Shown: piece after piece, positions 1-64,000 of the stretch | Layout: each line of letters starts with the position of its first letter | Position numbering within the stretch: position 1 is the first letter of the stretch | DNA from: Podarcis muralis | Taxonomy: Eukaryota | Direction: 5' to 3' | Assembly (NCBI RefSeq): GCF_964188315.1 | Contig: NC_135658.1 | Location: forward strand, 75,454,001 to 75,518,000 | Length of the DNA: 64,000 bases | Notes under the pieces: model-generated | The model's database searches: none | The model's input: only the letters and a program-made list of their open reading frames with translations | What the model was told of the DNA's origin: nothing | Made by a program: the position numbers and the translations under genes

Positions 1-323
1 CACTTTTGGCATATTCCATGTCTAGAAGAAATAATAGCTGACTACCAAGCCCAGCTATGGTCTGAGAACCCTGTTCATGAATCTACTTAGGGTAAGGGTT
101 AATACTTTACATGCCATACAACCATCATGTCTGAAGTCACTGCAGGAGTCTGTGTATTCATCACCATGAATATTCAGAAGGAAATGGCTACTTCCACCTT
201 TTCTGTATAATATGCAATTTTGCCTTGAGTTATATTTGATAGAATTAAATTATTTTAGCTTTGTTTCCTTGTGTGTATGTGTATGTATATGTATATATAT
301 GTATGTGTATAGATAGATAGATA

Positions 324-780
324 CCGTATTTTTCGCCCTATAGGACGCACCGTCCCATAAGGCACACCTAGTTTTTTTGGGGGGGAAATAAAGGGGGAAA
401 AATTATTTCCCCCCCAGGCGCAGGGCTGGGGCGGGGGAGGCCCGAGCTTCCCCCGACCCCAGCCCCCAGGCAGCTCTCTGCAAGCCGTGGGAGCCCAGCG
501 CTGGCTCCCGCTGCTTGCGGAGAGGTCCGCGAAGCCTGGACATGCTGATCTCAGCGCGCACAGACTTAGGCATGCAGGCAACTCTCCACAAGCAGCGGGA
601 GCGCTCCCGCTGCTTGCGGAGAGGTCTGCGAAGCCTGGAGAGCGAGAGGGGTCGGTGCGCACCGACCCCTCTCACTCTCCAGGCTTCAGCAAAAGCCTGC
701 ATTCGCCCCATAGGACGCACCCAGATTTCCCCTTCATTTTTGGAGGCGGAAAAGTGCGTCCTATAGGGCGAAAAATACGG
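324..780. mobile_element. Non-autonomous Tc1/mariner (pogo/Tigger-like) MITE
   Basis: Perfect 27-bp TIRs (ccgtatttttcgccctataggacgcac at 324-350; reverse complement at 754-780), TA on both flanks, internal ~37-bp direct repeat (gctcccgctgcttgcggagaggtc(c/t)gcgaagcctgga, twice). Confidence 0.85.
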
Positions 781-1368
781 TAGATAGATGACTAGGAACT
801 TCTGCTGTAGATTTAATTTTTTAAATTTTTAAATTTGTTCGTCACTTTATCTTGCCCAAGTCAACCCAACGTGACTTACAGCCAAAACAGACAGACAAAA
901 AAACCCCCACAGAGATGCATTAAAACCAGGAGGAAAAAGAACGTTTGTGGAAACAGCAGAACTTCAGAGTAAGACCCTGTTGAAACAAATGCGTCATAGG
1001 TTATTATTATTTATTAAATTTGTATGCCCGCAGGTCTCAGTTTGCATTTGTATGTCACTTTTCACTAACTACCTTAAAAACTGGATGGAAGTGAACACTG
1101 TGTGCTGAGGGTATGGAAAATGTGTAGCTCCCCTCAACAATAATTCTATCTTAAGTGAAGACGACTGAAGTGTATGCAGCAAAGTCACGCAAGGAGTCTC
1201 ATAGTTTGCTGGCACTAATCTTCCTCTTTCAGCCACTGCAGTACATAATACTTCCTTTATCAATTTGATCACCACTAAATGGCCTATTATGGGAAAATGC
1301 AGAAATTGCCACCATGACATATCCACACACAAAAAGCACTATGTCCCCTGCCAATGGAAGACTTTATC

Positions 1369-1370
1369 AG

Positions 1371-1392
<22 letters not shown>
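1369..1392. repeat. (AG)n microsatellite
   Basis: Directly visible. Confidence 0.95.
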
Positions 1393-1402
<10 letters not shown>

Positions 1403-2513
1403 AACGAACAACAAGACAGTGCCATCAAATGGATTTAAACTCATTAACAGTTTAATACCATCTGGGCTACTTAAGATAAGCAAAAGACTAGCTGTTATTT
1501 TCCAACTAAGCAGCCGAGGACAGAAATCAATAAGAAGCAATACAGGGCCAATTTGGGATAAAGCACAAAAAAATACCTTACAAATATGCCCCTGAAAAGC
1601 AAGCATTTAAATCACTACTCAGGATTAACATGTAAATGCTGTATGTAGTAGAGAACAACACTATTTGTACTTTTCCATATAAATTTTCATGTTGCACACA
1701 AATCTTTTGCATCTAACTCTCATTATCACACATATTGTTTCATGTCTTACTGTGTTTTCATTTATTGGAAGATGCCCAGAGTGGCTGGGGAAACCCAGTC
1801 AGATGGGCGGCATAAAATTATTTTTATTTTTATTATTTCAGAAAAAAGGGGTCCACTTCTCACCACCTGGAACCTTCAACCCAAGATCACATGGCCCAGT
1901 GTTAGCAAATGGGAGCAAGGAAGAGTCAAAGTGTTCATTCTGTAGCAACTTGCCAAATGACAACTTTTTTAGATATGGCAATTTCTAAAGGTATATATTG
2001 GTTGCCAGCTAGACAAGTTCTTTCTCTTTGCAGATATACAGTTGCATTGAAGATGTATACTGCTTTATACCTATCTTTCATGTAGACAAGCTGTTACTTG
2101 TTCTAAAATCAACAAACACAATGAAAAAAAGCAGGCAGGGGGAAAGGAATGGAAATTCAGGAGATTTGTATTATTTCTTTCAACTTTTTCTAAGCTGCAC
2201 AAACCTCAATTGCTGCACAGCATATTTGATTCGTTTACCTTAAGGAAAGAAAGTCATGGAAAAATACGCATTTTCAACAAGCATAATTCAGGTAATTTTT
2301 CCAACATGTGATTTATAAGTGGGAAAGCACGTTGTTAAAGGAAAAGCATTTTCATTTACTAATTATTTATACTGCACATTGTAGTATTCTGTAATGTTTG
2401 TAGAAAAGACAAGCAGCAGCAGCATATAAAAATAATTCTCTGGATGTTAACACTGCCAGTTTTTCTTGTTCCAGAATGTGCATCAGTAAAAAGAAAAAGA
2501 TATATGAACTTAC

Positions 2514-2613
2514 CATCAGGATTTTTGAAGGTCAATGTGATGAACTTGCTAGCAACCATGAACATGAATACAACCCAAAAGCATGCAGCTAACAGCAGCC
2601 ACTGGCGGTGCAT
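2514..2613 (-). CDS. CHST10: Carbohydrate sulfotransferase 10 (HNK-1 sulfotransferase), first coding exon; rest of the gene presumably left of the window
   Basis: Translates MHRQWLLLAACFWVVFMFMVASKFITLTFKNPD(G), the recognisable CHST10 N-terminus/TM anchor. Phase-1 donor G|gtaagt at 2513. Probable acceptor ...gagcagcag|GAACC with exon start at 2651. Neighbours NMS and PDCL3 fit vertebrate synteny. Confidence 0.95.
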
Positions 2614-4534
2614 GATGTTTCAGATATGATCCATATAACGTCCGTTGGTTCCTGCTGCTCTTCCAAAACGAAACAAAAATAAAAATAAAAATGTTCTTAT
2701 GAGTTTCTATGCTGCCTGTCTATCTGTAACAGATCCAAAGCAGCTATAAAACAAGAATAAAACATTTAAATGCATCGTAAACAAGCAAGTATCAATTTTC
2801 ACATGTACTTTTTTTATTTTCTAAGAAGTAGCCTCTTCTATAACTAAAGAAGCATCTCCTTCCATTGCAGTCTACTCCAGTAAGCGGATTAACATAACAG
2901 CCCTTGAACTACCCTCAGCTATAGAATTACTAGAATTCATCATTTTACACAGCTATCTTCAAAAAGAGATTGCCTCCCACATGCTAATTCCGGTACAAAT
3001 ACATACACACTAAAGGTGAAATGTTGACATTAAGAGAGGTGGCTGGCAGATCCACACCTCCAAGCTATAGGAAGTGGCCTGCCAGCCCCAGGCAGCTTTA
3101 TCTTCTGATCTAATGCTAAAACTCTTTGTCTGTTCTGTAGATGGAGATCTCTAAAGAGCAGAGAGAGCACTTTATCTACCAAATCAGGAGATAAAGAGAT
3201 TCCTCCAGCTGCCATTGAGCGGAGGATTTCTAAAGAGCAGCCAGAAGGGTCTTTTTCTATGTACCATCAGCAAATTATCTGTGCAAAGCAAAAGGCAGCA
3301 TTTTGAGACACCCCACTGCTGGAGTGGGAATGCTGACTGTAATTGTGTGTGTGCCTGTGTGCAAGAGTGTTATATTTAAATGCTTGCTTGCACGTTGTTC
3401 GACAGTGTATGTGCGGTGACTCTGTGTGCGCCGCATGTGGGCAATGCACATGTGTAGTGAGCGTGCATGCATGTGCGCGTACACGCATGGTCCACATCCG
3501 TTGTTGGCGTACGGTCCTCAGAGGGGTAGCTGTCAATGTGGCCGTAGGGCTGGAAAATGTTAGCCACCCATGCATTAAAATAACAAGAAAACTATGCAGA
3601 AACGGATGGAACTGTAAAAGACAATAGCCCAGTCTGCACATCATTAAACCATAGTTAAATGTTTAACTATAGTTTCCCATGAACCAATAGCATGCTTCTG
3701 CGCACTGCTCAGGATTCCCCACTGCTCAATGCCACAGCTCACCACAAGCAGCAAACCACAAGCCAAGAAACCCACAAGGTTTGTTCCCTATGTTTCGAGA
3801 AACTAAGGCCAACTTGAAAGCTATTACCAAGTTACCCCCATTAACATTACTGACTTCAGTTGATGCAGCCTCAAGTATAAAGTGCAAAGAATGGATCAGC
3901 CACTTTCACTGGTTGCGCATGCAGAGATGGCCTCAGCCTGGGAAACAATGGAAGGAATTTCTTTAAACAGGAGGTACAGACAGGTGTGGCAAATTGCCCA
4001 CCTGGGAAGGTTAACCCATGTTATGAAGGGACCAAAGGAAATATGACAAATATGGATTGGCACAATTGTATTGTGCACACAAATCAAAGAGAACACGGGT
4101 ATCCGGGTATATAAAGCTTTTGCTGTCCCAAAATAAGACTTGTCACTATTTCTGACATTTTGGTTGCTCCTAATAAAGGCTGCACAATTGTGGATGTTGG
4201 AGCAATTAAGCAACGAGTCTCAAAATCATTTCAACAGATTACATAAGGTAAATATTAAATGGACTATATTCTGTGGTTGTTGGTGTGTTGTTGTTGTTTT
4301 TTTTAAATGAGCTTGCAGACTTTTTAGAGGAATGTACCCTTGTTCAGAATGGATAGTTTTGTCAGTGTAAAATAAAAGTTAGTAGAGGAACCGTGCTAAT
4401 CTGCAGTACCAAGAGGACAAATAGAACGAAGATGGAGATTAACCTGTTTGTTGGGAAAACTGTGCATTTTTGTAACATTTGATTCAGCTATGCAAGGCTT
4501 TCCCCCTTATACGCAAAGGCCTGTTAAAACTGCC

Positions 4535-4620
4535 TTAAACATCTGATGAAGTGGGCAGTAGCCTATGAAAGCTCAGCCATGCCACAATAAGCCAGTTATT
4601 CTCCAAGATGCCACAGCACT
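4535..4620 (+). mobile_element. Degenerate Penelope-like element terminal fragment with hammerhead-like core
   Basis: catCTGATGAagtgggc-agta-gcctatGAAAgctc...atgccacaataag...gatgccacag resembles the reptile PLE terminal motif as I remember it. Confidence 0.5.
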
Positions 4621-5559
4621 TTTTGTACAAGCTTTTAAGAATCACGCTTGAGCACATTTGCGGAAGCCATGAACAAGACAGCATCACAGAAGTCTGGACC
4701 GGAGTTCTCTTTCAAGCTTCTGAAAATGCTCTTGCCAGTCTTAAATTGGTGCCAGTCTAAGACAGAACAAACAATTGCGTCCCCTGCATACATAAAATTC
4801 TAACAAAACAAACCATTCACAGAAGTTCTACTAAATATATCTAGACCACAAAAAGTGGATTTTATGTAATTTTTAAAAAAATAAAAATCTTCGGAATTGT
4901 ACTGAGCCTACAAAGCAATACATTGTTCTCAATGCTGCCACAACTCAACACGTTTGGGAAAGCATGCTGCAGGTACACAATTCTGCACTGTAGAATATAC
5001 ATATATGCATGCATGCACATATATTTAAACCCCAAGTACGCACATCTGGTGACTCTGGGCCAGAGCCAGATGTACACAGACATATCCCTCCACCTATCAC
5101 GTGTGTGCTGGAAGAAACACCAGTGTAAAATCTGCACACACGTGCATCAGCTGTGTGACGTATGGAGCTGCCTTCAACTCTTCCTAGTTTAAGACAGGAA
5201 TCCTGATGTCTTTCATTAAATTTCTGGCCAAGTTTGCCCTTACTTCCTGCTACGCTCAGTAGGATGATCTGAATGCAGACAAGAGTAAGGAACCCAGAAA
5301 CAAACATATTGCTTTTATTTGCTGGGTCTCAAAAAATACATTAAACCATGACCTAGATTACACATCTCCCTTCATGCAATATTTTATTTAAAGTAACAGG
5401 GTCCAGCGAGACAGACTGCTTTCTTTCCCCTGAGCTCATTCTTATAGGATTGTGGAATCATAAAGAGAGAAATATTTGACCCACTTAAACTTTTCAGCAT
5501 CTGCAATTATAAAAATACACTTGGTTGGGCACCATGATATCACATATACACCTAGGTTC

Positions 5560-5714
5560 TCCTCTCCATTTCATCTTCACAACAACTCTGTGAGGTAGGC
5601 CAGACAGGGAAAGTGATTGGCCCAAAGTCACCCAGTGAGCTTCATAACTGAGTGGGGACATGAATTGCTGTCCCCCAAGTCCTAGTTCAAAACTCTAATC
5701 ATTATACCACACTG
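5560..5714 (-). mobile_element. Old tRNA-derived (MIR/Squam2-like) SINE remnant
   Basis: Minus strand begins cagtgtggtataatgattagag (A-box-like) and continues ...gaagctcactgggtgactttgggccaatcac; same family as 48254-48400. Confidence 0.55.
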
Positions 5715-6039
5715 AAGAAACTCTGGGTCAAACTCCGAGTTGGATAACATTTTCAGCCTATGAGGGAGGCAAATTCCCTCATAGCCAAATTTATGGGAGC
5801 CACATAGTTTGAAGGGGGGGGTATTGTTCGGCATTTTTGTGTTTTTTATACTGTAAACTGCCCTGTGATCCTTGGATGAAGGGCAGTATATAAATTTAAT
5901 TAATAAATAACAGATGTGAGTGTACAAGGTGGAAAAGTCTTGCTCATGGTTTGCATGAGACAAACCATGAGCCTGGGTTTGCACATAATGCTGAAACAAA
6001 CCATGGCTTAGATCTATGGCACAGTAACAGCAGGGCTAT

Positions 6040-6404
6040 GGGGACGCAGGTGGTGCTGTGGGTAAAAGCCTCAGCGCCTAGGGCTTGCCGATCGAAAGGT
6101 CGGCGGTTCGAATCCCTGCAGCGGGGTGCGCTCCCGTTGCTCGGTCCCAGCGCCTGCCAACCTAGCAGTTCGAAAGCACCTCCGGGTGCAAGTAGATAAA
6201 TAGGGACCGCTTACTGGCGGGAAGGTAAACGGCGTTTCCGTGTGCTGCGCTGGCTCGCCAGATGCGGCTTTGTCACGCTGGCCACGTGACCTGGAAGTGT
6301 CTCCGGACAGCGCTGGCCCCCAGCCTCTAGAGTGAGATGGGCGCACAACCCTAGAGTCTGTCAAGACTGGCCCGTACGGGCAGGGGTACCTTTACCTTTA
6401 CCTT
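6040..6404 (+). mobile_element. Sauria SINE, full length
   Basis: gggacgcaggtggtgctgtgggtaaa head with B-box ggttcgaatccc, (ACCTTT)n tail, 13-bp TSD taacagcagggct (6025-6037 / 6405-6417). Confidence 0.93.
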
Positions 6405-9400
6405 TAACAGCAGGGCTGATGGAAGAAAGAAGAAGCCATGATTTTCATTCCAGGGTTCTGCACATTTGGCTGTTCTCTCCAGCTCAGTGTTAACATGTCA
6501 ACAAGGCCTTTTAGCCGTCTGACCCTTAGTAAGCATGGCTCATGGTTCCTTCCCATCAAACTAAGCTAGTGCAAGGAAGAACTCTTTCTTTCTGCCAGTA
6601 CTCACAATCCCAAAGCAGCCCAGCATCACACTTTGAGAAAGCAGCTGCTACAGATAAGTGTGGATTGCTCCTGACTCATTAAATGATGAAGGGATCCTAA
6701 AGGATTTAGATGCATCGACCTCAGATGAAAAGTTGAAATCTGACACTTGTCTAGTCCACTGCTTCCCTAATTACTAAGTGAAATATGAAAATGGGAATCC
6801 CCAACCCACTCAAAACACAGGATACAAAGGCCGTCTCACAAAAACAGCAGCAGATAACCTAGTTTTGGGATTCTGTAGCAGAGAATAAGCTAAGGCAAAA
6901 ATGAAGTTGAATTCTTAACAATGGGGCGGGGGGAGTGGCAGAAGATGGCAGTAGCAGCCAAGAACATGAATTTAAAAAGTCATATACATGTGAGATTTCA
7001 CCATTTGCACACTGTAACAATTGTCAAATTGTAAGGAAGTTATATGGCATCTATGAACATTACACTTGTAGACTGCAAGTTGCATTTTATAATATAATCA
7101 TGCTCATAAAACTAATAGCAAGTCATACAAATGGGCAAGGTTACCGGTAAGTAAGGAAACAGAGTGTAGCTATAAAACTGCAATACTGCATTCTGCAAAA
7201 GTAGATGTTTAAGGCTTCCCACCCCCCAGCATAAAATCTGCACCATATGTCCAATATTTTCAATTCTACAATTGGTATAAGACACACACCAATTTAATGC
7301 AATTTGCACACATTGATATGGAGCATGAATCTCCATTAAATGTGTTCCCATTAATTGGTGTTCTAGACCAAGTAGAGAACTGAAGCTGTGGGTCTATGGT
7401 GAAGAGATCATAGTGTGAATTCAGCAAGTTCTTTCTACATACACAAACATGTAAATAAAACATTCAGAAATCCTAGTTATTGCAAATAGCATTTTTTATT
7501 TCACTCTATTCCACTGAATCCTCAGTGCTCACCTCTCTGTGGTTTGACATCTTCCTAATATATTCAAGGAGGTTGCTTTGTTTACAGGGCACTGGGTCTT
7601 ACTCCTATAGCATTATAGGATTGCACACTTTGGCAGCAATCTTAACCTCACTTACCCGGAAGTAATTGCCACTGATTTCATTGGGAGATGTATCCATTAC
7701 AAGCAGCACACAAGGGTAAAAACCATTCCCAAGCCCTCCATCAGCCCCACCAGGCATGACCAATTGTCAGGGATGATAGAAGCCGTAGCCCAACATCTGG
7801 ATATTCATAGGTTCCCCATTCCTGCTCTTATTTGTCCCAAACACCTGGCACTGACAGGTCCCTTAACATGGAAGGTTGTTGATAGATAGCAGACACCAAT
7901 TTATCTTTTTTCTATGACTTTGTCGAATATTTTAGATGGTAATCGCTACATCTGGACTCCAGATTGCCTTTTAAGCAGGTGGCAGTCAAACAAAAAACCA
8001 CAGGCAGATGTTTGCTTCTCATCAACATCAGACCTAGCACCCCCTGATAACCAGCTCATAAACTTCATTTTTTAATTGGCCTCTCTGCTCCAAAATTCCT
8101 TCCCTATACATAGTGAATTTCAGCTTCAAACCTATTCTGTCACCTTCCCTGGCAGGTACTCGTTGCTCACCATCGAGACCCAGGCTGAGAATAAACTAAG
8201 GTTAAGAGCAGCTGCTATCTCTTCATTTTATACATAAAAAAGCAAACCTATAAAGATAACAACCTGTATAAAACTAGGCAGATCACATTTCTGAGCTCTC
8301 ATAAATGTTATTTGTTTGTTCAAGATGGTCATATTCTACCTACCTGTAAGTGAAATGCAAGCAAAGGGTAAACAAATGTCATAAAATAATTAAATTTTAC
8401 TGCAGCGTTGTCTTACGTTTTCCAAAGCTGTGGTCTTGTGCACATTTATCTGGGGGGTAAACCCCACTGAACAGGAAATGGGACTTACTTCTGAGTAAAC
8501 ATGCATAGGTTTGCACCGTCTCCAAGCCTGCATTAGCAAATGGCCTTTAGGTTTCTTTCTGAAAAACAACTGAGAGGTGTGTTCTTTTACCTTCTCCAGT
8601 TCATGTCAAGCGCTTGGGCACACAGCTGAAAGAACCTAGATCCTTACGGCCACAATCCCCATCTCATCAGACGAAATCATGCTCAAAAACTCCCTAGCCA
8701 AAAGTTCTTAACAGGAGGTGAAGGGCCTTTAGGCCAGTTCAGATATCACTTGTACAACTGATGCTAGGGGTTACCTGCTCCTGAAAGGTAGCAGTCTGGC
8801 ACCTGCACATGGCTCACCACTGCATCCAATTAATTTCTGTGTCTTATCATGCATTATGTCAAGATGCTTCCATTCAACTGCTTTAAACTGTCTGCCGGTC
8901 AATTTCATTGGATGAGGCGCCAAGTTCCAGAACTGTAGAAGAGGAAAATGTCCACCTAGATATCCTGCACACGCCACTCACGCCTTCACGTTTGTTTTGC
9001 CTCCTTAAGAAAGATAACCCTCCTCTAACCCGCTGACCATTTCAAGTGACAGTCCTAAACATACTTAGGAGGCAGAATGCCCCACTGAAAAACCATGTGA
9101 CCTTTCTATAGGATTCAGCTACTCACTGCTCTTTTCAGTCGGGTTGACAAAATTGCTCACAGTGGCTGTGCTAAACATATTTAGATAAAATGACAATACG
9201 ACGCTAACAGTTTTATTTCCAAACCCCTTCCTAACAATTGCCTGAATCTTTATTTATTTGTTTATTTATTTATACACACTACTGCAGAAAACTGGGGAGG
9301 CAAATGCAGTGCACCTTCCCCCAAGACATCAAGATCTCTTTCCTGAAATTGTCGTCCCTCACCTCCAAGGAATCCACCCGCTGTTCTCTTGCCCAGTCAA

Positions 9401-9679
9401 CCAAGTTGGAGGGGGGAGGAATCCTTCTGCACATACAGGAAAATACACCAGTGCTCCATCTTCTACCTCACAATTTTAGACCGTATATACGGATTAAAGA
9501 CACCTAATCAAAAGTACCTTCCTTGTGGGGGATTTTGTGAAAACACTGACTAGGGTCTCACTACACCTAGGGGGCTGTGGCTCAGGGATGCTGGGAATGT
9601 CCCCTTCCTGAAATCCTATACTGTACAGCTCAATGGACCACCGCTCTGACAGCTGCCCATACCCTGGTTGAAAACAAAC

Positions 9680-10640
9680 AGACCCGCCCCCCTGTTAACA
9701 AACGCGGCTTGAAAAGCCAGGTACTTACTCCGGGGGGGGGGGGGGAGAGGGCCCGGGGCTACTCGTCGAAACAGCCAGCCCCTCTCGGGGTGGGGCAGAG
9801 TCCTTCGCTCCCTCCCGGGGAAGAGGGCCAAGGGCCGGGGCTCCTGTGGTGGAAGATGCGTCCTTCCTTGCAAAAGCCGGTGCTCACCCTTTTGCATCCC
9901 AGCTGAGGCCACTGCTGCAAGCAAGCGGCCGGCCGGGCGCGCCGTCTCCACCGCCGCCCTCTTCTCCTCCCCAAAGGGAAAGGCGGCTCCCCCCCCCCCC
10001 CGCGGGACCTGAGTCGCTCAGCGACCCGCCGCCGCGTTCCTCTCTTGCATTGCTCGCCTACAGCTCCGCTCCTCCCACAGACCCGCCACCAGGCCCTGCT
10101 GGTGCAGCAGCAGCGCGAGCCGGGGAAAGCGTCTCCCCTCAGCAGGCGACGCAGACGCGCAGCCCGGGCTGCAGCTGCATCGCCTTCTTTGCTTGCTTCT
10201 CCCCCCCCCCCCCGGCTCTGATATATAGATATAGATATATTATTGCCTCCGCAGCTGCAAACAGCAGTAGGACCGTGTATTCTCCTCAGCTTCCGCTGCC
10301 CGGTCCTGCTGCAGCAGCAGCAGCGTCCGCAGCCTCTTCCTCCATGTTTGCGCGCCGCCTCGGAGGTGGCGCCGTCGCGGCGCGCAAGCTGCGCTGCCTT
10401 CCCTAAGCTGGCGGGCAACAGAGGAGGCGGGAGGAAAGGGGGAAAGGAGGTGGGGAGAGGCGTGAGGGCCCGGGGTGAAGGAAGAGCACCTCCTGGGCAC
10501 GACGCTGACTCAGCCCCCCCCCCCCAGGGGGCGGCCGAGGGAGGGTGCAAAGGAAGCCTCGCCCGCCACGGCGAACAGGCCAATTGCATGTGAGTCTTGC
10601 ACGTATGGTGAGCCGCGCAAGGAGCAATCTTCTGTACGCG
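9680..10640 (-). promoter_or_regulatory. CHST10: CpG island: CHST10 promoter and non-coding exon 1
   Basis: Very GC/CpG-rich, 7 kb upstream of the CHST10 ATG exon. Strong minus-strand donor GGA|gtaagt (exon end 9729). TSS cannot be located from sequence. Confidence 0.75.
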
Positions 10641-11742
10641 GTGAATGGTAGAAGGGAATCTCGTATGAAACTTCAGAATGATTAAAATCTATGCAGGTTT
10701 CAGCAGTCAAAACGGCCGTAACAACAAAGCTAGTCACGCTTCAGAGACAGCGTGGTTGAAAAGGAATGTTTTTAGCAGAAAATATATTGCATTTTCTGGG
10801 TAATTAAGTGAGCTTTGGGTAAGGAATGCTTATGCACAGGCACAGGTACAGGGCAGTCCTGTGCATGGCTACTCAAAAGTAGGTCCCATTGAGTTCAATG
10901 AGACTTCCAGGTAAATGGATGTAGGACCTACCGCAGAACAAATACAGATAAAGGGCATTTGTGCGTTTCTCCTGTGAAGCGCCACACCTAACAGCAAACT
11001 CTAGTATGCAAAAGTACATCCCCCGAGAAGTATTTTAAGGTGCCGAAATACTTTTGGTCAGGTTGCAAGACTAGGTGAGACACTGGCCTAATCCAGCAAC
11101 CAGGTTCTTAAGGAGATCTGTTGTGATAGCAGAGCATCAGTGCCTAGGAGCAGTCTACCTCTGAATACAAGGTGATCGGAAACAACAGCTAGAAAGTGCT
11201 TTTGCACTCATGTCCTGCTTGTGGGCTTCGCCTCCATTATGGGCTGAGTGACTGCCATCTGTTTGGCCCCAGTCCCTTGCCCCAGAGGACTTCAGTGGGC
11301 CCTGCAGCCTACTAGGCAGAGATGGAAGGGAGAGGGCACTTTGGGAGCCCCTTGGGGCTATGAAGTGCAACGTAAATATTCCAAAGAAATGAATAAATAA
11401 AACTGAGGTTCATATGGGTAGCTCAGAGACCCTCCTAGCATAGGCCAACAGCAAGTGGAAGCTGCTGTTTGCCTGCTGTCTCTCCTACCAATTTTCCATG
11501 ACAGGTTCTGTGGGAGAACAGAGCATCTTAGAATCAGGGGGCTGGTCAAGTCAAAGAGGTAGGCCACTGCCACCCACAATCAAAAAGAGATCCCTTCCTT
11601 GGTCTCCTTAGCCTTTCCAAATGGGCCATGTCCTCCTGCCAGGTGGTCCATCCCCAAATCTAAGCTCTGCCTCAGAGACTCTCCTCTAACTTCTCTGCCT
11701 TTGCTGACTCTTTGTCTTCTCCCTGCAAAGCTGTCCTCAGAT

Positions 11743-12130
11743 CAGGGGCATCTTACCCATAGAGGCTAGTGGTGCGGGGCGCCGGGGTGACAAGTTCTGG
11801 AGGGCACCAGGGAAAAGGTGGACGCTGGACACGGCACCTCCCGGCATCAGCTCGCTGCCCTCACCCGCCTCTGCCATGCCACACCGAAGCAGTGCCACGC
11901 CTGGAGCCTCCGTCTGCCATGGCCACCGCGGCACGAAGCAGCCAGCTGAGCCGGGAGGCGCCGTGTCCAACCTCTGCCTCATCCCCGCCATAGGAGCCGC
12001 CCTCCAGCTACTTCCCGCCTCCTCCAGCCCCACCGGCAGTGCCGTCCTCCCTAAAAAACTCTGGGAGACGGGGGGGTGGCGTGGGAGGGAGCTTTGTACC
12101 ATGGCACTGGATATGCTTAAGAGAGCCCTG
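11743..12130. mobile_element. hAT-type non-autonomous DNA transposon
   Basis: cagggg... / ...agccctg ends with an exact 8-bp TSD cctcagat (11735-11742 / 12131-12138). Confidence 0.8.
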
Positions 12131-12283
12131 CCTCAGATAAAACAGTCAATCATCAGGAGAAGAGTAGGGTTCCTCACATTTGGGGCTGGCCTCACTGAGG
12201 AGACCCCCAAACAGCAAATTCAGATGCTCCTCTAAGTCCTGTTTTCATCCAAGTGGGTCCATGGAGAGCTGTGGATATGGCTA

Positions 12284-12634
12284 AAGGTAATTGGACCCCT
12301 GACCATTAGGTCCAGTTGTGACCGACTCTGGGGTTGCGGCGCTCATCTCGCTTTATTGGCCAAGGGAGCCGGCATACAGCTTCCGGGTCATGTGGCCAGC
12401 ATGACTAAGCCGCTTCTGGCAAACCAGAGCAGCACACGGAAACGCCGTTTACCTTCCTGCTGAAGCGATACCTATTTATCTACTTGCACTGTGTTGCTTT
12501 CAAACTGCTAGGTTGGCAGGAGCAGGCACTGAGCAACGGGAGCTCACCCCGTCGCGGGGATTTGAACCGCCGACCTTCTGATCAGCAAGTCCTAAGGCTC
12601 TGTGGTTTAACCCACAGTGCCACCCGCGTCCCTT
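12284..12634 (-). mobile_element. Sauria SINE, full length
   Basis: Reverse-complement head (...cacccgcgtccc) and tail; 14-bp TSD tgtggatatggcta (12270-12283 / 12635-12648). Confidence 0.93.
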
Positions 12635-14857
12635 TGTGGATATGGCTAGGTGTGTGTTCATCTGGGCCCTGCTAGGCCTACACATCCATTGCACTCAGCA
12701 ATTGTTTTATATTTTATGTACGCGGTAGAGCAGCCATGATGGATTAAAATGGATGTCACTACTCCCTGCCTGTCTCTGTCCCTTTGTGCACATTATTCTT
12801 CTTGTTGTTGTTGCTTTAGGTAATGGAGACATTTTGCCAGTGCTTCACTCCAGCCAGGCAAAAGCACATGAGGAGGGTACACAGCAGTGCCAGTGAGGGT
12901 TTGGCCTGGGGAGAGCCTGAGGGCCTGATAGCAAAACCTGGAGGGCCACATTCACACCAGTGCTCTATTGAGTGGCAGATATACCAAGCAATCAAAATTG
13001 GATGCAACCCTGCTTGATTTGGGGCTATTGTTTTGGGGGTTTTCTGAGGTACACGTTTGCATGATTGAGATCAAGAAGGGCAGACATACCGTACTAGAAG
13101 CTAAGCCCTTGAACCGTCAGTCATGGCCTGTGGGAGTCTGGTGTGTGGTCTGAAAGCCTGACAGCCTCCACCTATTCTCATTTTGCTTCATTCTAAGTTG
13201 GGCTAAACGTAATTGTTTAACAGACAGAAAATTTCATTTTTTTTTACTAAAGCCGACATCTGAGATATGCCAACATCTGTGCAATTGCATTAGGTTCTCT
13301 GCATGCATGCACATATTATTTTAGCTCTCCATATGCAGTCAAGTGGAAGTTCCCGGCCTCTTCAAATCTTCCTAGCTGGAAGGTTTGGCTACTGGCCTAG
13401 ATGGAAGACAGAAGACAAAGAACAATTTGTGACAGTTTTTCTCACTATCACCACCACTCTTTGGTAGTATCGCTTTGTGGTTGTTAGTGGTTCCTGAAAG
13501 ATTATCTAGTCTTACACTTTAGTGTTTACTTGTTAATGCAATTAATTAAGCAAATTTCTTGAATCCTAAATCAGGACATATTTGCCTTTTGTTACTGTGT
13601 GGACTTTCTGCATAGGGTCATTTTTTGTAACTAGGCAATACTCAGGTTCACCCATAGGTGGACCTTACGCAGAACTTGCATCATGTGTATGTTGCATATT
13701 TTCTGAACTTGTTTGTGTGTATGTTGCATATTTTCTGTTTGGTTAATGTCAGAAATCCCAGCTCTGACGTTCTGTTAATTCCAAACTAGTACAACAAACT
13801 GATAAGTATCCAGTGAAAGATCTGGCCAAGGTAAATTAATTGCACTAGAAACATTGATTTAAACCTATTTGCTTTCCTTAGCCCAGATCAGACTTGCTTA
13901 ACTTAGAGGAATGGAAGATAATCTTCTGTTGACAGAAGGCACCAAGATCTGACAGACACTCCCTGCTGGATGGATGGAAGGGAGATGATTTTTGCTGATT
14001 GCCCCTTGCCACTGGGCTGCTTTGGAGAGTCCCCCAGTTCTCCCTGGCAGATCTGTAGGGGGCACAGAGTGCTGAAGCCAGACAGGAGGGAAAAAATCAG
14101 TAAAAATCACCTTTCTTCCTTCTCTTTTGTGCAAGGAAAATTCTGCTGAGTACAAGTGTAGATCTAGCAACCCATTGCAAAAGAAATCGAACGCAATCAC
14201 TGAAGTACTAGCCCAGGGCACATCGAAAGCTCAGTTACAAGTCAAAACAAGCAAGCAAAAACCCAGACAACCCACATTTCCTTTTTCTACACTTTCCATT
14301 TTGAAGTGCAATATTGAAAGTAAGCATTCCAAGTCTGCATCTCAAATAGCTTGTAAATATTTTAATTGTTTTATCATTTGAATGCTTGCCGCACAGGCTC
14401 CTTTGGAAGGAAGGACAGGATATAAATTAAATAATAATAACAAATGAAGCCAAACTCTCATGGAAAACCTATGTTCTGAATCATGTTCCACTGGATTAAA
14501 TCTCCAGCAATAAATTGGATATGTTCAAGGACACTGTGGCCAATTTCTTGCCATCTTCATCTGTCAGCCTATCTATTTCCCACTGTTCCAAGTAATAACT
14601 AGCCTCTGCTTCTGCTCAGTGCCTTGCTGCTGGCCTGGAATTGAAAACTTCATTACCAAGGCAGGCTATTTTCAGGCAATTCTTCTGGTTGCTGCTTTTA
14701 TACAACCCAATGCACATTTTCTCAGCATATTTTTGCCTAGGCAGTAAGGTTTAATTAGAGTATATGAATTGACATAATAGAAATGATAGGAAATTTAGTC
14801 ACTTATTTAAAAGCATTTGTAAACCACTTAATATTTTAAATGTATCTAAGTAGTGTA

Positions 14858-14859
<2 letters not shown>

Positions 14860-14893
<34 letters not shown>
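14860..14893. repeat. (AC)n microsatellite
   Basis: Directly visible. Confidence 0.95.
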
Positions 14894-14895
<2 letters not shown>

Positions 14896-15043
14896 ATCAT
14901 TAAAACAAAAATACAACCGCATATAAAAACAAATAAATTCAACATATCAAACAAGGTCAAATATTTTGAGTCAGTGAAAGCCTGGGGGGAAAGATAATTT
15001 TTTACAAGATGTCTGAAGCAACATGATGGTTGCTGCTTCATGC

Positions 15044-15390
15044 AAAGGTAAAGGGTAAAGGGACCCCTGACCGTTAGGTCCAGTTGCGGACGACTCTGGG
15101 GTTGTGGTGCTCATCTCACTTTACTGGCTGAGGGAGCTTCCGAGTCATGTGGCCAGCATGACTCAGCTGCTTCTGGCGAACCAGAGCAGCGCATGGAAAC
15201 GCCGTTTACCTTCCCGCCGGAGCGGTATCTATTTATCTACTTGCACTTTTGCGTGCTTTCGAACTGCTAGGTTGGCAGGAGCAGGGACTGAGCAACGAGA
15301 GCTCACCCTGTTGCAGGGATTCGAACCGCCGACCTTCTGATTGGCAAGCCCTAGGCTCTGTGGTTTAGACCACAGCACCACCCGTGTCCC
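15044..15390 (-). mobile_element. Sauria SINE
   Basis: Same head, body and tail motifs as the copy at 12284. Confidence 0.9.
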
Positions 15391-16374
15391 GTGTGTATGG
15401 CAAAGCAAATGACATTACTGATAGTAACTCCAGCATATCCTTTCTTGGAAGCATTTTACACAGTACAAACCTAGGCTTGCTCACTCAAAACAGGGAACCA
15501 CAACCAGTCTCAGGTAATTCCACCTTTATAATGCATAGGTTTTCCAATGTTTATTTGCTCTGTGACAAGCAGCTGGTAGAGACTGCTGCATCATATATCT
15601 GTTGAACATCCATATCCCAGTGAGGAATGAAATCTCTTGCTAGGTGGCAGGAGCCTCTGTTCATGTCAGTGGAAAAGAGGGGCAGAGCAATGGGGCGGAG
15701 AGGGGTCAGCAAAGGGCACTATGTCACAGTGTACATTATGGCTTACACCATGCCCTGACCATGTGAGATGGACCAGGGTTCTAGTGTCATGGGCTGACCT
15801 CACTTCACTTCCACTTTACATTTCTTAAGTGTACACAGATAAAATTGAACAACCTGACCCTATGTACAGTTTCTACTATGCTCCTAGGCCTTACAGGTGA
15901 GATAGGAATGCACCGTTAGGTATAAATCTAAAAATATATATCATATGACCCATAGTATTTTCTTTCATTACATTTTTGTCCACTCTTCTTCCAAGGTGCT
16001 CAGCTCCCTGCAATTTGATCTTTACAACTGGTCTATGAAAAAAGTTAACCTGATGAGCAAAGACTTGAGCCTGAGTCTTCTCAATAGAATTCCAGTTCTT
16101 TAACCACCACACCACTTGGGCCAACAAGTTGAGACCTGAGTCAGACAATCAGAGACTCTGATCGTCAATGGACCATCTAGGATTGGGAGCACAGCCTGTT
16201 CTGGATGAGGTTGTACTCCCTCTGAAGGAGAAGGTCTGAGGCTTGGAAGTATGCCTGGTGCCAGCATTGCTCCCCGATGTTCCCTTGGCTGCTGGAGTCA
16301 GTAGTGCTTTTGCATCATTTGTCTCCCTTCTCATAGGAAAGAGAGATTGGCTGCAGAAGCACATGCCTACTATG

Positions 16375-16538
16375 CATAGCTGTTAACCTTCCCCCTTTTT
16401 TGCGGGAAATTCCCTATTCCAGCACCGTTTCCTGCTGCTTCCCGCTGCTATCCTGGAATCTTAGATATCCTGTAGACTGTCTCCGGGACAGGTGAGGCTG
16501 CTGATCCCTTATTTTCAAATCTTAAAGTTGACAGCTAT
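16375..16538. mobile_element. hAT MITE
   Basis: Imperfect TIRs catagctgttaacctt / aaagttgacagctatg; exact 8-bp TSD ctactatg (16367-16374 / 16539-16546). Confidence 0.8.
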
Positions 16539-16548
16539 GCTACTATGC

Positions 16549-17088
16549 ATAAGAAGAAGGGAGAAGGGCAATGACAGGCCTAGACAGCATCTTGAGAAGT
16601 AGAGACGTCACCTTGCCAACAAAGTTCCGTATAGTTAAAGCCATGGTTTTCCCAGTAGTGATGTATGGAAGTGAGAGCTGGACCATAAAGAAGGCCGATC
16701 GCCAAAGAATTGATGCTTTTGAATTATGGTGCTGGAGAAGACTCTTGAGAGTCCCATGGACTGCAAGAAGATCAAACGCATCCATTCTTAAGGAAATCAG
16801 CCCTGAGTGCTCACTGGAAGGACAGATTGTGAAGCTGAGGCCCCAGTACTTTGGCCACCTCATGAGAAGAGAAGACTCCCTGGAGAAGACACTGATGCTG
16901 GGAAAGATGAAGGGCAGAAGGAGAAGGGGGCGACAGAGGACGAGATGGTTGGATAGTGTTTTCGAGGTTACCAGCATGAGTTTGACCAAACTGTGGGAGG
17001 TAGTGGAGGACAGAGGTGCCTGGCGTGCTCTGGTCCATGGGGTCACGAAGAGTCGGACACGACTAAACGACTAAACAACAACAACAAC
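16549..17088 (+). mobile_element. BovB (RTE clade) LINE, 5'-truncated 3' end
   Basis: Uninterrupted 167-aa frame 16571-17074 (..VKAMVFPVVMYGSESWTIKK..FELWCWRRLLRVPWTARRSN..HGVTKSRTRLND) typical of the BovB ORF C-terminus. (CAA)n tail. 13-bp TSD atgctactatgca (16536-16548 / 17089-17101). Confidence 0.95.
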
Positions 17089-20000
17089 ATGCTACTATGC
17101 ACCTTGACTTCTGGATAAGCTTCATTTGCTGCCTCACCTTTCTCTAGCCCCAAAACCATTGCGAATCACATGACTGGAAAACTCTGTGATGCATATGCTA
17201 ACCTTTTTGCTGAATTGTCTTGAGGATGGGCCTTTGCTTCTGCCTCCATTTCAAAATGGTTCCTATGTTTAATCAGAGACTGTAATCAGAGTTGAGATAG
17301 CAGGGAGGAAAGTTTATATGAAGTATCTACCAAGGGTGATAATGGTTGCCCCTTTTTCTATTCCATCTAATCTCTTCACTTTTGCAAGTTGCATGTGGCT
17401 GAGGGCAACAGAATTACCAACCTGATTTCCAGCATCATGTTCTCCACAGGGAAAGTACAGGAAGTGCAAGACCTCCCCAAGGCATTATTTCATTTGCAGA
17501 GCAAATGCAGCTCATTAAAACTGATGTGGTGCTGGTGAGGCCATTGACGATACTGAACTCTCAGCACACACCTTTGAAATGGAATAAGTGAGGAAAAGAA
17601 CCTATTCTGATTAAAGGAGACAGTTTAAATGTCTTATCTGGTTAAATTGCGGTTTTATAAATTCCAAGAACCATAAGCTAATTTTTAATGGATGTTCAGC
17701 AAGATCAAAAACAAAAGCGTCAGTTTCAAAGCAGTGTTTTGCATCCACAAAATGCCTCCAGGAATGATTCCTCTTGAGTGTATGCACATTAAATTATGTC
17801 TGAAATGAGGCACCCTATCAGGGGCTTCAAAATGATCACAATTTTCCTCTAGAATCAGGTCCCACTAAGTATGAAAGCAGAAGTAAAGTGGGCTGCTACA
17901 TCCAGTTGTTAATAAAATCCAGACAGGCAGATAGCAAAAGGCAAGGCACCCACAGAGGACCTTCATTATGTAGTTTGCATCACATACTGAAGACACATCT
18001 CATTACCCTGACCTTAGACACTTAAGATATAGATATTTTAGGACCCACTCTGTTATTTTGATGCCCGGGACCAGATGTAATCAGATCAGCTTACATAGCA
18101 CCTTCAGGTACCAAAGGCTGCTGTAGAAAAGAACTGTGTTCTACGAGTTCCATTCAAGTGGTCTATATGGAAAGGTTAATCTGCATTTGAACGACCAAAC
18201 TAACTTACTCCCACCACCCCACTCAAATAATGGAGGTCAAGGTCATCAGCACTGGATTTTCCAAGCAAGCTAACAAGACCCTGGCATAAGGCCTATGATT
18301 TACATAATATGGTGCTGGTGTGGTCTATTTCTTCTCCACTACAAATTTTTCAGTTTAAGGACCCTTTTCAGCATCTTTCCCTTAGGGCTTTTGGTTTTCA
18401 TAATACAACACTTTTTTATGATAATACTGGTGCTGAAAAAAATAAAAAGTTCAGGTGGTCTGCCAAGACCTCCATAAATTTTCATGTGGTGGTCTACCAG
18501 AAGATAAAATAAGTTTGAGAACTACTACTGTAGAATTATTCTAAATTCCATGACCCTAGGGTACGTAATCACATTACAATTGATGTCACTGATCCAACAT
18601 TACCAAGTGGACTTCATGGCTGAATGGAGATTTGAACCCTGGTCTCCCAGATTGTAATCCAGCACTCTAAGCACCCACCACGGTAACTCTCTTACACATC
18701 TTGTGTCTAGCTAAAAAAAAAAAGGGGGGGGGAGATAGGACTTTAACAGGTCATAAACTGCTACAATTATATATTCAGTTTCTCCCTCATCGGTATCTTG
18801 CAAGATGCCAGCAGCACACCTTGTATGTACATTGTACATTCTGTTCTTGGGCAATCTAAATAGTGACCTGTGATTCACTCTGATCTTCTGGTAGATCCTG
18901 ACCTGCTAGTTAGTAATCCCTGGGTTTAAACCAAAAAAGCATTATGTAAAATTGCCTTTCCATTCATTGATAGCTTGGTTGATCTACAACCAATATGGAA
19001 TTATTGCATTTAGATAACTCAGTTGTACCAAGTTGACATATACCAGCTTAGGTAATGTCCAGCATATTAAAAAATGTTATGGTATCAATAGAGGCATCAC
19101 TTACTGAGGGCTCGATCACTCAGTGTCCCAATTTACATAAGAAGGAATGGTTTATTGGTACAACCTTGACTGAAGAAAGATTTAGGTATATTTTGTATAT
19201 TATTAATTTAAAAGATGTCTAGTCCACCTTTCAGCAGGACTCTGAGTGGTTTATAAGAACAAGATGAAATACAAAGTAAAATATAATGGCAAGTTAAGAA
19301 AGAAAACTAGGTGAAAATAATACATGAAAATGCTTGGGAGACTCAAAAGTATTTGCCTGGTACTGAAATTAAAACAGTGTTGGTGCCAGGTATTCCCTCT
19401 AGGGAGGGAATTTCACATACAGAACATTCTCTCATTGATCACCACCCACAATAACCTCTGTTCCTGGGCAGGTTGGTGTAGGATCAAGCATTCCTTCTGG
19501 GAAGTGGATCCTAAGCTGTACAGCCAGGTTTGAGAAATTTTTGACCTGTCAAATATTGATGATCTACAACTCCCATCTGCCCTAGCAAGCATGGCCAATG
19601 GCCATGGATTATGGAAAATGTAGCTCAACAAAAGCTGGAGAACCAATGGGTCCCCACTCCTACGGCATAAAATGGATGAACAGATTTTTCAAGTTTCTTA
19701 CTGTATCTGAGATTATACTGTAAATTCTACAGTATTGGTGTAGAAAACAGAAGTATTGCTTAACGTATCGGGTACAGTGTAGAGGGTGTGGAAGAAGGGA
19801 GGTTGAATTGTACAAAAATCACACACCTTTCCATTCATCTCTGAACCGCCTCTTTTGAATAATTTAAAACGATTTGCTTCCTGTCGTTTTCTATATTTTA
19901 AAAAATAAAATAAGTTTTAAAAAGTGACTTCAACAATCAATAATTATGTACCAGCTTTGAATGATCACTGATGGCATTTTTGTTATCCGGCACACATTTT

Positions 20001-20339
20001 ACTGTTAATATTCTTTATTGAATTTCAATTGAGTACTGATATTACACAGAGGCTGGTTTTTATGTCCAGCGCATTTTATCTAAAGTAGAGATGTGTCTGA
20101 AAGGGCTGCATATTGATTTATAGCACTGGCGTGTTGCATATTGCAATGCTTTCGAATATAAAGAACGTTTTAAAGATTCTGCATGGCAGAATTTATGGGA
20201 CTTTGCAATAGAATGGTGAATATATATACAACTGTTACCTTGCTTTCTTTAGGGACATTTTCCTTCCGCCTTTAGTCGTCCATCCCCAAGATCTTTCAGA
20301 AACGTTCATTCTGTATATTCTTCTTCTCGGAGACTTGGC

Positions 20340-20612
20340 TAATGCGTAGTTGAAATCGTTGTGCGCCAAGCGCCGAGCAGGGAGCAATTACTTCCTGAAT
20401 GAAAGCGCAGCGTGGCGCTTAATGAGACAACGAGGAGCCTGCGAGGTGCTGATTGGCTCTTCTTCCGAGGGGAAGTTTGTTACAAATAAAGATGCTTCTC
20501 GAGTTCGGGAAAGTCAGACAAAAGCCGACCAGCAACGCGGCTGCCTCGTGGGCTTGGACTGAAGATGCAGAAACTGTGTCAGAGAAAGCCCAGCCTGTCT
20601 CGGCCGCTGAAA
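20340..20612 (+). promoter_or_regulatory. NMS: Probable NMS promoter/5' UTR (locally CpG-rich)
   Basis: CpG enrichment immediately upstream of the NMS signal-peptide ATG; TSS not determinable. Confidence 0.5.
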
Positions 20613-23600
20613 ATGAAACGGCACGCGCCTCCCTTCCCCTTGATCTTCGTTATCTACTGCGTTTGCACCGCACGATTCACCTCAGGTAGGAGCCGCGTTC
20701 CCCACAATGTGTATTATTTTAGATACTTAAGACTTTTTATACAGCGTCCTTCATTATGTCTATGGATGGACGATCTGGAAAGTTTACAGCAGATCTGGGA
20801 AAAATGGAAGAAATGCTTCGCAGGTTTCCTGTCCGTCTAACGAGAGGTTTCTTGGTTGTAAGCCAAGCTTACTTCTAAGAGGAAACTTGCCCAGCAATCT
20901 TGCGCATGAGCGAGTCAGAATCTACTGCTGTAGCAAGTAAACAAAAAAAAGGGGGCTTCCTTTAACTTTTACTAATCTGGCTCAGTCTTTAAGAAATGAG
21001 CAGTAGCTTCCCCACGCGCACAACTCAACGGCGGTTTTTGCGTGAAGTGGAAGAATCCTCGCCTGTGGAGGGAGGGAGCATTTGGGAAGTTTTCCTAATC
21101 TAGTAGTAATCTAAGAGTAAGAAGGCTACGAGCTTTTGCCACAGTGGATTAGGGTTTCCACCGGGGTCTTTCTCCTGAAAGAGGAGGAAAGTTGTAAATG
21201 GAAGAGCGGCCAATCACTTAAATAGGAGAAGCAGAAGTTAGAGCCTGCAAAATTTCTCTCTAGATGAAGCTCCACGTGGTCAAGGGGGTTTGTTTTTAAT
21301 AGTACAGTTAAAAGGATCCGGAGACGGTTCAGAAGCTCCAGCACCTGCGGTGCTCTCCAAGGTGCTGAAACGAGGATGACCGTCCCGTCTCTTTATAAAA
21401 CGTGTTGTATTTAGCACAAAGCCTGAGGAAACGTAGGTATCGGGACACAGATTTAAAATAAAACTTAAGCGTGTGTGAATTGTGAGAAGGGTGGTAATAA
21501 ATAGATGTTAGGCTGGTGTGTGTGTGTGTGTGTGTCTGTTTTCTCTGTGAGAAAACTATGTCCAGTTTCATCGTCATCTATTTATGCCATTCTGATCTAC
21601 CGACTATTTTTAAAAAAAACTAATCAAAAGAGGCTAATTATCACTGTACTGTGTAATAAGTTTTTAAAAATGTGCACATACACACTCAAAGAGTCAACCG
21701 AATACAGTACTACAATTCTCTTAAGTGCCTTCTGTTGGACTTGCCCTGTCTTTCTTTAGATCTTTATGCAATTAAGGCCCGTTAATTAAACCCATGCTGT
21801 AGTGTATCTAATGCTCTCTTACTGTTTCACTTTAACAGGATTTCCACAGCCCTTTGATGACTATCTAGGCGAATCAGACATTCCTAAAAGCAAGGTATGC
21901 AAACTTTTAAATAAATTTCCATGCCTGTGCTTGGAACACCTATCCCTGAATTCTACCGCTATTATAGAGGGAAGACAGCCTGGTATATGCCTGATGCATG
22001 TAACAAGAACAATTGGTTGCTGCGTCCCCATGTTCACTGTAGGAACAAAATCTGTTGATCTAGTGTATATATAAGCTAAAGAAAATCTTCAAAAATGTTG
22101 CCAATATAATAAACTTTCCGATTTCTCTACCCCACTCCCTCCACTTCTGATTTAGAGACTAGCATGGTGTTTCTGTCAGTAGATGTCTGAACAACCCCAT
22201 GCAAAAATAAGTTGTAATAAATTTTCAGTGGTGTAGATTAGGGGTTTTCAAAGTTTCTATCCCCGGGGCAGACATGAAAGGGTTTGAGGCCCACCAGTCA
22301 CAAAATGGAGGTGTTGTGAGCAGTGGATGGAAGCAGAGTTTGACATAAACACGACTGACATACTTTTATTCTGATACGTAATCACTCTTTGTGGTGGCAG
22401 GGAGTTTCATAGTTCACCATTACTCAAACTAAATAAAGACTCTGGAGTGTGATCCTGTCAGCACATCATGTCTCTGCTCAAACATCTGCACTGGCCACTG
22501 ATATGTTACCAGGCCAAATTCAAGGTGTTATTAGTCTATAAAAGCTTCATTAGCTTGGAACCAGTTTACTTGGGGAAAAAACACCTTATCCTTTATGGGC
22601 CCACTAGACCACCTTGATCTGTTAGAAGTTGCACTTTTAATGTTTTGTTTGACTCTTGCGGCAGCATTCTAAATTAAATAAAAATTAATTTTATGGCCAC
22701 AATCAGACATGGTGATTTTATATCAAAACAACTGCAAAATATGTAATGCTTGACTAACTATGTTTGAAAATAATGTATATTAGAATGATTTTTTAAATTG
22801 ATGTTTGTATAATTACCTCTTTTTTATTATTATTTGCTTCAAACACATCAATAATTAGTTTAAGCTATTTTTGTCTTCTAGATCTGCCGTTCTGTTATGG
22901 ATCTTTGTAACTCCATGTTTAATGGCATGCAGATAGATGAGGTATGATCCGATTCTTTCTTTTCTCTGAAAACTCTGTCACAGTATTTATGTAGTTAAGT
23001 AATCATCTATCCTCATGTAATCTGATATGCTTCTCCTCACTAGGAAAATAATCAGGAAATATATAAAAGAGTAAGTATTTACCTTTCTTTATAATATGCA
23101 CAATACCTGTTTTTCGTTAAATAATGCAACATACTAAAATAGCTCTTTCTATGCAGTTTTTATTTCACTACTCCAGAGCTCAAGATCCAACATATCCACT
23201 TAAAACCGGGGTTAGTATTTTAACATAAGCATATTTTATATTTTATAGATCACAACATACAAAATAGTATAGAACAGTATATAAAATCTTTCACGTGCCT
23301 TGAGTGTATTTATTAGCAATGCAAGTCTATGCATGTCTGCTTGGAATTAAGACCCATTGAAACCAATGGTGCTTATTACAAAGGATTTGTGCATAGGATT
23401 GCAACTCAAGTCCACAAAGGGCAGGCTGAACCTTAAGCCAGGCAAATAATGTCAAATAAGATTTATCTCACATCTGGACCATACATTTAAATCGCTCTCA
23501 TACCTCTTCAACAGTCCAGGCTTCCCCCAAAGAATCATGGGAACTGTAGCTGTCTGAGAGGTGTCCTAACAATTCTCAGGACTCTTACAGTTCCCAGTAA

Positions 23601-23900
23601 TCTTTGAGGGAAGTCATGATGGTAAAAGTGGTATAAGAGTGCTTTAAATGTACAGTGAGGAAGTTACCAGGATCTGAAAAAATCTTGCAACTAGATTCAT
23701 AACTGCCCGGTGGGGTTTTAGACAGCCACCAATGGCACACACTCCCTTCAGTGTAACATGGGAACCATCTATCAAAGAGGGAGGGATGAAAATCCATTAG
23801 CCTAATACAACCCTCTCTTTCAAACAGTTAGTGAATGACTTTAGCCACAAAAAGCCTTAGCAACGACTTTATGAAATATTATATTATATTATTATTATTA

Positions 23901-23946
<46 letters not shown>

Positions 23947-26900
23947 TAGTATATCTCTGTGTGTATACATATATAATTAGTAATGGTTATTCACGTCATT
24001 AAAACAATGGCAAGAAGTGTCCAGAATCACAGAATGGGCCAATGCATGTTTGCCCTGAACAGACTTAGTTCTATGGAGCTTTATGCCTAGCAAGTGCGTT
24101 TCAGATTACAGCATGAGGGATCTGCTCCAAATTACCCAGCACCTCTGCACTGTTCTACAATCCTGGCAAAGCCCCCAAGAGATGGTTTTCTGGCTGCATC
24201 TGAAACTTCTTGATAAACTTATTTTGGGACTTCATATTTTGAATGAGCCAGTTCCTTATAAAGTCATCTATGTTGAGATGATGTTACTGGTAGATTAGGA
24301 ATGTCACTCTGCCAGTGAACCATATAGCTGTCATCTAGGCTTTACACATTTATTTTTCTAATTTTTATCTTTGCATAAAATTGGTGTTCATGATATCTCT
24401 TTGTTACAGTCTTTCCCTGTGCATCCTTTAATGAGCCTTGCTCCAAAGCTCTCGGAGAGGAGAATGAGAAGATTCCTTGATCCTGTATGCACTCGCTTCA
24501 TCCATAGTATTTTGTGGCACAAACACTTCATTTTGACTTTTTCCTTTTCTTTTAAAAAGCCATTGTACTGGTGGTAAATTGTGTGCATTTGTCTACTCTC
24601 CTTTCCTCCTTATCTCCCTTTCTTTTTCTTAAAATATTCTACCATTCCGCCCCCCATGAATTTCCTTATTGTATCCCATTTTTAAAGTTTATTCGAAGTA
24701 AGTCACAACCATCACTGTTGATATGACTATTCCTGTTAGTTAATTCTTCTAGTGTTTGTGAACTGCTAGGCACATACACTATCCCTACCCAAAGGATGGT
24801 CAAAATATCCAGTATCACTCCTGTATTGGTGCTGAATGCTGAAGCAACTTTGCAAAGGGCTTTTGCATGCAGGAACATACTGCACTGTAATATCCTTAAC
24901 TGGTAGAATAATTCATTCCCATTGCAGTCAATTGCAACATTTTGTTGACTGACATCTGTAGGAGACTGGGTGTAGCAGATACAAAAAAACCCCCAACAAC
25001 TCTGTAGCAATGTAAACTACCAGCTGCATCATTTGACTAGTTTAACATTCAGTGAAAATGTAGGGAATGGTACTAGGAACAAATTTACAGAATAAATAAT
25101 AGCACTTTCAAAAATCAATACTAAGATCTAACTTTCCATTTGAGATTTGGTGTTGTGCTCAAGAGCATGATCACTCCATTTCCATTTAAGAAACAGAAGC
25201 ATGCGCTATACACGTTGCTTGACCAAAGAAAAACCTCAGATGAATTCAAGCTGTTTAGCATTCTCTTTCTGTTTCCAACTTTGCCTGTGGTTTTATGTTT
25301 CGAATGCTTTAGCCTAATGTCATGTACTGGAGCAGTCTGCTAGCTTCTGCTGAAAGACATCAACCTATGAGATGATGAAATTAACATGCACTATCACCTT
25401 GCAGGAATCTCAGCTTGCAGCCGAAGAATTCGGAAAGAAGGTAGGCTTAAAATGCTGGCATTATCGTGCATATGTGTTACAAACAGCTCCCAGTGCTCAG
25501 TTAATTTGTTTTGCCACCCTGTGAGCTGTCTGGGTCAGCATATCAAAGAGACAGAAGGCAAGGAATGGCAGGGGTGATGCCAGCAACACAGTAAATGTTT
25601 AAATGCTCTGCCCTTTGCTTCTCCTACCTTGTGAGTGAGCACGGGGTAGACTCTTTATACATTCAAAACAGACATAGCTATGATGGTTCATAAGAAAAAT
25701 GGTAAGGGGGGGGACTCACCCCAAACCAGGCAAAGATTTGCTCAATTTGGGGCAATTTTGCCCTTCCTTAGCAGCCCTCGGAATGCCATCCCAAGTTGTT
25801 CAGGAGCCATCTCTAACCTTCTTAATATGCTTCATGAGGGTCACAGTGTCATCTCTGTCTTCCTCTTCTCCTTGTTCCTATTTCTCTGTTGGTGGTTGCT
25901 ATACTAAGGCTGCAGTCCTAACTTATCCACCACCACCCAGCTGGTGGGGCTTTTTTGGAATGGCAGGGCCACCAATGCATCTGAAGCCCTGCTGTTCAGA
26001 AAGTCTGTGGTGGAAGAAGGAGTGCCAACTTGATTAAATTATTGGGGGGGGGCAAGTAAACCCTGCCCCACATAATCGACCACGTGATGCGGTGCAGGGC
26101 AAGATTTGAATGGCAACGCCCATCAACTTTGGGGAGCCTGGCCCCCTCAACTGTTTTATGGGGGGACGGGACCTCGGCCTCCTAGGAGTTGGCTCCTATG
26201 TGCGGAAAGCAGAGGAAAGGATGATGCGCCCAGGTCCATGCTCCTGGCTAGTGCACCAACTGGACCTGACCCTGTCACACAACAGCAGTGAGACCAGAGC
26301 TCAGGATCCAATGGATCGTGGACCAGCTCAATCCTGCCTCTTCCTTGCCCCAGAACACCTCGTTGTGGTGTTTTCCTGACATCATCCAGACATTCAGCAG
26401 GTGGAAGCGGGAGGTTAGAGCCAAGGGAATGATTCTTGTGTCACTTCCATTGGTAATGGGTAGCAGGAGCCAGTTTAGTCAGGAGAGCTGGGTGGAGGGA
26501 TAAGTCTATTCATTCCAACTGCCCTCCCCAGTCTAGTTTAAATGGGGGGAGTTGGATTGCTTTGACCAGCTGCCTTCCTATGCATATTTACTGGGAAGCG
26601 ATCCCCGTTTTGAGCAGACATGCATAAGATTGCACTTGAACACACCTGGGAGGAAAGTTCTGGCTCTGCTGGCTGCAGAATCTCTTGGGCATTTCCCTGC
26701 CTCCATTGGGCCTCACTACACTGCAATATTTCAGAACTCCTGACCTATGTCAAAGTGCACAATAGGTTTAGAAACATTTGGCCAAGTCTGCTTTATTTCT
26801 TTCCTTTTACAGGACAGCTTGGATACCTTGGGCCGACCCTTTTTTCTCTTCAGGGTATCTAATTTTATTTGTTCATTATCGGGGGGTGGGGGGGATTGAA

Positions 26901-27688
26901 CCATACATAGTTTCCCCTCTTGGTATAAAAAAATGAAAATGAAAAACGCATTTATAAGCCCTGCCGCCCGAAACACACACCATTATATCAGAGCTTTCCA
27001 AACTGTGTGTCGCAGCACGTTAGTGTGTCGGCTACAGTGTGTAGGTGTGTTGTGCAAACGCTGTCTGCCTTCCACCCGGGGGATGGAAAGGGGTTGATTT
27101 AACCTTCGGTTTGCTAGTAAAACTGAATTCTGTGTCGTGAAATGATGTGTCTCCAACATGAAAAGTTTGGAACGCTCTGCATTATGTGATACTAGCATGT
27201 GTTAAAATCTACAGTTCACCCTACACTGTGGTCTCACTGTTTGGCAAAGAATTGCCCCCCACCCACCCTTGCCGTGGCTTCAGTGCAACCTATATGTTGC
27301 TTATATGGAGGACTGCAAGCAGTAGAGGGCACCTGCCCACAGACCAGCATATATGAATGGGAGGCATGGAAAGATGACCACATGCCTGCATGCTGACAAA
27401 ACATTCTGACAGCCAGTCGGAATGCAGCGCAGTTGTTCTAGTCAGCAAAGTGATGCTCTTTTGCAAATTCTCACCTTTGAATGACCTTGAGCTGGAGAAG
27501 CTCCTGGTGTGCCGACAAAGTCAAATCTGCACCTCTTATTTTCTGCTGTTCACTTTGTGGCAAAGCTGGAGATTATGCTTCTCAGTGTTATTTCATGAGT
27601 AACACTGCAGTGCATTTAATTTATTTTTCTTTGCGTGTTAAATTTTCAGCCAAGGAATGGAAGGACAGTGGATAATGGAGGTGAATAG
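20613..27688 (+). CDS. NMS: Neuromedin S precursor (~153 aa if dead exon 3 is skipped)
   Basis: AG/GT-bounded, frame-compatible exons: 20613-20685 (MKRHAPPFPLIFVIYCVCTARFTS-G), 21839-21894 (FPQPFDDYLGESDIPKSK), 22882-22941 (ICRSVMDLCNSMFNGMQIDE), 23044-23070 (ENNQEIYKR), 23157-23210 (FLFHYSRAQDPTYPLKTG), 24410-24484 (SFPVHPLMSLAPKLSERRMRRFLDP), 25405-25440 (ESQLAAEEFGKK), 26813-26854 (DSLDTLGRPFFLFR), 27650-27688 (PRNGRTVDNGGE*). Diagnostic FFLFRPRN-G-R core present. The extreme C-terminus is uncertain because of a possible donor at 27681. Confidence 0.95.
22156..22200 (+). pseudogene. NMS: Degenerate (dead) NMS exon 3
   Basis: Intact polypyrimidine tract and AG. Reads RLAWCFCQ*MSEQPH, alignable to human NMS exon 3 (QLAYCLSQWAPLSRQPK). 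TAG at 22180-22182 replaces Trp; donor position reads CAT|gcaaaa. Confidence 0.8.
22437..22615 (+). mobile_element. Degraded L2/CR1-group LINE fragment in NMS intron
   Basis: Decayed match to the LHW..LP..FKVLLL.YKA region also seen at 46617-46859. Confidence 0.55.
23881..23946. repeat. (ATT)n microsatellite, imperfect
   Basis: Directly visible. Confidence 0.95.
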
Positions 27689-27709
27689 GCCAGTCAAAAG
27701 GTTGTGTGT

Positions 27710-27744
<35 letters not shown>

Positions 27745-27784
27745 CAACATTCATATTTGTTTGTGGCAGTAATGATGATATCTC

Positions 27785-27912
27785 NNNNNNNNNNNNNNNN
27801 NNNNNNNNNNNNNNNNNNNNNNNNNNNNNNNNNNNNNNNNNNNNNNNNNNNNNNNNNNNNNNNNNNNNNNNNNNNNNNNNNNNNNNNNNNNNNNNNNNNN
27901 NNNNNNNNNNNN
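27785..27912. other. Assembly gap (128 N)
   Basis: Run of n, 97 nt after the provisional NMS stop. Preceded by a (TTTA)n tract and followed by a 10-bp duplication (aatgacatgg x2). Confidence 1.
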
Positions 27913-28225
27913 AATGACATGGAATGACATGGTGGTGGGGAGAATATTTTTATAAGCATGTTGACACCAGTGAAACAGTTCACATATATAGTACTACTTC
28001 ACACACTCAGGAACAATTGCTCCCCAATACATGGTCTGTGTCATTGGCATTAGCGGCGCCACTAGAGGCAGGTGATGCTGGGTTTCATCCCGTTCTTCAG
28101 TCATGTGATCACCATCATCAAAAGTTGACTGGAGCTGCACATGGGTCTCGTGCTACGTGATCTGGAACACCATGTGCAGCTACAGCACACAGATTTATGC
28201 TCACAGCACTCCTGCAGAGCACATC

Positions 28226-28796
28226 TGTCAGGAGAGGGAGTCAGGAACAGGTTGGCAATAGATCAGCGAAGTTTATTCTTTATTCAAGAGAACATGGTTG
28301 GCTCAGGAGACCAGGCCTAGTGAGCACAGCAACTCGTCCCAGTAGATCTTGCCTCTATGAGGCAGTTGTGGGGACTGAAGGTCCTCACCGTCCTACAGTT
28401 CCCTAAGTCTTCTCCTCCCCTGGGTCATTCCCAAGCCATCTGAGACTATATCGCCACAGCTGTCTTTACTCTACTCTCTTCACGCTTCTTTTGGTTCTGG
28501 GAGACCAGGAGGAAAGGGAACTGGTCACAGCAGGAAGGGAAGACACCTTGGCTTCTTCACTAACCTTACTCATCTCTTCCTCTTGGCCCCCTCTCATCTC
28601 CAGTCTCTGCTTCTGGACTGTTCTCTACCACAGACTCCCCCTGCTCACGAAGCCCTGTTACTGTCTCAGCTTCCAACACTTTTCCCCAGTGTGCTCATCT
28701 TACCACTACCAGTCCCCTAGCTCTGAACCTTCTTCCCTTGGGGGGTCTCCAGCTGGTGCCTCCCACTATTCCTCTGCATCCAGCCAGTCCATGACA
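28226..28796. mobile_element. Possible old solo LTR
   Basis: tgtca...tgaca ends and a tttatt poly(A)-signal complement near the left end; TSD not clean. Confidence 0.35.
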
Positions 28797-29419
28797 CCAT
28801 TTCACAATCCATTACCTTTTGCATGAATCAAGGCACCTTTGTAGAAACAGAATAGAACTTCTTGTGTCCAAATGGCTGGGAAGAGCTGGGATTAAAGGAC
28901 TGTTTTTGCCATGAAGGTGTTTGGACAAATAGCTTTATGTTTTTTAAATGGTTCCAATATCTGAGATTGCTAATAAGATCCCTGCTGTGTTTTAACATAA
29001 TTTGGTGTTACTGCCAACAAGCAGTTTCCATGTAGGAAGAAGAAAGGAGCTCTAGCTTTTAGAAGCAGACTCATTATGTCATATACTGCTATGTATGCCA
29101 ACTTCCTCATAAGGAGTGCACTGACTGGAACTTCTACGCATCTGTGCTCTGCCTAGCAATGTGATGCATCTCCTGTTTGTTGTGTTTCTTGGTCATCAGC
29201 AGGAAATTACAATCTTTTCTCTACAAAAAAGCTTATTGCTAACTATATGTTTTAGCCTTTTTGAATCCAAGTGAATATTTTTTTATTTTAACTACCAGCC
29301 AGTTCAGTACTGGAACTCATAGCTGATACATACAGATCATATTATTTTGTAGTACTGGTAGGCTTAAAGCTTTCAGAATTGACACAACTGCCCTAAAGAT
29401 GAAGGGTCCAATCCAGTAG

Positions 29420-29540
29420 AATCATAGAATTGTAGAGTTGGAAGGGACCATCTAGTCCCAAGACCCTGCAATCTTTTGCCCAACGGGGGGCCAAAACCCA
29501 CGACCCTGAGATTAAGAGTCCTGCTCTCCCAACTGAGCTA
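29420..29540 (-). mobile_element. tRNA-Lys-derived SINE remnant with CR1-like body
   Basis: 29485-29540 is the reverse complement of a decayed tRNA-Lys(CTT) (tagctcagtt...actcttaatctcagggtcgtggg), next to a CR1-type atagaatcatagaatt motif. Confidence 0.6.
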
Positions 29541-32513
29541 CCCCCAATACCAAGCCTTTCTGGATCAGACCAAAGGCTTGACTAGTCCAGCATTCTCTAT
29601 TCACAGTGGCCAACCAGATGTCCATGGCATGCCTGCAAGGAGGCCGGACTGCAACAGTGTTCTTGCAACCTGCATTGTCCAGCAACTGGTATCTAGAGGC
29701 ATACTGCAGTAGTTATGTGCAGCCATCTTGCAAGAGCATCTTTGCATGGAGGACATCATCTGCATTAGGTGACGGAGAGGGAAGGCTTCAACAGTTGACT
29801 GGAGAGTGCCTTAAGTGCTTAGATTCCTTCAAAGACTGACTGCAGTATTTTTCTTTCAGACTTCAAGGAAAGAGAAAACCCAAGGGTCACTTGGCTTCCT
29901 CGCTCTATCACTTTAAACTCTGAAAAGAAACGTTTGGACTACTAGTCCTTTGTTAAGAGACATGCTCTTGAAGCCTGTGAAGTTACATGTAATAAATTTG
30001 CAGCCATAAATTATACCTGTATGGTTTCTCTGTGTGTTCATGCCCTCCCTTTATACCCCCAATCCCCATATGTACCCAGCTGAATATTCATTTAGGTTTG
30101 CCATGTCCTCATTCAGCAGAAACCCAAATGTGTTCTTTGTTAAAAAGAAATAATTACGATTCAGTGAATAGTTACTCAGATGTGTCTGCTTTATTTGTGG
30201 CATAAGTCACGATAAAGGGACAAGTTGTTGGGATGTGAATAGCTGCTCGGGGAGGATATATTTATTAGATATTATCCTTCCTTCCTTACGTCTGTGAGTT
30301 CAGCAGCTTAAGAGGGAAGCTGTCCCCATCAGTACAACATAGAGGCAGCCATTTTGTTGTGCATGCAATGGCCCTCAGCACATAGAAGCACACATGAAGT
30401 AGCATGGTTCCTGCACCATTTTAAAAAGCACTTTATCAGGCATGGCAGAAGTGCTGTGCTTTCAAGCTGCTCCAGGCCTCAGCTTTAAACTGCTTAAAGC
30501 AGCAGAAGTGGAGATGCAGAACTGCCCTTGGTACAACTCATATGGACTCCTCACTTATTATTTTTTTAATTACTGTTTTTATCTCCAGATTTTTTAAGAT
30601 TTTCCTGGAATCATCCTAAAAATCTCCCTGGGACATGATTTAAGACGTACGTGAACGAAATCAGAACAAGAAGAACTAATATGGATTCTGTCTGCCTCTG
30701 GGATAGATTCTGTCCATCAAGTGATTGACAGATTAATGGCCCCACAAACCTGTCAGAAATGACCCAGAGAGAGTGGGCCAGTTCTGGATTTGGCCCACCA
30801 TTACACAATAATCCAAGAGTAGAGTAGGGTGAACTATTTTGATATAGGTCAAAAAGTCTTTAAAACTGTTCGAAAATTCAAACTTTGAAAGATATCCATC
30901 TATCTGGACACCTAAAAGTAAACACGTGTGGCACATTATTCCTACATAATTGTTTCAGAATTACCCACATTGTAGAACATGGAAGCACTTCCTGCACCAC
31001 AGGAAATGGTAGAAGTGACTATACAATTCTAGAGATTGGAAAGTGTCAGACCCTTGGGTTCCAGAAGGAACATAATAAATATGTTGTTGCACCTCACCAC
31101 AATCTCCAAGCAGTGCAAGATTCCAGGGATTCCAGTTGCTTCCAGGGTTGGGTTTCCTCAGAATGAGGGAGAGAGGAAGCTGATATATGGTTTATTTATA
31201 CACATACATGTATATGAATCTCATTTCTTTTTTTAAAAATTGAGTTTGACTGGATCCAATAATTAGAACAGGGTTCCGGCATATAGCCTATGCCCACCCA
31301 AACTAACAACAGTATTTTCAACACACAGTAGACTTTAGTGGCAGAAGCCTCTTGCACACACGAGGTACGTATTAATTAAAACGACAGCTTTCAGTTCAAC
31401 TTCAACTATGGGCAAATCCTCCTGTTCATTCCTGGGGAAGTGAATCACAGCCCAGTCGCTAAAGGGAACAGAACAGAGGATGACAACACTTTTTTTAAAA
31501 AAGGAGAAACAAAGCTCTCTAATGGTCAAGCCCTGTTCCTTAATTGTCAAAGACTGGTGGAAGCCATCCTGTGGTTTTTCAGTTAACTTGGCGAGCAAAA
31601 CACAATTTCATCTCCATCACGGGGCCACATGAAACTGAACTAGTAATGTATATTAAAACCTTGCAGGAGGTTCCAAAACGCCATCTTGGTTTTATCTCAT
31701 AGGGATCTAAAAGATATTTGAAGTTGTACATTTCAAACTCACATGCAGAAAACCTGAGACGTAAACACTTCGGTATGTTAATTTCAACATATCTTTCTTC
31801 TAATGAAAGCATCTCCCATCAAATTAGAGGGTTGAAGGTACGGGTGGTGAAGCTGCAAACCGAAACATATCACCTCCATCTGCCTCAGCCATTACCGTGC
31901 GAACTGTACGCATTAAGGTTGTGGTCCTAAGTGTGCTTATTTGAAAGCAAATCAACTGCTGTCAGCAAGAACGACTTGCAAGCAAATCTGGCTAGGATTG
32001 CATTCTGCAAGAAGCTGATTCACATTGGCGCACACTCCTAACTGTGATATTACTTGGCTGCTTCCAAAGCTAGCTCAAGACATTTCTGGTAAAATGATTG
32101 GAAAGCTTGTTACAATCAAGCAGCAGATAATTTTGGTCAACTAAAACAAATTTTGAAACCTGAAGTGAAAGACAAGATGCTGCCCGGCCTGCTCCATTCT
32201 ACATACCAAAATCTAGCAGGCTGGCATTTTAATCTTACCTCAGTACTGATGAGATAGTACTGTCCACCTTGCCTGCGGGCAGCCAGCTAGCTTAGGGGGC
32301 ACAGAGCAGGCTGCATGGAAAACACAAACAGCTCTGTACCCCAAGGTGGCTGTCTTTGTCTGATGCTAGGGGCCACCACCTCTAGCTACTCCACCATTAT
32401 CAAGCATATCTGGGGCTTATTAGATAATAGAGCACACAATACCTGCTGGATGAGATCAGTCACAGCCCAAGGTCATTACAAGAATTGCGCTACTGCAGGG
32501 TCAAGAATGTTGA

Positions 32514-32873
32514 GGGACGCGGGTGGCGCTGTGGGTAAAACCTCAGTGCCTAGGACTTGCCGATCGCATGGTCGGCGGTTCGAATCCCCGCGGCGGGGTG
32601 CACTCCCGTCGTTCGGTCCCAGCGCCTACCAACCTAGCAGTTCAAAAGCACCTCCGGGTGCAAGTAGATAAATAGGGACCGCTTACCAGCGGGAAGGTAA
32701 ACGGCGTTCCGTGTGCTGCGCTGGCTCGCCAGATGCAGCTTGTCACGCTGGCCACGTGACCCGGAAGTGTCTGCGGACAGCGCTGGCTCCCGGCCTATAG
32801 AGTGAGATGAGCGCACAACCCTAGAGTCTGGCAAGACTGGCCCGTACGGGCAGGGGTACCTTTACCTTTACCT
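32514..32873 (+). mobile_element. Sauria SINE, full length
   Basis: Complete head to (ACCTTT)n tail; 11-bp TSD agggtcaagaa (32497-32507 / 32874-32884). Confidence 0.93.
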
Positions 32874-33108
32874 AGGGTCAAGAAGGTGGTGAAGCAAGCA
32901 ATCAAGCTGGCCAAGTTCATAGGTCAGTGGCTGGGAACCCAGAGGTCTTAAAAATAACAGCTCAATTGCGTCACAAAACAACTTGTGTGGATCTGTAATG
33001 GAAGGTCATACAAGTAGGAAATGTATTATAGCTAGTTCACAGGTCATTAGACACAACCGGTAAGGCTAATTAAAAGCATACATTTCTCTGTACATTATAG
33101 AATTTGCC

Positions 33109-33167
33109 TTTATTTTATTTTAACATTTAAAACATTTTAACATTATTTTAACATTTTAACATTTATT
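33109..33167 (-). terminator. Poly(A) signals of H2A copy A
   Basis: AATAAA on the minus strand at 33162-33167, 33114-33119 and 33109-33114. No histone stem-loop seen after the stop. Confidence 0.6.
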
Positions 33168-33313
33168 TAAACATCTAAAGTTTTTGTTTTTGTTTTGTTT
33201 TTTACAACAGACCATACTAATGATGAATGCCCCAAAGAACAAAAGCTAAGCTTCTGACAATATAACCTTTCTGGCAGAGTCTGTTCTTGCAAGATACTGA
33301 AATGCTGAAAGTT

Positions 33314-33727
33314 TTATAATTCCTGGGATTCGGGGTGTCCTGTGGCTTCCTTACGCTGCAGAGTCTTCTTGGGAATAAGCTGGGTATGGATGTTGGGGAG
33401 AACTCCACCTTCCGCAATGGTCACATGTGCAAACAGCTTGTTCAACTCATCATCGCTTCTGATCGCCAACTGGATGTGGCGTGGCCCAATTCGTTGCTTC
33501 TTGTTCTCATGAGCAGCATTTCCCGCCAGCTCCAGTAGCTCTGCAGTCAGATATTCCAACACGGCAGCCATGTACACCAAGGCGCCAACACCCACTCTTT
33601 CTGCGTACCGACCCCGTCTCAAAAGACGTCCGATGCGGCCCACTGGGAACTGCAAGCCAGCTCTTGCACTTTTGCTTTTTTTTACCTTGATTGCAGGCTT
33701 TGCCGGCTTCTTGCCCCGCCCAGACAT
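33314..33727 (-). CDS. Divergent histone H2A variant, copy A (137 aa, C-terminal SQEL)
   Basis: Intact [68 protein letters not shown]. Polypyrimidine acceptor tgtag|GATCCAAGATG just upstream (exon starts 33735). Confidence 0.93.
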
Positions 33728-35034
33728 CTTGGATCCTACAAACAAGAGAGGAGAGCCCAACTCCACTACACAATGCAAATGGCTTTGTGAGGTGTCCAAA
33801 GCCTAGTTGACCTTCCTGCAATTTGGAAGGAAGAGTATTTGGAGAACCAAACGCCTAAGAATTTTCTGTAATAATGACCTAGGATGTGGCCTTAAGATTT
33901 ACATTCTTCTAAGCAGACTGGTTTTCTGCCAAATCAAGTTCAGCCATTTTAGGACCAGGTCAGCCAAAGAGGAGCTCTACACCAGTTGCTGGACTCCAAT
34001 TCCCATCAGCCATAGCAACTACGATCCAGGCTGAAGGATTGTAGGCCAACATCATCTGCATACCATCCAACATTTCTCCGATGAACATAAGGACGTCTCA
34101 TTCCATAATGATGATTTTACTATTTATACTCCATGCTTCTAATAGATATAAAAAATATAATAAAACCTTAAACAACCTTCCCTATACAGGATTAACTTCA
34201 GATGGCTTGGGGGTTGGATAGCTCAGTACCTTCCAACATTTCTCCAATTAAAATAGGGACATCCTAAGGAAAAATGGGACATTCCAGGATTAAGTAAGAA
34301 ACTGGGATGCTTTTCTAAATCGGGAACGTCCCTGGAACACAATAGAAACACAATAGAAATAGAAGGCCTGCATCCAAAAGGGCACCATGTTTGCTAACCC
34401 TGTTTAAAACAATGCTACCACCCCATAGTAAGGTAGAAAGCTAGGAAGAAGGAATTTTTGCCACTGATAGCACAAAGTTTGTTCAGTCAGTAGCAAAAAG
34501 TGCTAGGACAAAAAGCTGCTGGAGAATTCTGCTTCATCAAAAAAAGATGTCAGTGTCATATACCCACTTAGTAATTCTTTTAAAAATTATATAATTTTTA
34601 TTCTCTAAAATACAGCTACATGGTGTTAAGTCAATGCAGGAGCTATGCCTCTTTAGTAGGAATGCTATTGTACACGTCCAATGGTGGCTTGCTCCTCAGA
34701 CCTTAGAAGGCCTTATGTCTCACCATACAGATAAAAATTTCATCTGCTATATTTCTTAAAAAACATGATTAGCCTACCATTAAAGGCTAAACAGGGTTTC
34801 CCACCCCCCTAAAAAGCTTTTAAAAATTAAAAAAGGAAAGGAAAATCTAACAGCAATCAGTAGTACACATAATATACGTGTGCTAATATACGGTATATTA
34901 TTAAGCATAATGTATTTATTATTCATAACATATTATCTTTAAACATAACATAGGTAATACTTATATGTATTACTCTTATATTAGAAACTAATTAAACCAC
35001 TTGCATTTTTTTTCATTTCAAAAAAGCCACTCAC

Positions 35035-35170
35035 CTTCTTATTACAGCAGACAACTACAAAGACAAGAGTTTTCTCCTCCTTTGACATAACCCTCTTTTT
35101 AAACCAATTTGTTCAGAACAGCTGCATCCAATTTGTCAGTATTTCTGATTTTAATGGATACCAATCCTTT
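35035..35170 (-). promoter_or_regulatory. Promoter and non-coding exon 1 of H2A copy A
   Basis: Donor AAG|gtgagtgg (exon end 35035), TTTAAAA box 35097-35103, CAGCTG 35119-35124. Alignable to the copy B promoter at 38250-38480. Confidence 0.7.
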
Positions 35171-35790
35171 TAATTTAAAGAAGTCCCATTCTGATCAATA
35201 GGGTTTGAGAGGGTATTTTACCACAATTATGACACTTTCAGAAAGCTAATTTTAATTCTCAAGGGAAGTAATAGAACCGTTCTATTCTGCCTTGGTTAGA
35301 CCACATTCAATATGTTTTCCACCTACCAAGGAAACTTTCCACTGAGAGATGGAAATAGAGATATGGATAACAGCTGAGTTTTATATGTTAAACAATGGAG
35401 GATAAACTATGGTATGTTTATTTTACCCCTGCAGTCCCAATGACAACCTGAAACCTGCACAGAACCTGGTGGAGCCTACAGTAATTTGAACATCTGCTAT
35501 CTCCTCTCATGGCCCGTTTTAAGATTATGGGCTCCTCCATACTTATATTGAGCATTTATTATGATTGGTTTTAATGTTATGACAGCCATATCATATCAAA
35601 GCAGAGCAAACAGAAATGGACCTTGGTTTTAGAAGTTATCTTAAGAGCACTACACACTTTCTCTCTTTCAAGTATCGCCCACCCAGACTTTTTGGGGTCT
35701 CTTTTTGTCTCTCCTCAACTGTAGCAAGCTGATTAGCAATTTCATTTCAGCTCAAGTTACCTCAGTAACTTGAGCCAATCTCCCTCCCTA

Positions 35791-36031
35791 AAAGGTAAAG
35801 GGACCCCTGATCATTAGGTCCAGTCGTGGCCGACTCTGGGGTTGCGGCGCTCATCTCGCTTTATTGGCCAGGGGAGCCAGCGTACAGCTTCCAGGTCATG
35901 TGGCCAGCATGACTAAGCCGCTTCTGGCGAACCAGAGCAGCGCACGGAAACGCTGTTTACCTTCCCATCGGAGCGGTACCTATTTATCTCTGGTTTGCCA
36001 GAAGCGGCTTAGTCATGCTGGCCACATGACC
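35791..36031 (-). mobile_element. 5'-truncated Sauria SINE ending in an inverted duplication
   Basis: SINE 3' half to 35988, then 35988-36031 is the reverse complement of 35894-35937. Confidence 0.85.
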
Positions 36032-36537
36032 CATATGTGTAAGAGATTCAGGAACTAAAGTATTTACCATCACAAAAGAATGGCCCAGGTTGAGCAATGA
36101 TTGAACATTACTGGGTAGCCTGACAGACAGGTTTTCTGCTGTAGACCGTCCCCCTGTGATGTATGTATGATGTTTTAGGAGGTGGTCTTGAGCTACAGGG
36201 AAGGCAATTCCAAAAGTCTATATAAGAGCTTGCACACCATTGTTCAGGGTTCCTCTCCTCCCTCCCTGCGTGGGGGGAGTGGGGGACCCTGTTGCAACAG
36301 TTTAATAAAGATCATGCTTACTAGCTGCTTTGCTTCTCAATATTCTCTGGCTGGCCTCTGTTATTTTCTCCTACCAATAGAAAACCTACATAAGGACTCT
36401 ATATGGGCTCTTTGATACCCCATAAGGGAAAAGGGGCAGTTTTTTCTTATAACAGGGTTGTTACCGGTATCTGGTGCTTGCTTTCAAATGATGCATCAGT
36501 AGGTAGCAACAAAGCGCAGAGTGGAAGCTTGTGTATC

Positions 36538-36580
<43 letters not shown>

Positions 36581-36640
36581 TGCATTATTTATACCCTGCC
36601 CGTCTGGCTGGGTTTCCCCAGCCACTCTGGGCGGCTCCTG
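36538..36640 (-). mobile_element. (AAT)n tract plus L2-type LINE 3' end
   Basis: (AAT)n followed by tttataccctgcccgtctggctgggtttccccagccactctgggcggc; similar motif at ~44745-44782. Confidence 0.55.
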
Positions 36641-38249
36641 ACAGAGGACTAAAAACAGAATAAAACTTCAAACATTAAAAACTTCTCTAAAAATAGATTA
36701 CAGCAAAAGTGACAAAAAATCTCGTGGCACTTGGAAGGCCTCAGTAAATCTGTTAGTCTTTTAATAGTGCCACAAAGTTTGGTTTAGCCACTGATACAAT
36801 GCAGCAGAAGCAGCTGACTTGTAAGCTTGTGCCATAATGGTGAGGTATGTCCTACCGTGGAAGGACGTCTGGATCCAGAATTGGCCTCCACAGTCACACA
36901 CACACACACACACACACACACGGTTAAGACCATATTCATGGAAGACAATCTTACTCAGCTATGAGTGATCACCAAAGAAGAAGACAATGTCAATGGTGAA
37001 GGCTTTAAAGTGCCACAAAACTCCCAGAAGCTTTCCCTAAGTAAAACCAGCCCTCCCATTGGGTAGAGTGAGGCTATGGCCTCAGGCAGTTCATTTTGGG
37101 GGTGTAATAAAATGGCAGCAAATGGTAATGTATTCAGTATGCTAAATAGCAGGACCAAATAAAGTGATGTAGAAGTGTGGCAGCTGGTATTTTAGTTCTC
37201 TATATCTCTTCAGGTTCGGGGGAGAGTACAAAAAAAAGTTGTAACCGTGAGATGAGCTTGTTGACATCAGCCTATTATTTTTTTAATCCCCATTTACCTC
37301 ATCCCCTGCTTTGTGCAACATTGTGTATGAAGAAAAAGTGCAAATAATTAAATGATATTAATCTTGTATTTTTATATTATTGTAACTCTCCTTGGAAACA
37401 TACAGTAAAGTTTGGAACAAAGAAATAAATGAAGAGCTATGAGATCAGCTTATAGACATCAGCCTAATTTATGTACTGTACTTTTGTTTTGTTTTGTTTT
37501 GTTTTTACCTTCTTCCTTCTATCCACTTGCTTTGTGGAACATCTTCCCAGATGAAGAGTTCTGGAGAAAAATAGTTGCCACTCTTCTGTGACATTTTGGT
37601 TGGTGCCAGTAAAGGTAGTGCCCAATGGTGGATTTTGGAATGGTCCTGACCACATTTGTTAAAAGCCTAAATCCTGAGAGTAAGCCTCATTTAAATCAAT
37701 GGGGCTTGGTAGTAAATAAGGCAAGGGAAAGTAAAAAACAAACAAGCCACACGCCCAACTGGCTGAGTCTGCATTTAGTCACAAGGTGCTTCCAAATTAT
37801 AGGAGGCATTCAAGCGCATAACAGAAATTTAGGTTTGTGCAATTTAAGTGGATTAAAATACCCTGCTGCCATAACACAACATATCCCCTCATGGACTTTT
37901 TGCACTTTGTAAAGTGACAGGAAATGAATTGAAAAGTGTGAGAGGAATGAGTAATTAACAAGACATGTAAACACACAAGTAAATCAGGAGGAATAGTTTA
38001 TCCTCCATTTATTTAAAGATATGAAAAGGTGGCTCTTAGCCATGTTTGTTTCCATCTTTAAGTAAAAACCAAAGTTTCCTTGGTAGCTAGAAAATATATT
38101 TAGTGTTAATCATGCTATACCCTCCTTCAGAATTGAAATTTGCTTTCTGAAAGTGTGATCATCATTCTATTGAACAACCTACTGATCACAAGGGAACTTC
38201 TCTAAAGTGAGAGAATTGAGTTCTGCCACCAAAATAGCCAAGTTGAAAC

Positions 38250-38430
38250 CAATTCAGTCAGAACTACTGGGAAAGTGGATACAGCTGAGGGAACTTTCAT
38301 TCAAACACAGCTGATCAAATTCCCACATTAGCATCAACAGAGGAGTTTAAAATGAGAGCCATGTTCAAAAAGGAGAAAATTCTTTCGTTGACTGGAGACG
38401 AGTCATAACTCAAGTGTTTCACTGAAGGAG
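38250..38430 (+). promoter_or_regulatory. Promoter and non-coding exon 1 of H2A copy B
   Basis: CAGCTG at 38282 and 38308, TTTAAAA 38346-38352, donor GAG|gtgagtgg at 38431. Homologous to the copy A promoter. Confidence 0.7.
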
Positions 38431-38665
38431 GTGAGTGGTTTTATTTTTAAAAACATGCTAGTGGTTTAATTATAAGGTAAGATTAATAATAAATATTAGG
38501 TTTAAAGAGCTAGCTATGTATGCTGCTGAGGGCTACTGGAATTCCATCCCTCCCTTGACTTGCATAAGCCTTTTAGAAAAATGTGATGTATAAAGCCAAA
38601 AATGCTCATATTGGCCTGCCAACAGTAGATTAATCAGTAGTATGAGTTTTAGAAATCCAGTAGAT

Positions 38666-38801
38666 CAGACATCCCCAACCTGCGGCCCTCCAGATGTTTT
38701 GGCTTACAACTCCCATGATCCCTAGCTAGCAAGACCAGTGGCCAGGGATGATGGGAATTGTAGTCCAAAACATCTGGAGGGCCGAAGGTTGGGGATTCCT
38801 G
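38666..38801. mobile_element. Palindromic hAT MITE in H2A copy B intron
   Basis: Near-complete self-complementarity; exact 8-bp TSD cagtagat (38658-38665 / 38802-38809). Confidence 0.88.
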
Positions 38802-39019
38802 CAGTAGATGAAGCTTTTCATCGAATGGTGAGCCATTAGGGTCTCTAATGCCTTGAGAACAAGCCACATGATAATATTCCTAATAGGGTGGCATGGCTCC
38901 TGCATTGGTTTAACACCATGTAGCTGTGTGTTATCAGGGGCAAAACTCTTCGATTTCCCTAGCTTTCTATCACTTACCATGGAGTAGTGGGATTGTTTTG
39001 AAAACAGGGATAGCCCAAC

Positions 39020-39187
39020 CAGTGGCGTAGCGTGGGTTGTCAGCACCCGGGGCAAGGCAAGTAATTTGCGCCCCCAACCTGTGGATTTGCGCCCCCTAAC
39101 CCGTGGATTTGTGCCCCCTAACCCTAACCCCCAGATGTTGCGCCCGGTGTGGCCGGCCCCCCCTGCACCCCCCACGCTACGCCACTG
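39020..39187. mobile_element. hAT MITE in H2A copy B intron
   Basis: 17-bp perfect TIR cagtggcgtagcgtggg; exact 8-bp TSD agcccaac (39012-39019 / 39188-39195); internal ~21-bp tandem repeats. Confidence 0.9.
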
Positions 39188-39508
39188 AGCCCAACTGGTG
39201 CCCTTTGGATGTTTTCGGCCTGCAGCCCACTTCATCCTTCAGCCTGGGTCATAGTTGCTGTGGCTGATGGGAATTGGAGTCCAGCAACTGCTGTGGGGCT
39301 TTCCTTTGGCTGACCTGATTCTAACATGACTGAACTAGCAGAAAATTGGTCTGTTTATCTTAAGGCCACATTCTAGGTCCTTATTACAGCAAATTCTTAG
39401 GCGCTTGGTTCTCTGATTACTCTTCCTTCCATATTGTTAGCAATATGACAAAACCATTTGCCTTGTGTAATGAAGGTGGGCTCTCCTCTCTTACTTGTAG
39501 GATCCAGG

Positions 39509-39904
39509 ATGTCTGGGCGTGGCAAGAAGCCTGCAAAGCCTGCAACCAAGGAACAAAAAAACAAGAGTGCAAGAGCTGGCTTGCAGTTCCCAGTGGGCCG
39601 CATTGGACGTCTTTTGAGACGGGGTCGGTACGCAGAAAGAGTGGGTGTTGGCGCCTCGGTGTACTTGGCTGCCGTGTTGGAATATCTGACTGCAGAGCTA
39701 CTGGAGCTGGCGGGAAATGCTGCTCATGAGAACAAGAGGCAACGAATTGGGCCACGCCACATCCAGTTGGCGATCAGAAGCGATGATGAGTTGAACAAGC
39801 TGTTTGCACATGTGACCATTGCGGAAGGTGGAGTTCTCCCCCACATCAATGCTTTGCTTCTTCCAAAGAAAACAGCACCGTCCACTGTTCCCCAGGAGGA
39901 ATGA
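39509..39904 (+). CDS. Divergent histone H2A variant, copy B (131 aa, C-terminal PQEE)
   Basis: Intact ORF with the same histone fold as copy A; acceptor ttacttgtag|GATCCAGGATG (exon starts 39501). Confidence 0.93.
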
Positions 39905-40007
39905 AGGGGACCTGACCTCATGTGACATTTCTGTCTCTTACTGTCTGAAAAAGCTCCTTGTCCTTTTCATGTAGCACTTTCACTAGGAAGAACTCTATAT
40001 TTGTGTG

Positions 40008-40035
40008 TTTTAATAATATTTTTTGTAATAATAAA
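40008..40035 (+). terminator. CPE-like element and poly(A) signal of H2A copy B
   Basis: TTTTAAT 40008-40014, AATAAA 40030-40035; no stem-loop after the stop. Confidence 0.65.
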
Positions 40036-40574
40036 TTGTGCAATATAAAGCTTGGGCATGGTTTCTTTGTGAGCAAAGAACGGATTCAAAACTTTTTTAA
40101 AAATAAAAACTGGGATGGGAGCTTGTTGTGCAACTAGAGGCCTTTTGCAGGCCCGATGGTATGGTATGTGGAATGAAGCTGTACTCTTCACCGATTATTC
40201 AAGGCCTGCTAGTGGAATTAGATGACCATAATCGGGCTACATGATGTTGGGAATAAACTCAGGTTATGGTGTATTGTCATCTTAATGAACTTTCCTGGGA
40301 GGACATTAGCTACAAGCTTGCGACAACTGCCTCTGAACAGCAAGTGATTTGTTTCCACATACCTAAGGTGTCCAAATGCTGTGCGATGATGTGCATTCAG
40401 TGCTTGTTGCTGGCACCATTTTGGTCACCCCCATGTTCACCCTTTCCCACACTGTTAATTTAACATGCATTCTGACAAGAGTGCACTACGAGAACAGGAT
40501 GCTGGTTAGATGAACCTTAGATCTGACCCAGCAGGGCACACTGAAATATCCTGCACCTTTGTGCCCCTGTACTG

Positions 40575-40724
40575 AAAGCGGTACCTATTTATCTACTTGC
40601 ACTTTGACGTGCTTTCGAACTGCTCCGAGCAACAGGAGCTCCCATCACGGGGATTTGAACTGCCGACCTTCTGATTGGCAAGTCCTAGGCTCTGTGGTTT
40701 AACCCACAGCGCCACCCTCGTCCC
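40575..40724 (-). mobile_element. Sauria SINE, 5' portion only
   Basis: Head and first half of the SINE with internal deletions. Confidence 0.8.
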
Positions 40725-40804
40725 TACAGAGAAATATTTGAGCTGAATTTGGGAGAGTCAAAATGGCTTCACGATTGCTCTCCTGTACTGTTTCAGACAC
40801 TATA

Positions 40805-41030
40805 CAGTGGTACCTCGGGTTACATACGCTTCACGTTACAGACTCCGCTAACCCAGAAATTGTGCTTCAGGTTAAGAACTTTGCTTCAGGTTAAGAACAG
40901 AAATCAGGCTCCAGCGGCATGGCAGCAGCAGAAGGCCCCATTAGCTAAAGTGGTGCTTCAGGTTAAGAACAGTTTCAGGTTAAGAACGGACCTCTGGAAC
41001 GAATTAACTACTTAACCCGAGGTACCACTG
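40805..41030. mobile_element. Tigger/pogo-like Tc1-mariner MITE
   Basis: Perfect 18-bp TIR cagtggtacctcgggtta, TA flanks, internal caggttaagaac x4. Confidence 0.88.
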
Positions 41031-41185
41031 TACTTATGCATGTGTGTTTGCCTTGTACATTTATGAACATTTATTCGCTATATATGTATACATATAAGAC
41101 CTTAGAATTCCTATAACAACCCTATTCAAATGCCCATGGTGATTCTATTATAACAGATCTCCTTTTTTAAAACCGCACACACACA

Positions 41186-41186
<1 letters not shown>

Positions 41187-41229
<43 letters not shown>
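41187..41229. repeat. (ATT)n microsatellite at the PDCL3 promoter edge
   Basis: Directly visible. Confidence 0.95.
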
Positions 41230-41230
<1 letters not shown>

Positions 41231-41591
41231 ATGCGCAACCAGCAAATGTGGTGACAAAAACAACAACACGTGCTGAGTTTCCAGAGCCCAGGGAAACGTG
41301 GGCGGTCCCTTGCTACTCATTTCCTTCCCGTCACCCACCCTTCTCGGCACCCCACCTCCTCCGAGAGCCTTTCGCTGCTCCCTCCTCCGACCAGCAGGAG
41401 AAAGTGCCCGGATCAGTCCTAATACGGGCAACTCGGGAAGGGAGCAGGCGCGTCAGCTGGGCGTGTAACGCGAGCTTGTGCGCTCTTGGAGACGGCCGGC
41501 TCAGCGACCCCCGGGATCCACGTGGAGCACCTAAGGAGGATCTGCCTCAATCAGCAACAGCAGTAAAGTTGGGACACCCCGCTCCCCAAAC

Positions 41592-50131
<8,540 letters not shown>

Positions 50132-50577
50132 GGCCTCGTGGGAAGCTCAGTTCTATGCCTGATTACTCTGAAGTTAGTCTGACTGCATTCAGTGGGGCTT
50201 GACTTCCATGTAAAGAGTGCATGTGATTGCAGCCCCATAAATACCACTGATGGGTTTTTGCTTTTGCTTTTAGATTTTACTAAAGAAGTCATGGTTATGT
50301 GGAGGCTTGCAGAGCAGTAAATTGGAGGAAATTGGAAAGGCTTCCTGATGAATCAGGCGCTTGTTGTGGACATTCCCTACAGTGGACATAACTACCAACA
50401 GCACATTCACCCTCTGGGTGTTTTGCTTGTTCTCTTTCCTCTGTTGGGTGACAACTCTCTCCTCTGTACCAGAGTCATTTTAAGCACAGAGAGTGCTTGG
50501 TCATTTCTATGCTTTTGACAAAGGCCAACAACTCCATTATGGTTGGGAAAAGGCTATAATGCAATTCTTGATTCTCA

Positions 50578-50583
50578 AATAAA
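50578..50583 (+). terminator. PDCL3: Probable PDCL3 poly(A) signal
   Basis: First AATAAA I found after the stop (~450 nt downstream), followed by U/GU-rich sequence. Confidence 0.6.
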
Positions 50584-53500
50584 AATACATGATTAATTTT
50601 TAAAGGGTTGTGTGGAACATTGTGTATATTTTATTGGGCAGATCCAACTGCAGAAGGCTAATATTGCTGCCAAGGTCTCAGAATTAAAGTGAGAATACAG
50701 TATTTATATATTTACTTAAAATCTTGAAAACTCTGAATTTTTTTTGACTGTCTCATGGAGATGCGGTGTGTTTTATTCTGTTCTTGAAATGTAACAGAAG
50801 GATATTTTTAAACAGTTAAATTTGTCCCGCGCCCCATGTTCTCGATTTTTGTAAAAATAGTGCAATTGCATATATGTTTTCTCAGAGGCAAGTCCCCCCT
50901 CCATGCTACTCCTAAGTAAACGTGTACAGTATATACTATAGCTTTAGTGGCTGAGCATCTTTCTCCCGCCCCCTTGCCCCCCCCATGAAGAAGTGCTATT
51001 TAGTCTTGTATTGAAAGTAGGTAAATTATGACCATTATAAATATTTTTTGTTGCCCATAAAAGTTGTAAAAAAAAAAAAAAAAAGATGCAGTAGAATGCA
51101 GTCAATCTTCAGGCTTCTGGATATTTTATTGAGTAAATATAATTGCCAATCCAAACATGCAGAAAGACCATTTGGACTGTGCCATTTTAGACTGGAAGTG
51201 AGGAATCAGCATAGAATCATACAGTTTTAGAGATTACAGAGAACTCTGGAGATCATCTGGTCCAACTTGATTCATATTGCAAAATTGCTTCACATATAAA
51301 ACAGGAAACTGCTCATAGAAAGATAAAACACCCTCTTTCCTGACATGCTTAGCTTTCCATGTGCAGGAAAACTTTTCTCATGTGACGGAGTATTCACCTA
51401 TAGCCTGATGTACTATAATACTATACTATACTATACTACTACTCTACTCTAATAAAGAGCTCTGCCAAAAGTTATGTCAAATTATTTGAGCCTTCCTCAA
51501 CTCTTTAAGAGTGACTTTTCATGTAACATTTTGAAACTGTATATATACACACTGCCATAGGTACATATTGAAATACGCTAGCTAGTTTTTATCTGCAAAT
51601 ATGTATAGAAGGATTGAGCCCTCATGTCATAGAACCATTTGGTTGGAGGAAGTCTTGTAGACCATCTTGCACAACTCGCTGCAGGAAACTTTGAGCAACC
51701 TTATCAGATGGTTCTTCTGCCTATGCTTGAAGAGGCCCAGGAAGGGCAAACTCGCCCCCCGCCCCAGGTAATTGGTTCCATTGTTCTCCCTATCAAGAAA
51801 TTCTTATGCTCAACCAGATTTTTTCTTCCTGTAATTTAAGCCCATTGGATCCTGACACCTGACTGTTGGAGGGGTGTTGGGGGCGCATTACAGTGACCAT
51901 TTAAATTCATATGCAATTTTCAACAAGTGGCATTTAAAAAAAAACCCACTTTGGTACCATTTCTACTGTATTCCATGCGATTGTGTATAATCTTAAATTT
52001 GGGCCTTTGCATAATTATTTTGCATGTGCAAGTATTTAACAGACTGGAGAAGGCATTTTTTAAATCGATTTTCTGTCATTTCCTGTCTCAGATGAGCTTA
52101 ATATTTCTTAACAGTACTGTATTAAACACTGCCCAATAACAATGTTCTTCGGGTGGCTTATAATAAAAACATAAAAATATCATCATCAGCCATAAGGATA
52201 ACATGACTGTGGAGAACAAAGATGAAATATTTGGTTTAAGAAGCTTAGGAGAGGTTGCATTCTGAAAGGAGCCTATGTGAGAAGCCATAGAAATGGGCAG
52301 TTAGAGAAGACTGCAGTATCTCTCTTCTCCCTGCTTCTTCACTCCTACACCTGTGCAAGAACAATTTCCTGTCTTGTGCGCCATTTCTCTCAAGCTAATC
52401 AAAGGCTTTTAGTAAAAATGAGATATCTGCAGGACATGGCTAATGAGAGATCATTTTAACGTCACGGCACAGTGGAATCTTTAGAAGCGCACAGAGGAAA
52501 AACTTGCTTGTTGGGTTTGTGTGTGTGTTTTAATGAGTCCTTGCAAATCAATATGGTTTACATTTGTTGCCAGGGGAAATGTCTTATAGCAAAAGTGGGT
52601 AACCTTTTGCATTCCCTTCTGGGAAACCTCCTAGGGGCCACATGGTAGTGGCAGACTGGGCTAGAACTGAGCAGAGCAACTAATGTAAATTTTAGCTTTG
52701 TGCTGTAGCGTAGTTTCTGTACATACAACAGTCCAGACAAGCAGGAGGTATCATCAGAGTTTGAGGACACATTCCAGCCAGGCAAAAAGACTCAAGAAGA
52801 TGGCTGCAAAATACAGCCTGTAATAGCTGTGTCCTGGGGAGGGTCTGGAGGGCCAGTAGAGAAGGCTAGAGGGCCACATTTTGCCCCCAGGCTTGAGGCT
52901 CCCCTTCACTGTCCTGTAATGTGAATCTACCACAAGCTTACCTTTACAGTGATGCAGTGCAATACGGGTGCCGGTGAGAGCCGTATTTTATGGGACATTC
53001 TGAGGAAAATACTTCTCCACACAATGCCTAGTTAATTTTTGTAATTCACTGTCACAAAATTGCAGTGATGGCAGGGATTGAGGCAAATCCATGAAGAAGA
53101 GTCCCCTCAATGGCTTGGTTATGATTAGCAAAATGTTCAGAGCCTCACTATAGCTCCTGAATACCAGATTGAGGGCACAGCAGGGTTACTCCTTTCATGT
53201 CCTTTTTTTGATGTTCCGGAAGCCGCTGACTAGCCTTTGCATGAAGCAGGGTGCTGACTAGATGGACCTTTATGTCTGAAGTAGCAGGGCTGTTTTTAAT
53301 GCCGGGTGCCTGAGATAATTGGGTCACGAAACCCACACTAAGGATTTTTGAGAGTCCTGATATTAATGAAGACAGGTGAATAATAGGCTTATACCATCTT
53401 CCACTGAAAAGGATGGAACCAGTGCTATTTTTCTAGAAAAAGAGGTACTGGAGCTCACCATGAACTTCTCCCTTGTTCTCTTAGAATGGCAATGGCACCT

Positions 53501-53639
53501 ACCTGAGAGGTGTCGGAGCTGAGCTAAAAAAAAAAGCCGTGGATGGAACTTAACTGATTTGCTGTCATTAATGGCCTCTTCAAAGTTACATTGCCAGCGT
53601 CAATGGGTTCAAAATGAAAAGGGGGGATTTTGATTGAAC

Positions 53640-53866
53640 ACCTTTGTAAGCCTGAGCTATTTAACAGTGGAACAGTCTGCCTCAGAAGTTGGTGAACTCT
53701 CCTTCATTGGAGGCGTTTAACCAGAGGTTGGTTAGCTATCTGTCAGGGCTGCCAATGTAGTTTATTTCCTGCAGTGGGTTGAACTGTCCTGACCAACTCC
53801 CGGTTAGATATCTGTCAGTGCTGCCAATGTACTTTATTTACTGCAGTGGGTTGAACTGTGTGACCT
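53640..53866 (+). mobile_element. CR1 3'-end fragment with a 72-bp tandem duplication
   Basis: CR1-type ggaacagtctgcc..gaggcgtttaa..ggttag; units 53730-53794 and 53802-53865 are near-identical. Confidence 0.6.
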
Positions 53867-56800
53867 TTACGGTCATGACCAGCTCCCATGGCCCCATCTG
53901 CAACTAAAGCAGCATTATACCACTTTAAACAGTCATGGCTCCCTGCAAAGAATTGTGGGAACTGTAGTTTGTTAAGGGTGCTGAGAGTTGTTAGGAGACC
54001 TCCATTTCCCTCACAGAGCTACAATTCCAGAGTTCCCTGGGAACTAAAACCACTCCTGGCAACTCTCACCACCCTTAACAAACTGCAGATTCCAGGATAC
54101 TTTGTGGGATGCATCCTGATACTGCATTAAATGTACAGTACAGATTGGGGAGGGGGGCAGGGCTATGATTCTACTTAAAAGGCTCACTGCTTATGAACAT
54201 CATGTAAACAAGGGGGTGAAGACATCATCCCTCCGCCAAAAATCAAGATGAAAAACAAATCAGTAAATACTTCAGGACAAATGGTGAGTTAACTGTAATT
54301 AACGACACCGATAATCTCTTTTTTATATTCATTTAAAAACTCCTTGGAGATCAAGGCAGGTTAAAACAATGAAGCCATTTTGAAATCCCTCACAGTATGT
54401 TTAGGTGCAAATACCACTGTACAAAGGCAAGTGTCTTGCAATATGATATTGTGACGGTAAAAAGCAGCATATGCTGTAAGCATATGCTACTTTTAACTGC
54501 TGATGAATAAAAAAAGAATGAATATATTCATGGAAGAGGATCCTGTCCGTTTCTATTTTCCTTCATTTGTTCAGGCAGGGCAATTTTGTAAAGGTGGAAC
54601 CACAAGTTACCTCAGCAAATGGCATGTTTCAAAACCTGAGTTCACAGGCTTCCCAAATGCAAAGCCAGAGGAGGAGGAGGAGGACATTTTAAAGTCTGAG
54701 GTGGAATAGAAAATGGCATTTCTTTCTTCAACTCAAGGCTTAATGCCTCAGGCTGTAAAATGTATTAGGCCAGCCCTGGGGCAAGTGTTTGGGGCCCACA
54801 TAAGGGAAGGCTAAAGTGGTGTGTGTTTTTTTAATATAAATTTTATTAGTATTTTCCACACAACAACAACACGAAGGCTAAAGTTTTAATTCCAATACCC
54901 AAAGTGAATTGTGAGAGCTTTCTAGAATTTTAGTTTGTTACCATGTGCCTTCAATCTATGTGAACATAGCTACTTAATTAGAGTTGCTTTGTAGATACCA
55001 TTTTTGTAAACTGCTTTGAGATTTTATCCAGTCAAGAGGTATATAAATTTTATGAAATAATGAATATCTTTAAAACAAAACAAAACAACGCCAGAACAAT
55101 GCCTCTTGCAGTGTAAGTATGCCATCTTCTGGTTGGTTTGTTTTTAAAATATATGTAGTCCTTATACACCTGTGTTTCCCCTTAGAGATTTTTTTTATAT
55201 CAAGTTTTTTTTTTATATTATACATTTTATAAATCAGTCCGTTGAAGAATGCTGGTTGTATTATTATTACTGTTATTATTTAAATCTGTATACTGCCCTT
55301 CATCCGAAGTTCACAGCATAAAAATACAAAAACACAAAGTACATAATAAAAACAAGAACAAAACAAACCAATACCCTCCCACTTCTACAAACACATTTAA
55401 AAGGACATGTGCCTATATTTGTTATAAAAGCATAATTGAAATGCTAATTGTGTCAGGTTTATTATTTCAAAAAATCACAAGGATAAAAAGCAGTCATTGA
55501 CAGAGCAGGCTCAAGACATTTTGCTGTCTGAAGCAGAGCTCAAATGGTTGCCCATCACCGACAGCTCCGTTCAGATTCTAGTTTCTGCCTTCATCTAGCC
55601 TCCCCTTATGGTGCTGCCTAAAAATTGCAGTTACACCTTGTTGTGTGGCTGGGGAAGGATATGGATTTTAAAACAGATAAACTGGATTTCTCTTTCTTTG
55701 TTAACATTGTTAATAACTTTGTTATTATTATTAAAAAAAATTAAATCTCAGCAGCCAGGTGCCCAAGAAATTAATCTTAACTTTTGGGGGTGTATCTGGA
55801 GCTCCCAAGTTGCTAACCATTTATTTATTTTAAAACATTTATATACCACATTATAACTTTTTATTAAAGAGCAGTATACAAAATAGAAACATACAGCCCT
55901 CCCCAATAAACCAATATAAAACAATAAAACAGCAATATATAAATCATGTTATCTATTTCCTTATTAATGAGCAAGTGCGATGTTACTTGCTGGTCTCATT
56001 TAAATGCTGTTTACATTTTAACAACTTAATTTACCCTCAAAACCAGTTTCCATTTTATAATGGGAAAATGCCCAGGCAGCTTTTCCTTAAAATTGTGTGT
56101 ATTTGTGAAAAGACACATTAAAATTTTCTCCTATCTTGCATGAGCATTGCTATGAACATTGCACGTATGTGGCTCAGTGTCTCATGCAACACACAAACAC
56201 AGCAGAGTTTAGTTATACCCAGAAGATGTCACTGTTGTCCACAGAGCCCACTGTTATTACTGGATGTTTACATCTGTGCAATATGAGTTACCGGTATCTT
56301 AAGCTGTGTGTCTGGTTTTCCAGTTGTTGCTTCTTCAGTGAAGATGATGGTGGAGTGGGAACAATTTTGTCTCCTTCATGGTGCACAGTTGTAGTTGTTG
56401 GGGCTTTAGAGAACACTGATAATTGTCATGACATTGACCCTTGTCAGCAAACTAGATATGTTAGCGGATTTGCAAGGTAGACAGCTTGCGTCTCAGTATT
56501 TGAATGGCAAATCAATGGGGGGAATGTTGCTGCAACATTTCAGACAGTTGCAGCAGCAAGGTACGGTACTTTTAAATGATCGGGGCTTCAGCATCATAGG
56601 CATAATATAGTAGCTAAGCAACAGCTAAGAGCCAAAAGGATCCCAGTTCAAGTGTTACCCTTTCCTAGGCCCTGAAGCTGTTACTAGCTTTGGTGGAGGG
56701 AGGAGACGCGGTCATAGAAGCTGTACTACCAGCACCCAGCTAATAGCAGCTTCAGGATTTACCGGTACATCTGGGAAGGGCAATGGAGGACAGGCTTAAG

Positions 56801-57859
56801 CACTTGTTCCAGAACACCCAGCTCAACCCCAGTGGACTCCTAATTAGCAAAACAAAAGCCATAGGCAATCCTAATCACAAATCTCACACATCACATCTAG
56901 TTTGGCTTGGAATATAGGTCAGAAAGCAGGATCAGTTTCAAGGGTTACTTGAGGGAAGTCATGATAGTGGAACTGGCTTGAATAGCATAGATGGTTTTCA
57001 GATATGACATTTTAAAAGTGCTCTTAAGCCGCCTTTCTTATGCAATTTGTGCCGTTTTTCGAATCCTTGAAAATGTTTCATTATTTTATTTATCATTTCA
57101 TTTAATGAAATTTATATGCCATGTGATTGTAGAAAAACATTAAAGTGGCCTTCAAAAAAGATAAAACTATCTTATTATCACTTTAAAATGACAACTGTAA
57201 TTTAAAAGATACAGAATGATGTTTAGTATAGATATGTTTGCCACCATGGGCCACTTTCGGAGGAAGGGTGGGACACCAAAATTTAATAAATAATAAACCA
57301 TAATAATAATAATTTTTGCCCTGTGTGCTTTTGTTGATGTGGGGCACGGTCCAAATGATATATATTCTTATCAAGTGCATTTGCTGCATTTAAATTATAG
57401 ATCCTAGGAATTAAATGCTCCATCTTTGGTGAAAAGGCACTCTCAGGGGGATTGTTCATTTAGGTCTTGACAATGTGGACTTACTATATTGTGCTCCTTA
57501 CAGTGTATTGCAGAGCTTCCCTTTGTATTTTCTTACTCAGCATTTACACTGATGGATAAACTTAAAATCAAAAACCTTTGGCAATGCTATTTTGATTCTA
57601 CGGCAAATGTGGTTAAGTGTCTTAAGCATTGGACTTAAGAGTGTGGAAATGTGGATACAGATTCTTATTTGGACAGTAACGAGGTTTACTAGATGACTTT
57701 GATAAGTAATTCTCTGTCAGCCTAACTTACTTTGCAAGGTTCGTAAAGTTGTTGTGAAGACAACAGGAGGGGCAGCCATTTATGTCACTTTCGATTCCTT
57801 GGTGGAGGGACAGTTTTATTTTTTTAAAGTATAAATAAATATGTTTCAACCATCTTCAT

Positions 57860-57892
57860 AAGAATCGGACACGACTAAACAACTAAACAACA
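57860..57892 (+). mobile_element. Extremely truncated BovB tail
   Basis: aagaatcggacacgactaaacaactaaacaaca closely matches the BovB 3' terminus at ~17048-17088. Confidence 0.7.
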
Positions 57893-58804
57893 TGTATGAT
57901 ACATGCATAGGCTGATCAGGCACAAGAGACAGGGTGTCTTTCTCAGCTATGCCTGCGAGGGCTGCTTCCAAGTCCTCTGAGAAGAATTAGAAACCATCTA
58001 TAAAAGGCTGGTGGGAGCTTAAGAACCCCTGGAGTATAGCAGTTTAAGGAACATAGGCTTTCAGGAATGTGGTGAAATGTAACCTACATGAGAGGTGGCC
58101 CTTGTCTCGTTCCCTGCAAGGTGTACAGCACCATAACCTAGTTGCATAAAATACGTCTTCAGTGTGACATTTCAAGATAAGGATGCTGATAGCTTACTGG
58201 TATATGAGGTGTAGGTTGTGTGCAAGCACTAACCTCAATAGCAAACATTAAGTGCTAATGATAAAAAGGATGCCCGAGCTTTAATAGCTCCAGGAACAAA
58301 ATTATATAGCAAACCCCACACTGTACGCTTCATTACTAAAATGCCATTGAAATCTTCAGTATGTGACACGGTAGCCTAGCCTTCAAATAATTCTGCGCTT
58401 CCTTTTTCAATGAACTTACTCATGCTCTTTGAACTTCAAGGTAGAAAAATCAAAGGCAGCGACAATGTCTCCCTGGAGTTCCTGACCTACTTTGTAGAAA
58501 TCTGTTCTTGTCTTCGGCAGAAATGTGGAAACTATGTCAGAAGGATTTACTCAATATGTTGTTAAGAATTTATTTCTCCTTTGAACATCGTGCATTCCAA
58601 GAGAAGTAATTTAGCAGACATTCACACACACACTGAACAAAAAGTGAAGAGGAAGAAGAAGAAACTTTGCTTGAAGAATGGTACCTGTATGAAATGAAGG
58701 AGCTGTCAAATGCTCTGTGAACTCTGGAATGCAGGCAGCTGAACAGAACAGTTCACAAAATGAATCCTGTCAGTTATGCTAACGGATAAATGTTGCAATT
58801 TGCT

Positions 58805-59163
58805 TAAAGGTAAAGGTACCCCTGCCCGTACGGGCCAGTCTTGACAGACTCTAGGGTTTGGCGCCCATCTCACTCAAGAGGCCGGGGGCCAGCGCTGTCC
58901 GGACACACTTCCGGGTCACGTGGCCAGCGTGACATCGCTGCTCTGGCAAGCCAGAGCCGCACACGGAAACGCCGTTTACCTTCCCGCTAGTAAGCGGTCC
59001 CTATTTATCTACTTGCACCCGGAGGTGCTTTCGAACTACTAGGTTGGCAGGCGCTGGGACTGAACGACGGGAGCGCACCCCGCCACAGGGATTCGAACCA
59101 CCGACCTTTCGATCGGCAAGCCCTAGGCGCTGAGGCTTTTACCCACAGCGCCACCCGCGTCCC
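58805..59163 (-). mobile_element. Sauria SINE, full length
   Basis: Complete reverse-complement copy of the 6040-type subfamily. Confidence 0.92.
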
Positions 59164-59267
59164 CTCTTAATGCTTTTACTCTCTGTCAAAGTGAGGACCA
59201 GGGGGGACCAAATGGTTCCCAAACTTTTTGCCTCACAGACCGCTCTAAAATTGGTGAGGGTCTGGGC

Positions 59268-59598
59268 CAGGGGTCTGCAACCTTTAAGACAAAAAGAGCC
59301 ACTTGGACCCGTTTCCAAAGAAAAAAACACCTGGGAGCCGCAAAACCATTGCGACATTTAAAGCATGCGCGCCGCTGCCCTCCGATCTGACAGCGGGCGG
59401 GAAGGTGACGTCGGGACGGTGCGTGACTAACGCACGCACCGCCCCCATGCAACATCACAGCCAGTACAGCGTCCGCCACAGTGGGGAGTGTCGGGGCGCA
59501 CAATACGCCTCCTCCCCTCGCTAGTATCCGTCCCGGAGCCGCGGCAAAGGTGTAAAAGAGCCACATGCGGCTCCGGAGCCACGGGTTGCAGACCCCTG
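59268..59598. mobile_element. hAT MITE nested in an older hAT-like element (~59209-59746)
   Basis: 15-bp TIR caggggtctgcaacc; exact 8-bp TSD gtctgggc (59260-59267 / 59599-59606). Host begins atggttcccaaactttt. Confidence 0.88.
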
Positions 59599-60643
59599 GT
59601 CTGGGCGGACCACAAGGATGCTTCTGCCTGTAATGTGTGATGCTAGGTGCTGTATAGATTTTGTATTTTTAAAGATGTGCCATGGAGCACTTAAATTAAG
59701 CTCATGGACCACTGATGGTCCATGGTCCACAGTGTGAGGGACCGGCAGGAGACGGAAGGGTAGGCAGAGGAGGCAGTGGGGCAGGTGGGGTGCCATGCAA
59801 CGTTTGAGGAAGGAGAAGAGGAAGAGTTTTAGCAGTCAGCGACTTGAGAGGAGGATGTTAGGGAAAGAGTTGCAGGAAGGTGCAGAGGTGGATGAGTCAT
59901 TCCCAGAGAGAGCCGGGCCATTAGAATTGCCCCAGTCCCTTCTCCCAGTGCCTCCAAGAGCAATGAGTGGTTTAAAGTGATAGGAGCAGCTGGAAATGCA
60001 ACACAGGAGAAGCTCTGGTTGCTTGTGTGCATTACATCAGAAGAGGGGGCTTAAATGTGCTGATGGAGGCATGGATGCATTGCTGCTCAAACTGTCCAGT
60101 TTTGAGCACAAGTCTGAAGAAAGAGATGTCTAGCTACGTGGCTAGTTAGCAGGCGCGGTGCATGTAATTCCAGTAAACCTGGAAGCTTTTGCATGGTGCT
60201 CTTCTGCAAACCATGTAGCATGACCATATTGGCTTGTGCTCACCTGACATTCTTACCTGCCTGAAAGCTATGTGAGTGTTGGGCACAGAAGTTGTCAAAA
60301 GATTGATGCTGCACTACCATTGAGGATGTACTTTGTTTATTGATTATTGAATTTATACCCAGCCTTTTTTGCATGGAACTCAAGACTGTGTACATGCCAG
60401 CTACATCTTATATTAAATGGCAACTGCCCACATCACTCTGGTATTTTATGCAATGGGGAAACCCAGTGGTTACTTCCTATACTCATCTTGTCAACCCCAG
60501 GGAAAGGGCATCGCTGGCATAGGAAGCAGTTGCTTCATAAGCTCCTCTCACATGTAATTTTTCCCAGAGTAGCAGCCATGTTTGACCACCACCACAGCAA
60601 AAACATGCATCTGATGAAGTGGAACTTTGCCCACAAAGCCTTA

Positions 60644-61000
60644 AAAGTAAAGGTAAAGGGACCCCTGACCATTAGGTCCAATCGTGGCTGACTCTGGGGT
60701 TGCGGCACTCATCTCGCTTTATTGGCTGAGGGAGCCGGCATACAGCTTCTGGGTCATGTGGCCAACATGACTAAGCCGCTTCTGGCGAACCAAAGCAGCA
60801 CACAGAAACACTGTTTACCTTCCCGCTGGAGCGGTACCTATTTATCTACTTGCTCTTTGACGTGCTTTCGAACTGCTAGGTTGGCAGAAGCAGGGACCGA
60901 GCAATGGAAGCTCACCCCGTCGCGGGGATTCGAACCGCCGACCTTCTGATTGGCAAGTCCTAGGCTCTGTGGTTTAACCCACAGCGCCACCCGCGTCCCA
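60644..61000 (-). mobile_element. Sauria SINE, full length, inserted in a Penelope-like tail
   Basis: 13-bp TSD ccacaaagcctta (60631-60643 / 61001-61013). Flanks rejoin into gcatctgatgaagtgg..aaagcctta..taaatttgttagcctttaaggtgccaca. Confidence 0.92.
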
Positions 61001-61529
61001 CCACAAAGCCTTAGGCCCTAGTAAATTTGTTAGCCTTTAAGGTGCCACAATACTTTTTTTGTCCATTCCCCCCCCCATGGTATTCCAATTACATATGGTA
61101 CCAGAGCGGACTAGAAAACAGCTGTGCCAAAACACCACCCACATCATTGCTCAGGTAATGAAATAACCTGATCTCATGATCATATGAAAGAAACAGAGAA
61201 GGAATGTCTTGATTCTACCTTCCATTTTCTGAGTTATTTCAACACGGATGCTTCAGTCTGAATTCTCAGGTGCATGCAGTCATGCATAGCTCTGTAAATG
61301 TTCTTTTATGGCCACTTTGTTCTAATGTTGCACTAAACTATAATTGACTATGTTCTGATTTCCTTCTTTTTTAGTATCCAAGGAACAGTAAACTAATTTA
61401 CACCTCATATTATCTGCACTGACATATTTCACTAGACAGGCAGATGGTGTCTCAGTTTTCATATGCCTCATAAACTTTTAGAAAGTTCCTTTATAATCTT
61501 CTTATCCTGACTTTACTATGTTTTTATAT

Positions 61530-61650
61530 CATAGCAGGGGCCACGAGGGCCATCTTGTCCAAAACCTTGCAGTGCAGGATTTCCCCCCCTCAAAGGGGTT
61601 TGAACCCATGACCCTGGGGTTAAGAGTCTCATGCTGTCCTGACTGAGCTA
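61530..61650 (-). mobile_element. tRNA-Lys-derived SINE remnant
   Basis: 61595-61650 is the reverse complement of a decayed tRNA-Lys; same type as 29420-29540. Confidence 0.6.
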
Positions 61651-62709
61651 TACTGCTATGCTGGAACTCTCAGGGCAGTGCACAGAAGCAGGTTGTATTC
61701 AATGAAGTCATTGCATGAGTGCAACAGGGCGCCTGCTCTGTCTCCTTCCCTGTGCACCCCACCAAATCTGCTCTGGGGATTCTCCCAACCCTCCATTTGT
61801 TGCAATTAGGTTCCAGACTTATAGCAAAGCATCCAGAGAAGTGGCTGAAAAATAAAAAACTTTTGAAATTAATCTCCTGTAATTATAAAACCAGTTTGAT
61901 TTTACCTTTGTTTTTTTTCCCTTCAGCAAAAACTCAATTATTTTTTAGAGTTACATGAGCAGACCCAGGCCACTCCCAGCTTTTGAGGCCAGTTGGTGCC
62001 CACTAGGGCTACTAGATCATGGGATAAGGTGGCAGCCAATTTTTAGTGTGGGTTTCATGTGACGATAACCATAAATTACTCAGAATTAAGCTCCACGGGG
62101 ATTGTTCCCTGATAAGCTGGTACAGGACTGTAGCTGAATTGGTTAGCTTTGAAGGTGCCACAGAAGACTGCTAGCAAGGGACATCATAAACCTCCAGACC
62201 TACGAGTCAGATTGTAAGACATGGATAACATTGTAAGAAAAACAACTAATTGGGGAAAGAAGAGGAAACATGAGCACTGAAAATGCAATCTCACTCTTTG
62301 CCATCACTGTAGAAACAGGATTGCTTTATATCTTTCTTTCAGTGGGCTCTGAGGGTAAGCAATTTGCGCACTAAGGAATGAACACATTATCTAGGTGCGT
62401 GTTTATTTCAGTGGGAGTTCTCTCTCCTTGACATGTAGCTTAATTTATTTCAAATGCCGTTGAGAAGCCAGTCACAGATGTTTCCTTGTTAGAAGAAACA
62501 AAAGTACAAAACATTCTTTCTGTGCTGGGAAGCATCTTGTACACTACAGATATCTGAGAACTATAATGAGCCTTAAATTCAACTTTCCCCCTTGGTTTTA
62601 TGCCCAGAATTGAGTGGTTTGCATTTACTTTGGTCTGATGATTGATTTGGAAGAGAGGGTATTGTTACATGCCACCACCCCAATCTCCACAGCAGTGCAA
62701 AATTCCAGG

Positions 62710-63110
62710 GGTTACAGGTGCTTACCTAGGATTCGTGTTTCCTTATGGAAACGAGGCACAGCAGAGACTGTGGTGTCTTTTTGATATATGATTTATTTAC
62801 ACATATATACAACCTGAATCTACAGTGGAGAGGGTCCCAGCATTATGCTCCAAGAGAGTCTCTTGCTTCTCCATAGACCCAATGGCCTTAGATCCAAAAC
62901 AAAAACTAGCCATGTTCTCTCTCTCCTTTTTCCAGCCTGTCAGTTTTGCTAGCACATCACTGCCAACTGTCCCCCTAAAAAACTAACACTGGCCTTTTGT
63001 CTTGCTAACTGAAAACCAGGGTCTGGAGTAGGACTTCACCCATCATTTGGCTGTTTGGCACTGCATCTCCCAGTGTCCCATCCACCTACCTTTTGTTAGA
63101 TCAACAACTC
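62710..63110 (-). mobile_element. Possible ERV-type LTR remnant
   Basis: gttac-type start and gatttatttacacatatatac (poly(A)/TATA complement); ends and TSD not resolved. Confidence 0.3.
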
Positions 63111-63204
63111 AGCCATTATCAAGTGATTACCTCATGAGGAAGCTGGCCTGTGTTATTTCTTGCTAAATCCAAGGATTTGGGGGTTTCCTTAACTTCTAAT
63201 ACTA

Positions 63205-63563
63205 GGGACGCAGGTGGCGCTGTGGGTAAAACCTCAGTGCCTAGGACTTGCTGATCGTCGGTTCGAATCCCCGCGGCGGGGTGAGCTCCCGTCGTTCGGT
63301 CCCAGCTCCTGCCCACCTAGCAGTTCGAAAGCACCCCTAAGTGCAAGTAGATAAATAGGTACCGCTTTATAGCGGGAAGGTAAACGGTTTTCCGTGTGCA
63401 GCACTGGTGCTGGCTCGCCAGTGCAGCTTTGTCACGCTGGCCACGTGACCTGGAAGTGTCTTCGGACAGCGCCGGTTCCTGGCCTCTTGAGTGAGATGAG
63501 CGTGCAACCCCAGAGTCGATCACGACTGGCCCGTACAGGCAGGGGTAACTTTACCTTTACCTT
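63205..63563 (+). mobile_element. Sauria SINE, near full length
   Basis: Head to (ACCTTT)n tail; imperfect flanking repeat ttctaat(a/g)ct. Confidence 0.9.
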
Positions 63564-64000
63564 AAATTCTAATGCTTTACTGAATCCTGAGATTTTGGGG
63601 AATCTTGAATCCCTCCCAATCTCATAACAGCACGTTTAAGATGCTACCGGCAAAGTGCTCATCAAGGCCACGACTACATACAAATGCATCTTCATATTTA
63701 ACAAGTGGCCACAGGGATGGTAGCAAGTGGAGAGAGGATATCGCTTTCCTCTCCTTTCCTGTGGTCCTAAGGAAGGTCCTGACTCTGAATTTGCTATTTG
63801 CTTTGGGCAGAAATATGCCACTGGGACCAGTTTGATCCTCATTTGGATGGGCCTGGGCAATATATTGCTCTATTTTTCTTCTGCATAAACAAACACAGAG
63901 AGAAAGGCTAGCTGTGCTGGGGAAACTGGGCTACACAAGGGGGTTGGTGGCAGAAGAGGCATTGACCTTCCTCCAACTTGGTTCAAGGAAGATGGGGGCC

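Follow-up and report, generated by a model that had tools for sequence, protein, structure and literature searches.

A short segment in the second intron of the neuromedin-S (NMS) gene of Podarcis muralis resembles an exon of that gene and contains a stop codon, which raises the question of whether it is a dead exon, an element that still captures transcripts, or an error of the assembly or of a single allele. The preliminary description of the window (the whole stretch of 64,000 nucleotides analysed here, to which all positions refer) read the segment as exon 3 of NMS, skipped constitutively and without loss of frame, and named as alternatives a truncated isoform acting as an off-switch and a null allele. 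Our analysis indicates that the segment is very probably a pseudoexon, the relic of an ancient 51-nt phase 0/0 NMS cassette exon that is now constitutively skipped in lacertids.

The neuromedin-S gene and its precursor

The whole NMS coding gene lies on the forward strand at 20565-27688 and consists of nine live exons, as judged by an exon-by-exon match to NCBI isoform X1 (P0121). Exon 1 occupies 20565/20613-20685, and its open reading frame is 100% identical to P. muralis neuromedin-S. Exon 2 (21839-21894), which ends in FPQPFDDYLGESDIPKSK, has its donor joined straight to exon 4 in RNA, as described below, and exon 4 (22882-22941; ICRSVMDLCNSMFNGMQIDE), placed by alignment as well as by RNA, supplies the acceptor of this skipping junction. 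The matches to P0121 continue on the same strand with exons 5, 6 and 7 (23044-23070, 23157-23210 and 24410-24484) and exons 8, 9 and 10 (25405-25440, 26813-26854 and 27650-27688), beyond which there is a run of N at 27785-27912. The nine exons other than exon 3 are open, each with its AG and GT sites, and form consecutive pieces of isoform X1, in agreement with what had been proposed from the letters. The human NMS gene has 10 exons (PMC3514618).

Translation from the ATG at 20613 yields a precursor of 153 aa with intact peptides, the length that had been predicted, and the start chosen by NCBI, the in-frame ATG at 20565, extends this to 169 aa. The upstream ATG (20565-20612) puts 16 residues, MQKLCQRKPSLSRPLK, ahead of the signal peptide; the annotations of turtles, frogs and some mammals contain comparable upstream N-terminal extensions. 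Exons 9 and 10 encode ...GRPFFLFR and PRNGR on either side of their junction, in which FLFRPRN is followed by Gly-Arg, the amidation signal. These residues, and likewise the processing sites (the KR that closes exon 5 and the RRMRR of exon 7), fall in invariant or near-invariant columns of an alignment of 32 sequences. When P0121 and P0009 were compared with Pfam by hmmscan, no family matched at E<=1, the NMU family included; we attribute this miss to the great shortness of the model and the motif and do not count it against membership of NMS.

Within this precursor, exon 3 coded for part of an N-terminal propeptide spacer, upstream of the first KR; this part belongs neither to the NSRP-like peptide (FLFHYS...) nor to the NMS peptide at the C terminus. 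In NMS processing, it is not known to give rise to a bioactive product. Given that the bioactive peptides are unaffected, we expect no physiological consequence of its loss.

Two further observations concern the gene outside exon 3. Intron 6 contains a high-copy repeat at ~23500-23650, where the summed contig depth in DNA run X2 is ~8900 as against ~8 elsewhere. In L. agilis, isoforms X1 and X2 run past the donor of exon 8 into the intron (...FGKKVGLKCWHY...) and do not reach the NMS peptide exons 9-10; this read-through is probably a gene model built from unspliced RNA.

The relic and its orthology to a live exon

The relic lies on the forward strand at 22156-22200, where 45 nt read RLAWCFCQ*MSEQPH directly behind an intact acceptor AG (22154-22155) and its polypyrimidine tract; every coordinate given for it in the preliminary description was correct to the base. 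A search with the public P. muralis protein P0005 as query gave 208 NMS precursors, ranging from lungfish to mammals, of which we aligned 32. In this alignment a 17-residue exon 3, with the consensus RLALCFSQWTELSDQPQ, follows the last residues of exon 2 (...PKSE) and precedes the ISSSVMDLC... block ISSSVMDLCNSMFNSMQIDE. The same exon occurs in Hemicordylus, Pogona, Anolis, Sceloporus and Salvator, in pythons (Liasis), colubrids (Pantherophis), rattlesnakes (Crotalus) and two geckos, and beyond squamates in several turtles, a newt, and frogs and toads, and its mammalian counterpart begins QLAYCLSQW. The relic falls in the alignment columns of the squamate and mammalian exon, as expected from the homology to NMS exon 3 that had been claimed for it, and the comparison across squamates suggested at that time also allowed the loss to be dated by bracketing (see below).

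We then compared the window with the genomic loci of Hemicordylus (L001), P. raffonei (L002) and L. agilis (L003). Among the lacertids, the stretch spanning intron 2 (window 21800-23000) aligns from end to end; between lacertids and Hemicordylus the relic is the sole alignable part of this stretch beyond exons 2 and 4 (E 7e-7). In the four-way DNA alignment the relic lies base for base on the Hemicordylus exon, cag/AGA CTG GCT ... CCT CAG/gtaaa (L001 1857-1907), in which the slashes mark the splice sites. A six-frame scan with the Hemicordylus exon peptide scored the corresponding segment at 52 in P. raffonei and at 62 in L. agilis, with the next best match at 34 in each. In the window itself the relic was the top match across all 64 kb, and the window contains no second copy of exon 3, which bears out the statement that the intron has none. 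It scored 37, and the runners-up, located outside the gene, scored 35; the peptide match in P. muralis alone is only marginally above chance.

That the resemblance to exon 3 could be fortuitous, the segment never having been an exon, would fit this narrow lead of 37 over 35, and also the outcome of searching the window with the 51-nt Hemicordylus exon alone, which gave only non-significant matches and E-values by blastn, blastn-short and tblastn. Given these non-significant short-query matches, the homology is argued through the chain of lacertid alignments and the six-frame scan. The scores of 52 and 62 in the two other lacertids, against a background maximum of 34, are hard to reconcile with coincidence, as are the agreement in position, strand, phase, length (51 nt) and AG/GT sites with the Hemicordylus exon and the fact that, besides exons 2 and 4, the relic alone aligns across the two groups in this stretch; we give chance resemblance practically no weight. 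By this chain of syntenic alignments we regard the relic as established to be a true ortholog of the 17-residue exon.

Measured against the live exon, the relic carries three lesions, all of which had been described from its letters. A TAG stop (22180-22182) stands in place of a tryptophan codon that is TGG in Hemicordylus and that encodes an invariant residue in all 17 distinct exon-3 peptides, being changed in lacertids. The shortfall of two codons reflects a true deletion of 6 nt, as comparison with P. raffonei, L. agilis and Hemicordylus shows; it is specific to P. muralis and maps to 22185-22186, with a placement that is ambiguous within a few bases, P. raffonei and L. agilis carrying extra bases of the TGGAAC type. 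Finally, the former donor is GC (22201-22202, within gcaaaa at 22201-22206) in P. muralis, and GT in P. raffonei, L. agilis and Hemicordylus.

Skipping of the relic in RNA and rival readings

Four sequencing runs were mapped to window positions 21600-23850, namely the DNA run X2, the RNA run X21 (a single-cell library) and the bulk RNA runs X23 and X24. In X21 the joint 21894>22882, which links exon 2 to exon 4 and had been singled out earlier as the junction to look for, was crossed by 69 reads with 32 different start places. The flanking junctions carried 101 reads from exon 4 to exon 5 and 36 from exon 5 to exon 6, and a further 74 reads bring exon-1 sequence into exon 2. Depth was zero in all bins from 21904 to 22815; neither the relic nor the AATAAA behind it (22216-22221) had reads in X21, no joint led into 22156 from the acceptor, and no molecule ended there, including near 22240, where 3' ends had been suggested as a check. 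Inclusion of the relic was 0 of 69, giving an upper 95% bound of ~4%, in X21, a single-cell library of unspecified tissue and the one RNA run in which the gene was expressed. The bulk runs X23 and X24 contained no NMS reads, and only the repeat at ~23500-23650 was covered in them.

The annotation of the gene in lacertids agrees with these reads. Exon 3 is missing from all 19 annotated isoforms (19/19) of P. muralis (two releases), P. raffonei, P. lilfordi and L. agilis, which read DIPKSK and then IC(R/H)SVMDLC directly. The proposal of constitutive, frame-preserving skipping is thus upheld by the 69 junction reads, the zero depth over the relic and the 19 isoforms. Isoforms that omit exon 3 are also annotated in Salvator, two turtles, a frog, an alligator and a lungfish in our alignment, which fits a cassette exon that can be dropped harmlessly. 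Transcripts bearing the relic carry a premature stop and could be cleared by nonsense-mediated decay, and steady-state RNA may miss them; rare inclusion of the relic could still occur, hidden by this decay.

A separate observation from the same library is that 71 reads pass from exon 5 to exon 8, compared with 36 to exon 6, which indicates that the main transcript in X21 is isoform X5 (P0001), which omits exons 6-7. This isoform lacks the FLFHYS... peptide and RRMRR, and the KR of exon 5 directly precedes ESQLAAEEF...FLFRPRN.

Two rival readings bear on whether the relic is truly dead. The relic might be in use as a poison exon or intronic polyadenylation unit, its acceptor at 22155 capturing transcripts and lowering NMS output, and in this case the AG and polypyrimidine tract, intact in all three lacertids, the AATAAA 16 nt downstream and the ability of nonsense-mediated decay to conceal such transcripts from steady-state RNA would all have a ready explanation. 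Yet the depth across 21904-22815 is zero and no ends are listed, while the flanking junctions carry 69-101 reads, and none of the annotated isoforms uses the relic. The hexamer on which a truncated isoform had been suggested is one of five AATAAA in the 987-nt intron 2 and reads AATAAT in L. agilis, and nothing points to its use. The lesions, moreover, vary by species, and divergence over the 45 sites appears intron-like, giving no hint of selection for an exon that carries a stop. Neither inclusion, nor 3' ends, nor conservation of the element, by which a poison exon or intronic polyadenylation unit would be recognised, was found here, and we consider such an off-switch very improbable.

The lesions might instead be assembly errors, or the rare null allele of one individual in a species that normally has a working exon 3. 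No support for this was found, though P. muralis does vary nearby (at 22232, 22233 and 22250, in the A-run at 22203, and as Arg or His at 22889). In the DNA run X2, which comes from another study, a 1935-nt contig over 21612-23547 is identical to the window at 22156-22202, so that the TAG and the GC for which a check in raw reads had been proposed are both unchanged, and no indel relative to the window occurs at the deletion site. The contig differs from the window by SNPs at 21724, 22232, 22233, 22250 and 23492 and by one A fewer at 22203; it represents a different haplotype with the same TAG, deletion and GC, which means that the lesions were not introduced by the assembly and are not confined to a single haplotype. 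P. raffonei also has the TAG, the individual sampled for RNA, homozygous for the other allele at 22889, skips the relic as well, and the proteins of an older P. muralis annotation release lack it too. The null-allele reading offered earlier is contradicted by these findings, and we find an artefact or a private allele scarcely credible.

Decay of the exon in lacertids and comparison with known systems

The four genomes show the exon in successive states. Hemicordylus has a live exon of 51 nt with TGG and a GT donor. L. agilis retains 51 nt with an open frame, RLAWCFCQYMELSDQPH, and both AG and GT, and has TAT at the tryptophan codon; P. raffonei has 51 nt with the TAG and a retained GT; and P. 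muralis, in the window, combines the TAG with the 6-nt deletion and the change of GT to GC. The lacertid versions have L>W, S>C, T>M and Q>H in common, at positions that are near-constant from frogs to snakes. Including the tryptophan, lacertids carry five replacements, which points to faster change along their stem, and other squamates in the alignment depart from the consensus at 0-3 positions.

These states suggest that the TAG was probably already in place before Lacerta and Podarcis split and that the open frame of L. agilis is a later accident, since the series TGG to TAG to TAT requires two steps as against three otherwise. The ancestral death of the exon rests on this one-codon parsimony together with the five unusual residues. 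Divergence from L. agilis amounts to 3 of 45 sites in the relic, 5-8% in introns and 3 of 272 sites in exons 2 and 4-7, a comparison that leans in the direction expected of neutral drift, with too few sites to be significant by itself. In Salvator (Teiidae), the transcript P0032 retains exon 3, which dates the loss to after teiids and lacertids diverged and before Lacerta separated from Podarcis.

A very recent loss inside Podarcis, with exon 3 still functional in some Lacertidae such as L. agilis, would account for the open 51-nt frame with AG and GT in that species. Against this, all three annotated L. agilis isoforms (3/3) omit exon 3, the changes L>W, S>C, T>M and Q>H, which make up four of the unusual five, also occur in Podarcis, and the invariant tryptophan is replaced by tyrosine, whose TAT codon is one step from TAG and two from TGG. 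We regard survival of the exon in L. agilis as unlikely, although it is the least improbable of the rival explanations.

These data allow us to propose a course of events for the loss of exon 3 in lacertids. The ancestral state would have been a conserved 17-residue cassette exon that several species, judging by their annotated isoforms, can leave out. On the line leading to lacertids its skipping may have become complete, after which the exon would have been left to drift. Five replacements at otherwise conserved positions would have come first, before the split of Lacerta and Podarcis, followed by the change of TGG to TAG, most parsimoniously in their common ancestor, with TAG becoming TAT later in Lacerta. 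The 6-nt deletion and the loss of the GT donor to GC would have come last, in P. muralis alone. In the present gene the spliceosome joins exon 2 (21894) to exon 4 (22882) with the frame kept, the step that the RNA reads record directly, and the expected product is the 153/169-aa precursor, in which every processing site and the FLFRPRN-Gly-Arg terminus are preserved.

The neighbouring exon has a history of its own. The 20-residue exon 4 (ISSSVMDLCNSMFNSMQIDE; window 22882-22941) is present in sauropsids, amphibians and lungfish and in none of the 12 mammalian NMS sequences compared. As mammals lack exon 4 and lacertids lack exon 3, the two groups show reciprocal losses of neighbouring exons, and the equal length of their precursors is coincidental: the 153 aa of both lizard and human NMS mask middle parts that are not homologous. 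The possibility that exons 3 and 4 arose as tandem duplicates was considered and rejected, as 1510 of 5000 column shuffles scored at least as high as the observed profile.

These two ancient adjacent mini-exons of the NMS propeptide hold one cysteine each. The second codon of exon 4, TGC (22885-22887), encodes cysteine in lacertids (IC[R/H]S) and serine in all 21 other distinct peptides (21/21). It is conceivable, if rather doubtful, that this gain compensates for the cysteine lost with exon 3, restoring a pair in a propeptide with a disulfide-dependent role in sorting or folding; were this so, the dead exon would mark a constrained structural rearrangement rather than a neutral loss. Two observations concern the same exon. 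The lungfish isoform that omits exon 3 has DCC within exon 4, and in P. muralis a G>A change at 22889 (Arg>His, ICRS to ICHS) is present in all 128 X21 reads (128/128), a coding polymorphism whose His allele is that of the older P. muralis proteins (P0005) and of L. agilis.

The locus preserves the death of a mini-exon in a neuropeptide precursor in three lizards, in which the exon is open but unused, stopped, or stopped with a deletion and no donor. No paper on the exon structure of reptile NMS was found in the literature searched. Public lacertid gene models of NMS are correct in skipping the relic. The practical value of these results is chiefly for annotation and for studies of exon turnover.

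Set beside known systems, the relic corresponds to the live exon 3 of mammalian NMS, the human gene included (QLAYCLSQW...QPK), which occupies the same alignment columns as RLALCFSQWTELSDQPQ and the relic; that exon is live and coding, whereas the segment in P. muralis is interrupted by a stop, has lost 6 nt and its GT donor, and is absent from mRNA. With poison exons and intronic polyadenylation switches it has in common an intronic, stop-containing segment behind a usable acceptor, with an AATAAA close downstream. It differs from them in that no inclusion or 3' ends were seen, its donor is lost and its conservation does not appear to exceed that of the intron, and from polyadenylation switches in that its hexamer is neither conserved nor unusual. 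The closest parallel is with the exon losses by constitutive skipping of former cassette exons that comparative studies of exon gain and loss in vertebrates have catalogued. The marks of a lost exon are present here, namely orthology to a live outgroup exon, real genomic lesions and absence from mRNA (in one expressing sample). As in the catalogued cases, the relic has a symmetric, conserved ortholog that is optional in relatives; skipping leaves the frame unharmed, and the skipped copy then gained a stop and an indel and lost a splice site. This is an ordinary lineage-specific exon loss in a propeptide spacer, already skipped in public gene models, and it differs from those cases not in principle but in that its stages are visible in three close relatives and that its neighbouring exon was lost in mammals.

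What the first reader, a model, noticed from the sequence alone, without database searches (positions are those of the whole stretch)
33109..40035. Inverted pair of divergent, spliced, polyadenylated histone H2A variant genes between NMS and PDCL3
Seen: two intact H2A ORFs (137 and 131 aa) point outward ~5.8 kb apart. There is no H2B or other histone nearby and no stem-loop. Each has an acceptor 8 nt before the ATG, a homologous upstream donor and promoter, and AATAAA. The sequence fits none of canonical H2A, H2A.Z, macroH2A or standard H2A.X. Established: in human, NMS and PDCL3 are neighbours with no histone gene, and replication-independent variants are poly(A)+ and often spliced. Inference: a lineage-restricted, probably germ-line or maternal, two-gene H2A variant system. 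Some features (MSGRGKK start, TIxEGG) recall what I remember of fish oocyte-specific H2af1o-type proteins, which needs testing.
Basis: partly seen in the sequence, partly recalled or inferred. Interest (0 to 1): 0.88.

Follow-up and report, generated by a model that had tools for sequence, protein, structure and literature searches.

The report
Lizard egg-type histone H2A gene pair
Two intact, transcribed and spliced histone H2A genes in a wall lizard belong to the known vertebrate egg-type H2A family (frog H2A.X-F, fish H2af1o), so they are unstudied members of a known kind, not a lizard invention.

Summary
Two intact H2A ORFs (137 and 131 aa) lie head to head, 5,782 nt from ATG to ATG. There is no other core histone in the window and no histone 3' stem-loop. 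Each gene has AATAAA signals, a TATA-like box, a short 5' exon and an acceptor 8 nt before the ATG. RNA contigs show the exact GT..AG splice of gene B and use of gene A's acceptor.

The "lineage-restricted" reading fails. Both proteins fall in a well-supported vertebrate clade (100/99) with fish h2af1al (= H2af1o), frog H2A.X-F-type proteins, salamanders and all sauropsid groups. The family marks are MSGRGKK, Phe98, HIQLA, TIAEGG and a terminal SQEF.

Sauropsids keep two paralogues. The A-type ends in SQEF (SQEL in Podarcis). The B-type has lost the terminal motif (PQEE here). The rhea has the same order, A, B, PDCL3, but in tandem; lacertids have B inverted. Frog and fish members lie at other loci.

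Both genes are under purifying selection (dN/dS 0.32 and 0.18 against Lacerta). Their histone folds were homogenised by recent gene conversion (272/276 nt identical) while the tails stay distinct. Egg or germ-line expression is inferred from the frog and fish relatives and was not tested here. This scan had not reported the family on other DNA.

The parts
33314..33727 (-). Gene A coding sequence (137 aa, A-type, ends SQEL), stop codon included
   Evidence: 99% identical to the Podarcis raffonei protein and 90% to the Lacerta agilis protein, both annotated 'histone H2A, sperm-like'
33109..33735 (-). Gene A exon 2. It starts at the acceptor 8 nt before the ATG. The 3' end is inferred from AATAAA at 33167-33162 and 33119-33109.
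   Evidence: contigs of X1 and X2 leave the genome at 33735; 3' end not observed
33736..35034 (-). Gene A 5'-UTR intron (1,299 nt, GT..AG), predicted
   Evidence: acceptor use supported; the donor is inferred from homology with B and with Lacerta
35035..35075 (-). Gene A exon 1 (non-coding). Its start is inferred at about 25-30 nt after the TATA-like box.
   Evidence: 95% identical to Lacerta
35097..35103 (-). Gene A TATA-like box TTTAAAA, conserved in A and B of both Podarcis and Lacerta
35232..35264 (-). Upstream block conserved in all four lacertid promoters (…GAATTAAAATTAGCTTTCTGAAAGTGT), a candidate regulatory element
38124..38156 (+). Gene B copy of the same conserved upstream block
38346..38352 (+). 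Gene B TATA-like box TTTAAAA
   Evidence: the RNA contigs start 27-31 nt downstream
38373..38430 (+). Gene B exon 1 (non-coding)
   Evidence: contigs of X3 and X4 begin at 38373 and 38377 and join 38430 to 39501
38431..39500 (+). Gene B 5'-UTR intron (1,070 nt, GT..AG). It holds interspersed repeats and a palindromic mir-5408-like repeat.
39501..40035 (+). Gene B exon 2, drawn up to the first AATAAA (40030-40035). The true 3' end was not observed.
39509..39904 (+). Gene B coding sequence (131 aa, B-type, ends PQEE), stop codon included
   Evidence: 93% identical to Lacerta agilis B
33395..33670 (-). Gene-conversion tract, A side (codons 20-111, the histone fold and docking domain)
   Evidence: 272/276 nt identical to 39566-39841, dS 0.014, against dS 0.16-0.19 between Podarcis and Lacerta orthologues
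39566..39841 (+). Gene-conversion tract, B side

Best explanation
These are the two sauropsid members of the vertebrate egg-type H2A family, known as H2A.X-F in Xenopus and H2af1o/h2af1al in fish.

Gene structure. Each gene is a replication-independent unit: a TATA-like promoter, a roughly 40-60 nt non-coding exon 1, a 1.1-1.3 kb intron, and an exon 2 that carries the whole ORF. There is no histone stem-loop. AATAAA signals are present.

The proteins. Both keep a full H2A fold, the acidic patch and the LPKK site of K118/K119. They also carry the family's docking-domain changes: Phe98, HIQLA and TIAEGG.

The two paralogues. Gene A keeps a terminal SQ-E-hydrophobic motif (SQEL) that PIKK-type kinases can phosphorylate. 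Gene B has lost it (PQEE). The duplication most likely predates the split of lizards and birds. Repeated gene conversion homogenises promoter, intron end and fold, while the tails stay distinct. Lacertids inverted gene B.

Inferred function. By homology, the proteins are made in germ cells and stored in the egg, and they replace canonical H2A in chromatin of the early embryo.

Shown: gene structure, transcription, the splice, clade membership, purifying selection, gene conversion, and the shared position next to PDCL3 in a bird. Inferred: polyadenylation, tissue of expression, phosphorylation and chromatin effect.
For: Structure and RNA.

Family:
- Named homologues were found across sauropsids, amphibians and fish.
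- Tails and signature residues were read.
- In the careful ML tree the variant clade separates from the canonical H2A outgroup (plus two invertebrate SQ-tailed H2As) at 100/99. The sauropsid clade has 100/98.
- The frog member aligns end to end with PDB 7KBD chain C (E 1.9e-72). That model was built for Xenopus egg nucleosomes, and its authors identify Phe98 of H2A.X-F1/F2, the predominant egg H2A, in the density.
- h2af1al is the gene of Wu et al. 2009 (h2af1o) and is ovary- and oocyte-specific and maternal in Carassius (PMC9439954).
- H2A.X-F makes up more than half of egg H2A in Xenopus (PMC4191874).
- Chordate H2A.X-F forms its own clade, apart from H2A.X-Y (PMC12153100).

Pair and synteny: tandem B-then-A pairs in Chelonia, Chordeiles, Alligator, Rhea and Gekko. 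Rhea has PDCL3 directly next to B. Lacerta has the same inverted layout as the window.

Selection and conversion: one search gives dN/dS 0.32 for A and 0.18 for B. The core dS between A and B is 0.014, against 0.16-0.19 between orthologues. One search gives 98.6% identity in the core, 55% in the tail and no homology in the 3' UTR.
Against: - Tissue of expression is unknown because samples are coded. Depth is low (3-5), and one ordinary RNA-seq run showed no reads.
- By raw score, lizard A is as close to human canonical H2A (179 bits) as to Xenopus H2A.X-F (174 bits). Membership therefore rests on the tree and on shared derived residues.
- No vertebrate H2A.X-Y sequence was in my tree.
- Frog (Spea), bowfin and stickleback members lie at other loci. 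Orthology outside sauropsids is therefore phylogenetic only.
- A and B cluster by lineage in the tree. That pattern is also what independent duplications would give.
- The low dN/dS of B's core could be partly maintained by conversion from A.
Confidence: 0.8

Rival explanations
1. A lineage-restricted (squamate or lacertid) new H2A variant system.
For: The head-to-head layout is seen only in the two lacertids examined. Some substitutions (R71H, H31G) and the SQEL end are lacertid- or Podarcis-specific.
Against: Homologues with the same signature residues and the same two tail types occur in turtles, crocodilians, birds and other squamates. A B-like tail is present in tuatara. SQEF-type proteins occur in amphibians and fish. 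The clade has 100/99 support. Rhea shares the position next to PDCL3.
Confidence: 0.03
2. The A/B pairs arose by independent duplications in each sauropsid lineage, not by one old duplication followed by gene conversion.
For: In the protein tree, A and B group by lineage: birds 100/98, lacertids 99/95, and also Hemicordylus and Rhineura.
Against: - Every lineage has one SQEF-ending copy and one copy with an internal or degenerate SQE tail.
- The order A, B, PDCL3 is shared by rhea and lacertids.
- In Podarcis the tails are saturated (dS about 1.1) and the 3' UTRs are unalignable, while the core is 98.6% identical. That is the signature of conversion.
- The AU test does not reject a single A-type clade (p 0.129).
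Confidence: 0.15
3. The genes are male-germ-line (sperm or testis) H2As rather than maternal egg H2As, or the two copies are split between the sexes.
For: - Automatic names say 'sperm-like'.
- Transcripts annotated under the same automatic name as clade members (late histone H2A.2.2) accumulate in ejaculated seabream sperm, and in salmon are listed as gonad-specific in both sexes.
- In Podarcis, A contigs were found in samples S1 and S2 and B contigs in sample S3.
Against: The names come only from similarity to sea-urchin histones. The characterised members are egg- and oocyte-enriched and maternal: Xenopus H2A.X-F, and zebrafish and gibel carp H2af1o/h2af1al.
Confidence: 0.2
4. Gene B of Podarcis is decaying. 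It has lost the SQ serine and is seven residues shorter than Lacerta B, and it looks conserved only because conversion from A keeps repairing its core.
For: B ends PQEE* where Lacerta has PQEELRGPDLM. Tail dN/dS is about 0.6. The core was recently converted.
Against: The ORF is intact, and the gene is transcribed and correctly spliced. B-type genes persist in all sauropsid groups examined. Core dN/dS against Lacerta B is 0.05.
Confidence: 0.08

Closest known systems
Xenopus laevis H2A.X-F (H2A.X-F1/F2, also written H2A.X.3; modelled in PDB 7KBD/7KBE/7KBF)
   Same: The same clade through frog relatives. Shared marks: MSGRGKK start, Phe98, HIQLA, an acidic residue in TIA[E/D]GG, and a terminal SQE-hydrophobic motif in the A-type. 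Both are full-length H2As with the acidic patch kept.
   Different: Lizard A ends SQEL, not SQEF. Lizards carry a second paralogue (B) without the terminal motif. The one frog locus examined (Spea) lies between a CN-hydrolase gene and a TPR gene, not next to PDCL3. Egg storage, S1 phosphorylation, R3 methylation and SQEF phosphorylation are shown only in Xenopus (PMC4191874).
Fish H2af1o / h2af1al (gibel carp and zebrafish oocyte H2A; Wu et al. 2009, Yue et al. 2013, PMC9439954)
   Same: The same vertebrate clade and signature residues. Most fish members end in SQEF.
   Different: The genomic neighbours differ: CREG-like and SET-domain genes in bowfin, an LRR gene in stickleback. Copy number varies, up to 11 extra copies in gibel carp. 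Oocyte specificity and the need for cleavage synchrony are shown only in fish.
Canonical replication-dependent H2A
   Same: About 70-75% identity. The fold, the acidic patch and the K118/K119 site are the same.
   Different: No stem-loop, one intron, a solitary locus away from other histones, AATAAA signals, and a distinct N-tail, docking domain and C-tail.
H2A.X (SQEY type)
   Same: Gene A has a C-terminal SQ-E-hydrophobic motif. Yeast H2A.X likewise ends SQEL (PMC3380720).
   Different: No terminal tyrosine. A published tree puts chordate H2A.X-F and H2A.X-Y in separate clades (PMC12153100). I did not test this with vertebrate H2A.X-Y sequences.

Membership tests
H2A.X-F / H2af1o (h2af1al) egg-type H2A | Full H2A histone fold plus the H2A C-terminal docking domain | tested here: met
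   Pfam Histone and Histone_H2A_C in both proteins
H2A.X-F / H2af1o (h2af1al) egg-type H2A | Falls in the clade holding fish h2af1al and frog H2A.X-F-type proteins, apart from canonical H2A | tested here: met
   Variant clade 99 (quick tree) and 100/99 (careful tree), 79 variant rows against 7 outgroup rows. No vertebrate H2A.X-Y was in the set.
H2A.X-F / H2af1o (h2af1al) egg-type H2A | Signature residues: MSGRGKK start, Phe98 (…NKLF…), HIQLA, and an acidic residue in TIA[E/D]GG | tested here: met
   Present in both A and B. The same residues are in the 7KBD_C alignment. Phe98 is named as the identifier of H2A.X-F.
H2A.X-F / H2af1o (h2af1al) egg-type H2A | C-terminal SQ[E/D]F | tested here: inconclusive
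   A ends SQEL: SQ and a hydrophobic last residue are kept, with F changed to L (also in P. raffonei). Lacerta A ends SQEF. B ends PQEE, so B does not meet this feature.
H2A.X-F / H2af1o (h2af1al) egg-type H2A | Maternal, oocyte or egg-enriched expression | not testable with these tools
   Transcripts are present in four RNA libraries, but tissues are coded
H2A.X-F / H2af1o (h2af1al) egg-type H2A | Shared genomic position with the frog and fish members | tested here: not met
   Spea: CN_hydrolase and TPR neighbours. Bowfin: CREG-like and SET-domain neighbours. Stickleback: an LRR gene. The position next to PDCL3 is shared with rhea and Lacerta.
Canonical replication-dependent H2A | Histone 3' stem-loop, no intron, and a place in a histone gene cluster | tested here: not met
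   No RF00032 match even at E<=10. A spliced 5' UTR. No other histone in the 64 kb.
Short H2A variants (H2A.B/L/P/Q) | Truncated docking domain and C-tail, with a reduced acidic patch | tested here: not met
   Full-length docking domain, acidic-patch residues and LPKK kept
H2A.X (SQEY type) | C-terminal SQ[E/D]Y | tested here: not met
   A ends SQEL and B ends PQEE

The most novel reading that the evidence does not exclude
Sauropsids may have kept, for more than 250 million years, a two-gene egg or germ-line H2A module next to PDCL3. One partner can be phosphorylated at a terminal SQE-hydrophobic motif. The other has that motif buried or destroyed. Gene conversion keeps their histone folds identical while selection keeps the tails apart. 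The two copies would then be used in different samples or sexes, as hinted by A-only and B-only contigs in different Podarcis libraries. On this reading the B-type is an undescribed H2A subtype with a function of its own.
Probability: 0.3. Interest if true: 0.55.

Novelty: new member of a known kind. Interest (0 to 1): 0.35.

Why it matters
H2A.X-F and H2af1o have been studied only in animals whose eggs develop externally and fast (frog, zebrafish, carp), and they were proposed to be an adaptation to that. Intact, expressed and constrained copies in lizards, turtles, crocodilians and birds show that amniotes with large yolky eggs kept the family, so its role is probably more general.

The sauropsid pair offers a natural contrast between a tail that can be phosphorylated and one that cannot. 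It is also a clean case of gene conversion confined to the histone fold. For genome annotation, names such as "histone H2A, sperm-like" are misleading for these genes.

Tried and rejected
- Rfam search for a histone stem-loop, at gathering score and at E<=10: nothing.
- Search for the NMU/NMS C-terminal motif, to confirm the left neighbour: only an FQPRNGR stretch at 27644, next to an N run. NMS remains unconfirmed.
- Synteny from 10-kb flanks in Chelonia, Chordeiles, Alligator and Gekko: no neighbouring genes within reach. Only Rhea and Lacerta reached PDCL3.
- Raw-read RNA run X13: no reads on gene B.
- Gene A's exon 1 to exon 2 junction was not seen directly. Contigs stop at the acceptor with 4-12 unplaced letters.
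- AU test of a single A-type clade: not rejected, so it does not decide between an old duplication and repeated ones.
- Literature searches for the automatic names and for lizard or ovary found no study of the sauropsid genes. The supplement tables of PMC12153100 are not held.
- My global MAFFT alignment of the two units mis-registered exon 1. The four-way local alignment was used instead.
- I did not run structure prediction, because solved structures of close relatives exist.


Full report
**1. What is there**

The window comes from a Podarcis wall-lizard chromosome (GCA_964188315.1, OZ076957.1). It holds two intact H2A ORFs.
- Gene A is 33727..33314 on the minus strand: 137 aa, ending ESQEL.
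- Gene B is 39509..39904 on the plus strand: 131 aa, ending VPQEE.

They are head to head, 5,782 nt from ATG to ATG. Both match Pfam Histone and Histone_H2A_C. tblastn and hallmark-motif scans find no further H2A and no H2B, H3, H4 or H1 in the 64 kb. No Rfam histone 3' stem-loop is found at gathering score in the whole window, nor at E<=10 in 32800-40500.

**2. Gene structure and RNA**

Both ORFs are preceded by ...tgtag|GATCCARG, so the acceptor is 8 nt before the ATG. Further upstream each gene has a GTGAGT donor: the intron starts at 35034 in A and at 38431 in B. Each also has a TTTAAAA box (A 35103-35097, B 38346-38352) and a 33-nt upstream block. All of these are conserved among A and B of both Podarcis and Lacerta agilis.

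Contigs of RNA libraries X3 and X4 (one sample) start at 38373 and 38377 and join 38430 to 39501. That skips 1,070 nt with GT..AG ends, which is exactly the predicted intron of B. The contig starts are 27-31 nt after the TATA-like box.

Contigs of X1 and X2 (two other samples) carry gene A's diagnostic bases and leave the genome at 33735, A's acceptor, with 4-12 further letters too short to place. Unique intron sequence has zero depth, so these are spliced RNAs and not contaminating DNA.

Depth is low (about 3-5). No contig covers either 3' UTR. Polyadenylation therefore rests on AATAAA at 33167-33162 and 33119-33109 (A) and at 40030-40035 (B).

**3. Neighbours**

To the right of B, on the same strand, is a phosducin-family gene (242 aa). 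Its exons at about 43.7, 47.5 and 48.8 kb match the phosducin-family (PDCL3) gene next to the rhea genes. To the left of A is a 169-aa gene with no Pfam hit. I could not confirm that it is NMS.

**4. Family**

A search of the large protein collection returns close homologues in these groups:
- Squamates, annotated "histone H2A, sperm-like" and "late histone H2A.2.2-like".
- Tuatara, turtles, crocodilians and birds.
- Salamanders.
- Herring, anchovy, bichir and sturgeon.

A second search, starting from the herring protein, adds many teleosts named "H2A histone family member 1a like" (h2af1al), plus bowfin and many frogs.

These proteins share MSGRGKK, HIQLA...NKLF... (Phe98) and TI[A/S][E/D]GG. 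Most end in SQEF. Canonical H2A has MSGRGKQ, HLQLA, KLL and TIAQGG.

In a maximum-likelihood tree of 86 sequences, the 79 variant proteins separate from the seven outgroup rows (five canonical H2As and two invertebrate SQ-tailed H2As). Support is 99 in the quick tree and 100/99 in the careful tree. Sauropsids form a clade at 100/98.

The link to known proteins rests on two points.
- The frog (Spea) member aligns end to end with PDB 7KBD chain C (E 1.9e-72). That chain is the H2A of Xenopus egg-extract nucleosomes. Its authors identify Phe98 of H2A.X-F1/F2, the predominant egg H2A, in the density.
- h2af1al is the gene described as H2af1o by Wu et al. 2009. It is ovary- and oocyte-specific and maternal in gibel carp, and it is needed for cleavage synchrony in zebrafish.

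A published survey finds chordate H2A.X-F and H2A.X-Y in separate clades, and finds H2A.X-F also in non-aquatic species (PMC12153100).

One caveat: by raw score, lizard A is as near to human canonical H2A as to Xenopus H2A.X-F. Membership rests on the tree and on the shared derived residues.

**5. The pair is old and the layout is young**

Every sauropsid group examined has two types.
- The A-type ends in SQEF. It is SQEL in the window species and in P. raffonei.
- The B-type carries an internal or degenerate SQE followed by a few residues. Examples: turtles ...ASQEESSNY, birds ...SQEQGGSQ, Lacerta ...PQEELRGPDLM, the window ...PQEE.

B then A lie in tandem, 4-8 kb apart, in green turtle, nighthawk, Chinese alligator, rhea and a gecko. 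In rhea, PDCL3 lies directly beside B. The order A, B, PDCL3 is thus shared with the window, but B is inverted in Podarcis and in Lacerta.

Outside sauropsids the position differs.
- Spea: between a CN-hydrolase gene and a TPR gene.
- Bowfin: between a CREG-like gene and a SET-domain gene.
- Stickleback: next to an LRR gene.

**6. Selection and concerted evolution**

Against Lacerta, dN/dS is 0.32 for A (core 0.19) and 0.18 for B (core 0.05). The tails run at about 0.6-0.7.

Within Podarcis, A and B compare as follows:

| Segment | A versus B |
|---|---|
| Codons 20-111 (core) | 4 differences in 276 nt (dS 0.014) |
| C-tails | 55% identical (dS about 1.1) |
| 3' UTRs | unalignable |
| Last 270 nt of the intron | 85% identical |
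| 5' UTR plus N-tail | 88% identical |

For comparison, the orthologue dS between Podarcis and Lacerta is 0.16-0.19.

The fold was therefore converted after the Podarcis-Lacerta split, and a wider tract was converted earlier. This explains why A and B group by lineage in the tree (lacertids 99/95, birds 100/98). The AU test does not reject a single A-type clade (p 0.129). I favour one old duplication with recurrent conversion over repeated duplication.

**7. How it most likely works**

Shown: two TATA-driven, spliced, stem-loop-less H2A genes that are transcribed and constrained. They encode full-length H2As with the acidic patch and K118/K119 intact and with the family's docking-domain substitutions.

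Inferred from the frog and fish members: expression in germ cells, storage in the egg, and bulk replacement of canonical H2A in cleavage-stage chromatin, with higher nucleosome mobility. Gene A keeps a terminal SQ-E-hydrophobic motif, and yeast H2A.X also ends SQEL. It could therefore be phosphorylated as Xenopus H2A.X-F is in eggs without DNA damage. Gene B cannot.

A contigs occurred in samples S1 and S2, and B contigs in sample S3. This hints at different use of the two genes, but the tissues are unknown. Fish papers list transcripts annotated under the same automatic name as clade members (late histone H2A.2.2) as gonad-specific in both sexes and as abundant in sperm. A male-germ-line role therefore cannot be excluded.

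**8. Verdict**

The interpretation as a lineage-restricted novelty is wrong. These are unstudied sauropsid members of a described vertebrate family, automatically annotated under misleading names.

What is modestly new:
- the conserved two-paralogue arrangement in sauropsids;
- its position next to PDCL3;
- the lacertid inversion of B;
- gene conversion limited to the fold.

No paper on the sauropsid genes was found in the held library.

Noticed in passing
window 38692-38775 (within the palindrome 38666-38801): A palindromic repeat in gene B's intron matches Rfam mir-5408 on both strands at about 50 bits, below the gathering score of 90. It is most likely an interspersed hairpin repeat, not a curated miRNA locus.
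   Followed up: no
window 27644 (+), next to the N run 27785-27912: This is the only NMU/NMS-like amidation motif in the window. It reads FQPRNGR, not FRPRNGR, unless a splice site intervenes. The left neighbour's identity as NMS is therefore unconfirmed.
   Followed up: partly
window 32701-32968, 35783-36050, 38577-39246, 40453-40700: Interspersed repeats have very high summed depth in all RNA libraries. Inverted copies flank the gene pair (32513-32684 against 40576-40725). Whether they played a part in the inversion of gene B is unknown.
   Followed up: no
L007:2622-2987 (-), Chelonia mydas: A third, uncalled H2A-like ORF match (65% identity to gene A) lies about 7 kb upstream of the turtle B-type gene, on the opposite strand.
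   Followed up: no
L010:2083-2445 (+), Gekko japonicus: An uncalled second H2A copy (58.5% identity) lies about 7.5 kb upstream of the gecko A-type gene on the same strand. It suggests a tandem layout in a gecko, in contrast to lacertids.
   Followed up: partly
L012, Amia ocellicauda: The bowfin h2af1al gene sits next to a CREG-like gene. From memory, human CREG2 lies on 2q11.2 not far from PDCL3, which could hint at an old linkage. Not tested.
   Followed up: no
P0204 (Carassius gibelio), P0011 (Zootoca vivipara isoform X2): Some family members have replaced or truncated tails. One gibel carp copy lacks SQEF, and a Zootoca isoform ends early. Tail turnover is therefore not confined to the sauropsid B-type.
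   Followed up: no

What the first reader, a model, noticed from the sequence alone, without database searches (positions are those of the whole stretch)
33314..33328. H2A.X-like SQEL terminus on copy A versus PQEE on copy B: one base toggles a DNA-damage phosphosite
Seen: A ends TCC CAG GAA TTA TAA (SQEL*) and B ends CCC CAG GAG GAA TGA (PQEE*, 39890-39904); Ser and Pro differ by one nucleotide. Established: S-Q-E-hydrophobic-COOH is the ATM/ATR/DNA-PK site (SQEY vertebrate H2A.X, SQEF Xenopus H2A.X-F, SQEL yeast H2A). MDC1 BRCT binding favours a terminal aromatic residue, and Y142 is itself regulatory. Inference: A is a gamma-phosphorylatable variant with a yeast-type end lacking the Tyr switch and B is a non-phosphorylatable sister, so their ratio could tune damage or meiotic signalling.
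Basis: partly seen in the sequence, partly recalled or inferred. Interest (0 to 1): 0.75.

Follow-up and report, generated by a model that had tools for sequence, protein, structure and literature searches.

The report
Wall-lizard H2A.X-F histone ending SQEL
Copy A is the wall lizard's version of a known, very old egg-type DNA-damage histone (H2A.X-F, normally ending SQEF) whose last residue changed from Phe to Leu only in Podarcis, while copy B is an old neighbouring sister gene whose own site has decayed, so the two ends are not one-base variants of each other.

Summary
The codons are as described: A (minus strand) ends SQEL*, B (plus strand) ends PQEE*. Both are intact H2A genes under purifying selection, with poly(A) signals and no histone stem-loop.

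The reading is only partly right. A belongs to the vertebrate H2A.X-F family. Of 44 named relatives from fishes to birds, 39 end SQEF, so the Ser-Gln site is deeply conserved. The terminal Leu is a Podarcis novelty: TTA against TTC in Lacerta agilis, and Zootoca also has SQEF.

B is not a one-base sister of A. The two tails and 3'UTRs are unalignable (29-33% identity) but match their own orthologs (88-100%). A B-type gene lies next to an SQEF-type gene in lizards, a turtle and a bird. B-type tails carry an internal SQE plus an extension. That Ser is lost in all lacertids, and B's end differs even within Podarcis (a stop here; a 4-nt frameshift in P. raffonei). The shared histone-fold body is kept alike by gene conversion.

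Published human data (H2AX Y142F binds MDC1; Y142L is phosphorylated but forms no MDC1 foci) make F-to-L the interesting change.

The parts
33317..33727 (-). Gene A coding sequence: 137-aa H2A.X-F-type histone H2A, single coding exon; stop at 33314-33316
   Evidence: ORF and translation. Pfam Histone and Histone_H2A_C. 99% identical to the Podarcis muralis/raffonei/lilfordi protein P0005. dN/dS 0.32 against the L. agilis ortholog.
33314..33328 (-). Terminal S134-Q-E-L137 codons plus stop (TCC CAG GAA TTA TAA). Candidate PIKK (ATM/ATR/DNA-PK) site; the last codon is TTA (Leu) where L. agilis has TTC (Phe).
   Evidence: 39 of 44 named family members end SQEF.
33362..33667 (-). A, codons 21-122: histone-fold body homogenised with B (gene-conversion tract)
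   Evidence: 95% DNA identity to B here, against 73% upstream and 29-48% downstream. Synonymous divergence A/B is 0.08, against 0.17-0.19 between orthologs.
33728..33760 (-). Polypyrimidine tract plus AG eight bases before A's ATG: inferred 3' splice site of a 5'UTR intron
   Evidence: The sequence CTCTCCTCTCTTGTTTGTAG|GATCCAAG-ATG is conserved in all six lacertid genes. An analogous tract plus AG lies upstream of the ATG in the turtle, bird and fish genes. Not confirmed by RNA.
33162..33167 (-). AATAAA poly(A) signal of gene A, 147 nt after the stop
   Evidence: No histone 3' stem-loop in 32500-40600.
39509..39901 (+). Gene B coding sequence: 131-aa paralog, head-to-head with A; stop at 39902-39904
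   Evidence: Identical tail in P. muralis P0125. dN/dS 0.18 against L. agilis B.
39890..39904 (+). P-Q-E-E plus stop (CCC CAG GAG GAA TGA). The Ser is lost, and the stop TGA sits where L. agilis has CTA (Leu).
39905..39925 (+). Relic of B's former C-terminal extension, now untranslated: AGG GGA CCT GAC CTC ATG TGA = RGPDLM*, still in frame behind the new stop
   Evidence: Identical to the coding end of L. agilis B (LRGPDLM*). P. raffonei has a 4-nt insertion at the same spot, giving PYKGT*.
39569..39874 (+). B, codons 21-122: the partner of the gene-conversion tract
40030..40035 (+). AATAAA poly(A) signal of gene B, 126 nt after the stop

Best explanation
A and B are the wall lizard's two members of the vertebrate H2A.X-F lineage. 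These are replication-independent H2A variants with poly(A) signals and probably a 5'UTR intron.

A is the direct ortholog of the SQEF-ending H2A.X-F genes of fishes, amphibians, turtles, crocodilians, birds and other squamates. It keeps the C-terminal Ser-Gln that ATM/ATR/DNA-PK-type kinases phosphorylate in H2A.X proteins. In the Podarcis stem lineage one base (TTC to TTA) changed the last residue from Phe to Leu.

B descends from a duplication at least as old as sauropsids. In B-type genes the SQE motif lies a few residues inside the C-terminus, so it cannot present a free carboxylate three residues after the Ser. It has been lost repeatedly. In lacertids the Ser is Pro, and in Podarcis the residues after QEE have been cut off or frameshifted.

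Gene conversion keeps the histone-fold bodies of the neighbours nearly identical, so only the two tails differ.

Inferred, not shown: A is phosphorylated at S134. By analogy with human H2AX Y142L against Y142F, its Leu end would be read poorly by an MDC1-type BRCT reader. B would be a site-less partner.
For: Identity
- Pfam H2A domains in both proteins.
- A-type and B-type rows form one clade apart from canonical H2A, SH-aLRT 99.
- 39 of 44 named A-type tails end SQEF; SQEL occurs only in the two Podarcis entries.
- The literature defines H2A.X-F by SQEF (PMC4191874) and reports a separate chordate H2A.X-F gene clade (PMC12153100).

F-to-L
- TTA in the window and P. raffonei, TTC in L. agilis, with the rest of the tail and the 3'UTR 94-100% identical.
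- Zootoca isoform X1 ends SQEF.
- The same protein is recorded for P. muralis, P. raffonei and P. lilfordi.

Old paralogy
- A B-type and an A-type gene are adjacent in L. agilis, P. raffonei, Chelonia and Chordeiles.
- Paralog tails are 29-33% identical and 3'UTRs 46-48%, against 88-100% between orthologs.
- B-type tail motifs are shared across orders.

Decay of B
-.

Gene conversion and constraint
-.

Non-canonical expression signals
- No stem-loop.
- AATAAA signals and a polypyrimidine-AG before the ATG.

Functional analogy
- PMC11143218: human Y142F is MDC1-proficient; Y142L forms gamma-H2AX foci but no MDC1 foci.
Against: - No expression evidence: zero reads over A in four RNA runs of the same species label. 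Tissues are unknown and about 6-13% of each run was read.
- Xenopus H2A.X-F itself was not among the listed hits and is not in my tree. The link to it rests on the shared SQEF end, the salamander and fish members, a weak tail match to PDB chain 7kbd_C, and the published clade.
- Fish loci show no shared neighbours within 10 kb, so positional orthology is shown only within sauropsids.
- The protein tree groups A with B inside lineages. I explain this by gene conversion, but taken literally it fits repeated duplication.
- Phosphorylation, reader binding and any effect of Leu are untested in lizards, and lizard MDC1 may have co-evolved.
Confidence: 0.8

Rival explanations
1. One reading: A and B are close sister copies whose ends differ essentially by one nucleotide (Ser/Pro). 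That would make an on/off pair of a yeast-type phosphosite whose expression ratio tunes damage or meiotic signalling.
For: TCC and CCC differ by one base. The bodies are 90% identical in protein. B has no SQ or TQ in its tail.
Against: - Tails and 3'UTRs of A and B are unalignable: 29-33% and 46-48% identity, with different lengths.
- Each tail is conserved with its own ortholog.
- The pair exists in a turtle and a bird.
- The high body identity comes from gene conversion.
- B's Pro is shared by Lacerta, and Zootoca has PREE, so it is old and arose within an internal motif.
- There are no expression data for any ratio.
Confidence: 0.05
2. A and B arose by independent, lineage-specific duplications of a single H2A.X-F gene in each reptile group, as the protein tree literally shows. 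On this view they are not one ancient duplication followed by gene conversion.
For: In the tree, lacertid A and B form one clade (99), as do Hemicordylus A with B (95) and Rhineura A with B (94). The bird A-type rows nest among the bird B-type rows.
Against: - B-type tail motifs are shared across orders: LRGPD in Rhineura and lacertids; ASQEE in turtles, Hemicordylus and Pogona; PSQE in birds, tuatara and Phrynocephalus.
- The genes are adjacent in four sauropsid genomes.
- Within lacertids, upstream flanks differ by about 25% and the tails and 3'UTRs are unalignable, while core synonymous divergence is only 0.08-0.16. That is the signature of conversion limited to the body.
Confidence: 0.1
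3. One or both genes are silent relics, and the F-to-L change and the unstable end of B are neutral decay with no signalling meaning.
For: No RNA reads on A in four runs. There are three different B ends among close relatives. F-to-L removes the family's most conserved terminal residue.
Against: - Both reading frames are intact in the Podarcis genomes examined: A is identical in three other species, and B is intact in all four.
- dN/dS is 0.10-0.32 against Lacerta and 0.06-0.14 within Podarcis.
- The splice-site-like tract and poly(A) signals are conserved.
- The RNA runs are of unknown tissue, and Xenopus H2A.X-F is strictly maternal (PMC4191874), so somatic samples would be blank anyway.
Confidence: 0.05

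Closest known systems
H2A.X-F (H2A.X.3) of Xenopus laevis and the chordate H2A.X-F clade
   Same: - An H2A core with a divergent lysine-rich N-tail.
- A C-terminal S-Q-E-hydrophobic-COOH with no Tyr.
- A gene separate from canonical H2A.X.
- The family end SQEF is found in the closest relatives of A, Lacerta and Zootoca.
   Different: - The last residue is Leu, not Phe, in Podarcis.
- Maternal (egg and early-embryo) expression and checkpoint-independent phosphorylation are known for Xenopus only and are untested here.
- The published survey searched with the pattern SQ[DE][FY], so it would not have retrieved an SQEL end.
Canonical H2A.X (H2A.X-Y, ...SQEY)
   Same: The Ser-Gln-Glu motif three residues from a free C-terminus, which is the PIKK target and BRCT docking site.
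   Different: - There is no Tyr142 equivalent, so no WSTF/EYA switch.
- The linker lacks the GKK--Q residues that PMC11143218 links to MDC1-independent 53BP1 recruitment.
- A falls in a different clade from canonical-type H2A.
Yeast H2A (HTA1/HTA2, ...SQEL) and the human H2AX Y142L mutant
   Same: An identical terminal tetrapeptide, SQEL. In human cells Y142L is still phosphorylated at the Ser.
   Different: The resemblance is convergent. The lizard Leu derives from Phe within a vertebrate family. Whether lizard readers accept Leu is unknown. Human MDC1 foci do not form on Y142L, and yeast HTA1 restores 53BP1 foci in human H2AX-knockout cells only after L132Y.
Sauropsid 'histone H2A-beta, sperm-like' / bird 'H2AL' or 'H2AX, partial' database entries (B-type)
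   Same: B shares their body, their position next to the SQEF gene, and their tail layout: PKKT, a short linker, (S/P)QE(E/Q), then an extension.
   Different: Lacertid B has Pro for Ser, and in this genome it has lost the extension to a stop. These entries have only automatic names, and I found no paper describing them as a class.

Membership tests
H2A.X-F (H2A.X.3) | Histone H2A fold with docking domain | tested here: met
   Pfam PF00125 and PF16211 above their cut-offs for both A and B. The best PDB matches are H2A chains.
H2A.X-F (H2A.X.3) | Ser-Gln-(Glu/Asp) ending three residues before the free C-terminus | tested here: met
   A ends S134-Q-E-L137-stop. B does not meet this: it ends PQEE with no SQ or TQ in the tail.
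H2A.X-F (H2A.X.3) | Terminal residue Phe (SQEF), as the name defines it (PMC4191874) | tested here: not met
   Leu (TTA) in the window and in P. raffonei; the P. muralis and P. lilfordi proteins are identical to P. raffonei's. Phe in L. agilis (TTC), in Zootoca and in 39 of 44 named family members. By descent A is the ortholog. By the literal motif it is a derived member.
H2A.X-F (H2A.X.3) | Groups with other SQEF genes apart from canonical H2A; orthologous position | tested here: met
   The split from canonical H2A has SH-aLRT 99. There is the same head-to-head pair beside a Phosducin-family gene in L. agilis and P. raffonei, and adjacent pairs in a turtle and a bird. Xenopus itself was not in the tree, and fish synteny was uninformative.
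H2A.X-F (H2A.X.3) | Maternal expression (oocyte, egg, early embryo) | tested here: inconclusive
   No reads on A in four RNA runs of unknown tissue. No gonad or embryo run could be identified.
H2A.X-F (H2A.X.3) | Phosphorylation of the C-terminal Ser | not testable with these tools
   Needs phospho-mass-spectrometry or a kinase assay.
Canonical H2A.X (SQEY) | C-terminal Tyr (Y142) after SQE | tested here: not met
   The terminal residue is Leu in A and Glu in B.
Replication-dependent canonical H2A | 3' histone stem-loop instead of a poly(A) signal; canonical tails | tested here: not met
   No Rfam histone stem-loop hit in 32500-40600 at E up to 1. AATAAA lies 147 nt (A) and 126 nt (B) after the stops. 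The tails are divergent.

The most novel reading that the evidence does not exclude
Podarcis has naturally converted its only SQEF-type histone to SQEL. In human cells that end still gets phosphorylated but cannot recruit MDC1. Its sister gene B has no site at all. If lizard MDC1 behaves like human MDC1, wall lizards carry a germline or early-embryo H2A.X-F that signals without MDC1 docking, or whose reader has co-evolved. That would be a natural separation-of-function experiment on what H2A.X-F phosphorylation is for. Separately, the B-type genes would be an unnamed sauropsid-wide class of H2A.X-F-derived variants in which the SQE motif is capped by a C-terminal extension.
Probability: 0.25. 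Interest if true: 0.55.

Novelty: new member of a known kind. Interest (0 to 1): 0.35.

Why it matters
H2A.X-F is abundant in frog eggs, and its role is still unclear. Knowing that lizards, turtles, birds and crocodilians keep an ortholog, usually paired with a second decaying copy, widens the comparative base.

The Podarcis Phe-to-Leu change touches the one residue that published human work singles out as deciding MDC1 docking. It offers a cheap natural test: peptide binding with lizard against human MDC1 BRCT.

The finding also corrects a tempting but wrong reading. Two similar paralogs whose ends look one base apart are in fact old genes with unrelated tails and a gene-converted body.

Tried and rejected
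- **RNA evidence.** I laid four RNA runs on 33100-39099. Depth over gene A was zero. The only signal was partial matches on intergenic repeats, with 98% of the laid reads running on into unlike sequence. Tissues are coded and unknown, so this shows neither silence nor expression. B's coding region could not be included within the 6,000-letter limit and the single call allowed.
- **Fish synteny.** The Polypterus and Alosa loci show no PDCL3 or NMS neighbour within 10 kb, so this was uninformative.
- **Zootoca isoform X2.** The exact look-up found nothing, so I could not see how its ...TLQTG end is spliced.
- **Shechter et al. 2009.** The paper that defined H2A.X-F is not held in the library. 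I relied on PMC4191874 and PMC12153100.
- **PDB search.** It returned only canonical H2A and H2AX names, plus a 139-aa Xenopus-type chain (7kbd_C) with a weak tail match, E 0.64. This is not evidence on its own.
- **Tail-restricted word search.** It found no lacertids beyond Podarcis, Lacerta and Zootoca, so the F-to-L change cannot be dated more finely.
- **A splice donor in A's tail.** I considered the CAGCGTAAGG stretch as a donor that would remove SQEL. It is not supported: the reading-frame arithmetic does not fit the Zootoca X2 end, and there are no RNA joints.

Full report
**Observation.** On the minus strand, window 33328-33314 reads TCC CAG GAA TTA TAA (S-Q-E-L-stop). It ends a 137-residue open reading frame, CDS 33317-33727. 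On the plus strand, 39890-39904 reads CCC CAG GAG GAA TGA (P-Q-E-E-stop). It ends a 131-residue frame, CDS 39509-39901. Both proteins match Pfam Histone and Histone_H2A_C above the curated cut-offs. The genes lie head to head about 5.8 kb apart.

**How A and B relate.** The proteins are 90% identical over residues 1-122, up to PKKT, and cannot be aligned after that. I measured DNA identity segment by segment:

| Segment | A vs B (same genome) | Window vs L. agilis orthologs |
|---|---|---|
| Upstream 400 nt | 73-78% | 85-94% |
| N-tail, codons 1-20 | 80-88% | 92-93% |
| Histone-fold body, codons 21-122 | 94-95% | 93-94% |
| Tail plus stop | 29-33% | 88-96% |
| 3'UTR | 47-48% | 93-94% |

The window against P. 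raffonei gives 93-100% for the tail and 97-98% for the 3'UTR. So the two C-termini are unrelated at any recent level. Placing SQEL over PQEE works only by anchoring on the stop codons.

Synonymous divergence between A and B in the body is 0.08 in this genome and 0.16 in L. agilis. Between orthologs it is 0.17-0.19. With flanks about 25% divergent and tails unalignable, this is the pattern of gene conversion confined to the histone fold.

**What A is.** The word search shows the window is from a Podarcis wall lizard. The window's own protein is P0003. P0005, 99% identical, is recorded for P. muralis, P. raffonei and P. lilfordi. The same search returned a large vertebrate family with the same lysine-rich N-tail (MSGRGKK...) and a C-terminus ending SQEF. 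Members include:
- ray-finned fishes: Alosa, Engraulis, Polypterus, Erpetoichthys, Acipenser;
- salamanders, turtles and Alligator;
- birds: Chordeiles, Merops;
- many squamates.

Of the 44 members I could name, 39 end SQEF, two end SLEF, one ends SQEV, and only the two Podarcis entries end SQEL. SQEF is the defining end of Xenopus H2A.X-F, also called H2A.X.3, a maternal histone that makes up more than half of egg H2A (PMC4191874). A 2025 survey reported that chordate H2A.X-F and H2A.X-Y are two separate gene clades, and that many species with both are not aquatic (PMC12153100). Its search pattern was SQ[DE][FY], which cannot retrieve an SQEL end. In my tree all A-type and B-type rows split from canonical H2A with SH-aLRT 99. 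A is therefore the Podarcis ortholog of H2A.X-F.

**The Leu is a Podarcis novelty.** L. agilis has the same head-to-head pair beside a Phosducin-family gene (PDCL3), and so does P. raffonei. Ortholog alignment shows A's tail and 3'UTR almost unchanged. The last codon is TTA (Leu) in the window and P. raffonei and TTC (Phe) in L. agilis. Zootoca isoform X1 also ends SQEF. No other lacertid ortholog is in the database. The change therefore lies on the Podarcis stem and is shared by all four Podarcis genomes on record.

**What B is.** B-type proteins occur in lizards, tuatara, turtles, crocodiles and birds. They lie next to the SQEF gene in L. agilis, P. raffonei, Chelonia and Chordeiles. The duplication is thus at least as old as sauropsids.
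- **Tail layout.** B-type tails typically carry an internal SQE(E/Q) followed by three to nine more residues. Examples are turtles ...ASQEESSNY, birds ...PSQEQGGSQ, tuatara ...PSQEDSKK... and Hemicordylus ...ASQEEPSGSGF.
- **Loss of SQ.** 19 of 30 named B-type rows keep an SQ. It is gone in Crocodylus, Elgaria, Eublepharis, Varanus, Rhineura and all lacertids.
- **Instability in Podarcis.** L. agilis B ends PQEE-LRGPDLM. In this genome the Leu codon CTA is TGA, and the old RGPDLM-stop still follows in frame at 39905-39925. P. muralis B has the same 131-residue protein. P. raffonei has a 4-nt insertion at the same spot giving PYKGT, and P. lilfordi B has that same end.
- **Where the Ser-to-Pro change belongs.** It is a one-base change (TCC in Chelonia B; CCA or CCC in lacertids). 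It happened inside B's own lineage, in a motif that was not at the C-terminus.
- **Possible deep ancestry.** B's internal SQE may be the buried relic of the ancestral SQEF end. B-type rows nest within the family tree, and in turtles the motif lies at a similar distance from PKK. This is an inference only.

**The tree.** The protein tree groups A with B inside lineages: lacertids at 99, Hemicordylus at 95, Rhineura at 94. I attribute this to gene conversion of the body, for the reasons above. The rival reading, repeated independent duplication, is listed with what would decide it.

**Are the genes alive?**
- Both frames are intact in all four Podarcis genomes.
- dN/dS against L. agilis is 0.32 for A and 0.18 for B, or 0.23 and 0.10 in the body. 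Within Podarcis it is 0.06 and 0.14.
- Neither gene has a histone 3' stem-loop. Both have AATAAA 126-147 nt after the stop.
- Both have a polypyrimidine tract plus AG eight bases before the ATG. All six lacertid genes share it, and the turtle, bird and fish genes have an equivalent. That suggests a conserved 5'UTR intron.
- RNA support is missing. Four RNA runs with the same species label gave zero depth over A. Their tissues are unknown, only about 6-13% of each run was read, and the Xenopus counterpart is strictly maternal. This says little.

**Likely mechanism.**
- **Shown:** A keeps S-Q-E-hydrophobic-COOH. B has no SQ or TQ in its tail.
- **From established knowledge:** Ser-Gln is the ATM/ATR/DNA-PK consensus, and readers of the MDC1 BRCT type need the free carboxylate three residues after the phospho-Ser.
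- **From PMC11143218:** in human H2AX-knockout cells, Y142F supports MDC1 foci. Y142L still forms gamma-H2AX foci but no MDC1 foci. SQEL fused to H2A.Z or macroH2A does not restore 53BP1 foci, and the partial MDC1-independent rescue needs the human GKK--Q linker, which A lacks.
- **Inferred:** A is phosphorylatable at S134. Its Podarcis-specific Leu would weaken MDC1-type docking unless the lizard reader has adapted. B is a site-less sister that shares the same nucleosome body.
- **No evidence:** that the A:B ratio tunes signalling.

**Verdict.** This is a derived member of a known family, not a new kind of system. The worthwhile residue is the terminal Phe-to-Leu change, not the Ser/Pro contrast.

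Noticed in passing
L001:4724-5140, L002:8001-8411, L003:2389-2826, L004:6076-6471 (B-type genes): A sauropsid-wide second H2A.X-F-like paralog sits next to the SQEF gene. Its SQE(E/Q) motif is capped by a short C-terminal extension; bird versions end ...SQEQGGSQ. It carries only automatic names ('H2A-beta, sperm-like', 'H2AL', 'H2AX partial'), and I found no paper describing it as a class.
   Followed up: partly
window 33362-33667 (-) and 39569-39874 (+): Concerted evolution: the histone-fold bodies of A and B have synonymous divergence 0.08, lower than between Podarcis and Lacerta orthologs (0.17-0.19), while the flanks are 25% or more divergent. Protein trees of this family therefore group paralogs by lineage and mislead about orthology.
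   Followed up: yes
Zootoca vivipara P0011 (isoform X2, 126 aa) against P0126 (X1, 137 aa): An annotated Zootoca isoform replaces the last 13 residues, including SQEF, with ...TLQ-TG. That would be a splice form without the phosphosite. The look-up of its locus failed, and I could not find a fitting donor site in the Podarcis sequence.
   Followed up: partly
window 33380-33385 (-), residues T115-Q116 of A: A (Podarcis and Zootoca) has a Thr-Gln in the docking segment, [11 protein letters not shown]. agilis A and all the lacertid B proteins have Ala-Leu there. This is a second, unconserved S/T-Q dipeptide of unknown meaning.
   Followed up: no
window 33578-33580 (-) and 39665-39667 (+): This genome alone has Leu50 in A (Ser in every other lacertid A and B) and Leu53 in B (Met elsewhere), both in the GVGA-S-VY-M segment of the fold. 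These are private substitutions or assembly variants.
   Followed up: no
window 35700-36100, 36500-36700, 38700-39099: Intergenic repeats attract many partial RNA reads (98% run on into unlike sequence). The stretch 38692-38775 matches Rfam mir-5408 on both strands below the gathering score (about 50 bits against 90). These are probably a palindromic transposon-derived repeat family rather than local transcription.
   Followed up: no
window 16571-17074 (+): A 167-aa ORF (it contains ...RRGRQRTRWLD...) looks from memory like the C-terminal part of an RTE/BovB-type LINE protein. No family scan was run on it.
   Followed up: no
L003 and L004 against the window: The gene pair is in tandem (B-type upstream, same strand) in the turtle and the bird but head to head in lacertids. 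An inversion of one copy therefore occurred somewhere on the squamate or lacertid line.
   Followed up: partly
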